Shown here: piece after piece, positions 1 to 45,590 of the stretch
Numbering within the stretch: position 1 is the stretch's first letter
Layout of the letters: each line of letters opens with the position of its first letter
Virus record (IMG/VR): IMGVR_UViG_3300017777_006778
Location: 1 to 45,590 of that record
DNA length: 45,590 nt
Direction: 5' to 3' (one strand)
Source of the DNA: a virus
Taxonomy: Duplodnaviria; Caudoviricetes
Position numbers and translations under genes: made by a program
The notes under the pieces: generated by a model
What the model was told of the DNA's origin: nothing
The model's database searches: none
Seen by the model: only the letters and a program-made list of their open reading frames with translations

Positions 1-9
1 GCCTTTCGT

Positions 10-3000
10 CTACCTGCCCCCGGTGATCCCGTTCCTCTCGGGCCGGATGCCTGCCGGCTTCGGCTGGATGCCGGTGGTCCCGCCCGGTGGCGGCGTAGGC
101 TCCACGTCGGGGAAGACCTCCGGCGCACCCTTCGCGGCGCCCTCGATGGCCTTGGCGTAGGCGCGCTGCCCGGCCGACCGCGCCGTCACCGTGGAGGAGA
201 TTGGCGCGGTGCTTACCCCGAGGAGCGAGAAAATCTCCACCACTCCGCCGGCGGCCTGGCGCGGGGCCGCGTCGACCGGATCTACCCCTGGGTAGTCGGT
301 CGCCACCTCCTGCTTGAGGCCGAGGCCGAACTCTTCGTCGACCGCCTGCGTCACCTCGAGCGCGAGCTCCGGCCCTACCGGCAGGTCCGCGCGGTCCATG
401 CGGTCGAGGATCGACATGCCCGTGGTGACGCCCGGGAGGAGAGAGCGGAACGCATCCCACTCCCGGAACCGCTTGGGGTACCAGTGAACGCCGACGCCCG
501 GCTGCACGTTGGAGTAAGGGTCGTTCGCCTTGTACGACGGGTAGAACCCAAAGAACTTGGAGAACACGCCGCCGGTTGCGCCCTGGTCCCAGGCCACGAA
601 GCCCGGGGGGATCTCGAAGTAGCGGGGGTCGCCGGCCGTGCGCTGCCGCCAGAAGCTGTAGTAGTCCTGCTCGCTCCCGGTGTTGACGGCCAGGTTGATG
701 CCCTGCTGGAAGAACGGATTGAGTCGAGACGCCATCCCCGGCACGTCGAGGCCCGCCACGTCGAGCAGGAGGTTGAGCGCCGTGCTGGTCGGAGGCTCCG
801 GCATCATCATCTTGAGCTTTGCCGTGTTTCCGCTGTTCGACACGTCGAGGTAGCCGTCGTTGGAGATGCCCGGGATAGGCAACGCCGGGCGCCCCTGCGC
901 GTAGTCGGGCACCGTCTCGCTCTCGTCGTCGGCCGCGCCGGACACCTTGTCCTGATCGCGCATGAAACGGACCATGCCGAGCACGCGGTCGGGGTGCTTG
1001 TAGAGCGCCCACACGGCAAGGTCGATCGCGCGCCGTTGGTACATCCAGAACATCACGCCCTGATTGACGAACTTGTCCAGGTTCGCTGCGTTCGTGTAGT
1101 CGAACGTCGTGAGCAACGTGCGCTGGACGGCCGTGGCCATGTCCATCCCGTCCTCGAGCGAGCGGATGAGGATGGCGTAGCGGAAGTAGAGGTCGATGCT
1201 CTCGTAGAATACGCGGTAGTTGTTGGCGATCTCGTTGTCGCCGTAGACCTTGCGGAAGAGGGCGCGGGCCTTTGCGTTCGGCGATGCCGTCGGCTCGGTG
1301 TCGACGATCTTCTGGATGCGCTCGGCCGCGCCAGAGAGGGTCTCGTAGTTGGCCTGCGTGCCGTTGAGCCCGCGCGCCTGGGCCTCGCGGACGATGTCGC
1401 CGACGGTGAAGATGCGGCCGTCACGCGTGACGATGACGCGCTGCTCCGCGTCGGTCTTGCCGCCGCCGAGGAGCATGCCTGCGGCCGACGTGGCGGCGGC
1501 CACCACGTTGTTGAGGCCGGTCAGCCGCACCGACTCCCGCACCGCAACCTGCGCCGAGCGCACGATACTGGGCGAGGCAAGCGTCCGAATCGTGTCCGCT
1601 GCGCCGATGCCGAGCATGGCCTGGAGGTGTGCTCCCATGAAGTTGGTGGCGTAGCGCATGGTCGGCGGCAGCCAGGTCATGGCGTAGAGCCCGCCGACCA
1701 CCATCGTCGTGATCGGCACCGAGCCCGAGATCAGGAGCGCGCCCGCGCCCGCGACGAGCGGCGCGACAAGCGTGGGGCCGCCTGCGATGAGGTGCTGCGC
1801 GATCATGCGCTTGGCCTCCGCGTAGGCCCGAAGCGCCACGGCCGCCTTGTCGCGATCCTTGACCAGGGCCCCGGCGAAGAACTCTCCCACCGGGGCGTTC
1901 GTCTCCAGAAGGCCCTCAAGCTCGGCCGCCAACTCCGACGGGAAGAGAGCGTCGCGTCCGATGCGAGACGCGCCCAGGCCCGTGGCCTCCGTCGCCACCT
2001 GCGGGTTGTCGAGTACGGCGCTGAGGTTGATCTGGCCGTTGGTCGCGTCCTTGGCCGCGTTGATGACGTTGAAGTCCGCGGCGCCCAGGCCCTTGTGGAT
2101 GCCGGCGCGCTCCACGCCCAGGTCGGGGATGAGTCGCCAGCGCGCAATGAGGTCGGCGGCCGCGCGGCGCACCTCCGGCGTCATGGTTGTCGGGTTGACC
2201 TTCCCCTCCAGGAAGGCACCGCGAAACTCCCCGTTCGGCCCGAGAGTGTAGTTGCCTGCGGCGATCTCCTCGACGGTCGCACCGACGTACCCGCCGACAA
2301 GCTCTACGTCCTTGCCCGTGAGGATCTGCTTGATCGCAGTGTGCACGTCGGAAGCGAACTGCGCCACGGCCTGCACGTCTCGCGGCGGCCCGTTGGGGTC
2401 GACCGACTCGGCAAGTTGCCGCGCAGTGATGACGTAGTCGCGATCAATGAGCCGGTCGATGAAGTCGTCGATGAGGGTGCCGACGTACTCGCGCGCGACG
2501 ATCTCGAAGGACCACCGCTCGACCTCGACCGCCGTGCCGACGCCGAGCACCTGCTCCACGAGGTTGGCGACGGACCCAGGCTGGCGCGGAGCGTTCCACC
2601 AGTCCACGCCGTTCACCACGCCGCGGTGCCAGGCCGTGTAGGCGTCGAGCTCCACGCCGCTGTACTCGCCGCCCTTGATGATGTTGGCGACCTTGTCCTT
2701 GCCGCCGCTGGCGCCGGAGGCCGCGCGAAGCACCTCGACCCCGCGCGCCTTCGCCGCGTTGAGCGCAGCGTGCATTTTGAGGAAGAGGTGCCCGGCGTCT
2801 TCGCGAGTGATCGCGGGCGGGTTCTGCATGAGGCGCGCGAGCACGTCGACCGTCTCCGCGTCGAGGCGGTGGCCGCCGTTTCCGATGAGCGTGCGCTGCA
2901 CGAGGTCGCGCCGTTGCACGATCTCCTGGACGGTGACGGGGGTGACCCGGGGCTGGTCGCGGCGCACGCGTTGCGGAATCGGCGCGGCGGTCACGGGCGG

Positions 3001-6000
3001 GGCCGCTGCCGTGTAGAGCCAGGCCCGCAGAGCGGGCAGGTCGTTGAGGTCGACGATGGGGATGCCGGCACGTCCGGCCACGGCCGCCATCGCGGCCGAC
3101 GCCCGGCCAGGCCCGCCCAGGCGCCGGTCGGCCGTGGTGAGGTCTTCGATGCGGCTGGCGATCTCGGCCTTTGCGCCCTGCACGCGGCGGCGTAGGACGT
3201 TGAGCTCGGTCTTTACCCACTCCGGCATGTTCGGATTGCGGGCCTCAATCGGCAGTACATCGAAGGCAAGGTTGGTGAGCGCGTCGTTGATCCTGCCCTT
3301 GATTGTGTTGAGCGGAACCGTCTCCGGCGCCTGCCCGGTCTCGGAGATGCCAGGCGTGAGCGGGGACGCGCGGTGCTTCGTCAGCCACCACATGAGGTAG
3401 GCGCCCGTGCTGTACTGCTCGAGCTTGGCCTCGTAGGACATGGAGCCCGAGCGCGCGTCCTTGAGCGCGTCGACCACCGTGTTCCAGTGCGCCGTGGTGA
3501 GGTACTGCTGGAGGTCTGGCACCTGCATGATGCGAAGGTTCGGCGGAAGGTCGGAGGCCCACCCGCTCTGTACAAGATGGTCGATGAGGATGCGCACCCG
3601 GGTGGCCTGCACCACGTCAAGGTTGAGCGTCGTGGCCGCCGTCGTTGTCGAGGCGACTCCGCCCACCGGCGCGCCAGCATCCCGGCGGCGCTGAGCGACA
3701 AGCTCGGGCAGGTCGCCGAGCATCTGGTTGACGCGGGCCTCGATGCCAGCGAGGCGCGCGCGGGGCACAGACGTGCGATGCCCGTTCTTGACGTAGTCCC
3801 AGGACCCGCGGTCCCGGAGTTGCTTTGCGCCGATGTGCGACTGAATGCGCGCCTGGAGGTCAATCGCGTCGTAGACGGTCTGGTCGGGCCGGTAGCCGAG
3901 CGCGACGTTGAGCTCCTCGCGGGTCATGTTCGGCTTGGCGCGGTAGCGGCGCGCCTCGAAGCCGTAGGGGTTTGCCGGGTCGACGGAGGCGGGCTCGGCG
4001 GCACGGCCAACGATCGACGCCTCCTTCAACGCGGACGGGCTGCGTTCCACCTGCCGCGACGGGGCTCCGACGGGGGCGCCAGCGGCGGCAGCGCGGACGC
4101 CGGGGCCGGTCGCCCGCGCGTAGTCCTGGTGCTGGGCGAGGCGGTCTACGCCGTCAGTTCCTTCGGCAGCCCCGCCTCGAGCTCCCCCGGCATCGGGTCC
4201 GGCGGGCCCTCTGACCCGAACGCGAAGGTCAGGTACCTCTCCCTGGAAAGAGGAATCCCACGCGCCCGCATCCACTCGACGAGCGGATCTGGCCCAGTCA
4301 GGGGGAGAGATTCCGTCGGCGAGGCGGAGGATTTCAGCACGGGCGTCGTCAAGGGAGAGCTTCCGGTTTCGGTACGCATTCCACACCGCCGCAGTGGAGT
4401 CAAGGTTTTTGGACTGCGACTTGAACGACGCCGTAAACAATCCGCGCGACGCCTCCCAGGTGATCGACTGGAGCTCGCGCGGCAGCACGCCGCGCTTCTT
4501 TGCCGCGCGCCGATACGCCTCGGCGTAGATCCCGTAGGTGCCCTTGGATCCGAACACCGAACTGCTCGACGCGCCGCCGGATCCGAAGTTGTGGAGAACC
4601 TCCGGAGAGGTTCCGCTCAAGGGCCGGAGCAGGGCCGACGCCACGGCATGCGTGTCAATCGTTACGTCGCCATGCGTGCTTGCCGGATCGAACATGTTGT
4701 TGTAGAAGTTCCTGACCTTGTGCTGCTCGCCGAGCTTTGCACTCACGTTGGCGATTGCGCCGTCGCCGTAGATCGCGACCGCCTTGGCGATGTCGGGGAA
4801 CGGGCTCCACGCCACGCTGCTGCGGGTCTTCCCGTCCCCGTTCATCGCCCAGCCGGTGAACGCCCCCTCCGGGTCGGACACGCGGTACGAACGCGGGTTG
4901 TACGTCTGGTCGTACACGCGGATCCACACGGCTTTGTCGTAAACGTCAGCGAGCTCGCCGAGAGAGCGCCCTGCCGTCCCGCTAATGAACTCTGCGTATT
5001 CCGGGCCCAGAATGCGGTTGGCCGTGGCCGTCATCGCGTCATCCCACGGAACGTCACGCTTCGTCGTGAGCGTATCCATGACGCGCTCCGCAAGACTGAC
5101 GTTCATGTACCAGTCCTTTTGCGGAGAGAGCACGGCAATCATGCCGGCCACCTGCACGTCGGTCAGCGCGTAGCGCTCGCTCCACCGGTCTACGATAGCG
5201 CGCGCGCCGTCGTACCACCGACGACTGCGCTCGCGCGTTTCCGCCGGGACCTGGTCGTAGAGCCAGACGAGGTTGTCCGCTACGTGCGCGATGAACGCCT
5301 CGGCTTGAGCGTCGACCGAACCGCCGCCCTTGATAGGCCTGCTGTTGGGGTAGGCGTCGATCAGGTCCATGTTCTTGGCGAACGCGACGGAATCCATCTT
5401 GGCGGCGTCCAGGCCGACGAGCAGCATGGACTCCAGCGGGTTCTCCAGCGCCTTCTTGGCGGTGGGCACCCGCGTGCTCACGCGTTGGTAGAGAACGTCA
5501 GACCGCTCCAGCAACGGTCCAAACACGGCCTGCGTGAGCGCCGGCGGCATCCCGTTCCCGATGATCGTCGTGGCGGTGACGCGCGACGCCGGGAGCGCGT
5601 AGCTGTCCGGCAGCCCGGTGATGCGCGCCATGGCTCGCGGGGTCACAACCTTCGCTTGGCCGCCCGGCAGGATGATGATGTGGCGCTCCTTGGGCGTGGC
5701 CTTGATCGTCGGGGCAGGGCCGCCGGCGATGGCGTAGGGGACGTTTCCGCTATTGACGCTGCCGCCCATGACGATGAGGGGCTTCGCGGGCGAGCGCCAC
5801 TCGATGCCCATACCGTCCAGCCTGGAGGCCATCCAGGGCGGGACCGAGGCGTCGGGGAGGGTGTCGGCCACGTCCGACACGGTGCCCCACCAGTCGGCCG
5901 CCGGCACCTTCGTCGGGGGCGGCGGCAGGTCGCCGTCGCGCACCGCGCGGAGGAGCATGCGGGTCCGGACGGTCGGCGCGCCGTAGTCGGCCGCGTTGTA

Positions 6001-9000
6001 GTTGGCCACGTCCCAGGTGTACGCCTGGCGGGTGAGCTCGTCGGTGACGGCGCGCATGGCGTCCGACTTTTCGTAGGCCGCGACGTTCTCGAGGGTGAAC
6101 ACGCGCGGACGCACCTGCGCCAGCGCGCGCGCCGTGGCCCGCGCGGTCTCCATGTCCAGCGGCTGCTCGCCGTTCACGAGCGACTTGGCGTCGGTGAAGT
6201 TCTTGCACACCGGCGAGGCGTGTAGGTACTCGGCCCCTTCTGCTCCGGAGAGGTCAACGTCCTGCACGCGCTCTACGCGGACGTGGTCTCCGTGCACGGT
6301 GCGGTAGTGCTCGCCGATCGCCTTGTCGGACTCGACGGCGAACATCGGCGTGATGAGCCCTCGCAGCCCTTCCTCAACGAGGCCTCCGCCGGAGAACAGG
6401 GTGGCCGTACGGACGGGGCCAGTGCGCTGGTAGAGGATGTCCGGGTCCGTCATGTCGAACGTGCCGCGATTCCCCGTGGCCGACTTCACCTGCTCCGGCG
6501 CAAACACTACCCAGTGATCGGTCCATCCTGCGTACCGTGCGCCACGGCTTGCGAAGACCTGCTCCGCGTCGATGACGATCCCGTCGAACCCGAGGCGGCG
6601 GTACACGTCCTGGAGGAACTGCCCCGGTCCCGAGTTGTCGCCGTTCTCCGTCATCCAGTTGCCACCGCCGATCGAGCGCGCGATCCGCTCAAGTTCGGCT
6701 GCGCTGACCGTTCTGTCGGACGCGTCCAACGAGCCGATGATCTCACCCGCCAGACCCTGCCCGCTGTATCCAGCGGACACGGCTTCGATCGCCGACACGG
6801 CATCCGACATCTTGATGCTCGTGACCTGGCCGGGGCGTAGATCCAGCGGCTTGGCCACATGCAGGTAGACCGGCATGACGGCGCCGTTGTTGGGCCCCGC
6901 CACGTCTTGCTCTGCGGCCCAGCCAGCCACCTCCAACAGGAGGGCTTCTCCCGCTGCGCTGTATTCGGGGTCGGCCACGGCCTGTTCAAGACGAGCGGTA
7001 TCTGCGGCACGACGTGGATGTGCTGCCGACCACCTGGCCACCAAGGCAGCGGCAGCGTCGTCGTCGTCCCAGGCTGACATCCACTCCTCTGCGCGGAGGT
7101 CGATCCGAGCAGAGATGTCCGGCCCCATCCGCGTCGCGTAGTGGTCAGATGCGTCCTGCGCCGACGTCGTGAAGTACGCGCCGCGGCCGTGGTGATTCGC
7201 CTCCGTCCCGCTGGTCTCCTTGAACTCCGTGAAGTCGTGAGTGGTGCCGTGGTACACGCGGAGCGGCGCTCCGTTCCCGTGCACAACCTTCGAGGCGCCA
7301 AACCACTTCTTGAACGCAGGCAACGTCACCTGCGTCTGGTTCGACGGGGTCCAGACGTCGAACCCCTCCAGAGGGCCGCCCGGCGCAACGGCAGCCATCG
7401 CCTCCGCCTGGGTTGCAAAGGTCGCTTCGACCGCGTCGCCGTCCAGGCCTTCTACGATGCCCTGGCGGTATCCCACCAGGAACGGACCCTCAGCCGACTC
7501 CGCCATCAGCGTGTCGCCCTGCCGCGCCTTCGGCCGGCGCGGGTCCATGTCCGGCGCGACCGAGATCAAGCGGCCGCGCAGGGGGCGCCGCGCGTCTTGA
7601 ACGATGCCCTCCAGGTTGCCGGCCATGAGGTCTTCCACGATCGCGGGCACGGCGTCGATGCCGAACCACGCCACAATGCGGGCCCTCATCTTCTCGAGCA
7701 TGAAGCGCGCGGCGTCCATGACGGAGAGGGTTGCCGCATCCCACTGGTCGAGGCGCTTCTTTGCGTGGTCGGCGAAGCGCTCGGCGAACCACTCGTCCAC
7801 GTCTGTCCAGCGGTAGGAGCCGGAGTTGCCGCGGCCTACGTCGGTGAGGTGGCCGTTTGCGTCGAACCAGGTGGGATTGGCCTGGATCGCGGCGCGCCGC
7901 TCCTTGATGTACTGGCGGAGCAGGTTGGCCGCCTTGTCCTTCGGAAGCCACTGCGAGATGCGGTGGCCGATCTCGTGAGCCAGCGTGCGTGACGACACGC
8001 CCTTTTCAAAGGCGGACTTGGCCAGGGTGAGCACGTCGTTGGCGAAGTCGTAGGACCCCAGGGCGTTGCCCTTCTTGCCGACCTTCGCGCTGAGTTTGAA
8101 CTGCCCCCCGTTCAACGGGTGCCCCAGCATCTTCATCAACCGCAGCGCGTCGTCGACGTCGGTGTCGATGGCGACGCCGAACCGCTCCTCGGCAGAGAGT
8201 CGGGCGCGGATGGCGTCAGTGCCGGTGCGCTCGCTCCGCATAGGCGGGGCCGCGCGGACCTTCCTGGTCTCGTTCTCGAGGGTAACGCGCAGGATGTCCT
8301 CCGCGTCATAGAGCGCGTCACGCATAGCCACGGCGTCGCGCTCGTCGGAGAAGAACCCCGTTCGTCCGTACTGGTCGACGGCGTCGGCCTCCCGCCGGGC
8401 GAGCATCTCGATCCTCTTCACGATGGGGCGCACGCGCTTCTGGAGGCGCGCGGCGCGCTCGGGCCCAAGCTCCGGGTTCTGCTCCTCAAGCGCGGCCATG
8501 GCGTTGTCGACCAACCGGCTGGCGCGGCGCACCGACACCGGGGGCATCGGATCGTCGCGCTGGTAGAGGATGTTCGGGTCGTTCGGGTCGAAGGTGCCGC
8601 GGTTGTTCTGCGACTTCACCTGCTCGGGCTCGAAGGCGATCCAGACGCGGTGGGGGTCGGTGGCGGTGCGAGCGCCGCCGATGTGCGTGAAGCCGTCGTA
8701 CCCAGCGTCGCGCAGGATCGCGTTGATCTCGCTCTTGTCGATCACCCTCGACAAGGCGTAGTACACGTCCTCACCGGAGACCAAGACATGCGCGTCGGTT
8801 GCCTTGATGGCGTCATCAAGCGTTCCAAACGTCGTGCCATTGCGGACAAACGCCGAGCGATAGCGGCCGTCCACCGACTTCATCACGGGCCACCCGTTGA
8901 CCATCCAGGTGGTCGCCGAGACCTGCTTGACGCTGTGCTTGAGTACGGCCTTGATGGCGTCGACCTCTTGCGGCGCAAGGCGTTTCGCGGCGGCGTTTTC

Positions 9001-12000
9001 GATCGCATCCCGTACCGCGCCCGGCACCGCTGCGTCGAGGTCGAACGGGCGCTGCATGGAAAGGTACACTGGGAGCACCCCAGCTCCGCTCCGAGTCGGC
9101 TCGCGGTACCCTTCCAGAATGGCATCTGCTTTGGCGTACTGGGCCGGCGTAGCCCACGTCTCATTGCGTACGTCCTGCGTACGCTTTAGCTCCTTGAGCG
9201 CATTCTTGAAATGAAGGATACGGCCGGATTCTGGGAAGTTGCTGCCGTAATACCCCAGTTGCCACTTGACCTGCGGGTGCGACCCAAGCGCCTCGACGAC
9301 TACACGCTCTACGTCGGGCCGTGCAGCCGGCTCAATCACCTCGTCCCACTCCGGCATCATGCCCTGCTCAATCTTGGCATAGCCCTCACTCTTCACGGTG
9401 CCGGATTCATCTTCCCATCCACCCGCTACGCGGGGGTCCTCCGTGAAGTAGAGCCCCGGCCCAAAGAGAGCGTTGTTGTCCATCTTCTCCTTGGAGAAGG
9501 TGTCGAACCCGGCGCGCGTCGAGCCGTGAAAGACGATCTTGGGCTTACCCGTGTCCGGATCCACCACCTTGCTTTCCTTGAACCAGCGTTTGAACGCGGG
9601 CAGGTCCGGGTTGGTGAGCGGAGCGGTGGCCTCGTCCGGGAGGTCGGGGAGGATGTCGGACTGGAAGAAGCGGGTCGGCGGCGCCGCGGAAGGCGCGGCC
9701 GCTGGATCGATGACCACGGTGCCCTTCTCAAGCAACGCCCCAGCGAGCGAGTAGCGCGCGGGCTGCATCACGCGCTGCACCTCGGAGAACCGAGCGGGCG
9801 GCGTGGTGGAGGTGAAGGCCCCCTCGACGTTCTCGTACGTCAGGTCGAGGGGAATGACGTGGAGCTCGTTGCCGATCTGCTTGGACACGGTGCCCGCGGG
9901 GAGTCCCGCCCGCCCCGGCTCCCATCCCTGCTTGCGTAGGGCGTCGACCGAGACGATGCCACCGTTCTGCTGGGCGTAGTCGTAGTAGGCCCCGGCCGGG
10001 GCGCCGCGCTTCACGGGCGCCACCGCCGGTAGCGGGGCGTCGTCCTTGAACGTGGAGAGCGTTGGCGGTCCCGCCGGCTGGGCGGGGGGGCTCGCCTCGG
10101 GCATCGGACCAGCGGCGGCGGTGGCCTCGGCCACGCGCTGCTCCACGCGGGCCAGCATCGCCTCGGCGTACGGCAGGCCGCGCCCGCCCAGGCGCTTGTA
10201 GACGGTCTGGCGGATGCGGGAGTCCGAGATGCCGGCCTTCTCCTTCATCAGCGTGGAGGCCCAGTCCTTGAGCGCGGCCCGCTGCGCCTTCGGCTCCAGC
10301 GTGCGGATGCGCTCGATCTCCACGCGCGCCCAGGCGACGGTCTCCGGCGTCCAGGCCACCGTGGTCTCTGCCTCCTGGGACTTCTCCGGGAGCGCGGCCG
10401 CATCAGGGGTGGTCGGCTCGACTGCGGCAGGCTTCCGCTCGGCGGCGATGTCGAGGCGGCGCTCCACCTCGCGGAGCTCCGCGGCGACGCCGGGGTCGTC
10501 GTCGCTCTCGGCGAGCGCTTCGATGAGGCGGTCGCGCTCGTCAAGCAGGGCGGTGTCGCGCTCACGCTTTGCGGCGACGAACTCCTCGGGCATCGCCTCG
10601 GGCGCGGCCACCGGCGGAGGCGCGGCGGCGGGTGCGGGCGTGGCAGGCTTCGCCTTCGAGGCCGTCGGCTTCGCGATCACCGCGCGCGGGTTGGCCATGT
10701 TGATCGGGGGCGCCATCTCCTCGCCGCGGAGGGCGGCGGCGATGCGGTCGACGAAGCCTGGCATCACCCGCTCGAGGGTGCGGCGGCGATCCTCCTGGGC
10801 CGTGTCGCGCTCACCCGCCGCACGGGCGCGCTCGGCACGCACCGCGTCGGCCTGGGCAACCGACTCAGGGGAGGCCTTGCCCTGCACCGGCTCCGGCGAG
10901 GGCAACACGGTGCCCGACGGGGCCGGGCGCGCGCCGTCGGAGCGAACCCGCAGGTGCTTGTCGAACAGGCTGCGCGTCTCCACCGCCACGTCGTCGAGGA
11001 CGCCGTCGGCGTAGATGCCGGCGAGCACCTCGGACACGGCCCGGAAGATGCGATTGAGCCTGGCAAGGATGGCGCCGATGACGCCATCGCCCACGTTGGC
11101 CCGCACGAATCCGTCGCGGAGATAGGCTTCATACTGGCGGGCGAACCACTCCTCGGCCTCGACCGTCCACCGGCCCTGGGCGTCGGTGAATCCCTCGCGC
11201 CCCTTCACGTAGGCGTCAACCCCCGCCATCTCGGCCGGCTTGATGAGCCGGCGGAGCAGGTGGCCGCTCTCGTGAAACACGGTGGAGAGGTCGGCCGTGG
11301 CGCCCAGCGCCACGATGGCTTCTCCGTCCCGCAAGAAGTCGGTGAAGTCGATGTAGCCCTTCGTGTCGGGGGCAAGGTCTTCGCCCTTGAAGCGCATGCG
11401 GCTGTAGAGGTCGTCCGCCTTCTCGAGTACGCCGGTACGAACAAGGCCCTCGGCCATGCGGTCCATCACGGCCAAGTAGAGGTCGACCTCGGCCGGCGTG
11501 TAGGCCACCTGCTTGCGCTCGGCCATTGACCGGAGCGCGTCACGCACGCGCTGGCGCGCCGTCGGCGCCTTGTCTGCCACACCCATCGACGGCGGGCGCG
11601 CCTTGGCGAGCTCCGCCTCTGCGTAGCGGACGGCTTCACGGAACGCGCCCTCGGCGTTCCGCAGCTTGATGGCTGCCTGCCGGAACCCCGCCGCCGCGCG
11701 CTTGGCCTTGTCGATGACCTTGACGGGCGGCATCGGCATGGCGGCGAGCTCGCTGACCTTGGCGAGGAGGAACGCGTCCGGCGAGACGCCGTCCGGCACG
11801 TTTACGTCGAGCCCGTACTCCTTGCCGATCGTGGTGAGCATGCCCTCGACGGATCCCAGGCGAGACGTGAGCACCTTGCGCGCGCTCGCCACCTGCTCGG
11901 CCGGCGCGTCAAGCGTGTCCAGCGCCACGCGTACGGCGCGCTGGTAGCGGTTCGGCGTTCCGGTGCCCTGGTAGTCGCCGGTCAGGGTGGCCAGCGGAGA

Positions 12001-15000
12001 GTCGTCCCCAAAGATGCGCCGGGCGAGCTCGATGACGCGGGTGTCCCCAGGCTTGCCGGGGACGCGCCGGGCCAGGCTGTCGATGCGACGCTCGAGCGCC
12101 ACGTCGTTGACCCACCGCACGGGGCGGCCGCGCTCGAAGTCAATGACGTTGCGCCACACCTGCTCCGGCTTAGCGTTGAGCAGGCGCTGGATCGCGGCGT
12201 CCATGTTCTTCGGGCGGAGGCCGTCGAGCACCGGGCCAACGAGGGGTGGGCACCTGTAGTAGCGGCCGCTCTGCGTCTGGACATCGGAGAGCGCCGACTG
12301 GAGCGCGGCGTGCGCCGTCATGCTAGACGGGTCGATGCCCCAGTGCTCACAGAGCAACGCGAATGCTGCTCCCATGCGCGCGTGCGGGTCCTTCACGTTG
12401 GTGACCGTCGGCGGGAGCACGCCGAGCGGCGCGCGCTCCTCGGCCGCCGCGACGATGAAGTAGGACTCCGCCTTGTCGGCAACCTGCGGGCGGCCTGGGA
12501 ACACCTCGGGCGCCGGGGGAACGTCTCGTCCGACGGCAGGCGGGCGGCGCTCGCCTGCGGCCTCAAGCCCCTCGGCCTCGGTCATCTGGCCGATCCCGTT
12601 CTCGTCGTAGCCAAGGGCGCGGAGGCGGTCGGCCGTGCGGGGGTGCACACCGGACGTCGCGAGCGCCGACGCGCCGACCGATGCGCGCACCGCGTTGGCG
12701 ATCTGCACTGGCTCGATGCCGAGCGTGGAGTTGTACTCGCCTTGCACCTGTGCGTTGAACGTGTCCTGCCCCTGCGTGGCGTCTGCAAACACGCGTCCCG
12801 CCAGGCCTTGCCGCATGGCGTCGCGATAGATCAACGCCTGCACCACGGTGGTCGGATCCACGTCGGTGTTGTCCACGTCACCGCGGCGCGCCACGCCGAG
12901 CCCCTCCTGATACGCCGCGTCCCCGCGAAGCGCGCGATCGACCACGCGCGGGAATACTGCCGCTGCACCTGTAGTGAGCGCCGCGGGCGTGGTCATCCCG
13001 CCGGCCTGCCCAGCCCGGACGCCCGTGTAGAAGTTCGTGCTGCCTGTACGCACGCCGCCAAGCACAGCAGGCGGCAACTTGTCAAGGGGCAGGAGCAGGT
13101 CGCCGAACATGCCGGCCGTCACGGTCGCGTTCCACATCTCGCCGCCCTGCATCCAGGTGGCCCGAGTCTCCGGGTCAAGCCCGGGTGCGCCCCACGCAAT
13201 CGTGTCGTTGAGGTACATGACCTCGGTGGCCAGGCTGTCTCCCTGATCGAGCGTCGTGACGTAGTCGTGCATGCCGCTCTCGGTGAGGAGCGGTGGCAGA
13301 ATGGCGTTCCACCACGTCTGCTTGACGTTGGACGGCGCGTAGCGGCGGCGGTAACTCTGCGCCCCGTAGAGCTCGGTAGCGGTCTGGTCGGCGAGGCGCC
13401 CGAGCCATGTAGTAGCAACACCGCCCAGAAGCGACCCTCCGACGCGCATGGCGCGGCCAACGGCCGTCTCCTTGATGGCGCCCTGCCGGTCCATCGTGTA
13501 ATTGATGCTGGTGAGCGCCTCAAGCGCGGGGCTGATCAGGGTCTGGGCAGCCGATCCGTAGGCCCCCACGGTCGCAAGGGTCGCGCTCCCGTAGGAACGG
13601 TTGCCCATGGCCACGTCGTACGCAGTGCTCGGCACTCCCAGCACCGAGCCGCCGACCTGCGATGCAGCCGCGACGATGGCAGCCGGGATGCCGTCCACAA
13701 TCTCCGCCCCAGAGCGCAGTTGCGGCGTCTCAACGGGCACGGCGTCGGCAATAATCGTTCGGACCATGCGGGAGACTAAGCTCTTGCTTTCCGGGCTCAC
13801 GTCGAGAATGGGCTCGCCAGCTTTCCGCCCCACCAGCGCCGCAGCCATCCCCGTCGGACTCCACGAGGGCATCGCGTTGATGGCCTCAACAGTTCCCAGG
13901 AGCATGCCCGCGTTGCGGCTCTCAGCCGACTGCATCGCCTGTCCAAGCGAACGCGCGGACTCAAACGACGATTCGCTCATCGCCTTTGCGTACGTCGACC
14001 ACACCTCCGGGACCGGGTCAAATGCCATGATCTGCATGCCGCGAGCATTGTTGGAGTCTGCGAACGCCGCAAGTCCGTCAAGCCCCAGGTGTCTAAGACC
14101 GGACGCCGCAGCACCCAGGGCCGTGTGGTTGATGGACATAGGCATGTCGACGTTGATGTCTTTCCACAGGTCGATCGCTTCTCCAACAGCCGAGGACACG
14201 CCGCGGCCGATGTCGACGACGCCCTGACCCAACCCCGTCTCTGCGTTGAACGTCAGATTGACTGCGGACTGGCCGGCTGCGGTCTCCGACGCGCCAAGAG
14301 CGGGCGCGTCGCTCAGCTCCGTGTCGCGCATGGCCAAGACGGCGGTGCGCGCTTGCTCGGCAGACTTGCCCTCACGGATCAGGCGGGCCGTCTGGATGCT
14401 GCGGCGATCCTCGACGGTGAGTTCGGAGCGCGGCTGGGGTGGCGTGGCGTCGGACAGAGGCGCGCGGGCGCCGACGCCGTACTCCTTCTTGGTGACCGCG
14501 TCGATACCGCGCGCCACGAGGCCCTGCGGGTCGAGGGCACCGGACTCGATGCCCTTGCGACGCGCGGCCTTGATTGAATCGTCGAGGTTGACCGACGCTC
14601 CAGAGTCCGGCGTCGAGGTCTTCATGCGCTGCGTCATCTCGAGCGCGCGCAGTTCGGCGCCGTCGCCTCGGCCCGCCGCGCGCTCCCGGTCGACGTAGGC
14701 CTTGCGCGCCTGCACCTCAAGCGCCGGGTCGACAACGGGCGTCTCCAACGCCGGAGAGACGCCGCCGGAAAGTTGCGCCGACGTCGTAGCCGGCAGGTAG
14801 GCGCTTCGCGCAGGCGCGGTCTGGCTCTCGTCGAGGTTGCGCTCCATGCGCGCAAGCGCCTCGTCCGTCGTTTCGGCACCGGTGCGAGCGGCTTCCGGCT
14901 GCGCCCCGGCGCCTTCTACTGTCTCCTCCATCCGGAGTAGCGCCTCGGCCTGCTCGGGGCTCAAGCCGTACTGGTCCTGGGCAGCTCGGACAGCACCGGC

Positions 15001-15144
15001 GCGAGCGACTTCCGGCTGCGCGTCGGCGCCTTCTACTGCCTCCTCCATCCGGAGCATTGCCTCGGCCTGCTCGGGGCTCAGGCCGTACTGGTCCTGGGCA
15101 GCGCGGACGGCGGCGGCGCGGGCGGCTCCGGTAGGGATCGGCAT
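10..15144 (-). CDS. Giant (5044 aa) polyvalent virion/DNA-ejection protein with multiple enzyme cassettes
   Basis: Uninterrupted ORF with strong GC3 bias, last gene of the virion block after ejection-type genes. Contains 2 HExxH motifs, 2 ART-PolyVal-like domains, C5-MTase motifs and an HhH-glycosylase-like domain. The C-terminal segment TFDYTN...VMFWMYQRRAIDLAVWALYKHPDRV resembles C-termini of large phage ejection/polyvalent proteins. Confidence 0.93.
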   Translation of the reverse strand: MPIPTGAARAAAVRAAQDQYGLSPEQAEAMLRMEEAVEGADAQPEVARAGAVRAAQDQYGLSPEQAEALLRMEETVEGAGAQPEAARTGAETTDEALARMERNLDESQTAPARSAYLPATTSAQLSGGVSPALETPVVDPALEVQARKAYVDRERAAGRGDGAELRALEMTQRMKTSTPDSGASVNLDDSIKAARRKGIESGALDPQGLVARGIDAVTKKEYGVGARAPLSDATPPQPRSELTVEDRRSIQTARLIREGKSAEQARTAVLAMRDTELSDAPALGASETAAGQSAVNLTFNAETGLGQGVVDIGRGVSSAVGEAIDLWKDINVDMPMSINHTALGAAASGLRHLGLDGLAAFADSNNARGMQIMAFDPVPEVWSTYAKAMSESSFESARSLGQAMQSAESRNAGMLLGTVEAINAMPSWSPTGMAAALVGRKAGEPILDVSPESKSLVSRMVRTIIADAVPVETPQLRSGAEIVDGIPAAIVAAASQVGGSVLGVPSTAYDVAMGNRSYGSATLATVGAYGSAAQTLISPALEALTSINYTMDRQGAIKETAVGRAMRVGGSLLGGVATTWLGRLADQTATELYGAQSYRRRYAPSNVKQTWWNAILPPLLTESGMHDYVTTLDQGDSLATEVMYLNDTIAWGAPGLDPETRATWMQGGEMWNATVTAGMFGDLLLPLDKLPPAVLGGVRTGSTNFYTGVRAGQAGGMTTPAALTTGAAAVFPRVVDRALRGDAAYQEGLGVARRGDVDNTDVDPTTVVQALIYRDAMRQGLAGRVFADATQGQDTFNAQVQGEYNSTLGIEPVQIANAVRASVGASALATSGVHPRTADRLRALGYDENGIGQMTEAEGLEAAGERRPPAVGRDVPPAPEVFPGRPQVADKAESYFIVAAAEERAPLGVLPPTVTNVKDPHARMGAAFALLCEHWGIDPSSMTAHAALQSALSDVQTQSGRYYRCPPLVGPVLDGLRPKNMDAAIQRLLNAKPEQVWRNVIDFERGRPVRWVNDVALERRIDSLARRVPGKPGDTRVIELARRIFGDDSPLATLTGDYQGTGTPNRYQRAVRVALDTLDAPAEQVASARKVLTSRLGSVEGMLTTIGKEYGLDVNVPDGVSPDAFLLAKVSELAAMPMPPVKVIDKAKRAAAGFRQAAIKLRNAEGAFREAVRYAEAELAKARPPSMGVADKAPTARQRVRDALRSMAERKQVAYTPAEVDLYLAVMDRMAEGLVRTGVLEKADDLYSRMRFKGEDLAPDTKGYIDFTDFLRDGEAIVALGATADLSTVFHESGHLLRRLIKPAEMAGVDAYVKGREGFTDAQGRWTVEAEEWFARQYEAYLRDGFVRANVGDGVIGAILARLNRIFRAVSEVLAGIYADGVLDDVAVETRSLFDKHLRVRSDGARPAPSGTVLPSPEPVQGKASPESVAQADAVRAERARAAGERDTAQEDRRRTLERVMPGFVDRIAAALRGEEMAPPINMANPRAVIAKPTASKAKPATPAPAAAPPPVAAPEAMPEEFVAAKRERDTALLDERDRLIEALAESDDDPGVAAELREVERRLDIAAERKPAAVEPTTPDAAALPEKSQEAETTVAWTPETVAWARVEIERIRTLEPKAQRAALKDWASTLMKEKAGISDSRIRQTVYKRLGGRGLPYAEAMLARVEQRVAEATAAAGPMPEASPPAQPAGPPTLSTFKDDAPLPAVAPVKRGAPAGAYYDYAQQNGGIVSVDALRKQGWEPGRAGLPAGTVSKQIGNELHVIPLDLTYENVEGAFTSTTPPARFSEVQRVMQPARYSLAGALLEKGTVVIDPAAAPSAAPPTRFFQSDILPDLPDEATAPLTNPDLPAFKRWFKESKVVDPDTGKPKIVFHGSTRAGFDTFSKEKMDNNALFGPGLYFTEDPRVAGGWEDESGTVKSEGYAKIEQGMMPEWDEVIEPAARPDVERVVVEALGSHPQVKWQLGYYGSNFPESGRILHFKNALKELKRTQDVRNETWATPAQYAKADAILEGYREPTRSGAGVLPVYLSMQRPFDLDAAVPGAVRDAIENAAAKRLAPQEVDAIKAVLKHSVKQVSATTWMVNGWPVMKSVDGRYRSAFVRNGTTFGTLDDAIKATDAHVLVSGEDVYYALSRVIDKSEINAILRDAGYDGFTHIGGARTATDPHRVWIAFEPEQVKSQNNRGTFDPNDPNILYQRDDPMPPVSVRRASRLVDNAMAALEEQNPELGPERAARLQKRVRPIVKRIEMLARREADAVDQYGRTGFFSDERDAVAMRDALYDAEDILRVTLENETRKVRAAPPMRSERTGTDAIRARLSAEERFGVAIDTDVDDALRLMKMLGHPLNGGQFKLSAKVGKKGNALGSYDFANDVLTLAKSAFEKGVSSRTLAHEIGHRISQWLPKDKAANLLRQYIKERRAAIQANPTWFDANGHLTDVGRGNSGSYRWTDVDEWFAERFADHAKKRLDQWDAATLSVMDAARFMLEKMRARIVAWFGIDAVPAIVEDLMAGNLEGIVQDARRPLRGRLISVAPDMDPRRPKARQGDTLMAESAEGPFLVGYRQGIVEGLDGDAVEATFATQAEAMAAVAPGGPLEGFDVWTPSNQTQVTLPAFKKWFGASKVVHGNGAPLRVYHGTTHDFTEFKETSGTEANHHGRGAYFTTSAQDASDHYATRMGPDISARIDLRAEEWMSAWDDDDAAAALVARWSAAHPRRAADTARLEQAVADPEYSAAGEALLLEVAGWAAEQDVAGPNNGAVMPVYLHVAKPLDLRPGQVTSIKMSDAVSAIEAVSAGYSGQGLAGEIIGSLDASDRTVSAAELERIARSIGGGNWMTENGDNSGPGQFLQDVYRRLGFDGIVIDAEQVFASRGARYAGWTDHWVVFAPEQVKSATGNRGTFDMTDPDILYQRTGPVRTATLFSGGGLVEEGLRGLITPMFAVESDKAIGEHYRTVHGDHVRVERVQDVDLSGAEGAEYLHASPVCKNFTDAKSLVNGEQPLDMETARATARALAQVRPRVFTLENVAAYEKSDAMRAVTDELTRQAYTWDVANYNAADYGAPTVRTRMLLRAVRDGDLPPPPTKVPAADWWGTVSDVADTLPDASVPPWMASRLDGMGIEWRSPAKPLIVMGGSVNSGNVPYAIAGGPAPTIKATPKERHIIILPGGQAKVVTPRAMARITGLPDSYALPASRVTATTIIGNGMPPALTQAVFGPLLERSDVLYQRVSTRVPTAKKALENPLESMLLVGLDAAKMDSVAFAKNMDLIDAYPNSRPIKGGGSVDAQAEAFIAHVADNLVWLYDQVPAETRERSRRWYDGARAIVDRWSERYALTDVQVAGMIAVLSPQKDWYMNVSLAERVMDTLTTKRDVPWDDAMTATANRILGPEYAEFISGTAGRSLGELADVYDKAVWIRVYDQTYNPRSYRVSDPEGAFTGWAMNGDGKTRSSVAWSPFPDIAKAVAIYGDGAIANVSAKLGEQHKVRNFYNNMFDPASTHGDVTIDTHAVASALLRPLSGTSPEVLHNFGSGGASSSSVFGSKGTYGIYAEAYRRAAKKRGVLPRELQSITWEASRGLFTASFKSQSKNLDSTAAVWNAYRNRKLSLDDARAEILRLADGISPPDWARSARRVDAGAWDSSFQGEVPDLRVRVRGPAGPDAGGARGGAAEGTDGVDRLAQHQDYARATGPGVRAAAAGAPVGAPSRQVERSPSALKEASIVGRAAEPASVDPANPYGFEARRYRAKPNMTREELNVALGYRPDQTVYDAIDLQARIQSHIGAKQLRDRGSWDYVKNGHRTSVPRARLAGIEARVNQMLGDLPELVAQRRRDAGAPVGGVASTTTAATTLNLDVVQATRVRILIDHLVQSGWASDLPPNLRIMQVPDLQQYLTTAHWNTVVDALKDARSGSMSYEAKLEQYSTGAYLMWWLTKHRASPLTPGISETGQAPETVPLNTIKGRINDALTNLAFDVLPIEARNPNMPEWVKTELNVLRRRVQGAKAEIASRIEDLTTADRRLGGPGRASAAMAAVAGRAGIPIVDLNDLPALRAWLYTAAAPPVTAAPIPQRVRRDQPRVTPVTVQEIVQRRDLVQRTLIGNGGHRLDAETVDVLARLMQNPPAITREDAGHLFLKMHAALNAAKARGVEVLRAASGASGGKDKVANIIKGGEYSGVELDAYTAWHRGVVNGVDWWNAPRQPGSVANLVEQVLGVGTAVEVERWSFEIVAREYVGTLIDDFIDRLIDRDYVITARQLAESVDPNGPPRDVQAVAQFASDVHTAIKQILTGKDVELVGGYVGATVEEIAAGNYTLGPNGEFRGAFLEGKVNPTTMTPEVRRAAADLIARWRLIPDLGVERAGIHKGLGAADFNVINAAKDATNGQINLSAVLDNPQVATEATGLGASRIGRDALFPSELAAELEGLLETNAPVGEFFAGALVKDRDKAAVALRAYAEAKRMIAQHLIAGGPTLVAPLVAGAGALLISGSVPITTMVVGGLYAMTWLPPTMRYATNFMGAHLQAMLGIGAADTIRTLASPSIVRSAQVAVRESVRLTGLNNVVAAATSAAGMLLGGGKTDAEQRVIVTRDGRIFTVGDIVREAQARGLNGTQANYETLSGAAERIQKIVDTEPTASPNAKARALFRKVYGDNEIANNYRVFYESIDLYFRYAILIRSLEDGMDMATAVQRTLLTTFDYTNAANLDKFVNQGVMFWMYQRRAIDLAVWALYKHPDRVLGMVRFMRDQDKVSGAADDESETVPDYAQGRPALPIPGISNDGYLDVSNSGNTAKLKMMMPEPPTSTALNLLLDVAGLDVPGMASRLNPFFQQGINLAVNTGSEQDYYSFWRQRTAGDPRYFEIPPGFVAWDQGATGGVFSKFFGFYPSYKANDPYSNVQPGVGVHWYPKRFREWDAFRSLLPGVTTGMSILDRMDRADLPVGPELALEVTQAVDEEFGLGLKQEVATDYPGVDPVDAAPRQAAGGVVEIFSLLGVSTAPISSTVTARSAGQRAYAKAIEGAAKGAPEVFPDVEPTPPPGGTTGIQPKPAGIRPERNGITGGR
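4146..4379 (-). CDS. Small (~77 aa) protein nested in the +1 frame inside the giant gene
   Basis: ATG at 4379 preceded by GGCGGTG. Over about 4146-4295, 41/49 codons in this frame end in G/C versus about 27/50 in the giant frame (hand count). Translation DPLVEWMRARGIPLSRERYLTFAFGSEGPPDPMPGELEAGLPKEL is protein-like while the host frame turns R/G/A-rich. Start position uncertain. Confidence 0.7.
   Translation of the reverse strand: MRTETGSSPLTTPVLKSSASPTESLPLTGPDPLVEWMRARGIPLSRERYLTFAFGSEGPPDPMPGELEAGLPKELTA
4300..5480 (-). other. Domain of giant protein: HhH-GPD/EndoIII-like DNA glycosylase-related (DUF7178-like) cassette
   Basis: Motifs RWYDGA, IAVLSPQKDWYMN, KVRNFYNN, VTIDTHA (Asp-Thr-His as in the HhH-GPD catalytic region), PRELQSITW. 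Boundaries approximate; family recognised from memory. Confidence 0.65.
5500..6415 (-). other. Domain of giant protein: DNA (cytosine-5) methyltransferase cassette
   Basis: Ordered motifs I LFSGGG, II AVE, IV ASPVCK (Cys kept), VI LENV, NAADYGAP, VIII TVRTR, IX RAMARITGLP, X IIGNG. Confidence 0.88.
6424..7320 (-). other. Domain of giant protein: ADP-ribosyltransferase-like (ART-PolyVal) cassette 2
   Basis: PAFKKWFGASKVV...RVYHGT...GRGAYFTTS...VMPVYL...GFDGIV...WVVFAPEQVKSATGNRGTFD...DILYQ. Confidence 0.85.
7620..8100 (-). other. Domain of giant protein: zincin-like metallopeptidase (MPTase) cassette 2
   Basis: GSYDF...TLAHEIGH (7963-7977)...DEWFAE; boundaries approximate. Confidence 0.75.
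8557..9600 (-). other. Domain of giant protein: ADP-ribosyltransferase-like (ART-PolyVal) cassette 1
   Basis: PAFKRWFKESKVV...IVFHGS...FGPGLYFTED...VLPVYL...GYDGF...WIAFEPEQVKSQNNRGTFD...NILYQ. Confidence 0.85.
10990..11370 (-). other. Domain of giant protein: zincin-like metallopeptidase (MPTase) cassette 1
   Basis: KGYIDF...ADLSTVFHESGH (11260-11274)...EEWFARQYEAYLRDG; boundaries approximate. Confidence 0.8.
14884..15111 (-). repeat. 117-bp (39-aa) tandem duplication at the N-terminus of the giant protein
   Basis: AVRAAQDQYGLSPEQAEA(M/L)LRMEE(A/T)VEGA(D/G)AQPE occurs twice; gccgtactggtcctgggca at 14965 and 15082. Confidence 0.95.
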
Positions 15145-15149
15145 GGGTG

Positions 15150-15971
15150 CTACTTGCCTCGGCTCTTGAGTTTCTCATAGGTGGCCATGATGCGCTCGGG
15201 CGCAGCCTTCGCCAGTGCATCTACCATGTCCGCATCCATGAGGTCGGCCTCGACGATCGCGCGTTTCGCCTCCTCAAGCGAGGCTGCTGCGGCCGCTTGC
15301 GCCTCGCGTGCGGCAAACGCATCGTACTGATTCGCGCGCTGGTCAAGCGGGCCTTCCCCGTAGCGGGCGGGCGGAGTGTTCCGTGCTGGAGCAGGGGAGG
15401 CTACAGGCGGCGTGCGCGGCGTGGGCGGCGTGGGCGGAAGCTCAGGACCCAACGGCTTCCGCGTTTTGCGTTCCCATGCGTCAATCTGCGCCTGATTGCG
15501 TTGGCGTTGGGCTTCCAAACCTGCGCCAATGAACCCTGGCATAGGCACGCCCTGGTCAAGACGATCAACGAGAGCTTGCTTGCCGGCAACCAGTAGATTG
15601 CTGACCGCAGGCATCGGGGACGGCTGCTTGAGCACGCCCACGACGGACTGCCCGAGCGGCGTGACGCGCTCGCGCGGCCCGGAATACCCAAGGACGTCTG
15701 GTGTAGCCTTTGGGCTGCGGTTGTCGGGCATCACCATGGGCGCGGTCGGCACCACGCTCACGTTCGGCGCAACACCGTCACGCCGCGGCGGAGCCGTCGT
15801 TCCGCGGGGCGCCACCGGCGCGGGCGCCTTCGGCTTCGGGGGCGCGGGCGGGGGCGCAAGGCGCGCGGCCAGTTCGGCGTCGGGATCCATCTCGGCAGGC
15901 GCGGTCTGCGCCTTCCGCTCAGCGATGAGGGCGTCAAGCTCGTCGTCGATTTCGTCGCGTTCGGTTCCCAT
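15150..15971 (-). CDS. Pro-rich hypothetical protein, putative internal virion/ejection protein
   Basis: 273 aa, overlaps the upstream stop codon, lies between ejection-type genes. Confidence 0.75.
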   Translation of the reverse strand: MGTERDEIDDELDALIAERKAQTAPAEMDPDAELAARLAPPPAPPKPKAPAPVAPRGTTAPPRRDGVAPNVSVVPTAPMVMPDNRSPKATPDVLGYSGPRERVTPLGQSVVGVLKQPSPMPAVSNLLVAGKQALVDRLDQGVPMPGFIGAGLEAQRQRNQAQIDAWERKTRKPLGPELPPTPPTPRTPPVASPAPARNTPPARYGEGPLDQRANQYDAFAAREAQAAAAASLEEAKRAIVEADLMDADMVDALAKAAPERIMATYEKLKSRGK

Positions 15972-18424
15972 TAGATCCCCATCTCAGTGGCGGCCTTGGC
16001 GGTGCGCTTGGCGCGATACGCGGCGGTAAGCTCCTGCACGTCGGCCTCGCTCAGCCCGCGGGCTCGAGCGCGATCCTCAAAAGCGCGGGTGTCCGGGTCG
16101 GCCGCCTTGGTCTTGTTGGCGGGCGCGGGGTTGATAACCACCGGCGTAGGGCCCTTAGTCACGGGAGTCTCGTCCTGTGCGGGCCCACCTTTCTCCTCCC
16201 CTACGGTGTCGAACCACGCGCGGAACTCCTCGTCTTCGTTGATGACGGGCGCGGTGTAGGCGGGCGTCGGGCGTCGGGGACTGGAGGCGTCGCGCTCGTC
16301 GCGCTCGTTGCGTGCATCCACGCGCGCCACGTTGTCCGCGACGAAGCGATCCCGTAGATCGGCGTAGGCGCCCGGTGGCGTCGCAGCTTCGGCCTTTGCG
16401 CGCTCCTCGTCGCGGCGCTTCTTGGCCTCGACATCGGCGCGGTAGTCCTGCCCCGCCTTCACGGTGGCCGCCGCTGCCTTGGGGCTGAGGGTCTGCTCCA
16501 TGGTGCGCGCGCCAGCGTTGTCGTCCAGCCACACCTCAAGTTCCCTTCGGATGGCCTTCTCCTGCGCCGTGCCGGTCGGCATGCTCGACACGATCGAGGA
16601 GACCTTGTGGTAGTCGCCGCCGCTCGCCGCGACGACGGAAGCCACCTGCTCGGCAAGCGCGGCGTCCGGGATGCTCTTGCCCAGGCCGGCCGAGAGGCGC
16701 GCGGCGAGCTCGGCGTCGGGGTCCTCGGGGGGCATCTCCGCCACCGCCCTGACGCCGGCCTCGTACTGCTCCTGGGTGATCTGCCCTGCGTCGCGCTGGG
16801 CCGCCAACTTCGCGCGCTCGGCGTCCTGCTTGCCCTTGTCGACCCAGTCGGGAGTCGGCTTCGTCGGCGGATCCACCGGAGTCTCAAGCGCGCTTCCCTG
16901 GCCCTTCGTCTTCGAGCGGGCGCCGAGCACGTCGGCCGCCACGCCTGCGTCGGCGGGTAGCTCGGTAGTCCCGCGGTAGGCGGTGTCACGCACGTCCGAG
17001 ATCGCGGCGTCCTGACGCGCGCCCTTCGCCTCGCGTCCCTTGGCGCCAGGCGACGCGTCGATGAGCGCCTGGAGCTCCTGCTGCATCTTCGTCAACTGGC
17101 CTTCGGATCGGCTGGCCACGAAGTCGGCGGCGCCCTGCTTGCGGTTCGGGCGCGGCTCGCGTAGGTCGAGGGTGGCCCGGCCGCCCGTCGCCAACTTGCC
17201 CTCACGCACGCGCCGGGCAAGCTCCTCGTCCAACTGCGCCATGTCCATCTGGTTGCGGGCGATCTGCTCGGTGACGATCGGGACGCCAGACGTGACCGTC
17301 TGCGCGTAGGACGGCACCTCTCCGCCAGCCGCGTTGCGGTAGACCTGCGGACTGCCGGCCTGGGTTACCGGCGCGGACACGCTGGTCGAGCCCGGGGGAG
17401 CGACAACTGGCGCAACGCCCGGGGTGGCGACTGGTGCTGCTCCTGCTGGCGCAACGCTTCCCGTTGTGGTCGCAGGTGCAGGCGCCGCAGAGACCGGCCC
17501 GGTCGCGGTGGCCGGAGCGGGCGGCGGTGCGGGAGGAGCACCGGGAGCGACAGCGGGCGCGGCGGCGGGGGCCGTGCCCGGAGCACCCGCAACCGTCGTC
17601 GGCGCACTGAGGCCAGGAAGCGGCTGCGCGCTGAATCCGCCGGGTGCGGGCGCGGGCGCTAAGCCTGCGGCGTTGCGGAACGTGTCGGTCGTCCCCGCGG
17701 CGGCCCAGAGCTCGTCCTCCGGCTGGGACTGGATGTTCTCCTGCGACCAATACCCCAAGTCCTCGGCGCGCTTGAAGGCGTCCTTGGTGCCGGGGTCCAG
17801 GTTGTTGTACTGCACGCCGGTGCGGAACTGGTCGCGCACGGCGGTCTTCAAGGACTCGTTGTGCAGCGGGTTGGTTCCGTTCACAAGGGTGCCGACTGCC
17901 TGGGCCGCAAGGGCGACGCCTGCACGGTAGGCCTCGGCCTTTGCCTGCGGTGTCGTCGCCTTGTCGATGTTGATGTTCGTCTGAGCGAGAATGCCACTGA
18001 CCGCGGTATTGATGGCCTGGCGGTCCTGCTCGGTGACCGCGCGGGACGCCGCGAAGCGGTACGCCTCGTCTCTGTCGATCTGCTCAATGGCGCTGGCCCG
18101 CCTGATCTCCTCGACCGCCACCTGGCCGCGCGCCCGGATGTTGGCGACCTGGACGTTCGCCACGTCCGTTCCCGCGCGCGCCGCGCTCTGCGCGCCCGTC
18201 TTGGCGAGCTCGACCTCGCGGCCCACAAGGTCGGTGTTGTACCCCGCGTAGGTGGACTTGATCTTGAGCAGATCCTCAAGCGGCATCGACCGGATGGACC
18301 GCTTCATGCGATCCTTCACGAGCGGGATGCGCGCGCCCATCCACCTCGAGAGGTAGGCCGTGAAGAAGTCGTCGCCCATCTCGATGGGGATGAAGCGGTA
18401 CTGGTACTTGACGTTGACGGCCAT
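15971..18424 (-). CDS. Putative internal virion/ejection protein (817 aa, Ala/Pro-rich linker)
   Basis: GGAGG RBS, strong GC3 bias, position between the small ejection protein and the giant protein. Confidence 0.8.
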   Translation of the reverse strand: MAVNVKYQYRFIPIEMGDDFFTAYLSRWMGARIPLVKDRMKRSIRSMPLEDLLKIKSTYAGYNTDLVGREVELAKTGAQSAARAGTDVANVQVANIRARGQVAVEEIRRASAIEQIDRDEAYRFAASRAVTEQDRQAINTAVSGILAQTNINIDKATTPQAKAEAYRAGVALAAQAVGTLVNGTNPLHNESLKTAVRDQFRTGVQYNNLDPGTKDAFKRAEDLGYWSQENIQSQPEDELWAAAGTTDTFRNAAGLAPAPAPGGFSAQPLPGLSAPTTVAGAPGTAPAAAPAVAPGAPPAPPPAPATATGPVSAAPAPATTTGSVAPAGAAPVATPGVAPVVAPPGSTSVSAPVTQAGSPQVYRNAAGGEVPSYAQTVTSGVPIVTEQIARNQMDMAQLDEELARRVREGKLATGGRATLDLREPRPNRKQGAADFVASRSEGQLTKMQQELQALIDASPGAKGREAKGARQDAAISDVRDTAYRGTTELPADAGVAADVLGARSKTKGQGSALETPVDPPTKPTPDWVDKGKQDAERAKLAAQRDAGQITQEQYEAGVRAVAEMPPEDPDAELAARLSAGLGKSIPDAALAEQVASVVAASGGDYHKVSSIVSSMPTGTAQEKAIRRELEVWLDDNAGARTMEQTLSPKAAAATVKAGQDYRADVEAKKRRDEERAKAEAATPPGAYADLRDRFVADNVARVDARNERDERDASSPRRPTPAYTAPVINEDEEFRAWFDTVGEEKGGPAQDETPVTKGPTPVVINPAPANKTKAADPDTRAFEDRARARGLSEADVQELTAAYRAKRTAKAATEMGI

Positions 18425-18433
18425 GAGCGCCTC

Positions 18434-19093
18434 CTACTGCTGGGTGCTGTACTTGGCGACGAACGCGGCCGAGTCGGGGTTCGACTCAAGGTAGGCCTTG
18501 TAGGCGTCAGGGTTGACCTTCGCGAGCTCGGAGAGCGAGTTCCAAGTCGTCGCCTCGGTGGCGGTCATTCCACCGGTGTTGACCGGGGCCACGCCGTCGA
18601 TAAGGCCGAGCTCGCCGGTGGTCCCGTCGTACTCGCCCAGAGCGCCGCCGATGTTGCTGGCCGTCTTCACCGCCGCGTTCACACGCTGCTGCGTCTTGCC
18701 TTCCTTCACCGCAAGACGGTCTGCCAGTTCCTGCTCCTCGCTCGCCCGCTCCTGCACGTCGAGCTTCGCGATCTGGTCGGCGGCGGCCCCCGCAGCCTTC
18801 GCCGTTGCGGCCATCTGTCCCTGCTGCTGGGCTACCATGTTGGCGCCGGTGGTGTTCCCCGTCGCGGCAAGCGTCGCGTCTCCCTGTGCGCGCTGCTGCG
18901 CAATGGACGCGTTCGCCACGCCGAACGTGTCGCTCCAGTAGGCGTCCCGCTCCTGATCCGTGATCCCCAGCTCACCCCGGCGTTTCCGGCTCTTGAGCTC
19001 CTTGATCTCGGCGTTGTTCGCGCTTTCTGCGGCGCCGGGCACCATCTGCGCGACCATCTGCGCGGCGGCAATAGCTGCGGGGATCCAGGCCAT
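18434..19093 (-). CDS. Putative small DNA-ejection/pilot protein
   Basis: Hydrophobic Ala-rich N-terminus MAWIPAAIAAAQMV followed by Gln/Ala-rich helical body; first gene after the GNAT, as in podovirus ejection cassettes. Confidence 0.75.
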   Translation of the reverse strand: MAWIPAAIAAAQMVAQMVPGAAESANNAEIKELKSRKRRGELGITDQERDAYWSDTFGVANASIAQQRAQGDATLAATGNTTGANMVAQQQGQMAATAKAAGAAADQIAKLDVQERASEEQELADRLAVKEGKTQQRVNAAVKTASNIGGALGEYDGTTGELGLIDGVAPVNTGGMTATEATTWNSLSELAKVNPDAYKAYLESNPDSAAFVAKYSTQQ

Positions 19094-19111
19094 ACACTAC
19101 CTCGTCGCGGT

Positions 19112-19123
19112 GAGTATACCCCG
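19112..19123 (-). promoter_or_regulatory. CGGGGTATACTC promoter-like box upstream of the ejection operon
   Basis: Contains a TATACT -10-like hexamer; near-identical copies at 25153 and 33724. Confidence 0.6.
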
Positions 19124-19144
19124 CATCACCCGGCGTGGACCCTC

Positions 19145-19363
19145 ATGCCCACCATCCTCTTCCTCTCCCTTCTGTCTTGCGCCCTCAAAGCCTCGCTTGA
19201 CGCCTGCGAGCCGGCCTGCCTTCGCGGCAGCGTAGCTATCAACCGCGGGTGCCTGGAGGCAGGCTAAATGGTCGAGGACGTCGAGTAGAGCTACTGCGTC
19301 GAGCAGGCCCCCGTCGACGGCGCGTGCTACCCCGCGGTCGCGGAGTACGGGATGCCTATGTGA
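19145..19363 (+). pseudogene. Antisense Cys-rich lipoprotein-like gene with two in-frame stops
   Basis: MPTILFLSLLSC...ACEPAC...GCLEAG*MVEDVE*SYCVEQAPVDGACYPAVAEYGMPM*; TAA at 19265, TAG at 19286; GC3 bias continues past both stops. Confidence 0.5.
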
Positions 19364-19788
19364 GTCCAGCGGAGGACGTGTGCCTCCGTCCCGTCCGGAA
19401 ACGCCAGCCGCTGCGTCAGAATGCGCCGATAGCCGAGATGGGCCACTAAGGCTTTGATTGGCTCGTTGTTGACCGCCACCGTCAAGACGATGTCGCGCCC
19501 CGCTTGACGCGCCGCTTGCTGGTCCGCTTCCAGCAATCGTCGGGCAATGCCGCATCGTTGATGCGTCGGCGCGACGGCTGCAAGCCGACACTCCCACCAC
19601 GGCTCGGGCGAGACGGGCATGCAGAGGCTGAACCCCGCTACGTCGCCATCGACCTCAACCAGCGTTGCGCGGGCTGGCCCTTCGCCGAACCACGTTTGAA
19701 TCCACCGCGCGACCGGCCCGAACCGCTCACACTCCTCCTCAGCCAGCCGGATGACGGATGGGAGGTCGCCAACAAGCATAGGCCTCAT
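19327..19788 (-). CDS. GNAT-family acetyltransferase
   Basis: True start ATG 19788 (ATGA overlap). Motifs VEVDGDVAGF, AVAPTHQRCGIARRLL (acetyl-CoA motif A), LTVAVNNEP...LGY. Confidence 0.88.
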   Translation of the reverse strand: MRPMLVGDLPSVIRLAEEECERFGPVARWIQTWFGEGPARATLVEVDGDVAGFSLCMPVSPEPWWECRLAAVAPTHQRCGIARRLLEADQQAARQAGRDIVLTVAVNNEPIKALVAHLGYRRILTQRLAFPDGTEAHVLRWTHIGIPYSATAG

Positions 19789-20477
19789 CGCCGCATGAAC
19801 TCGATGATGCACCCGCGACCGCCAATCACCAGGCGCCCCAGGTCGTCTGTGTCGGTCATCTCCTCCATCTTGCTCACCAATCCCACTGTTTGCTCTCCCT
19901 CCGCCAGTTGCACTAACGTAGACATTGACCGGTTTACGGCCGAGTACCGATAGAAGCCGGACTCGTAGTAGTTTGTCAACGGCTGGCGGCCAGCATCCCA
20001 TACGCGCCGCTCGGTAGACGTTTGGACCGTGCCACCCACGCGGATGGCCATCTTCGCTGCGTAAAGCAGCGTGTTGTCGTATGTCCCCACTTCCGGAAAC
20101 TCCTGCTCCGAATGCACATGCCACGCCCAGGCGTTCACCGTGATCTCCGCTATCCCGGCTTCCGGAACCAGGATGGTCCGCGACGCTCCAGGCACCCACC
20201 TCCACGTCGTATCCATGGAGTCGTAGGTGGCGTAGGCGCGGTCGACAACGGCTCCCGTCTCGCCGCTTCCCCATACAACCGCGGACGCCATCACGGTTCT
20301 TGGAGAGGGCATTCCGTACGATTCCGGCCTTACGAAGTTTCGGCTGCGAAACGTGCCGGTGAAGTCGGCGATGACGGCACCCCGATTGGTGAACTGCCGG
20401 AGCGCCTCAAGGTTGGCGCGCATGTCGGCGGCTACCATCGTGGTGTCGTTCAAGAATGTAGTGACCGTGACGCCCAT
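19785..20477 (-). CDS. Small tail/virion protein (paralogue 3)
   Basis: 230 aa, N-terminal FLNDTTMVAADMRANLEAL, beta-rich C-terminus, in tail block. Confidence 0.7.
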   Translation of the reverse strand: MGVTVTTFLNDTTMVAADMRANLEALRQFTNRGAVIADFTGTFRSRNFVRPESYGMPSPRTVMASAVVWGSGETGAVVDRAYATYDSMDTTWRWVPGASRTILVPEAGIAEITVNAWAWHVHSEQEFPEVGTYDNTLLYAAKMAIRVGGTVQTSTERRVWDAGRQPLTNYYESGFYRYSAVNRSMSTLVQLAEGEQTVGLVSKMEEMTDTDDLGRLVIGGRGCIIEFMRR

Positions 20478-20489
20478 TGGTGCCTCGCT

Positions 20490-21167
20490 CTACCGGTAGT
20501 AGGCGACCCCTTGCAGGGCGCCCTTAGACAAGGTGTAGTTACCGCTGGTAACGGCCGCACGGACCTCAACCCACTCAATCGTGTTGCCGTTTCCCTGGAG
20601 CCACCATGTTAGTTGAGCGGCGTCTCGGTACACGTTCAGTTCGCCGGTGCCAGCCGGCTGTACTACGGCTGCCCCGAACGAGTCAATTGGAGACAACCCA
20701 GTCACAAACCGGCTGCCTTGATACTCCTGCTCTGACAAGGTCACCGTAGTTGTTACGCCGCCGCGCCGAAACACTACAATGAACGAAACAGTCGCTGTGC
20801 GGTACGGACTAACGGATGGGACGACCACGGAAAGCTCAATCCCAAACCGGATCCGCAACGACCCACCTGCGGCGATGGCCCATCCGGTCCCAGCGTTGTC
20901 GATCCGAAATGTCGTGCTCGGCGTGGTGTAGGAGATCACCGCGTACGCCGTGTTGCTGAAAATTTCGTCGACTCCTTCGTACACGACGATGTCGCCGTCA
21001 CCTGCCACCGCTCCCGCCACGATTGCGCGCTCGTCGAGCCCCTCGTCGCGGAGGTTGCTGGCCGTCAAGGCGGTGGACTGGCTCACGAACGCGGCAAGGA
21101 TGTCGTTGACGGCAGCGGCAGTGCGAGGTGCGTATTCGGAGAGCCCGGTATAGACTACGGTTGCCAT
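20490..21167 (-). CDS. Small tail/virion protein (paralogue 2)
   Basis: 225 aa, N-terminal PRTAAAVNDILAAF...LTASNLRDEGL, beta-rich C-terminus. Confidence 0.7.
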   Translation of the reverse strand: MATVVYTGLSEYAPRTAAAVNDILAAFVSQSTALTASNLRDEGLDERAIVAGAVAGDGDIVVYEGVDEIFSNTAYAVISYTTPSTTFRIDNAGTGWAIAAGGSLRIRFGIELSVVVPSVSPYRTATVSFIVVFRRGGVTTTVTLSEQEYQGSRFVTGLSPIDSFGAAVVQPAGTGELNVYRDAAQLTWWLQGNGNTIEWVEVRAAVTSGNYTLSKGALQGVAYYR

Positions 21168-21175
21168 GTGTCTCC

Positions 21176-21811
21176 CTATCGCTTCGTGTGTCGATACACG
21201 AGCGCCCCGCGCGTGATCTCGAGTGTGCGTTGCGTCGGGTAAATGTTCAAAGCGGTGTTACGCGGAGCTTCCCAGTTGTAGAACAGGAAGATTTCGGTTC
21301 GATAAGCGCGCACCTGCACCTGGAGCCGTACGGTTCCTGACCCGGTGGGGGAGTATCCCTGTAGCGAAAGACAGGTCTTCCGACGCGCCATGCTGCACCA
21401 CCCGCTTTCGCTCACGACGGTGTTGCCGATGCAAAGCCGCATTTCCACATGATCCCAGGCGCCCCACCCGTCGGTTCCGACACCGTCATCGTACGGGTAC
21501 TCAAACTGCACCCACGCATCCGCCACCATGCTGCCGTCGTACGCGTCGACATCTACGACAAGCTCGTCGACATTGAACCAGCCCGTGATTGACCCCGCCG
21601 TAACCTCTTGCATGGTGGTCACGTTGACCATCCCAAGGTCGTTGAAGGCGGACGTGGCGATCCGCGCGCGCGTAACGAACGACTCGGGCATGTTGTCGCG
21701 GTCCCAGAGCCCGTTCCACTCCTTTGCCATGTTGTTGACGTTGACCATCACGTCGCGCCAATCGACGACGGTGCCGCTACGGAGATGCCGCTTGGCAAAG
21801 ACCCACGCCAT
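21176..21811 (-). CDS. Small tail/virion protein (paralogue 1)
   Basis: 211 aa, N-terminal LRSGTVVDWRDVMVNVNNM...WDRDNMP, overlaps the nozzle stop codon. Confidence 0.7.
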   Translation of the reverse strand: MAWVFAKRHLRSGTVVDWRDVMVNVNNMAKEWNGLWDRDNMPESFVTRARIATSAFNDLGMVNVTTMQEVTAGSITGWFNVDELVVDVDAYDGSMVADAWVQFEYPYDDGVGTDGWGAWDHVEMRLCIGNTVVSESGWCSMARRKTCLSLQGYSPTGSGTVRLQVQVRAYRTEIFLFYNWEAPRNTALNIYPTQRTLEITRGALVYRHTKR

Positions 21812-23862
21812 TAGGAGTTCCCCGGCGTGCCGGTGCCAATGGCGATGTTGAGCGCCCGGATCGTCCGCTCGCCCTTTGGCACGATGCCGAGTTCCCAGTC
21901 TACAAGTTGAACGCGGTTTACAGCGGTTACCTGGAACTGGAACTCACGCCCCGTGATGTTCGGGTCAACCCGCACTGGCACTGGGTGCTGACGGACCCAG
22001 GTGCTTGAAGCTGACCACGTGGCGTCATCCCACACTGCCAAGTTGGATTGCGCGTCCTGCGCGTCGCGACGGCGTGACGTAGCGTCCTCGTAGGTACTGC
22101 GACGGTCTTTCCGGTATCGGATGCTCACGTCGTTGTTGCCGTACGACACAACAAACAACTGGAGCGTCTTGATCTGCACTTGGTCGTAGCGGCCACCGAA
22201 GTCGAGCGGTACCGTCTCGTATAAAAACGCGATGTCGACGCCGTCTTTGTCTGGCCACCCATGCGAGTAGACGTGCACGCCGGGATGCCCGGCGTTGTCG
22301 TGGCTTCCGAGGAACAAGAGCCCACGATGGTCCCTGGATTCCACGCCGCAAGACATAGGAAATCCGAGCGGCCGGGTGGTCCAGGTCCTTTTTTCCCAGT
22401 GGAACACAAACACAAAACTGTTGTCCGGCTGCCCGTCCACCGGTACATAGAGGTGATACTCCTTGTCGTCATGGTAGAGGACGCCAAAGGCGTTCATCAG
22501 GGCGCCGACATTGACTCGCGTGCGCCAAGTGTCTTGGATCGGCATTCCAAGCGCCATCGGCTCCGTGAGTCGTGTTGCATCCCCAACCGTGCTTGTAAGC
22601 GCGTAGACTCCGGTATCGGTTGCGAACACGATCCCGATGCCTGGGATGTCGCACACGCTGTTGGGTGCGGCACAGCCCACGTTCTTCCAGAGCGTCTCGA
22701 CGTTGAAGCCGTTGACCGGGTTGCCGACGATCTTGTAGATGCCGCGACGCTTGAAGACAATAAGCGCGTCCTTGCCCGCGTACAGGCCGGTCACCTCGCC
22801 CGAATCGGAGTCGCCGACCGGGAAGAAGTTGCCGACCGGGAAGTTCTCGAACTGGAGTGGGGCAGAGAACGAGACCTGATCCGGATACTCGGACATCCCT
22901 GCCACCCAGAAGGTGCCCTGCCAGACCTCCAGGTACTTGGCACCCCGCGGCCAGCATCCGAACCTGGACACGTCCAGGGCGGGTCCCAGGTAGGCGTCCG
23001 GCTTCGCGTCGATGTAGATGAACCGGTCGCGCGCCGTGATCCAGCCTACGAGGTACAACTCGGTCCCGTAGCTGAGCTCGCCGTTGGACATATCGCGCGA
23101 GCGATACAACTTTCTGGCGACCGCAGCCGTCCGGGACGCGGGAATGTCGACGGCCACCATGTACTTTCCACCCACGTCTCCGAACGAGATCGCGTCGACC
23201 TGCCACTTGACTACGCCAGAGAGCGGACTCGGGGGGGATTCCGTACCAAACTCGTTGACGTCCGTAATCGCGTACACGTACTCGCCGGTCCCGACCGCAA
23301 TGTCAGTAGGCGTCGTGCCGAGGCCTATGTTTTGATACGTCGTGCCGTGTGTAAACCCATCTTGCCGACCGGCCGCGGTGACAATCGGCGGCGGAGACGC
23401 GAACCCCGCCGTGTGCATACGTCGCCCGTCCCATCGCAGCGGCTCGTTCTCGCCGTTGATGATCCAGGTGTTGTTAGCCACCGATCGGTACTGAGTGCGC
23501 TGCCACGGCTGGTCGGTCACATAGCGCCCGGTAGCGAGCACTTCCCAGGAAAGGTTTGGCCCGTCGAACCGCACAAGGTCCGTGCCCATCTCCCAGATGA
23601 GATCCTGGAGCCCGCCGTTGTGCCGGCTGCTCCAGTGCATGGAATGAACCTTCCCCTGCCCCGCGAACGCCGGCACGTCTGGCCCACCGCCCTGCGGCGT
23701 CACGTCCTCCAGGATGGGTCCAAACCCGCCGCATTCAGCCCAGCCGCCAAGCGGATCCCACCGCGCGTCCTGGAGACGAGCGGCTGCGTTCGGCGGCGGA
23801 AGCCACCGCTCGTCGATGCCGTCGATGTTCTGCGCGCGGAACGTAACGAGGTCGTTAGGCAT
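21811..23862 (-). CDS. Tail nozzle/hub (tail tubular B or P22 gp10-like, beta-propeller) protein
   Basis: 683 aa, beta-propeller-like repeats (YLEVWQGTFWVAG, EVTGL...LIVFKRRGIY, NVGCAAPNSV), directly after the adaptor. Confidence 0.8.
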   Translation of the reverse strand: MPNDLVTFRAQNIDGIDERWLPPPNAAARLQDARWDPLGGWAECGGFGPILEDVTPQGGGPDVPAFAGQGKVHSMHWSSRHNGGLQDLIWEMGTDLVRFDGPNLSWEVLATGRYVTDQPWQRTQYRSVANNTWIINGENEPLRWDGRRMHTAGFASPPPIVTAAGRQDGFTHGTTYQNIGLGTTPTDIAVGTGEYVYAITDVNEFGTESPPSPLSGVVKWQVDAISFGDVGGKYMVAVDIPASRTAAVARKLYRSRDMSNGELSYGTELYLVGWITARDRFIYIDAKPDAYLGPALDVSRFGCWPRGAKYLEVWQGTFWVAGMSEYPDQVSFSAPLQFENFPVGNFFPVGDSDSGEVTGLYAGKDALIVFKRRGIYKIVGNPVNGFNVETLWKNVGCAAPNSVCDIPGIGIVFATDTGVYALTSTVGDATRLTEPMALGMPIQDTWRTRVNVGALMNAFGVLYHDDKEYHLYVPVDGQPDNSFVFVFHWEKRTWTTRPLGFPMSCGVESRDHRGLLFLGSHDNAGHPGVHVYSHGWPDKDGVDIAFLYETVPLDFGGRYDQVQIKTLQLFVVSYGNNDVSIRYRKDRRSTYEDATSRRRDAQDAQSNLAVWDDATWSASSTWVRQHPVPVRVDPNITGREFQFQVTAVNRVQLVDWELGIVPKGERTIRALNIAIGTGTPGNS

Positions 23863-25137
23863 CTACCCGATCCTCCGGATGGGGCCAATGAGGCGTGGCC
23901 GCGGCCCTCCGGTCCAGACCTGGCGCACGGCGAGGTCGGGGGCGTGCGACAAGCACCGGTCCTCCATCTCTTCCATCTTCTCGCGCGCCCGCTTCCTGTA
24001 GAAGTTGCTCCCCGCCTGGTCGCCGTGCTTCCAGAGCACGTCTCCGAGCACGATGTCGACCAGCATCTTGTGGTACTCGGTCGGCAGGTTGAACGAGTCG
24101 GTCAACTTCGAGAGCCGCCGCGGCCGCGCGTGGTAGCGCAGGCAGACCGTTTCGGCCGTCGCGGGCCTGGGCCAGAAGCGCAGGTACTGGTAGGTGCCCT
24201 CGGGCTCAAGCGGCTGCTCCCGGTCAACCGCGGCGCCGACGTCGCTGTAGGTCCCGGCGGCAAAGGTGCCCTCGTCCAGGCGGTAGAACGTGCCCTGCTT
24301 GCCCTCGGCGCGGTACACGCGCGCCGTGCGCGGCACCAGCGCCGTGGCCTCGGTGATCCCCGTGAGGTCGACCCTTCGCGCGCCGGCGCCGCTGGCGGTG
24401 GTGACGGAGACCTCAAGCGACGGGGCGCTCTCTGCGCCGTGCAGCATCCAGGTATAGCGGTAGCGGTACACGGTGCCGCTCGTGAGCGTGCCGCCCGCGC
24501 TCACCGCCGTGGCGGTCAGCGCCTGGTCCGGCGACCGCTGGCGCCACACGGGAGCCTCCAGGAAGATGGAGGGAGGCCCGGTCTGCTCCTCCGTGAGGGG
24601 GTAGCCCTGCTCCTCCGCCCTGGAGATATACATGATGGGGCGGCGGGTGCCGGGCGCGGCGACCACGGCGTCCTTCACGCCGACGGCCACGAGCCCGCCG
24701 CGGCAGGCGACGCCCAGGAAGTCGACCATGTTGCGGGGGCCGGCGTAGAAGCGCCAGCGGAGCGTGTAGGTGTCCCCGTTGTCGTTGGGGCCGTCGTACT
24801 TCTGCTCCAGGTAGAGCACGGTGGTGGAGGCCACCCGGCCGATGCGGTACCACTTCCCGTTCGGCGCCAGGAGCCACGCGCCCACCATGGCGAGCGCCCA
24901 GGTCGTGCTCGTGCCGAGCACCTGATGGGACCCGTTGGTCACGTCGATCGTGCCGGTCGTGTAGTCCGGGTAGATGGTGACGTCCGCGTCCTGCTCAGCG
25001 AAAGTCCACGGCTTTGACGCGAAGATGCTTTGCTCGTGCTCGTCGAACAGGCGCATGAGGCTGAGCTCGTAGTCGGTGTTCTCCGGCTCGAAGTCAGTGA
25101 TGGAGGCTACCATCCGGATGCCGTCGAAGACCTGCAC
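23863..25137 (-). CDS. Head-tail adaptor/tail tubular protein A-like with inserted beta domains
   Basis: N-terminal helix plus PWTFAE and C-terminal LPTEYHKMLVD typical of adaptors; GGAGG RBS before GTG. Confidence 0.72.
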   Translation of the reverse strand: MQVFDGIRMVASITDFEPENTDYELSLMRLFDEHEQSIFASKPWTFAEQDADVTIYPDYTTGTIDVTNGSHQVLGTSTTWALAMVGAWLLAPNGKWYRIGRVASTTVLYLEQKYDGPNDNGDTYTLRWRFYAGPRNMVDFLGVACRGGLVAVGVKDAVVAAPGTRRPIMYISRAEEQGYPLTEEQTGPPSIFLEAPVWRQRSPDQALTATAVSAGGTLTSGTVYRYRYTWMLHGAESAPSLEVSVTTASGAGARRVDLTGITEATALVPRTARVYRAEGKQGTFYRLDEGTFAAGTYSDVGAAVDREQPLEPEGTYQYLRFWPRPATAETVCLRYHARPRRLSKLTDSFNLPTEYHKMLVDIVLGDVLWKHGDQAGSNFYRKRAREKMEEMEDRCLSHAPDLAVRQVWTGGPRPRLIGPIRRIG

Positions 25138-25152
25138 GATTACCTCCCAGAG

Positions 25153-25164
25153 GAGTGTACCCCG
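25153..25164 (-). promoter_or_regulatory. CGGGGTACACTC promoter-like box upstream of the tail operon
   Basis: Repeat of the motif at 19112 and 33724; lies just downstream of a terminator-like hairpin. Confidence 0.6.
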
Positions 25165-25201
25165 AAAGCGGAAAGGCCACCCGACGATGCCGGATGGCCT
25201 T
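25164..25201 (-). terminator. Probable intrinsic terminator after the head genes
   Basis: AAGGCCATCCGG...CGGGTGGCCTT hairpin followed by TCCGCTTTC on the minus strand. Confidence 0.6.
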
Positions 25202-25221
25202 GGGCCGCCAGAGGGTGGGGA

Positions 25222-25695
25222 CTACCCGCCCAACTGCACGAAGATGCGCGCGAAGCCCGCGGTGATGGCACCGTCGGCCTCGAGTGCGAAGCCAACGCGG
25301 TTGCCGTCGGTGCCCTCGACGTACTCGCGCACCTGCCCGGCTACCGCCGTGTCGCCGCAGACGGGGTCGCCCGCGTCCAGGTTGGCGTTGCCCTTCACGC
25401 GCACGACGCCGTAGTTCACGATGTCGGCCCAGCCCTCGGCGAGGATAGCCGTGGGCGTGACGCCGACCACCATGGGCGCGTCGTCGGTTCCTGCCGGCGA
25501 GGTCTTGGCCGCGGAGCCGAGGCCGATGGTCTTGCCGTCACTGTCCACGGTGGTGGCCAGATCGAGCACGCAGAGGTCGCCAGCCGCTGCGGCGGCTGCG
25601 AAGTAGAAGCGCGAGGTGCGCTGGGGCGCCAGGCTGCCCACGTCGAGCGTGACCTGCTGCGAGATGTTGCGGGGGAGGGTGGAACGATCGCCCAT
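25222..25695 (-). CDS. Capsid decoration/cement protein (DUF2190-like)
   Basis: 157 aa directly after the capsid gene; VVGV...I...GWADIVNYGVVRVK...LDAGDPV...VGFALEA pattern. Confidence 0.75.
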   Translation of the reverse strand: MGDRSTLPRNISQQVTLDVGSLAPQRTSRFYFAAAAAAGDLCVLDLATTVDSDGKTIGLGSAAKTSPAGTDDAPMVVGVTPTAILAEGWADIVNYGVVRVKGNANLDAGDPVCGDTAVAGQVREYVEGTDGNRVGFALEADGAITAGFARIFVQLGG

Positions 25696-25726
25696 GGGAA
25701 CTCCAGAATAAAGGGGTGAAGCGAGC

Positions 25727-25756
25727 CGCCGAGGCCCCGGTGAGGGGGCCCCGGCC
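25727..25756 (-). other. GC-rich stem-loop after the major capsid gene
   Basis: GCCGGGGCCCC-ctcacc-GGGGCCTCGGC, no immediate U-tract; may be an mRNA stabiliser or leaky terminator. Confidence 0.5.
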
Positions 25757-25761
25757 GCCGC

Positions 25762-26817
25762 TTAGAAGGTGTCGCCGCCGATGATCACGCCCGAGGAGCC
25801 GAGCAACTCGCCGATGAGCTGCGCCATGCAGGTGACGAAGGCCGCCTTGACGTCGGACCCGCTCTGCTGCATGAAGTCGGAGAGCTCGAAGTACCCGTCG
25901 TTGTGCCAGATCGGGTAGATGCCTTCGAGGTCGAGGGCGTAGAGGCTGATCTCGTCGTTGGCGCCGGCCACGCCCGTGACGGTTCCGTCGTTGGGCATGA
26001 AGGGGTCGAACTCGAGCGGCATGCCGTCCCAGGTGACGCGCATGCGGCCGCCGTCGATCGTCTCTTCCTTCATGTAGCGCTCGTTCGCGTGGAGCGCGCG
26101 CTTGGTGTTCTTGATGAAGGACTTGGAGCAGATGCCGACGCGGGCCGCGTACCCGCTGGACTGCGAGATGGCCTGGGTGTCGATGTTGATCGTGTCGAGC
26201 GCGCTGTAGCCGTTGGCGTTGTAGTTGCCGGCCACGTCCGCGGACTGGTTGTTCCAGCCGGTGATGGAGGCGTAGGTCGTCTTCGACAGGTTGCCGACGG
26301 TATTGGTCTGTCCGGAACCCGCGGCGCCCTCTTCGAGGAAGCCGGTGGTGTAGTCGACGCCGTTGAGCGAGGACATGTTCGACAGCGCGGCCACGTCGCC
26401 CTTGAGGATCTGCCGGTTCATGTTTCGCATGAACGCGGACATGACCGCCTTGGAGATGACCTTGACCTGGTCGAGGATCTTGGCCTTGCCCGAGTTCTTC
26501 TTCTGCTGGAACCCGGAGATGGCGATGGGCATCGTCCAGTAGCCCCAGTAGTAGGTCGCGGCGACCGCCACGTCCGCCACGTCCATGTTGATCGGCTCGA
26601 AGCCGGTGGAGTGCTGGGTGATGGAGGAGTGCTCGCCGACGATCACCGGCTTGATGATGACGTCGCCGCCGTCCTCGGACGGGTTGCCAGCGCCGTACTT
26701 GCTCTCGTACGCGTTGAGCAGGGCGGTCTTCTTGGTGGTCGCGTCGCTCGCCTCCTTGAGGTAGGTGAGGGCGTTGGTCGCGAGCTCCTGATCGGTGATG
26801 TTCAGCGTGACGGACAT
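25762..26817 (-). CDS. Major capsid protein
   Basis: About 351 aa after the scaffold, very strong codon bias; GGAG RBS favours ATG 26817 over GTG 26850. Confidence 0.88.
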   Translation of the reverse strand: MSVTLNITDQELATNALTYLKEASDATTKKTALLNAYESKYGAGNPSEDGGDVIIKPVIVGEHSSITQHSTGFEPINMDVADVAVAATYYWGYWTMPIAISGFQQKKNSGKAKILDQVKVISKAVMSAFMRNMNRQILKGDVAALSNMSSLNGVDYTTGFLEEGAAGSGQTNTVGNLSKTTYASITGWNNQSADVAGNYNANGYSALDTINIDTQAISQSSGYAARVGICSKSFIKNTKRALHANERYMKEETIDGGRMRVTWDGMPLEFDPFMPNDGTVTGVAGANDEISLYALDLEGIYPIWHNDGYFELSDFMQQSGSDVKAAFVTCMAQLIGELLGSSGVIIGGDTF

Positions 26818-26946
26818 GGCGGCGGCTCCAGAGTGCTGGAGGAACCCCACCTGTGCTCAACACACGCATGGAGTCCCTCTCGTGAGAGGACGGGACTTCC
26901 ATGCGCGGTTCCAAAGGATTGTCGCGCTGGCAATGTCTGCATGCGG

Positions 26947-26975
26947 ACTGTACGAAGGCCGTCCGCGTTTGTCAA
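26947..26975 (-). promoter_or_regulatory. Sigma70-type promoter for the capsid gene
   Basis: TTGACA - 17 bp - TACAGT in the intergenic gap. Confidence 0.75.
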
Positions 26976-26978
26976 GGC

Positions 26979-28070
26979 CTACAGCGCGCGAAGCCCCTTG
27001 AGGCCCTGGCGCCGCATGTCCGCAGCCGCCTTGGGGTGCGCTGCGATCCACCTCTGGCGCGCCTCGGGCGAGAGGTCGGCAGGCATCACCGGCTCCTGAT
27101 CGCCCGCGGCGAGACCGGACTTGCCGACGTGCTCGGCGGCCAGCGCACGCGCGGCGTCGGCTGGCGCCCGTGCCAACTTCCGGGTGAGCACCGCCACCTG
27201 GGTTTCCAACGAGGGCTGCGCCGTGCCAGGTGACGTGGCGGGGACTGACGCAGCGCGCGCGGGGAGCGCCGCCTTCGTGCCCGGCTTGCCGCCCTCGGCC
27301 ACCCAGACCCTGTAGGCGCTTGAGAGGCCATCCGCTCCCTTCAACCCCAGGCGGTCGGCAACCACGTAGATCGCCTTCCGCGTCGCAGGCACCTCCATGC
27401 CGGGGTGTTTTTGAACGAACTCGGAGATGCGCACATCCTGCGCGACGCGTGCCTGCTCTTGCCGGTACGGGTCGATGAGCGCCCTGACCGCGGCGCTCGT
27501 CCGAGCGCGCGTACCCTCCTCGATCGATTTGCTCACTGCGGCGCGCAGCTTCGCCGGGTCGTAGAGGTCGTCGTCGGAGAGATCGTCGATCGCCAACCTT
27601 TCCGGCATGGGCAAGTGGGCTTCCCAATCTTCGCTCTCTCCGAGCAGCACACGCAGCGGCGCATGACCCGTCGCCGACACCGCGTGCGCCAGCGTGCGCC
27701 CCGCATCATCCCCACCAGCCATCGGCCCTGGGGCTATGCTGCGTTTCTTCTCGCGTTCGGACAGCGCCCTGCGCTCCTCGGCCAGCGCCTGGGTCTTGCG
27801 CGTGTAGTCGGCCTGGAGCGCCTTGGCCTGCTTGCGCGCAGGCTCCGGCATCGCCGCGAGTTCTTCCGGCGTCACCCGGAAGTCGCCCGCCGCGGTGAGT
27901 GGATCCTCGACATCCGCTGCCGCGGCCGGATCCTCCCCCTCCAGTGCAGGCTCGTCCACCTCCACGACGGCGACCTCAACGACGGGCGCCTCCGCCGCCG
28001 GCTCGGCCGGGGCGACGACAATGATCTGCGGTTCGTCGGAGGGAAGCTTGAAGTCGCGGAGAGAGGCCAT
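26979..28070 (-). CDS. Capsid scaffolding protein
   Basis: Acidic N-terminus, KALQADYTRKTQALAEERR scaffold motif, position immediately before the capsid gene. Confidence 0.85.
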   Translation of the reverse strand: MASLRDFKLPSDEPQIIVVAPAEPAAEAPVVEVAVVEVDEPALEGEDPAAAADVEDPLTAAGDFRVTPEELAAMPEPARKQAKALQADYTRKTQALAEERRALSEREKKRSIAPGPMAGGDDAGRTLAHAVSATGHAPLRVLLGESEDWEAHLPMPERLAIDDLSDDDLYDPAKLRAAVSKSIEEGTRARTSAAVRALIDPYRQEQARVAQDVRISEFVQKHPGMEVPATRKAIYVVADRLGLKGADGLSSAYRVWVAEGGKPGTKAALPARAASVPATSPGTAQPSLETQVAVLTRKLARAPADAARALAAEHVGKSGLAAGDQEPVMPADLSPEARQRWIAAHPKAAADMRRQGLKGLRAL

Positions 28071-28073
28071 CGG

Positions 28074-28790
28074 CTACACCATGGGCTGGTAGTTGTCGCC
28101 GCCCGGCATGGGCGGCTGGGGGGGCATGGGCGCGCCGGAGGGGGCGCCCCCGGAAACCATCGACGGGTCAACCTCGCCGACGGGCTTGCCGAGCGCCTCC
28201 TTGAGGGCCGGGTCGCTCGCCATCATGCGGAGCTTGTCCGTCATCTCCTTCACGCCCTCGGGGCTCGAGCCGAGTGCCACGGGGTCGAAGGTGAGGCTGG
28301 CGAACTGGCCGCCCGGGTCCTGCTGGGCGACGGCCGCCATGAGGATCACGGTGAGTCCGAAGACGTTGGCGGGGAGCGGCTTGTTCCACTCGCTCGCCTG
28401 CTCGGGGAGCTCGGCGGTGACCGGCGGTACCTGCCCGTTGGCCAGCACGCCGACGGCCTCGTTGACCGCGTCAGTCCACGCCTTGACGTCGGTCATGGGG
28501 ATCGGCGTGGTGGGTTGCGGCGCGGTCGCGCCGGCGGACATGAGCTCGGAGTCGCCGAGCGCCTCGTCCGTTTCGGTAACGCCCTCCTCGGCCTCCATGC
28601 GCTCGTGCTCGTCTTCGGCCATGGGCGAGGAGCCCTTCATGTGCGGGGTCTTGCCCTTCGGCTTCGGCGACTCCTTGGCGGGCGGACCGGAGGCCTCGGC
28701 CTTCTTCTCGTCGTCGGCCTTCTTGCCGAACGGCGGGGCCTTGCCCTTCTCGTCGGCCTTGTCCTTCGCCTTCATTTCCTTGATGTTCAC
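28074..28790 (-). CDS. Hypothetical head-morphogenesis-region protein
   Basis: 238 aa, strong GC3, AGGAG RBS before GTG. Confidence 0.75.
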   Translation of the reverse strand: MNIKEMKAKDKADEKGKAPPFGKKADDEKKAEASGPPAKESPKPKGKTPHMKGSSPMAEDEHERMEAEEGVTETDEALGDSELMSAGATAPQPTTPIPMTDVKAWTDAVNEAVGVLANGQVPPVTAELPEQASEWNKPLPANVFGLTVILMAAVAQQDPGGQFASLTFDPVALGSSPEGVKEMTDKLRMMASDPALKEALGKPVGEVDPSMVSGGAPSGAPMPPQPPMPGGDNYQPMV

Positions 28791-28842
28791 GCGCGCTCCT
28801 GGGTGCTCGCCATCATACTCCGCGTGCCCGCATCGGGACGCG

Positions 28843-29535
28843 TCATACCTTCACGCCGCGGAGCCGGTTCGGCTTCTGCGCCTTGGTCTTCACCTGGAAC
28901 GCCTTGGGCGGCTCCTTCTTGAGCACCGAGTCGTAGACGCCCTTGTCGCGGGCCTCGCGATACTCGCGGTACTCGGGAGCGTGCTCGATGCGGTCGTAGT
29001 ATTCGGCGGCCGTCGCCTCATCCTTCGCTACGTCGGCCTCGATCGCGGACATGAGGCGGTCTTCGTCCCAGTCGCCATCGATCGCGATCAGGCCCCGCTC
29101 TTTGCACACCTGCCGGCGGTGCGCGGCGCTGGTGAGCACAAGGCCCAGGCCCTTGTCGTAGCGAGGCCAGGAGCCAGGCGCCTCCGTGCCAGCGATGCCA
29201 AGCATCTCGCGGCCCGGCTTCCCGCACCTTGGGCACGGCGGCGCAACCTCGTCCGCCAGGAGCGCCTCGAAGTAGCGATGCTTGCACGCCGTGCACTCGA
29301 TGTCCGGGCAGCGGATGTCGTGCGTGGCGCCCCTCACGTTGACGATGAACGGCTCCGCCGACGGCTTCTGCGCCATGGTGCCGCCCATCGTCGGCGCGGG
29401 TGCACCGAGCGTGAACTGGGCATCCGCCCCGCACGTCTTGCACGGAACCGTCGATGGACGTTCACCGCCGCTGACGCGGTGAAGGTGGTCCGTGACGTGC
29501 TGGTCAACCGGGCATTTGTAGGCGAAGATTGGCAT
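28843..29535 (-). CDS. Double zinc-ribbon protein (FmdB-like N-terminus)
   Basis: MPIFAYKCPVDQH...PCKTCG and second ECTACKH...PCPRCG; start ATG 29535. Confidence 0.8.
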   Translation of the reverse strand: MPIFAYKCPVDQHVTDHLHRVSGGERPSTVPCKTCGADAQFTLGAPAPTMGGTMAQKPSAEPFIVNVRGATHDIRCPDIECTACKHRYFEALLADEVAPPCPRCGKPGREMLGIAGTEAPGSWPRYDKGLGLVLTSAAHRRQVCKERGLIAIDGDWDEDRLMSAIEADVAKDEATAAEYYDRIEHAPEYREYREARDKGVYDSVLKKEPPKAFQVKTKAQKPNRLRGVKV

Positions 29536-29568
29536 TATGGTGTCCCTGTGGTAGCACACCCGCTCGCG

Positions 29569-31545
29569 CTACGCCACCACGACCTCGGCGCCGCCCTCGT
29601 TCGGCAGGCCCCCGCCCATGCTGGTGCCGGGGGGTCCCGGCTGCGGCTGCGGCGTGCCGCGCACGTCCTCCGGGATTGCCATCGCGTTGTCGGGGATCTC
29701 GGCGGTCGGCGAGGAGCCGGCGCCCGGCAGCGCGCTCCCGGCACCAGGCTGTGCCTTGATCTTGGGCAACTCCTGCGCCTTCGTCTTCGACGCCTCCATC
29801 AACCGCATGATGTTGTCAGAGAGGTACTTCTCGTCAAGCCCGTACTTCTCCACCATGTCGTCGAGGAGCATTGCCGAGATCGGGTCGCCCTTTACCACCT
29901 TGTCGATGAGCGCGGTGATGGTCGGCAGGATGGCCAGGAACGTCTGGCGCTCTCGGTCCTCGGCCATCGGCGTGGTAGCGCCCGGCACCACGGTGATGTC
30001 GAAGTTTGCGTCCAGGTCCGCCTCGGTGATCGTGATGGTCTTCCGGCGGTGGAGGAGCGTGATCGGCTTCCCGTCGGCACGGATCTGCGAGATGAACATG
30101 CGCCCGAGCAGGACCACGACCTCCTCCAGCACGAGGTCGCGACACAACCCCATGTGGCCTACCTCGGTCTGCGAGTAGGCGTTCAGCACCTTGACCTCGG
30201 TGGCCGACGTGCCGGTAGCCTCGCCACGGGTAAACGGCGCCTGCGTTGAGCCCTGGGCCAGGTCGTTCTCAATCTCCTGGTCGTAGCGGTAGTTGTCCGC
30301 CGGGATCGTACCCAGGTTGAGCGGCGCCGTCGCCGTGTTAGGCGTGACGCTCCCGTCAGACGCCTTCTCCAGTTCCAGGATTGCGCCGTCCAGACCGCGG
30401 CGGTATGCCTCCTTGGCCTCTTTCCCAAAGGTGCCCTTCATCGCCAACAGTTGACGCGCGTTGCGCTTGACTGCGTTGGACTTGAAGGTGCGGCTCACGT
30501 TGAGCTCGCGGATCTGGTCGTAGACCCGCTCGAGCGCCGAGATGCCGTGCAGCGGCTGCTTGGGCGATCCGGTGAGGACGAGCGGCATGATGGGCGCCAG
30601 CGGTACCCCGTCGGCGTCGGCGTGCGGGAGCGGAAGCACCTTGACCGGCTTGCTGCCGCAGTCGGCGGCATCGGGCAGGTAGACCTCGTAGCGCCCGGAG
30701 ATCGGCGGCTTCGGCGCGCCGTCCGGCTCGCACTCAGGCTCCCAGTTCGCGTTCGGCTTCCCGGTGACGAGGTTGCTCTCCCCCCACTGGTAGTCGTCCA
30801 CGAAGTTGTACATCTCGAAGACGCGGACGAACTTGTCGTCGATGGTCTCGGAGCCGACGCCGGTGCCCTTGGTGCGCGCGCGCAGGCCTTTCGACGCGGA
30901 GAGGTTCTTGTTGGACGAGAGCGGGTCCGGCCGAGTAGAGCCCTGCAAGTCTGGTCGGTTGAACTTCTTGCGCGCGGCGCCAAGCGGCATCCAGTACAGG
31001 TGCCCGACGAAGCGCTGGTCGCCGTAGTCGACCACGTTGTAGTCGGTCACGAGCTCCCAGTACGGCACCACGCGGAGGGCGATGCGGGACATCCCCTTGC
31101 GGCGCGGGTCGTCGAAGGTGCCGAGCTTGAGCCCGGAGCCGTCGTGCATGAGGGCCAGGCGGATCGCCTGGAGGACGCGGCGGGACGTGCGCTTCGCGCG
31201 CAGCCACTGGTTGCACAGCGTCTGAAACTTGAACGCGTCGCCGCGGCCGTCCACGTCGTCCTTGGCGGTGATCCGCACGCGGTCGTTGAACAGCGAGCCG
31301 GCGTAGCCCTCGATGTAGCCGTAGGCGCGGTTGACCTCCACCACGGTCATCCCGTCCTCGGAGGAGTCTTCAAAGCGCGCGTCCGTCTTTTCGCCGCGGC
31401 GGTGCCGCCAGAACTTGCTTTCGTACGCAGCGTCGAACGCTCGGTAGTGCGGCATGCGCTGCGACATCCGGGCTTCAAACTCGGCGAGGAGCGACGGAAC
31501 CGCGGTCTCTGGGAACTCGCGGTAGTATGAACTGTGATCAGGCAC
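29569..31545 (-). CDS. Portal protein
   Basis: About 658 aa directly after TerL; GAGGT RBS before GTG 31545; SATEV motif and DITVVPGATTP typical of P22-like portals. Confidence 0.85.
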   Translation of the reverse strand: MPDHSSYYREFPETAVPSLLAEFEARMSQRMPHYRAFDAAYESKFWRHRRGEKTDARFEDSSEDGMTVVEVNRAYGYIEGYAGSLFNDRVRITAKDDVDGRGDAFKFQTLCNQWLRAKRTSRRVLQAIRLALMHDGSGLKLGTFDDPRRKGMSRIALRVVPYWELVTDYNVVDYGDQRFVGHLYWMPLGAARKKFNRPDLQGSTRPDPLSSNKNLSASKGLRARTKGTGVGSETIDDKFVRVFEMYNFVDDYQWGESNLVTGKPNANWEPECEPDGAPKPPISGRYEVYLPDAADCGSKPVKVLPLPHADADGVPLAPIMPLVLTGSPKQPLHGISALERVYDQIRELNVSRTFKSNAVKRNARQLLAMKGTFGKEAKEAYRRGLDGAILELEKASDGSVTPNTATAPLNLGTIPADNYRYDQEIENDLAQGSTQAPFTRGEATGTSATEVKVLNAYSQTEVGHMGLCRDLVLEEVVVLLGRMFISQIRADGKPITLLHRRKTITITEADLDANFDITVVPGATTPMAEDRERQTFLAILPTITALIDKVVKGDPISAMLLDDMVEKYGLDEKYLSDNIMRLMEASKTKAQELPKIKAQPGAGSALPGAGSSPTAEIPDNAMAIPEDVRGTPQPQPGPPGTSMGGGLPNEGGAEVVVA

Positions 31546-31561
31546 GGGGACCTCAATGTCG

Positions 31562-33085
31562 TCAGAAGGGGAGTGTAGCGCGTAGACGTTGCTGGCCGAG
31601 CCCCATGCGTTCGGAGAGCACCTCGTGAGCCCCCTGCGTTCCGGTAGGGAGGCGCCGCACGGCCCATATCGCCAGGACCCACGCCATCGCGTGGTCATCG
31701 TGCTTGCCCTTCGCGCCCTCGATCTTGCCGGTCTCGGACTCGCGGATGTTGATGAGCTCGTTGACCGTCATCCGGTCGACGAGGAGGAAGTTGCCCTCGC
31801 CGATCACCTGCCGCGCGTGCCCGAAGACAAGCTCCTTCGACTGCCGAGAGGTGTGGAAGCCGGCCTTGCCCTTGTCGCCGTAGAGGTTGGGGTAGTCGAG
31901 TTGCTGCGCGCGGGCGAGCGTGACGAGGCCGGGGCCCATCGCCTCGATGCAGAGCAGCGCCCCGCCGTACATCATCCCGAGCTCGCAGGCGATGTCAGCT
32001 ACGGAGTCGGCGCGCGTCGTGTTGTCCGCCCACACGGCGACCTGGCGGCCGAGGTGGTCCACGACCTGGATGACCGAGTAGTCCTTTCCGACGCCGTGCC
32101 CCGCGTCCACGCCGATAGAGTACCGCTTGCGCGGGTTGTACTTCTCGTAGATGCGCCGCGGGTCTTTGCGCTCCTCGAGTGCGCCTGCGATCTCAAGGAG
32201 CGTGCCGGGAAAGTACGACTCTCCGCCGGAGAGGAACGCTTCCTCCACGGTCGAGGGGTAATACTTGTGGAAGGCGTCGAGCCCGCCACGGATGATCTTG
32301 TCGCGGCGCCATGCGAGCTGCGCGTCGGACACGCCGAGCTGTAGCGCCAGGCGTTCCTCTTCGTCGGTGCGCCTCCAGTCCGAGGCGGGCGTCATCGCAA
32401 ACTGCGTGTGTTCCTGCCACCCGAAGAACAGAAACTCCCAGTTTGCGTCCTTGCGCGCGTTCTGCGCGAGCTCGTGAAAGAAGTCGTCCGGGCCGTTCGA
32501 CGTGCTCTCCACGGTGACTGCGTAGTGTGGTCCCTCGTGGAGGGTAGCCGTCACCGACATGAACACGTCGCGGGGGTTCACGTCGTAGTAGGCGAGCTCG
32601 GTGAAGTGAGCGCGCTGGAACGTGAAGCCCTTGCCGCCGCCCTTGCCGCCGGCCGTCGCGCACTGGAAGACTGCCTTGGTGTCGGCGAACTGGTAGGTAT
32701 TGAGGTTGTCCACCGAGATCGGATGCCGCAGTTGAGACGGCAGGCTCCCGTGGTAGTCGCGGTAGCGAGCCAGGTGCCGCTTCGTCGCGTCACCCTCGTG
32801 CGCCATGACGATCGTGGCGACCGGGTCGATGGCCGCCCACCCGTGGTGGAAGTCGCGCGCCTGCACGATGGTTCCGCAGCCGATGTTGCGCGGCTTCACC
32901 ACGAGGACGTTCCGGCTGCGGTTCAACGCGCGCAGGATCCGCAGTTGCTCCCCGAACGGGCGCGACATCGTCTGGATCTTGCCGTGGTTGTCGGTGAAGC
33001 CGAGCCTGGGGATGAAGCGCGTGTTGTCCACAATCATCGCGCGGTAGTCGGCTTCTGTGATGCCGGGCGGAAGCTCGATGCCCAT
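31562..33085 (-). CDS. terL: Terminase large subunit
   Basis: Walker A-like VVKPRNIGCGT, Walker B AHFTELA, coupling motif VESTSNG, nuclease motifs IGVDAGHGVGKDYS and HDDHAMA. Confidence 0.95.
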   Translation of the reverse strand: MGIELPPGITEADYRAMIVDNTRFIPRLGFTDNHGKIQTMSRPFGEQLRILRALNRSRNVLVVKPRNIGCGTIVQARDFHHGWAAIDPVATIVMAHEGDATKRHLARYRDYHGSLPSQLRHPISVDNLNTYQFADTKAVFQCATAGGKGGGKGFTFQRAHFTELAYYDVNPRDVFMSVTATLHEGPHYAVTVESTSNGPDDFFHELAQNARKDANWEFLFFGWQEHTQFAMTPASDWRRTDEEERLALQLGVSDAQLAWRRDKIIRGGLDAFHKYYPSTVEEAFLSGGESYFPGTLLEIAGALEERKDPRRIYEKYNPRKRYSIGVDAGHGVGKDYSVIQVVDHLGRQVAVWADNTTRADSVADIACELGMMYGGALLCIEAMGPGLVTLARAQQLDYPNLYGDKGKAGFHTSRQSKELVFGHARQVIGEGNFLLVDRMTVNELINIRESETGKIEGAKGKHDDHAMAWVLAIWAVRRLPTGTQGAHEVLSERMGLGQQRLRATLPF

Positions 33086-33712
33086 CTACACCTTGACGAC
33101 GCGAGCAGCGCCCCAGGGGTCATCGGTGATGCTGCCGCTGACCGCCTTGCCCTCGACGACCTTGCGCGCCGGGGTTGATGCGGCGCCGGCGCCGTGCGCC
33201 CACTTCAAGAGGTCGGTCATGCCGCCGCCGCTCTGGTCGCTGTTGTCGCCGATTTTCTTCGTGATCTTGGCGTGCATCTCGAGCGCCTTGGTGTCCTTCC
33301 CCTCCTTCAACTTCCTCGACATCGCCGTCTGGAAGTGGGTCTCCATCATCGCCTCGTCGGACGCGGTCGGCGTCCAGGTGAGGTCGTCGGTGAACCACTT
33401 TACGAACGCCGGTGAAGCGTTCCACTCCGACCACTCGGCGTTCGTGAGTTTCTCGTCGCAACGCTGCATATGCGCCACGCGCCACGTTGGAAACGTGTAC
33501 GATTCTATGCCGACGCACGCCGTCACGGTGTTGAGGAACCGGACCTGCTTGTCGGTGGGACGGAAGGCGTCGGGATCCGTCAATGACGCCGGCATCAACG
33601 GCTCGCCCCGGATTACCGGCACTGTGCGGACTTGCTCGGGCGCGAGGACGCGCACCTGGGCGGGCGGGTCATCCCAGGACATTGACGGGGCGGGCGGGCG
33701 GGGCTCTGGCAT
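33086..33712 (-). CDS. Probable terminase small subunit
   Basis: Abuts TerL; HTH-like EWNASPAFVKWF followed by helical GKDTKALEM segment. Confidence 0.65.
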   Translation of the reverse strand: MPEPRPPAPSMSWDDPPAQVRVLAPEQVRTVPVIRGEPLMPASLTDPDAFRPTDKQVRFLNTVTACVGIESYTFPTWRVAHMQRCDEKLTNAEWSEWNASPAFVKWFTDDLTWTPTASDEAMMETHFQTAMSRKLKEGKDTKALEMHAKITKKIGDNSDQSGGGMTDLLKWAHGAGAASTPARKVVEGKAVSGSITDDPWGAARVVKV

Positions 33713-33723
33713 GGCGATGCGCC

Positions 33724-33735
33724 CAGTGTACCCCG
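33724..33735 (-). promoter_or_regulatory. CGGGGTACACTG promoter-like box upstream of the packaging operon
   Basis: Third copy of the motif, 11 nt from the TerS ATG. Confidence 0.6.
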
Positions 33736-33755
33736 TACGGTGCTACACCTGCACC

Positions 33756-34358
33756 ATGCTTACTCCGACCACGATTGGCGCAATGCTTGACCGCGCGGCT
33801 CAGTTCCGCATCCTCGTGCCAGACCCCATCGACTTCATGTGGCGCTACGTCCAGGAGACGGCGCTTCTCTTCAAGCGCGACGCGCGCCTCGACCGCGGGC
33901 TCGCCATCTACCTCGGGTCGGTCCCGCTAAAGGCGCGGCCGCTGGCCCAGGACGTGTTCGCCGAGTGGCTGGCCGCCTTCGACATGATGACCTGGCGCTA
34001 CTACACGACGCGGTACCATGGGCGCCCGAAGCGGGCGGCGCACCCGCTGGCCCCGCGGCGCGACGCCTACAACCCTGACTACGTGCTGATCACGACGAAG
34101 GTGGCGCGGAGCGGCCCGCTCTCGCTCTGCTACGCCTACGCGCCGTACCATGAGCTCGCCGCACGCAGATTTTCGGTGTGGCTCCACGGCGTGCACGAGC
34201 TCGTCATCCTTGAGGGCCGACTTGCCGAGCCGAACCGGGGGACCATCATTCCGACTTCCCTCGTGGGCGAGGCTGTGGAGGCTTGGGCCGAGTCCGAACT
34301 ACATCCGCAGCCTCCATCCTGTAAAACTTCGCCAAGGCTGGTCGCAACACCTCGATGA
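33756..34358 (+). CDS. Hypothetical protein, divergent from TerS
   Basis: From ATG 33756 the + frame has GC3 bias and a protein-like sequence, and no credible minus-strand gene occupies 33760-34240. Confidence 0.75.
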   Translation: MLTPTTIGAMLDRAAQFRILVPDPIDFMWRYVQETALLFKRDARLDRGLAIYLGSVPLKARPLAQDVFAEWLAAFDMMTWRYYTTRYHGRPKRAAHPLAPRRDAYNPDYVLITTKVARSGPLSLCYAYAPYHELAARRFSVWLHGVHELVILEGRLAEPNRGTIIPTSLVGEAVEAWAESELHPQPPSCKTSPRLVATPR

Positions 34359-34671
34359 TGATCTCCGGCGTCAGGTAGATCATCGCCGCCGGCCAGGCCA
34401 ACTCGGTGAGGTAGTCGGTTGGCGTAGCGCGCGCGCGGAGCGCCTCAAGCATGCCGTTCCGCACGGAGGGCAGCACGCGGTGAAGTTCGTAGAGGAGGGT
34501 GAACGCGATCTGCGCGTTCCGTTCAGACGGCGGCTGGTACGGGCGGGCGGGCCGCTTCCACAACCCCACAACCTTTTTTTCGGGCATGCGCCACCGGGGG
34601 TCTTCCGGGTCGACCTCCTTGGCGTAGCGGTAGCGCCGCTGGCTCCCGTCGTCGGCCACGCCGCGCGCCAC
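34246..34671 (-). CDS. Hypothetical protein
   Basis: 141 aa, GGAG RBS, GC3 bias; 3' end overlaps the + gene. Confidence 0.65.
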   Translation of the reverse strand: MARGVADDGSQRRYRYAKEVDPEDPRWRMPEKKVVGLWKRPARPYQPPSERNAQIAFTLLYELHRVLPSVRNGMLEALRARATPTDYLTELAWPAAMIYLTPEIIIEVLRPALAKFYRMEAADVVRTRPKPPQPRPRGKSE

Positions 34672-34677
34672 GGGCGG

Positions 34678-34932
34678 CTACTCCACGACCAAAGAGTGGC
34701 CTGACGTGACCGCCTGGTAGCCGTGCGAGCACACAGCGCTCTCGCCATGCTCGGTGTCCGGCATCGCGTTCGCACGGAGCTGGCAGTTGCCCACGCTGCC
34801 GTCATCATCGAAGGCGTGCACGGCTACGTCGCCAATGCGGTCAACGACGACGATCGTGTGAGCGGCAGGGCCGCCCGCAGGCTCGAGCGCTGCGGCGGAG
34901 GTAGGTGCGCGGGTCTTGCGGATCTTGCTCAT
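34678..34932 (-). CDS. Hypothetical protein (84 aa)
   Basis: ATGA overlap with the MTase stop, GAGG RBS, MSKIRKTRAP... start. Confidence 0.65.
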   Translation of the reverse strand: MSKIRKTRAPTSAAALEPAGGPAAHTIVVVDRIGDVAVHAFDDDGSVGNCQLRANAMPDTEHGESAVCSHGYQAVTSGHSLVVE

Positions 34933-36134
34933 GGTGTCCTCGGGCGAAGTGCGTGGTCGGCGGCGGCCACGGCGATGGAGAGCATATCCGTGCGCGGCGG
35001 CGCCGCGTCTGCGGCCGCTACAGCGCGCGCGAGCGCTTCGACCACGCGTGGCGCGCAGGCGTTTCCCACTTGGCGGTACTGCGCCGTCTTCGTGCCCTGC
35101 CACGGGTAGTCCTCCGGAAAGTCCTGGAGCACTGCACACTCGGCGATCGTCAATCGACGGATTCCCGCCCCGAGAAACACCGCGTCGCTGGCTCGGTCGG
35201 GTCCGCCGTTGAAGGTATAGCCGCTGGCCGCGGAGGCGCGGGTGCCCTTCTCCTCCTGCGCGGTCACCGTCGGCGACGGCACGTCCAGGTACTTCTTGCG
35301 CGTCGCGGCGTTGGCGCTGAACACGCTCCGCCCGTTCGTGTTCGTACCGCCGCCGAGCACCGATAGGATCTGGTTCCCACCGCCGCCGATCGCCGGACAC
35401 GGATCGTCGAGCGTGACGGGCCGTTCTTGACCGGGATTCGCTGCCGAGTTCCGCTGCGCGTCCAGGCGCGCGTCCAGGCGCGCGTCCAGGCGCAAGGCCT
35501 GCCGGATCGTGCGCCACGGCTTGACCAGCGCGAACAGCCCGCGCGAGGCGGCCGCGTCCCCGTGCGTCGCCTTGGGCCACTCGATGGGCACCGGCCCGCA
35601 GACGATGAAGACACGCTCCCGGTGTTGCGGCACGCCGTAGTCGGCGGCGTCCAGCACGCGGTAGTCGACCACGGCGAACCTCTCGCGGAGTTGCGGGAGG
35701 ACCCAGCGGTGGAAGTAGGCCGCCGGGCACGCCTCGGGCGGGCCGTGCGGGCACCGGCACCCCCCGCGGTGGTGGAGCAGGCCAGGCACGTTCTCGAAGA
35801 TGGCCCAGCGAGGGCCGCGCCCAGTCCAGCGCAGGAAGTCGATCACGTCGAGCGTCCACGGCCACCCGTTGCGCTCGCCCTCCGCGCCCTCGCGCTTCCC
35901 CGCCGTCGACCAGTCCTGGCACGGCGGGGAGGCCCAGAGGAGCCCCACGACGCCAAGCTCCTCGTACATCTCGGAAGCGCGCACGTCGCCGCACCGCGCC
36001 TCGCTACACCCGGCGGCGCAGAGCGTGGCGCACGCGTCCGCGTCCCACTCCACGGCGCGCACCACGGTGTGTCCAGCCGCGCGCAGGCCCAGGTCGGCAC
36101 CGCCGGCCCCGGCAAACAGGTCGAGGACGTCCAC
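34929..36134 (-). CDS. DNA (cytosine-5) methyltransferase, stand-alone
   Basis: LFAGAGG, ASPPCQ, FENVPG, DAADYGVPQHRER, RRLTIAECAVLQDFP, YRQVGNA. Confidence 0.96.
   Translation of the reverse strand: MDVLDLFAGAGGADLGLRAAGHTVVRAVEWDADACATLCAAGCSEARCGDVRASEMYEELGVVGLLWASPPCQDWSTAGKREGAEGERNGWPWTLDVIDFLRWTGRGPRWAIFENVPGLLHHRGGCRCPHGPPEACPAAYFHRWVLPQLRERFAVVDYRVLDAADYGVPQHRERVFIVCGPVPIEWPKATHGDAAASRGLFALVKPWRTIRQALRLDARLDARLDAQRNSAANPGQERPVTLDDPCPAIGGGGNQILSVLGGGTNTNGRSVFSANAATRKKYLDVPSPTVTAQEEKGTRASAASGYTFNGGPDRASDAVFLGAGIRRLTIAECAVLQDFPEDYPWQGTKTAQYRQVGNACAPRVVEALARAVAAADAAPPRTDMLSIAVAAADHALRPRTP
35456..35492. repeat. 12-bp tandem repeat x3 (LDAR) in the MTase variable region
   Basis: gcgcgtccaggc repeated three times. 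Confidence 0.9.
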
Positions 36135-36137
36135 GCG

Positions 36138-36596
36138 CTACGGCGCCGCGGCGCGGCGCGTGCGCTTGGCCGGCGCACCCTGCTCGCCTGGCCACACCCA
36201 GCACTGGGTCGGCGAGCACCCACGGAGGCGCATCCGCCGGTCCACGTACCCGGCCTCCCGCAGGAACGTGCCGATGGTCCGGCGAAGCGTCTGCTCTGAC
36301 ATCCCCTCGCCGGCATCCCCGAGATGGGGGAGCAGTTCCTGGAGGCGGAAGGCGGGCTCCTCGCGCACAATAGCGGCGCCCTTTGCCTTGAGCGCAGCGT
36401 CGAGCGCCGCCTTCCGCAACGTCCTACCGCGCACCGTCGAGCCCCACGCCTGCCGCTCCTCCGCCGTCGCAACCTTGTCGAGGTACTGGAGCAGCGCCTC
36501 TGCGATTACGTCCCGCTGGTTGCGGCCCGGAACCTGTGCGCAATGGACGCGCACGCGGCGGGACGTTTCGGGATCGAGGTCGATGCGGTTGCTCAC
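36138..36596 (-). CDS. Putative DNA-binding protein
   Basis: N-terminal ribbon-helix-helix-like pattern (RIDLDPETSRRVRVHCA...QRDVIAEALLQYL) and basic C-terminal RRTIGTFLREAGY...RRMRLRG...WVW. Confidence 0.6.
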   Translation of the reverse strand: MSNRIDLDPETSRRVRVHCAQVPGRNQRDVIAEALLQYLDKVATAEERQAWGSTVRGRTLRKAALDAALKAKGAAIVREEPAFRLQELLPHLGDAGEGMSEQTLRRTIGTFLREAGYVDRRMRLRGCSPTQCWVWPGEQGAPAKRTRRAAAP

Positions 36597-36656
36597 GGGT
36601 AGTCCTGCCTTTTGTAGGTCATGTAGCCCCTTTGTGCGCCCTACGTCAAGTCAGGG

Positions 36657-38009
36657 TCAGTAGTAGGAGCCAGCCGCCGAGGCGGTCCCAAGGTTCTGAA
36701 ACAACACGTACTTGTCCAAAAAGGCCAGTTCCACGGTGCCGATTGGACCGCTCCGCTGTTTGGCGATGATGATCTCGGCCACGCCCTTCTTCGCGCTGGC
36801 CTCTTTGTTGTAGACCTCATCGCGGTAGATGAAGAGAATGATGTCTGCGTCCTGCTCGATGGCGCCCGACTCGCGCAGGTCGCTCGGCATCGGCCGCTTG
36901 TCGGTGCGGGACTCAAGCGACCGGTTCAACTGGGACAAGCCGATGACCGGGATGTTGAGCTCCTTGGCAAGCATCTTGAGCCCACGCGAGATGTTGCTGA
37001 TCACGTTCTCGCGGGACTCCTTGGCGCCTCCGGACCCCTGCATGAGCTGGATGTAGTCGACCACGATCATCCCCAGTTTCGGGTAGGCCGCCTTCATGCG
37101 GCGCGCCTTCCCGCGAAGCTGCGAGATCGTGAGGCCCGGCGTGTCGTCGATGAGGATCGGCAACGACGCGATCACGTCGGTGCCCTCACCCAGGCGGCGC
37201 CAGTCCTCGACGTCGAGTTGCCCCGTCCGCATGCGGCCCGCGTCGACCCGGCTCTGCCCGGCTACCATTCGCATCACGAGTTGATGGCGCGACATTTCGA
37301 GCGAGAACATGCCGACGCAGATGTCCTCTGCGATGGCGGCGTTTACCATCATATTCAGTACGAATGCAGTCTTTCCCATTGCAGGACGAGCCGCGATCAC
37401 GATGAAGTCCGTGCGATGCAGGCCCGCCAACTTGTGGTCGAGGTCCGCGAAGCCGGTGGGGATGCCGGTGACCACGCCCGGGTTGTTCGACCTCTTCGTG
37501 AGCTCAAGGAGGTTCTCCGCGGCGATGGCCTCGACGGTGTACCAGTCCTGCGAGCCGGACATAGCTGTGATCGAGAACACCTCGCGCTCGGCGCCGTCCA
37601 TGAGCTCGGCCAAGTCCTTCACGCCGGCTTGCACGTCCTCCTCGATCTTGCGAGCCGCAAGGAGCAGGTGCCGGCGCTGGGAGTGCTCCTTGACGCGGAG
37701 TGCGTAGGCACCAAGGTTCTCGACGCTTGAGCACGCCTGGGGCAGCGCGGTGATGTAGGCCACGCCGCCGTGCCGCTCCAGGTCGTGACGGAGCATGAGG
37801 TCGTCGAGCACCGTGGTCACGTCGGGCGTGATGCCTGAGTCAGCAAGGCGGAGGATGGTTTCAAAGAGCATCTGGTGCCGCGGCGCGAAGAAGTCGCGCG
37901 GCGCGAGCACCTCGCGGATCTCGGCCAGGATGACGCTTTCCGCAAGCAGCGCGCCGCCGAGGAGCGACCGCTCGGTGTCGATGTTGTGAGGTAGGCCTTG
38001 CTCGCTCAT
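36657..38009 (-). CDS. dnaB: Replicative DNA helicase DnaB
   Basis: IAARPAMGKT, FSLEM, IVVDYIQLM, LSQLNR, SDLRESGAIEQDAD, IIAKQRSGPIG. Confidence 0.98.
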   Translation of the reverse strand: MSEQGLPHNIDTERSLLGGALLAESVILAEIREVLAPRDFFAPRHQMLFETILRLADSGITPDVTTVLDDLMLRHDLERHGGVAYITALPQACSSVENLGAYALRVKEHSQRRHLLLAARKIEEDVQAGVKDLAELMDGAEREVFSITAMSGSQDWYTVEAIAAENLLELTKRSNNPGVVTGIPTGFADLDHKLAGLHRTDFIVIAARPAMGKTAFVLNMMVNAAIAEDICVGMFSLEMSRHQLVMRMVAGQSRVDAGRMRTGQLDVEDWRRLGEGTDVIASLPILIDDTPGLTISQLRGKARRMKAAYPKLGMIVVDYIQLMQGSGGAKESRENVISNISRGLKMLAKELNIPVIGLSQLNRSLESRTDKRPMPSDLRESGAIEQDADIILFIYRDEVYNKEASAKKGVAEIIIAKQRSGPIGTVELAFLDKYVLFQNLGTASAAGSYY

Positions 38010-38263
38010 GTCCCGCTCCCCGTCACCCGCGTCACAGTCGGCGGGTCCTCGTTCCAGTTGATGATGATCTTGGTGGCGCCCACAAGGCTGGCGGTGTCAA
38101 TCAACGCGACCACTCCACCGTCGACGTCGCAGACGAGGGCGGCAAACGCGGGCCCGTGGTCTTCGTCACGCCAGTACCCGGCCGGCATCTCGCCCACCTG
38201 GACAATGCGTGTGCCGGCAATGGTCTCGGGGAGGTCGCGTCTGACGAGGCGCAGGTGTCTCAT
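38006..38263 (-). CDS. Hypothetical protein (85 aa)
   Basis: ATGA coupling to dnaB; promoter immediately upstream. Confidence 0.7.
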   Translation of the reverse strand: MRHLRLVRRDLPETIAGTRIVQVGEMPAGYWRDEDHGPAFAALVCDVDGGVVALIDTASLVGATKIIINWNEDPPTVTRVTGSGT

Positions 38264-38269
38264 GCGGAA

Positions 38270-38298
38270 AGCGTAGCCGGTGTGCTTCCGTTGCGCAA
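38270..38298 (-). promoter_or_regulatory. Sigma70-like promoter, probably leaderless, for the replication operon
   Basis: TTGCGC - 17 bp - TACGCT, with ATG 38263 seven nt downstream. Confidence 0.55.
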
Positions 38299-38302
38299 CA
38301 CG

Positions 38303-38746
38303 CTACCACCAGTAGACGCCATCCTCCTCGTACTTGGCGCCGAACGTAGTGTAGCCAGGAAGTGCGCGATCGGTTCCGCCGCCGGGAGACGGCGTACCTG
38401 CCCGCGGACGCCGCGGCAGCGCGCGGATCTCGGCCGGGCTGTTGAGTCGCTCGAGGCGTAGTTCTGACGGACACCACCACTCCGCGCCCGACGCGCCCTC
38501 AACGCGAACCATGACGCCGGCGACGTCGCCACGCCAGCGACGGGCAGCCCGCGACGCGGCTTGCGCGCGTTCGCGTTCCCCTGGGCTCCAGTTCACCGGC
38601 GGAGTGCGCTCAATGGTGCGGCGCGCCGGGCCTGCGTAGACCACTACGCCCTCAAGCGTGTTCGCGCGCGTCTTCCACCGCACGCGCTCACCAAGGCGGA
38701 CCCGGTAGAGAGCCGCTGCTTGTGCGCGTTGTTTAGGGGTCGCCAT
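38303..38746 (-). CDS. Hypothetical Arg-rich protein
   Basis: MATPKQRAQ... start at ATG 38746; SH3-like beta pattern. Confidence 0.6.
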   Translation of the reverse strand: MATPKQRAQAAALYRVRLGERVRWKTRANTLEGVVVYAGPARRTIERTPPVNWSPGERERAQAASRAARRWRGDVAGVMVRVEGASGAEWWCPSELRLERLNSPAEIRALPRRPRAGTPSPGGGTDRALPGYTTFGAKYEEDGVYWW

Positions 38747-38851
38747 GCTGTACGCGTACCTGACGCGCAGCAATTCGTCGAGGCCCCAGCGCCACCGCCG
38801 GTAGGGTGTCGCTGGACGTCTGGTACAACGGCGAGAACGGGCTGGCGAGGC

Positions 38852-39163
38852 TTAGGGCGTCGTGTCCAAGCGCCGCTCAATCCGGTCGAGGCGGCGGAGG
38901 ATCTCGTCGTACCGCGCGCCCGATAGGGCCTCGCTCGCTTCGGCGGCGGCCGAGGCCTCGCGGCGCATCTGCTCGACGATGGCGCTCATGCGCGCATCTA
39001 CGCGAGCGTCCACCTCCGCGAGGTCACCATCGCGTGTATACGCGCCGACGCCGCCCGCTGCTGTCGCGCCGAGTACTCCACTCGATAAGAGCATCGCAAG
39101 GATGCCCGCCGGGCCTTCGACTCGGAAGGCTTTGCTGTACCAAGACGTCGAGTCGTTAGGCAT
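38852..39163 (-). CDS. Small membrane protein with coiled coil (holin-like candidate)
   Basis: Hydrophobic GILAMLLSSGVLGATAAGGVGAY followed by heptad ILRRLDRIERRLD; GAGGT RBS. Confidence 0.6.
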   Translation of the reverse strand: MPNDSTSWYSKAFRVEGPAGILAMLLSSGVLGATAAGGVGAYTRDGDLAEVDARVDARMSAIVEQMRREASAAAEASEALSGARYDEILRRLDRIERRLDTTP

Positions 39164-39184
39164 GGATACCTCTGAGCCGGCAGA

Positions 39185-39388
39185 CTACCACGTCTCCGGC
39201 AAGTTAGCCGTCCACTCGACGCCCGTTGCGTCCGTCACGACGATGTGTCCGGCGCGGTCGACACGCTCCGGCTCCGGCGCGTAGCCGGCCGCGACGAGGT
39301 CAGCGTGATGAACGAGGGGCGCCTCGATGCGGGCGGCGGTGTGGCCCTCGGCGGCGAGGGCTGCGACCCAGGCGACAGTCGGGCTCAT
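39185..39388 (-). CDS. Hypothetical protein (67 aa)
   Basis: ATGA coupling to the upstream gene. Confidence 0.65.
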   Translation of the reverse strand: MSPTVAWVAALAAEGHTAARIEAPLVHHADLVAAGYAPEPERVDRAGHIVVTDATGVEWTANLPETW

Positions 39389-40359
39389 GCGTGCGCCAGG
39401 ATGACGGCGTCTTGGTCGGCCGAGCGCGATCCACTGACGAGATAGCCGACGGTCGTGCCGCCGTTCGTGAGCTTGGTCGCCGTCTTGCCATCGCTGAACA
39501 TGCTGATCTCCCTCAAGCGGCCGAGGGCCGAGTCGTTGGGCGCGGAGGCCACCGCGCGGTAGTCGTAGGGCGCGCGAACGAACCTCCCCGACCGGGTCTT
39601 CAGCCCGGTCGTCGTCATCGCCCCTGTGGAGAGAGCGCGGCGGCTCATCGTGATCAGCGTGCTCCCGCCGGGCGTGAAGACACTGGCGTGATTGCTGCTG
39701 GCGGTTGGCGAATGGTCGAGGAACCCTGACCCCGAGCTGAGCGCGCTACTGATTGCGTTGGTGGGGCCACTGTTGATCATGCCGTAGAGCTTGCCGTCGG
39801 ACTCGGCATCGCTCACCACGTCGGTACTTTCGGGGTCGAGGAGCGCCCCAAGCAGCACGGCGTAGGGGGCGCCCGCCGCCGTCTCAATCAGCACGAGCAC
39901 CGCCTCGGTCCCCTCGTACAGCCGAACGGTGCCGGCGCCCGAGCTGGACGCCCACGCGCGCCAGTACCCGAAAGTCTGCCCAGAAGTGAAGGGTGAAGCC
40001 GCGTTCCACGACGCGAACGCACCGGCGTTCTTGACGACGTTGCAGTGCATGGTACCCGCGGCGGCCACATCGGGCACCGCCATCGTCTGTACCGGCACGG
40101 CGGCCACGGCTGCGCCGGCGAGGATGATGCGGAGGTTGAGGGTATCGGTCGGCGGCGATGCGTAGCAGGCCTCCGTGACGCCGACGTTCTGATAGCGGCT
40201 CCACGTCCAAGCGGACCCGCTACCCGGCGTGCGCGCCGACCCGTCCGCGTAGGTCACCGCCGTCCCGAGGACGTAGAGCGCGTCGAGGGCAGAGGCCACG
40301 GTCGCCGCAGCGAAGGCCTGTCCTCCGACGTACCGCCATGCGAGAGGGGCGAGGCTCAT
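39385..40359 (-). CDS. Putative virion/tail-associated protein (beta-rich, 324 aa)
   Basis: Start ATG 40359 (ATGA overlap); Ser/Thr/Gly/Ala-rich; follows a tail-fibre-like gene. Confidence 0.7.
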   Translation of the reverse strand: MSLAPLAWRYVGGQAFAAATVASALDALYVLGTAVTYADGSARTPGSGSAWTWSRYQNVGVTEACYASPPTDTLNLRIILAGAAVAAVPVQTMAVPDVAAAGTMHCNVVKNAGAFASWNAASPFTSGQTFGYWRAWASSSGAGTVRLYEGTEAVLVLIETAAGAPYAVLLGALLDPESTDVVSDAESDGKLYGMINSGPTNAISSALSSGSGFLDHSPTASSNHASVFTPGGSTLITMSRRALSTGAMTTTGLKTRSGRFVRAPYDYRAVASAPNDSALGRLREISMFSDGKTATKLTNGGTTVGYLVSGSRSADQDAVILAHA

Positions 40360-41057
40360 GCGACGGTGCCTGCGGAGGAGATGGTGGTCGGGTAGGCGAC
40401 GGAGAGCCCTTCGAGGTCCACGAGGCAGCCGTCCGGGGACACCACGAGCGCGAGGGCGACCCACGCGCCGATCATGGTGGCGCCCGAGCGCCTGAGCAGT
40501 TGGCCGTCCAACACGGCACCAAGTGCTAGCGTCGTTGGCCCACTCGTCTCGCGCACGGCGGACGCGTAGGCAAGGTCAATCGTCGGGTTGCCAGCAACGC
40601 CGGAGCCGTTGACAACGGTGAGCTGCGCCGAGCCCGCGGTGACGGCGCGTGCGGCTGCGGTGCCCGAACCGGTGCGCGCGACGAGGCCGGTGGACGAGAG
40701 AGCGGCGTAGCCGTCGAGGTCGGTGTCCCAGGACTGGACGCCCCCCGACGCTCCGATCTGCGTGTAGGAGGCGGCCCCCGCCCCGTCGAATCCGGCGAGG
40801 CGCGATGCGGTGCCGGTGTGGCCCGACAAGGTCCAGGCGAGCGCGGTTAGAGCGGTGTGGGCGCTAACGCCGCCGCCGCTGCCTACGGCAACAGACGTGC
40901 CGTCAGACAAGCCCATCCGAAGCGCGCCAGACGACTGGTCCCGATACAGCGTGACGAATCCCGCGGGAGGCGTGAGCGGCACGGTGGTTCGCACCTCGAG
41001 CACAATCGTTCCGAGTCGGCGCGCGAGCGATACGAGTTGAGCCCACATGCGCCGCAT
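40356..41057 (-). CDS. Tail-fibre-like protein
   Basis: Fibre-type motifs GVQSWDTDLDGYAAL and GLVARTGSGTAAARAVTAG...TVVNGSGVAGNPTIDL; start uncertain (41048-41090). Confidence 0.7.
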   Translation of the reverse strand: MRRMWAQLVSLARRLGTIVLEVRTTVPLTPPAGFVTLYRDQSSGALRMGLSDGTSVAVGSGGGVSAHTALTALAWTLSGHTGTASRLAGFDGAGAASYTQIGASGGVQSWDTDLDGYAALSSTGLVARTGSGTAAARAVTAGSAQLTVVNGSGVAGNPTIDLAYASAVRETSGPTTLALGAVLDGQLLRRSGATMIGAWVALALVVSPDGCLVDLEGLSVAYPTTISSAGTVA

Positions 41058-41157
41058 CCTACAACGGGGTCGCTCGGCAGACCAGCCCATTCCCGAAAAC
41101 GGAAACGAGCCGCGATGTCGCCATCGAGGCTCGTTTGCTGCCGTACGCGCTCGCCCT

Positions 41158-41328
41158 TTAGACGGGGCTCACGGATCCGCTCGTGCGGCGCACCTGCTTG
41201 CCGCTCGCAGTGAGGAGCGTGTAGGTGTCGGTCTGGGCGTCGTAGCCCTCCACCGTCGCGGCGCCGCGGCCGTTTCCGATCTTGAAGGTGACGTTGGACT
41301 TGTTCGCGTAGGCCTGCTTATCGTTCAT
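41158..41328 (-). CDS. Small basic SH3-like protein (56 aa)
   Basis: Strong RBS AGGAGG before ATG 41328 and its own promoter. Confidence 0.75.
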   Translation of the reverse strand: MNDKQAYANKSNVTFKIGNGRGAATVEGYDAQTDTYTLLTASGKQVRRTSGSVSPV

Positions 41329-41354
41329 GTGTAGCCCCTCCTGGAGGCACCGGA

Positions 41355-41383
41355 AGCATACCAACAACGTCCCGTTGCGGCAA
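41355..41383 (-). promoter_or_regulatory. Sigma70-like promoter
   Basis: TTGCCG - 17 bp - TATGCT. Confidence 0.65.
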
Positions 41384-41404
41384 GGGTTGCCGAGCGACCT
41401 TCCG

Positions 41405-41692
41405 CTACGACGGAGCGTCACCTACAAGCAACGCGTCCATCTCCGCCGCCCACTGCTGCGGGACAAGCATGCTCTGCGTGAGCGGGTTGAAGATGAAGCC
41501 ACGATGCGACAACAAGCGGCCGCTCTGGGCCCAGGTGTCTGTGTCGCACTGGTAGGTTGTCCAGATCAACTTGCTGGCCTCGACGCGCGCCAGCGTCGCT
41601 GGGTGGTACCCGTCGCGCGCCACGTCGTCCAGGCTCGAGAGCGCGCGCAGGTTGTCGAGCGGCGCGATGCCGCCAGGCTGTTTCAGATCCAC
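41405..41692 (-). CDS. Hypothetical protein (95 aa)
   Basis: GTG 41692 overlaps the upstream gene end; protein-like translation from there. Confidence 0.6.
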   Translation of the reverse strand: MDLKQPGGIAPLDNLRALSSLDDVARDGYHPATLARVEASKLIWTTYQCDTDTWAQSGRLLSHRGFIFNPLTQSMLVPQQWAAEMDALLVGDAPS

Positions 41693-42231
41693 GGAGTACC
41701 CCACACGGCCCAGAGGAGCGCCGCGGTGTTGATGGTGATGTGCAGGGTGTTGTCGACGATGATCGTGAGCCAGGTGCCGAGGAAGGGCGGTGGCGCCGGG
41801 AACTCGGGGGCCTGGCGCCGCGCCTCGTCCTGCATGTGGCTGTTGCCGCCGCGCACCCACGGGTGGAGCTTGGATCCGTCCCAGGTGTGGTAGATGCTCT
41901 CGGCCTGCTCCTCGCGGTAGGTCGCCCGGTCTCGCGCCGTCCACCACAGCCCGGGGTGGCCGACGCCGTACCAGACGCACCACTTCCTGGCGATGCCGAG
42001 CCGGTCGATGGCGGCGTGGGTGAGCAGAATGACGGCGAGCGCCACGTCGGTCCGCCACGAGGCCACGCCGAACGCGCTGGCCACGCCGAGGAGCGCCGCG
42101 AACGGGAAGGTGTAGAACGTCGCGTGCACGACGGCCCACGTCCAGGAGGACACCTTCCTCGTCGCCATAGTGTGCGACTGGAGGGGGTAGTCCCCGATGA
42201 GGTGGGCGATGAGTCCGAGCGAGACGATCAC
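41683..42231 (-). CDS. DUF3307-like membrane protein
   Basis: AHLIGDYPLQ, VVHATFY, THAAIDR, IVDNTLH His/Asp motifs with hydrophobic helices. Confidence 0.85.
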   Translation of the reverse strand: MIVSLGLIAHLIGDYPLQSHTMATRKVSSWTWAVVHATFYTFPFAALLGVASAFGVASWRTDVALAVILLTHAAIDRLGIARKWCVWYGVGHPGLWWTARDRATYREEQAESIYHTWDGSKLHPWVRGGNSHMQDEARRQAPEFPAPPPFLGTWLTIIVDNTLHITINTAALLWAVWGTPWI

Positions 42232-42518
42232 GAAGACTCCGGTGGCGTGAGAGAGAGGACGACGGTGATGAGCACGTCGGTCTGCGAGATCTGCGCGATC
42301 ACGCCGGCCGGGGCGGGTGGGGCCACCATTGTCGTGGCTGGCGTGTAGGCAACTTCGACGACGTAGTAGCGGCGCCCGGCAGATCCTTGGTGCATGGGGT
42401 CATCGGGGAGCTCCACACGCTCTCCGCGCCGCGGCACCACCGGCCAGCGGTAGACCTGCTTGTCGTACCTCCGCGAAGAGGCAGCCGGGTCGGTCGGGAT
42501 GAGGAAGACGATGAGCAT
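42228..42518 (-). CDS. Hypothetical protein (96 aa)
   Basis: Coupled on both sides; VPRRGERVEL...YYVVEVAY pattern. Confidence 0.7.
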   Translation of the reverse strand: MLIVFLIPTDPAASSRRYDKQVYRWPVVPRRGERVELPDDPMHQGSAGRRYYVVEVAYTPATTMVAPPAPAGVIAQISQTDVLITVVLSLTPPESS

Positions 42519-43354
42519 TAGAACGGCGGGTCAGTGTCGTCGAGGGGCGCCAGGGTGGCGGAAGCGGCAGCGGACTTGCGCGCCAGCGCTTCGTGGTCGA
42601 GGACGTGCGCGTCGATGAGCCGCAGGATGCTGTCGCGGTTGAGGCCGGCAGACTCCGCGCGACGGAGCACGGGCCACGCCTCGGGGGGCTGGCTCTTGAG
42701 CAGGTTGATGATGCCGCCCGACTTGGTGAACGTCGGCATCGTCTTCTTCCAGTGCTCGAAGGGAAGCACCTCGACCACCACATCCTTGGCGGGCGCGACC
42801 ACGGGCCCCTGGCTGGTGAAGGTCACCTGGCTGTTGGGGTTCTCCTCGGTCGGAATGACCGCGGTGGCCACCTCGGGCGGCGTGGTGGCGCGGTCGGGGG
42901 CAGGTTCGACCGGGCACCTGCCCGCCAACCAGGCCCACCCATGCGGGAGCTCGGTGAAACACCCGTAGCGGCCCGTCTCTTCGTGCTGGGCATTGTCGGT
43001 GTCGAGCGGGCCAGCCACGGCCGGCGGAACCTCCGGCGTCTTCGCCGCCCTGGGCGCGCGGGCCCGGCGCACCTTCTCGGCGGGCGCCTCAGCCGGCGGG
43101 GTCTCCGCCGCGGGCGCGACGACCGGCTCCTCGAGCGCGTAGTGCTCGCTCATGTAGTCGATGAACTCCGCGCCGATCTTGCCGAGCGTCATGTCGCGCG
43201 CCTTGAGCGCGTCGTCGATGCGGGCGTTGGCGATGGAGATCGTGATGCTCTCGTTGGTCACGATGTCGTCGCAGAGGTCGACCACCGCCTGCTTGCGGTC
43301 CTTGAACTTCTGGATGTCCTCGTGGACGCGGATCTCGATGGGGGAAACGGGCAT
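42518..43354 (-). CDS. Hypothetical protein (278 aa)
   Basis: GAGGT RBS before ATG 43354; strong GC3. Confidence 0.75.
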   Translation of the reverse strand: MPVSPIEIRVHEDIQKFKDRKQAVVDLCDDIVTNESITISIANARIDDALKARDMTLGKIGAEFIDYMSEHYALEEPVVAPAAETPPAEAPAEKVRRARAPRAAKTPEVPPAVAGPLDTDNAQHEETGRYGCFTELPHGWAWLAGRCPVEPAPDRATTPPEVATAVIPTEENPNSQVTFTSQGPVVAPAKDVVVEVLPFEHWKKTMPTFTKSGGIINLLKSQPPEAWPVLRRAESAGLNRDSILRLIDAHVLDHEALARKSAAASATLAPLDDTDPPF

Positions 43355-43356
43355 GA

Positions 43357-43713
43357 CTACCTCGGGAGCGGGAGCGTGGAGTGGTGAGGGTAGAAGTGGT
43401 CGTCGAAGAGGGCGATGCTCTCCCAACGGATCCGGTTGGCGGAGAGGTCGCGGCGGCCCACGCCACGGACGCGCACGGGAGCACCGGGGGCAAGGCACTC
43501 GCACATGGAGACGCAGTCGTCCGCCATGCGCCGCGCCACCGTGGGGTACGCCGCCGTGATGGCGACGTTGCGACCGGAGATGGCCGCCAGCGCGGCCTTC
43601 ACGAGGGTGTGCGTAGAGCGGCCGGTCTGGGTGAACCCGCCTGCCGCCATCTGGGCCGCGTAGAGGTCGGGCTGCTCAAGCCCGAGTGCGGCAAAGGCCT
43701 CAGCCTCGGTCAC
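43357..43713 (-). CDS. Hypothetical protein (118 aa)
   Basis: GTGA overlap with the upstream gene; GC3 bias. Confidence 0.65.
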   Translation of the reverse strand: MTEAEAFAALGLEQPDLYAAQMAAGGFTQTGRSTHTLVKAALAAISGRNVAITAAYPTVARRMADDCVSMCECLAPGAPVRVRGVGRRDLSANRIRWESIALFDDHFYPHHSTLPLPR

Positions 43714-44063
43714 GCGTCGGTCTCCAGAAGTTGCTTGATGCGCTCGGCGGTGTCGAGCAAGTCCATGGCCACGGCCCTCCAGTCGCGGGCCATCCTTGGC
43801 ATGGCGGCGTACTTCTTGGACTCACCGAACGCGTAGACGGCGCCGTCAAGCACCTCCTGGAACGTGTCGGCCGCAAAGTCCCGGCCGTTGGCCACCTGGA
43901 GGGGGGTGCCGTGCTTCTTGATGCCGAACTCGCGGCGAGCCGCCATGTCGGCAAGGAGGTCTTTGCCGTAGGCGTTGTCGACCTCGGAGATGAGCTCGGC
44001 CCAGAGGTCGCCATCGGCAAGGATGGGCGGGGGCTGCGGGGTAAGCATGGCGTCGTCGGGCAT
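43710..44063 (-). CDS. MazG-like all-alpha nucleotide pyrophosphohydrolase-related protein
   Basis: DMAARREFGIKKHGTPLQVANGRD...FQEVLDGAVY (ExxD motif); GGAG RBS before ATG 44063. Confidence 0.6.
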   Translation of the reverse strand: MPDDAMLTPQPPPILADGDLWAELISEVDNAYGKDLLADMAARREFGIKKHGTPLQVANGRDFAADTFQEVLDGAVYAFGESKKYAAMPRMARDWRAVAMDLLDTAERIKQLLETDA

Positions 44064-44085
44064 GTAGCGCTCCAGTCCCGACAAC

Positions 44086-44592
44086 CTACTCCGTGCTGCG
44101 CGGCGGCGCTACACCAGACACGCTCAAAAGCGCATGCCGGTCCTTCGCCGACCGGCCGGCGGCCTCCAGGCGATCCATCACCCACGCGGGCGAGCCGAGC
44201 CACGGATCCGCCAGCACGACGTAGACGGGCAGCCCATTGAGGAGCGCCAGGCGGATCGTGATGGCTGTTCCGCTTGAGGCGGCGTCCCAGAACGCGACCA
44301 CCACGTCCACGTCGTCGACCACCTTGCCGTTCCGCACGAAGCCGGCGGCGCTGCCCAGGCGCCGCCACTCCTCGGCGGTGACGGGGATCTCGTAGGTCGG
44401 GATGCCCAGGCAGAGCGCCTCGTCCACGGCGATGCGGTCGACGTTGAGGTGCCGGTTCGACTTCCGGCCCGTCGCCGCGCCGGACACCACCACGATGGAC
44501 CCGTCCCGTGGGAGAGCTCGCACAAAGTCGAGCACCATGTCCGGGCAGAGGAACACGCGGCTGCCGACGATGGCGACGCGGAGGGGGGTCAC
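44086..44592 (-). CDS. SLOG-family protein (YspA/DUF2493-like)
   Basis: RVAIVGSR, VVVSGAATG...VDRIA, SAAGFVRN, VVAFWDAASSGT; GTG 44592. Confidence 0.88.
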   Translation of the reverse strand: MTPLRVAIVGSRVFLCPDMVLDFVRALPRDGSIVVVSGAATGRKSNRHLNVDRIAVDEALCLGIPTYEIPVTAEEWRRLGSAAGFVRNGKVVDDVDVVVAFWDAASSGTAITIRLALLNGLPVYVVLADPWLGSPAWVMDRLEAAGRSAKDRHALLSVSGVAPPRSTE

Positions 44593-44861
44593 CCCGCCGC
44601 CACGGCGCGACGCAGCACGATCTTTGAGTCGAGCGGCGGGCACCACGACTCAAAAACGCAGGCTCCGCGGCACGCGCCGGCGTACTCCCAGCTTCGCTTG
44701 CCCGCCTTCGTGTACGTGACGCCCTTCTCGGACACCACGACAGTCCCGTCCGGCAGGGCGTCGAGCACCTGGCCCTCCGGAGTCTGGAGGCGCTCGTACT
44801 CCCGCGCGTGGGCCGCGGCGCGTCGCTCAACTTGCTGGGTCCTGGATCGGTGGGAACTCAA
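44589..44861 (-). CDS. Hypothetical protein
   Basis: Protein-like LDALPDGTVVVSEKGVTYTK; start uncertain. Confidence 0.5.
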   Translation of the reverse strand: MSSHRSRTQQVERRAAAHAREYERLQTPEGQVLDALPDGTVVVSEKGVTYTKAGKRSWEYAGACRGACVFESWCPPLDSKIVLRRAVAAG

Positions 44862-44937
44862 CGGACACGTCCGCGTTGACGAGCGCGCTTGCGCTTCCCT
44901 GACGCAACAACTGCGTTTGCGGTTGGACCCTTGATGC

Positions 44938-45483
44938 TCATGTTTTTTCCCAGTAGACCGTCTCACCTCGACGGTAGTGCTTCGTGTTCTCGCGCGCCTT
45001 CGGTTCAACAAAGTGCGCGTCCTCGAACGTCATGTAGTTGTTGGGAAGCAGGGCGAACTGCCCCGCGTCCAGATGAACGAGGTTCAGCGGCTTGTGCTCC
45101 GCTGGGTAGCGCGAGAAGCCATCCGTCCAGTCGACGATGATGCCCGTGTGCCGGCCGCCTGCCGTGAACGGCGCATGCACGTTGCACCGCAGCCCCTCGA
45201 TGTAGTGCGCGTGCCACGCCTCCGTCTCCTCGCCCATCGAGCCCCATGGCATGAGACTCTCCCGCGCGAGGTTGAAGTCCTGCGTGGTCGAGATGGCGTG
45301 CAGCGGCAGGCCGCTCCAGTGCGCGCCGCTCTCGAGCAGGACGTGGCAGTAGAGCGTCTGGTACGGGCGCGCGTAGATGCCGTGCCAGATGGCCGGCGTG
45401 GTCCCGGACGGCATGTTGGGGCCGAGGTGGCGGTTGTCGACGTTCACGTAGAGGTGGAAGGGGAGGTTGGCGTGGCGGCTCAC
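44938..45483 (-). CDS. Phage hypothetical protein (181 aa)
   Basis: Strong GC3; HVLLESGAHWSGLPLHAI and GQFALLPNN motifs. Confidence 0.8.
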   Translation of the reverse strand: MSRHANLPFHLYVNVDNRHLGPNMPSGTTPAIWHGIYARPYQTLYCHVLLESGAHWSGLPLHAISTTQDFNLARESLMPWGSMGEETEAWHAHYIEGLRCNVHAPFTAGGRHTGIIVDWTDGFSRYPAEHKPLNLVHLDAGQFALLPNNYMTFEDAHFVEPKARENTKHYRRGETVYWEKT

Positions 45484-45590
45484 AATGCTTTCCGGTTGTT
45501 TGTTGCGTGATCGATGCGAGCGCGGGCGAGGTCTACGTACTCTGCTTCGCGCTCAATCCCGATAAACAAGAAGCCTTCGTTGACGCACGC
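45480..45590 (-). CDS. C-terminal end of a DNA N4-C/N6-A methyltransferase (partial, runs off window)
   Basis: Hand translation ACVNEGFLFIGIEREAEYVDLARARIDHATNNRKAL*, matching the segment after the FxGxG motif of beta-class amino-MTases; stop overlaps the next GTG. Not in the ORF track. Confidence 0.8.
   Translation of the reverse strand, partial: ACVNEGFLFIGIEREAEYVDLARARIDHATNNRKAL

Follow-up and report, generated by a model that had tools for sequence, protein, structure and literature searches.

In the polyvalent virion proteins of phages, enzymes that look toxic are embedded mid-sequence, which leaves no room for the immunity gene usually found downstream. The question raised by the locus described here is whether a second gene, lying out of frame within the gene for such a protein, could provide an embedded enzyme with a partner. 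The DNA analyzed, hereafter the window, is a stretch of 45,590 nucleotides from a Caudoviricetes virus (IMG/VR record IMGVR_UViG_3300017777_006778). Its minus strand encodes, at 10..15144, a giant polyvalent protein of 5,044 amino acids with ART-PolyVal domains, a methyltransferase, a DUF7178 domain, and two HExxH motifs. This gene is the last of the structural module, with matches to terminase, major head, tail fiber, and internal virion proteins upstream on the same strand, and we infer late synthesis and packaging of the giant protein. The enzyme of interest is a long-form DUF7178 domain of 401 residues (4294..5496, minus strand; Pfam E value, 3.9e-27) that ends at an invariant Trp. A C5-cytosine DNA methyltransferase module (5509..6411, minus strand; PF00145 E value, 1.7e-18; phrog_116) lies directly upstream of the cassette, and 1,427 codons of the giant gene follow the cassette enzyme. 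As described in the main text of Iyer et al. (2017; PMC5512222), polyvalent proteins have in common with this protein a giant multidomain architecture, a place in the virion module, and ART-PolyVal, methyltransferase, and HExxH elements; they have in common with its relatives the LPD38, InPase, zeta-toxin-like, and GGDEF domains. That text contains neither “glycosylase” nor “overlap,” uses “nested” only of a hairpin fold, and reports no nested partner gene.

The first-pass annotation had proposed that a gene with its own ATG and a Shine-Dalgarno-like GGCGGTG lies hidden behind the DUF7178 domain, and such an open reading frame (ORF) is present at 4146..4379. It runs on the minus strand from an ATG at 4379 to a TAG at 4148-4146, in the +1 frame relative to the giant gene, and encodes 77 amino acids, probably a small helical partner of the domain. 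Hand counts of G/C-ending codons over 4149-4295 (41/49 in the +1 frame and 27/49 in the giant frame) were reproduced exactly. When a codon model derived from this phage was applied in 40-codon windows, the +1 frame outscored the giant frame solely in windows starting at 4329-4224, reaching a peak of +21 bits compared with a gene-wide mean of -55 (standard deviation, 16). Nowhere else in the 5,044 codons of the gene does any other frame score above the host frame. The giant frame remains stop-free throughout, and its GC3 is back to ~0.9 beyond the nested stop, so that the proposed switch of codon bias into the +1 frame and the later recovery are both borne out. The first 28 nested codons (4379-4296) favor the giant frame (8.6 versus -5.5 bits). 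A second dip in GC3 near 7014-7104 was considered as a further nested gene and was rejected by frame-specific codon scoring.

The nested product was initially described as acidic and proline rich. The proline content stands (12 Pro), but the acidity is mild in this protein (10 D/E versus 7 K/R) and clearer across the family, in which D/E averages 11.2 and K/R 5.3 and 35 of 36 members are net negative. Family alignment and column counts delimit a conserved core, G29-P72 (4164..4295, minus strand), in which L50 and E66 are invariant and G29, D31, Y49, and P72 are nearly so (residues numbered from ATG 4379; family alignment A1 is numbered from 4352). The Shine-Dalgarno-like motif (4384..4390, minus strand) lies 4 nt 5' of ATG 4379, and the duplex with the anti-Shine-Dalgarno sequence (-6.3 kcal/mol) falls among the values seen for other genes of this phage. 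The corresponding values are -3.5 kcal/mol for a TTG at 4352, which would give a product of 68 amino acids, and +0.4 kcal/mol for a GTG at 4340. ATG 4379 thus pairs best, yet TTG 4352 is a possible alternative start: relatives start 4 to 18 codons before the last Trp of the DUF7178 domain, and ATG 4379 is at -28, 10 codons upstream of the start in the nearest relative, with a Shine-Dalgarno sequence that is atypical. A search for an internal sigma-70 promoter found none.

Because the window is 68% GC and contains many spurious ORFs, we considered whether the nested frame might be open by chance or result from an assembly artifact. Contigs from three other runs carry the region without an indel, two of them spanning the whole nested ORF (X2 record 2 and X3 record 11) and one spanning 4194-4357 (X5 record 16), and the nested ORF is therefore not an assembly slip. 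Selection over the overlap was frame specific in 20 close pairs, with a pN/pS of 0.24 for the nested frame, indicating purifying selection, and 2.09 for the host frame; in the same close pairs the pN/pS of the DUF7178 domain was 0.18. Consistently, the predominant host codon position of substitutions moves from position 3 (67%) to position 1 (60%) within the overlap. In the host frame, the read-through of the nested gene (4144..4293, minus strand) is an unconserved but stop-free linker, which is open in 48 of 48 nested viral loci. Homologues of the product exist in DNA of 33 to 64% GC, the +1 frame is free of stops in close relatives, and amino acid conservation over 4146-4295 is not stronger in the giant frame, the three points on which the first-pass annotation had staked its claim. 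The likelihood of a chance frame or an artifact is accordingly negligible, and 4379-4146 is a genuine gene that is subject to selection in its own right.

The first-pass annotation had also suggested asking whether homologues sit behind DUF7178 domains, and they do. After exclusion of 5 of 80 viral loci for missing ends, a homologue of the nested protein was found 3' of the domain in 68 of the 75 complete loci, nested in 48 and behind a host stop codon in 20. Further loci outside those used for profile building carried the partner in 19 of 35 cases, and the partner family comprises 1,879 cluster representatives at an E value of ≤0.001. A reverse motif search gave 48 matches, 47 of them partners, with DUF7178 upstream in 46 of the 47 and a flank of only 54 nt in the remaining one (7 contigs overlap the set of an earlier search). 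No orphan partner, without the domain, was seen in this reverse search. Immunity genes often occur alone, and a partner never seen without its domain behaves as an accessory subunit would; this favors an alternative in which the partner is a real binder but a helper, whether a folding chaperone, a specificity subunit, or a virion-loading adaptor.

The layout of the pair varies: the partner may be nested, overlapping, separated from DUF7178 by an extra domain (locus L130), or on the opposite strand (L098). Nesting is the commonest layout and is scattered over the domain tree (a quick, unrooted tree used descriptively). No partner is detectable in 17 of 68 domain clusters (clustered at 70% identity). 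Acidic +1 ORFs in four partner-lacking loci (L079, L104, L107, and L112) were examined as candidate members and had no match to the family; the ORF of L079 scored slightly above its own shuffles, but solely across the N-terminal overlap. Six partner-lacking loci have an in-frame domain following DUF7178, with no Pfam match in the four tested. The partner itself corresponds to no family in Pfam or NCBIfam, has weak and scattered PHROG matches (best E value, 0.0036; at most 5 of 36 members), and has no usable match in the ESM Atlas; a fold search recovered no solved look-alike (best Z, 2.9). Matches by tblastn in mycobacteriophages (E values, 0.7 to 8) were set aside, and the two genomic contexts examined contained only hypothetical and structural neighbors. 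The expectation that standard gene callers would miss such a gene is borne out by phage record OP947163, in which a nested copy was overlooked.

Almost every overlapping partner is offset by +1 from the domain frame, which could also be expected of a programmed +1 frameshift or slippage near the domain end that would yield a truncated isoform ending in the partner sequence. In the window, the +1 frame is open over 107 codons upstream, and the domain end and the partner are in one frame in L115, a locus with an otherwise broken domain, and in protein P0110, as such an isoform would be. On the other hand, an ATG is present within 20 codons in 42 of 42 distinct relatives, often right after a +1 stop codon, and ATG together with a Shine-Dalgarno sequence marks the start in 40 of the 42 compared with 29 of 714 control windows. 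From lineage to lineage the Shine-Dalgarno sequence overlies different residues of the host protein; L097, L105, L119, and L130 carry the partner as a gene of its own, and in L098 it lies on the other strand; and the upstream stretches inspected by eye have no common slippery sequence. We therefore regard the frameshift, which the first-pass annotation had offered as its alternative, as highly improbable, and treat the partner as a separately initiated gene.

Contigs of three other runs (X2 record 3, X5 record 15, and X6 record 23) place a cassette edge at 4143..4144, with no strand assigned. These contigs match the window over 3700-4143 (or 4083-4143) and beyond 4143 carry sequence unlike it, so that the strain breakpoint lies directly after the nested stop. 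In a search for the strain allele lacking the cassette, the downstream protein part had no relative in viral contigs, and an exact search with the flank recovered no contig other than that of the window itself (L167) and had no match among viral contigs. Enzyme and partner are thus supported as acting as one cassette, and for polyvalent proteins cassette-like recombination has been proposed in the main text of PMC5512222. The initial suggestion that a two-gene module was captured whole holds as far as this cassette behavior goes, and capture into this giant protein is plausible; however, nesting is the family's commonest state and not peculiar to this genome.

What the enzyme does is suggested by its predicted fold. 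The model of the DUF7178 domain alone is confident (pLDDT, 93.8), and ranks 1 to 22 of a fold search were all helix-hairpin-helix (HhH)-type glycosylases or the queuine salvage glycosidase DUF2419. The best match, the 8-oxoG glycosylase Tm1821 (3n0u), is moderate (Z, 8.5; rmsd, 3.9 Å; 182 residues aligned), followed by the queuine salvage enzyme (7ugk; Z, 8.2), AGOG (1xqp; Z, 6.9), and EndoIII (Z, 5.3 to 6.6). Foldseek of the domain against the PDB gave nothing at an E value of ≤0.001, with AGOG entries having the highest probabilities (0.57 and 0.51). At the sequence level, a search of solved structures with alignment A2 had 0 matches, none of 41 domain members matched PF00730 (HhH-GPD), and hhalign of the domain against four EndoIII-type and nine HhH proteins found no match (probability, 0.1). 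The domain differs from HhH-GPD enzymes in its low identity to them (7 to 13%), in a large insert between its two DUF7178 stretches, and in being embedded in a virion-module protein. Its Lys...D-T-H arrangement resembles that of EndoIII-type proteins. The predicted catalytic lysine, Lys260 (4717..4719, minus strand), opens the second helix of a helix-turn-helix, and the predicted catalytic aspartate is Asp281 of the D-T-H motif (4654..4656, minus strand). Both are invariant in 68 of 68 domain clusters, including the 17 of 17 that lack a partner. Their placement, judged by eye, resembles that in EndoIII, and they are spaced 21 residues apart compared with 18 in EndoIII-type proteins. The domain is predicted to have a two-lobed, helical HhH-GPD glycosylase-like fold, with Lys260 and Asp281 as the predicted catalytic pair of a glycosylase/AP lyase. 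We found no literature matches for the name DUF7178.

Co-folding of the nested product with the domain, a check named in the first-pass annotation, gave a complex scoring 0.92, compared with 0.05 for the best control, in which the partner is placed across the Lys260/Asp281 cleft. The mark used for this score was passed by 116 of 157 solved pairs and 2 of 215 mismatched pairs, counts that are rough for our own alignments. Runs shared at least 88% of contacts, and the partner had a pLDDT of at least 76. Neither chain was found to have a solved relative, and recall of a known complex is therefore unlikely. On the domain side the predicted interface includes P125, Q126, G256, K260, D281, T282, V300, and F304, and on the partner side it includes the invariant Glu. 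The interface had no co-conservation signal: the difference in conservation between partner-bearing and partner-lacking clusters was 0.23, compared with 0.40 elsewhere (permutation P value = 0.85). This null result, together with the passing mismatched pairs and the fact that blind-picked neighbors sometimes pass as well, would agree with a real gene that is linked by operon history only and whose product targets another protein or domain, the predicted complex being false. We consider this quite improbable, as the linkage persists across four layouts, the host proteins of the domain otherwise differ in domain content, and the complex scored far above the controls.

A binding partner may still be a helper, because the predicted contact does not separate an inhibitor from a cofactor. 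The tightest predicted contacts (domain residues 184-189 and 232-241) adjoin the catalytic pair instead of covering it, and the host proteins of DUF7178 sit among virion genes (in L097 and CRP-738 gp40, just behind the portal gene), as might suit a subunit or a loading adaptor. Nevertheless, K260, D281, and the SPQ motif also fall within the predicted interface; the domain is predicted to fold confidently alone; a quarter of its clusters (the 17 of 68) do without a partner; and the partner family is acidic, like cleft-blocking DNA mimics as these are described in the sources considered. A helper role is thus rather unlikely, and the reading that we favor is that of a conserved +1 gene, with what is likely its own ribosome binding site, whose product is predicted to lie across the DUF7178 cleft and probably keeps the enzyme off.

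Under this inhibitor reading, the partner would be cotranslated from the same mRNA as the giant protein and would protect DNA against base excision in the cell that makes the virions. Once injected, the enzyme would work on the DNA of the host or of a competitor, or else on adducts carried by the phage DNA that has just entered. As the +1 start of the partner falls within the last codons of the domain, host stop codons could be dropped and the partner DNA read as a linker; once the stop is dropped, enzyme and inhibitor fit into the middle of a polyprotein and may be swapped as one in-frame cassette. A strict or obligatory immunity function is weakened by the partner-less clusters, whose catalytic residues are intact, and which imply that the domain is tolerated alone or under another guard.

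Known systems resemble parts of this arrangement. In phage lambda, Rz1 is a +1 nested gene within Rz whose product works with the product of its host gene; that pair functions in lysis and is not a mobile enzyme-regulator cassette in a polyprotein. Ugi, p56, and SAUGI, as portrayed in the sources considered, are small proteins that block the DNA-binding cleft of a glycosylase, and the partner is likened to them by its predicted cleft contact. They target uracil-DNA glycosylases, mostly those of the host, whereas the predicted target of the partner is the phage's own HhH-fold enzyme, and the partner, in contrast to them, is predicted to be all-helical. Our searches found no protein inhibitor of the HhH enzyme superfamily. 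In the Rpn intragenic antitoxins (Zhong et al., 10.1101/2023.05.02.539157), insofar as that source was considered, there is likewise a gene within a gene, and the small product blocks a larger DNA-acting enzyme. However, RpnS corresponds to the C-terminal domain of RpnL, translated separately, whereas the nested partner here comes from another frame and has an unrelated sequence, and Rpn is a host defense system, whereas the DUF7178 partner is phage encoded. For MuF toxins, the portion of Jamet et al. (2017; PMC5576092) considered here reports a small ORF after 89.4% of 191 toxin genes; a head-module protein, a C-terminal enzyme, and a small downstream ORF are shared features, and this is the layout of our 20 loci with a host stop. 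In contrast to MuF toxins, the MuF Pfam domain is absent from the window protein and 30 host proteins, the enzyme is internal rather than C-terminal (except in those 20 loci), the small gene of the window lies wholly inside its host gene, and the enzyme is predicted to be glycosylase-like. In the literature as far as it was covered, we found no description of the DUF7178-partner pair.

Overall, the analysis offers a functional hypothesis for two large unnamed families, the long-form DUF7178 domains and the partner family, in the form of a compact gene pair for which specific residues can be named (K260 and D281 of the enzyme and E66 of the partner). The locus represents one solution to the lack of room for an immunity gene in mid-polyprotein, the partner gene being kept in another frame and read through. 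More tentatively, we speculate that phages inject an unrecognized HhH-fold DNA glycosylase/AP lyase guarded by an out-of-frame inhibitor inside the effector gene itself, and that the +1 overlap makes the pair a self-contained, pluggable module. Other internal toxin domains may hide immunity genes likewise, and switches of codon bias between frames in polyprotein linkers provide a route to such further hidden genes.

The largest gene of this near-complete phage record (45,590 bases, 97% complete) runs from 15144 to 10 on the minus strand and encodes a protein of 5,044 aa, in which Pfam recognizes ART-PolyVal domains, a C5 methyltransferase, and DUF7178, and whose translation shows two HExxH motifs. 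Upstream on the same strand lie matches to terminase, major head, tail fibre, and internal-virion genes. The giant protein fits the polyvalent proteins that Iyer et al. describe (PMC5512222), and we infer that it is packaged in the virion. Three module junctions (8568, 6435, and 5493) share an LYQR motif, two of them within a 48-nt repeat of 85% identity, and these junctions are candidate recombination or processing sites. The GC3 of the giant frame dips locally at 7014-7104 and 9204-9264, where no other frame is supported, possibly marking recently acquired inserts in ART-PolyVal modules. Two tandem 117-nt copies, 91% identical, lie at the gene's start (14876-15109).

Within this gene, a +1-frame ORF of 77 aa extends from an ATG at 4379 to a TAG at 4146 on the minus strand. 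The first-pass annotation had described a local switch of codon bias here, and the switch is reproducible: over 4149-4295, G/C-ending codons number 41/49 in the +1 frame and 27/49 in the giant frame, and a phage-trained codon model scores +1 above the giant frame at one place in the whole gene, the windows with starts at 4329-4224; its lead there peaks at 21 bits, where the average is -55 (sd 16). Contigs from two other sequencing runs, X2 and X3, span the ORF with no indel, as does an X5 contig over the part that it covers (4194-4357). We conclude that the nested partner gene is real.

One check proposed at the outset was whether homologues lie behind other DUF7178 domains, both nested and free, and they do. 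Among 80 viral loci with the domain (40 to 58% identity), 75 remained after 5 without the domain end or flank were set aside; 68 carry the homologous +1 ORF at the domain end and 7 lack it. The host frame continues for ~100 to >1,000 codons in 48 of the 68 and ends 1 to 16 codons past the last Trp, the invariant final residue of the domain, in the other 20. Plain tblastn with the window peptide alone recovered many of the partner-bearing loci. In a set of 35 loci outside profile building (32 from genomes and 3 phage records), 19 have the partner: 11 are nested, 4 overlap a host stop, 2 form separate genes downstream, 1 is on the opposite strand, and 1 is read in frame within a broken copy; the 16 without it include 3 fragmentary domain matches. 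A reverse search with a nine-codon partner motif returned 48 loci (7 contigs repeating the domain-search set), 47 of which are partners; 46 sit behind the domain (32 nested and 14 not), and the 47th has an upstream flank of just 54 nt. At 50% clustering, the partner profile matched 1,879 representatives, of which the top 150 measure 45 to 199 aa. Free copies appear in gene-caller output as hypothetical proteins, and the nested copy in phage record OP947163 is unannotated, as had been anticipated for standard callers. A quick domain tree implies six changes among nested, free, and lacking states.

Arrangements vary further in single loci. The partner lies on the opposite strand in L098 and behind an extra in-frame domain, ~450 nt beyond the domain end, in L130, and proteins P0090 and P0092 hold two tandem copies. 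Host proteins join the domain-partner cassette with a DUF3293/SAM-lyase-like domain (L105), with InPase, zeta-toxin-like, and LPD38 domains (L002), or with a weak GGDEF domain (L001).

The proposed frame-specific selection test favoured the nested frame: over 20 close pairs linked in a spanning tree, uncorrected pN/pS in the overlap was 0.24 for the nested frame versus 2.09 for the host frame, and 0.18 in the domain. Changes at host position 1 made up 60% in the overlap, and those at position 3 made up 67% in the domain; the window's nested peptide outaligned the host-frame peptide in 32/33 comparisons. The host frame over the nested gene is still kept open. Under synonymous partner recoding, the probability of its staying open is 0.00 to 0.23 for each relative and 0.32 for the window; the 12 distinct loci whose host gene stops have 2 to 10 host-frame stops across the partner.

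Among 42 distinct partner-bearing relatives, all have an ATG at most 20 codons before the Trp (versus 368/714 control windows) and 40 have a Shine-Dalgarno (SD) motif (versus 29/714). Host residues could partly impose this signal, but the SD position varies between lineages in the host residues on which it falls. In the window, the strongest anti-SD pairing (-6.3 kcal/mol) is that of ATG 4379, which lies upstream of the family start range (-4 to -18 codons from the Trp), with TTG 4352 as an alternative start. A programmed frameshift yielding an isoform that ends in partner sequence was also considered; its sole hints are two in-frame domain-partner fusions (L115 and P0110), which may be sequence errors. 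The start signals of the relatives, together with separate, displaced, or opposite-strand copies (L097, L105, L119, L130, and L098), make frameshifting very improbable.

The DUF7178 domain (5496-4294, minus strand, 401 aa) was modelled with a pLDDT of 93.8. A fold search of 48,161 chains placed HhH-type glycosylases or the queuine salvage glycosidase at ranks 1 to 22, the best match (Z of 8.5, rmsd of 3.9 A over 182 residues) being graded moderate; Foldseek with the domain model gave no significant match, and sequence profiles gave no link to EndoIII. In the model, Lys260 is the first residue of the second helix of a helix-turn-helix, and Asp281 begins a D-T-H motif. The EndoIII-type proteins compared have the same order, with 18 residues between versus 21 in the domain; in bifunctional glycosylase/lyases such a Lys and Asp are catalytic, which makes Lys260 and Asp281 the putative catalytic pair. 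These two residues are invariant in 68/68 domain clusters. Another fold search found short free-standing look-alikes of ~200 aa, about half the domain length, in Synechococcus phage S-CBP42 and Salinibacter phage M31CR41-2, which may lack the insert bearing much of the predicted partner patch.

Co-folding of domain and partner with alignments, a check suggested at the outset, scored 0.92 versus 0.05 for the best control; the score mark was reached by 116/157 solved and 2/215 mismatched pairs, rates that are only rough with alignments made here. Runs share at least 88% of contacts, with partner pLDDT at least 76. Two partner helices make the closest contacts, against residues 184-189 and 232-241, and the acidic tail with an invariant Glu (E57 counted from TTG 4352, E66 from ATG 4379) lies near 294-296; the predicted interface takes in P125, Q126, G256, K260, D281, and T282. 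No solved relatives of domain or partner were found. The model supports domain-partner binding and is silent on its inhibitory or activating sign, and a helper subunit is a less probable reading than an inhibitor. That the partner acts on an unrelated target is more doubtful still.

The suggestion of an immunity protein stands in part: binding in the cleft is predicted, but the partner is not obligatory. It is undetectable in 17/68 domain clusters, all of which keep the catalytic-looking residues, and because a partner-motif search enriched this set for partner-bearing loci, the true share is probably higher. Interface columns show no extra conservation in partner-bearing clusters (p 0.85), and no partner turned up without the domain among the loci examined. 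Four partner-lacking loci have in its place an ATG-started, unrelated-looking acidic +1 ORF with no match to the partner family (L104, 1246-1488; L107, 5058-5258; L112, 4200-4427; L079, 4154-4333), possibly a non-homologous partner. L117 has a broken look-alike of the L107 ORF. Six others (L039, L083, L093, L095, L099, and L108) share a conserved in-frame domain directly after DUF7178, seen in no partner-bearing locus; the four tested had no Pfam match, and by eye it may resemble SAM-lyase-like motifs. These ORFs and this domain may be partner substitutes.

Contigs from runs X2, X5, and X6 agree with the window to 4143, 3 bases beyond the nested stop, and then diverge; translated by hand, the 30-base loose end gives ten giant-frame codons with no stop. 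X6 covers 3700-4143 at a depth of 20 and leaves 4151-4437 uncovered, and it contains 0.48 of the words of 3500-6000, a share that would fit both flanks being common and the cassette absent. A strain allele has the giant gene in common up to 4143 and different in-frame sequence beyond, so the cassette appears polymorphic in the population; the three studies perhaps sampled one habitat.

The domain-partner pair would work like MuF toxin-plus-small-ORF pairs (PMC5576092), except that here there is no MuF domain and the enzyme is internal, and the nested partner would work like Rpn intragenic antitoxins (10.1101/2023.05.02.539157), except that its product is out of frame. The pair belongs to neither class. 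The known small glycosylase inhibitors among the papers listed target uracil-DNA glycosylase, whereas the partner's predicted target is a domain of predicted HhH-type fold. Literature searches, which covered few subscription papers, found no paper for "DUF7178" and nothing on the pair; the supplementary files to Iyer 2017 and Jamet 2017 may name the domain.

Overall, the partner is most likely, with fair confidence, an inhibitor translated from the same mRNA as the giant protein. During synthesis and packaging of the giant protein, this inhibitor would hold the glycosylase-like domain in check. Once injected, the enzyme would become active and may either attack DNA of the host or of rivals, or remove adducts from the DNA of the phage.
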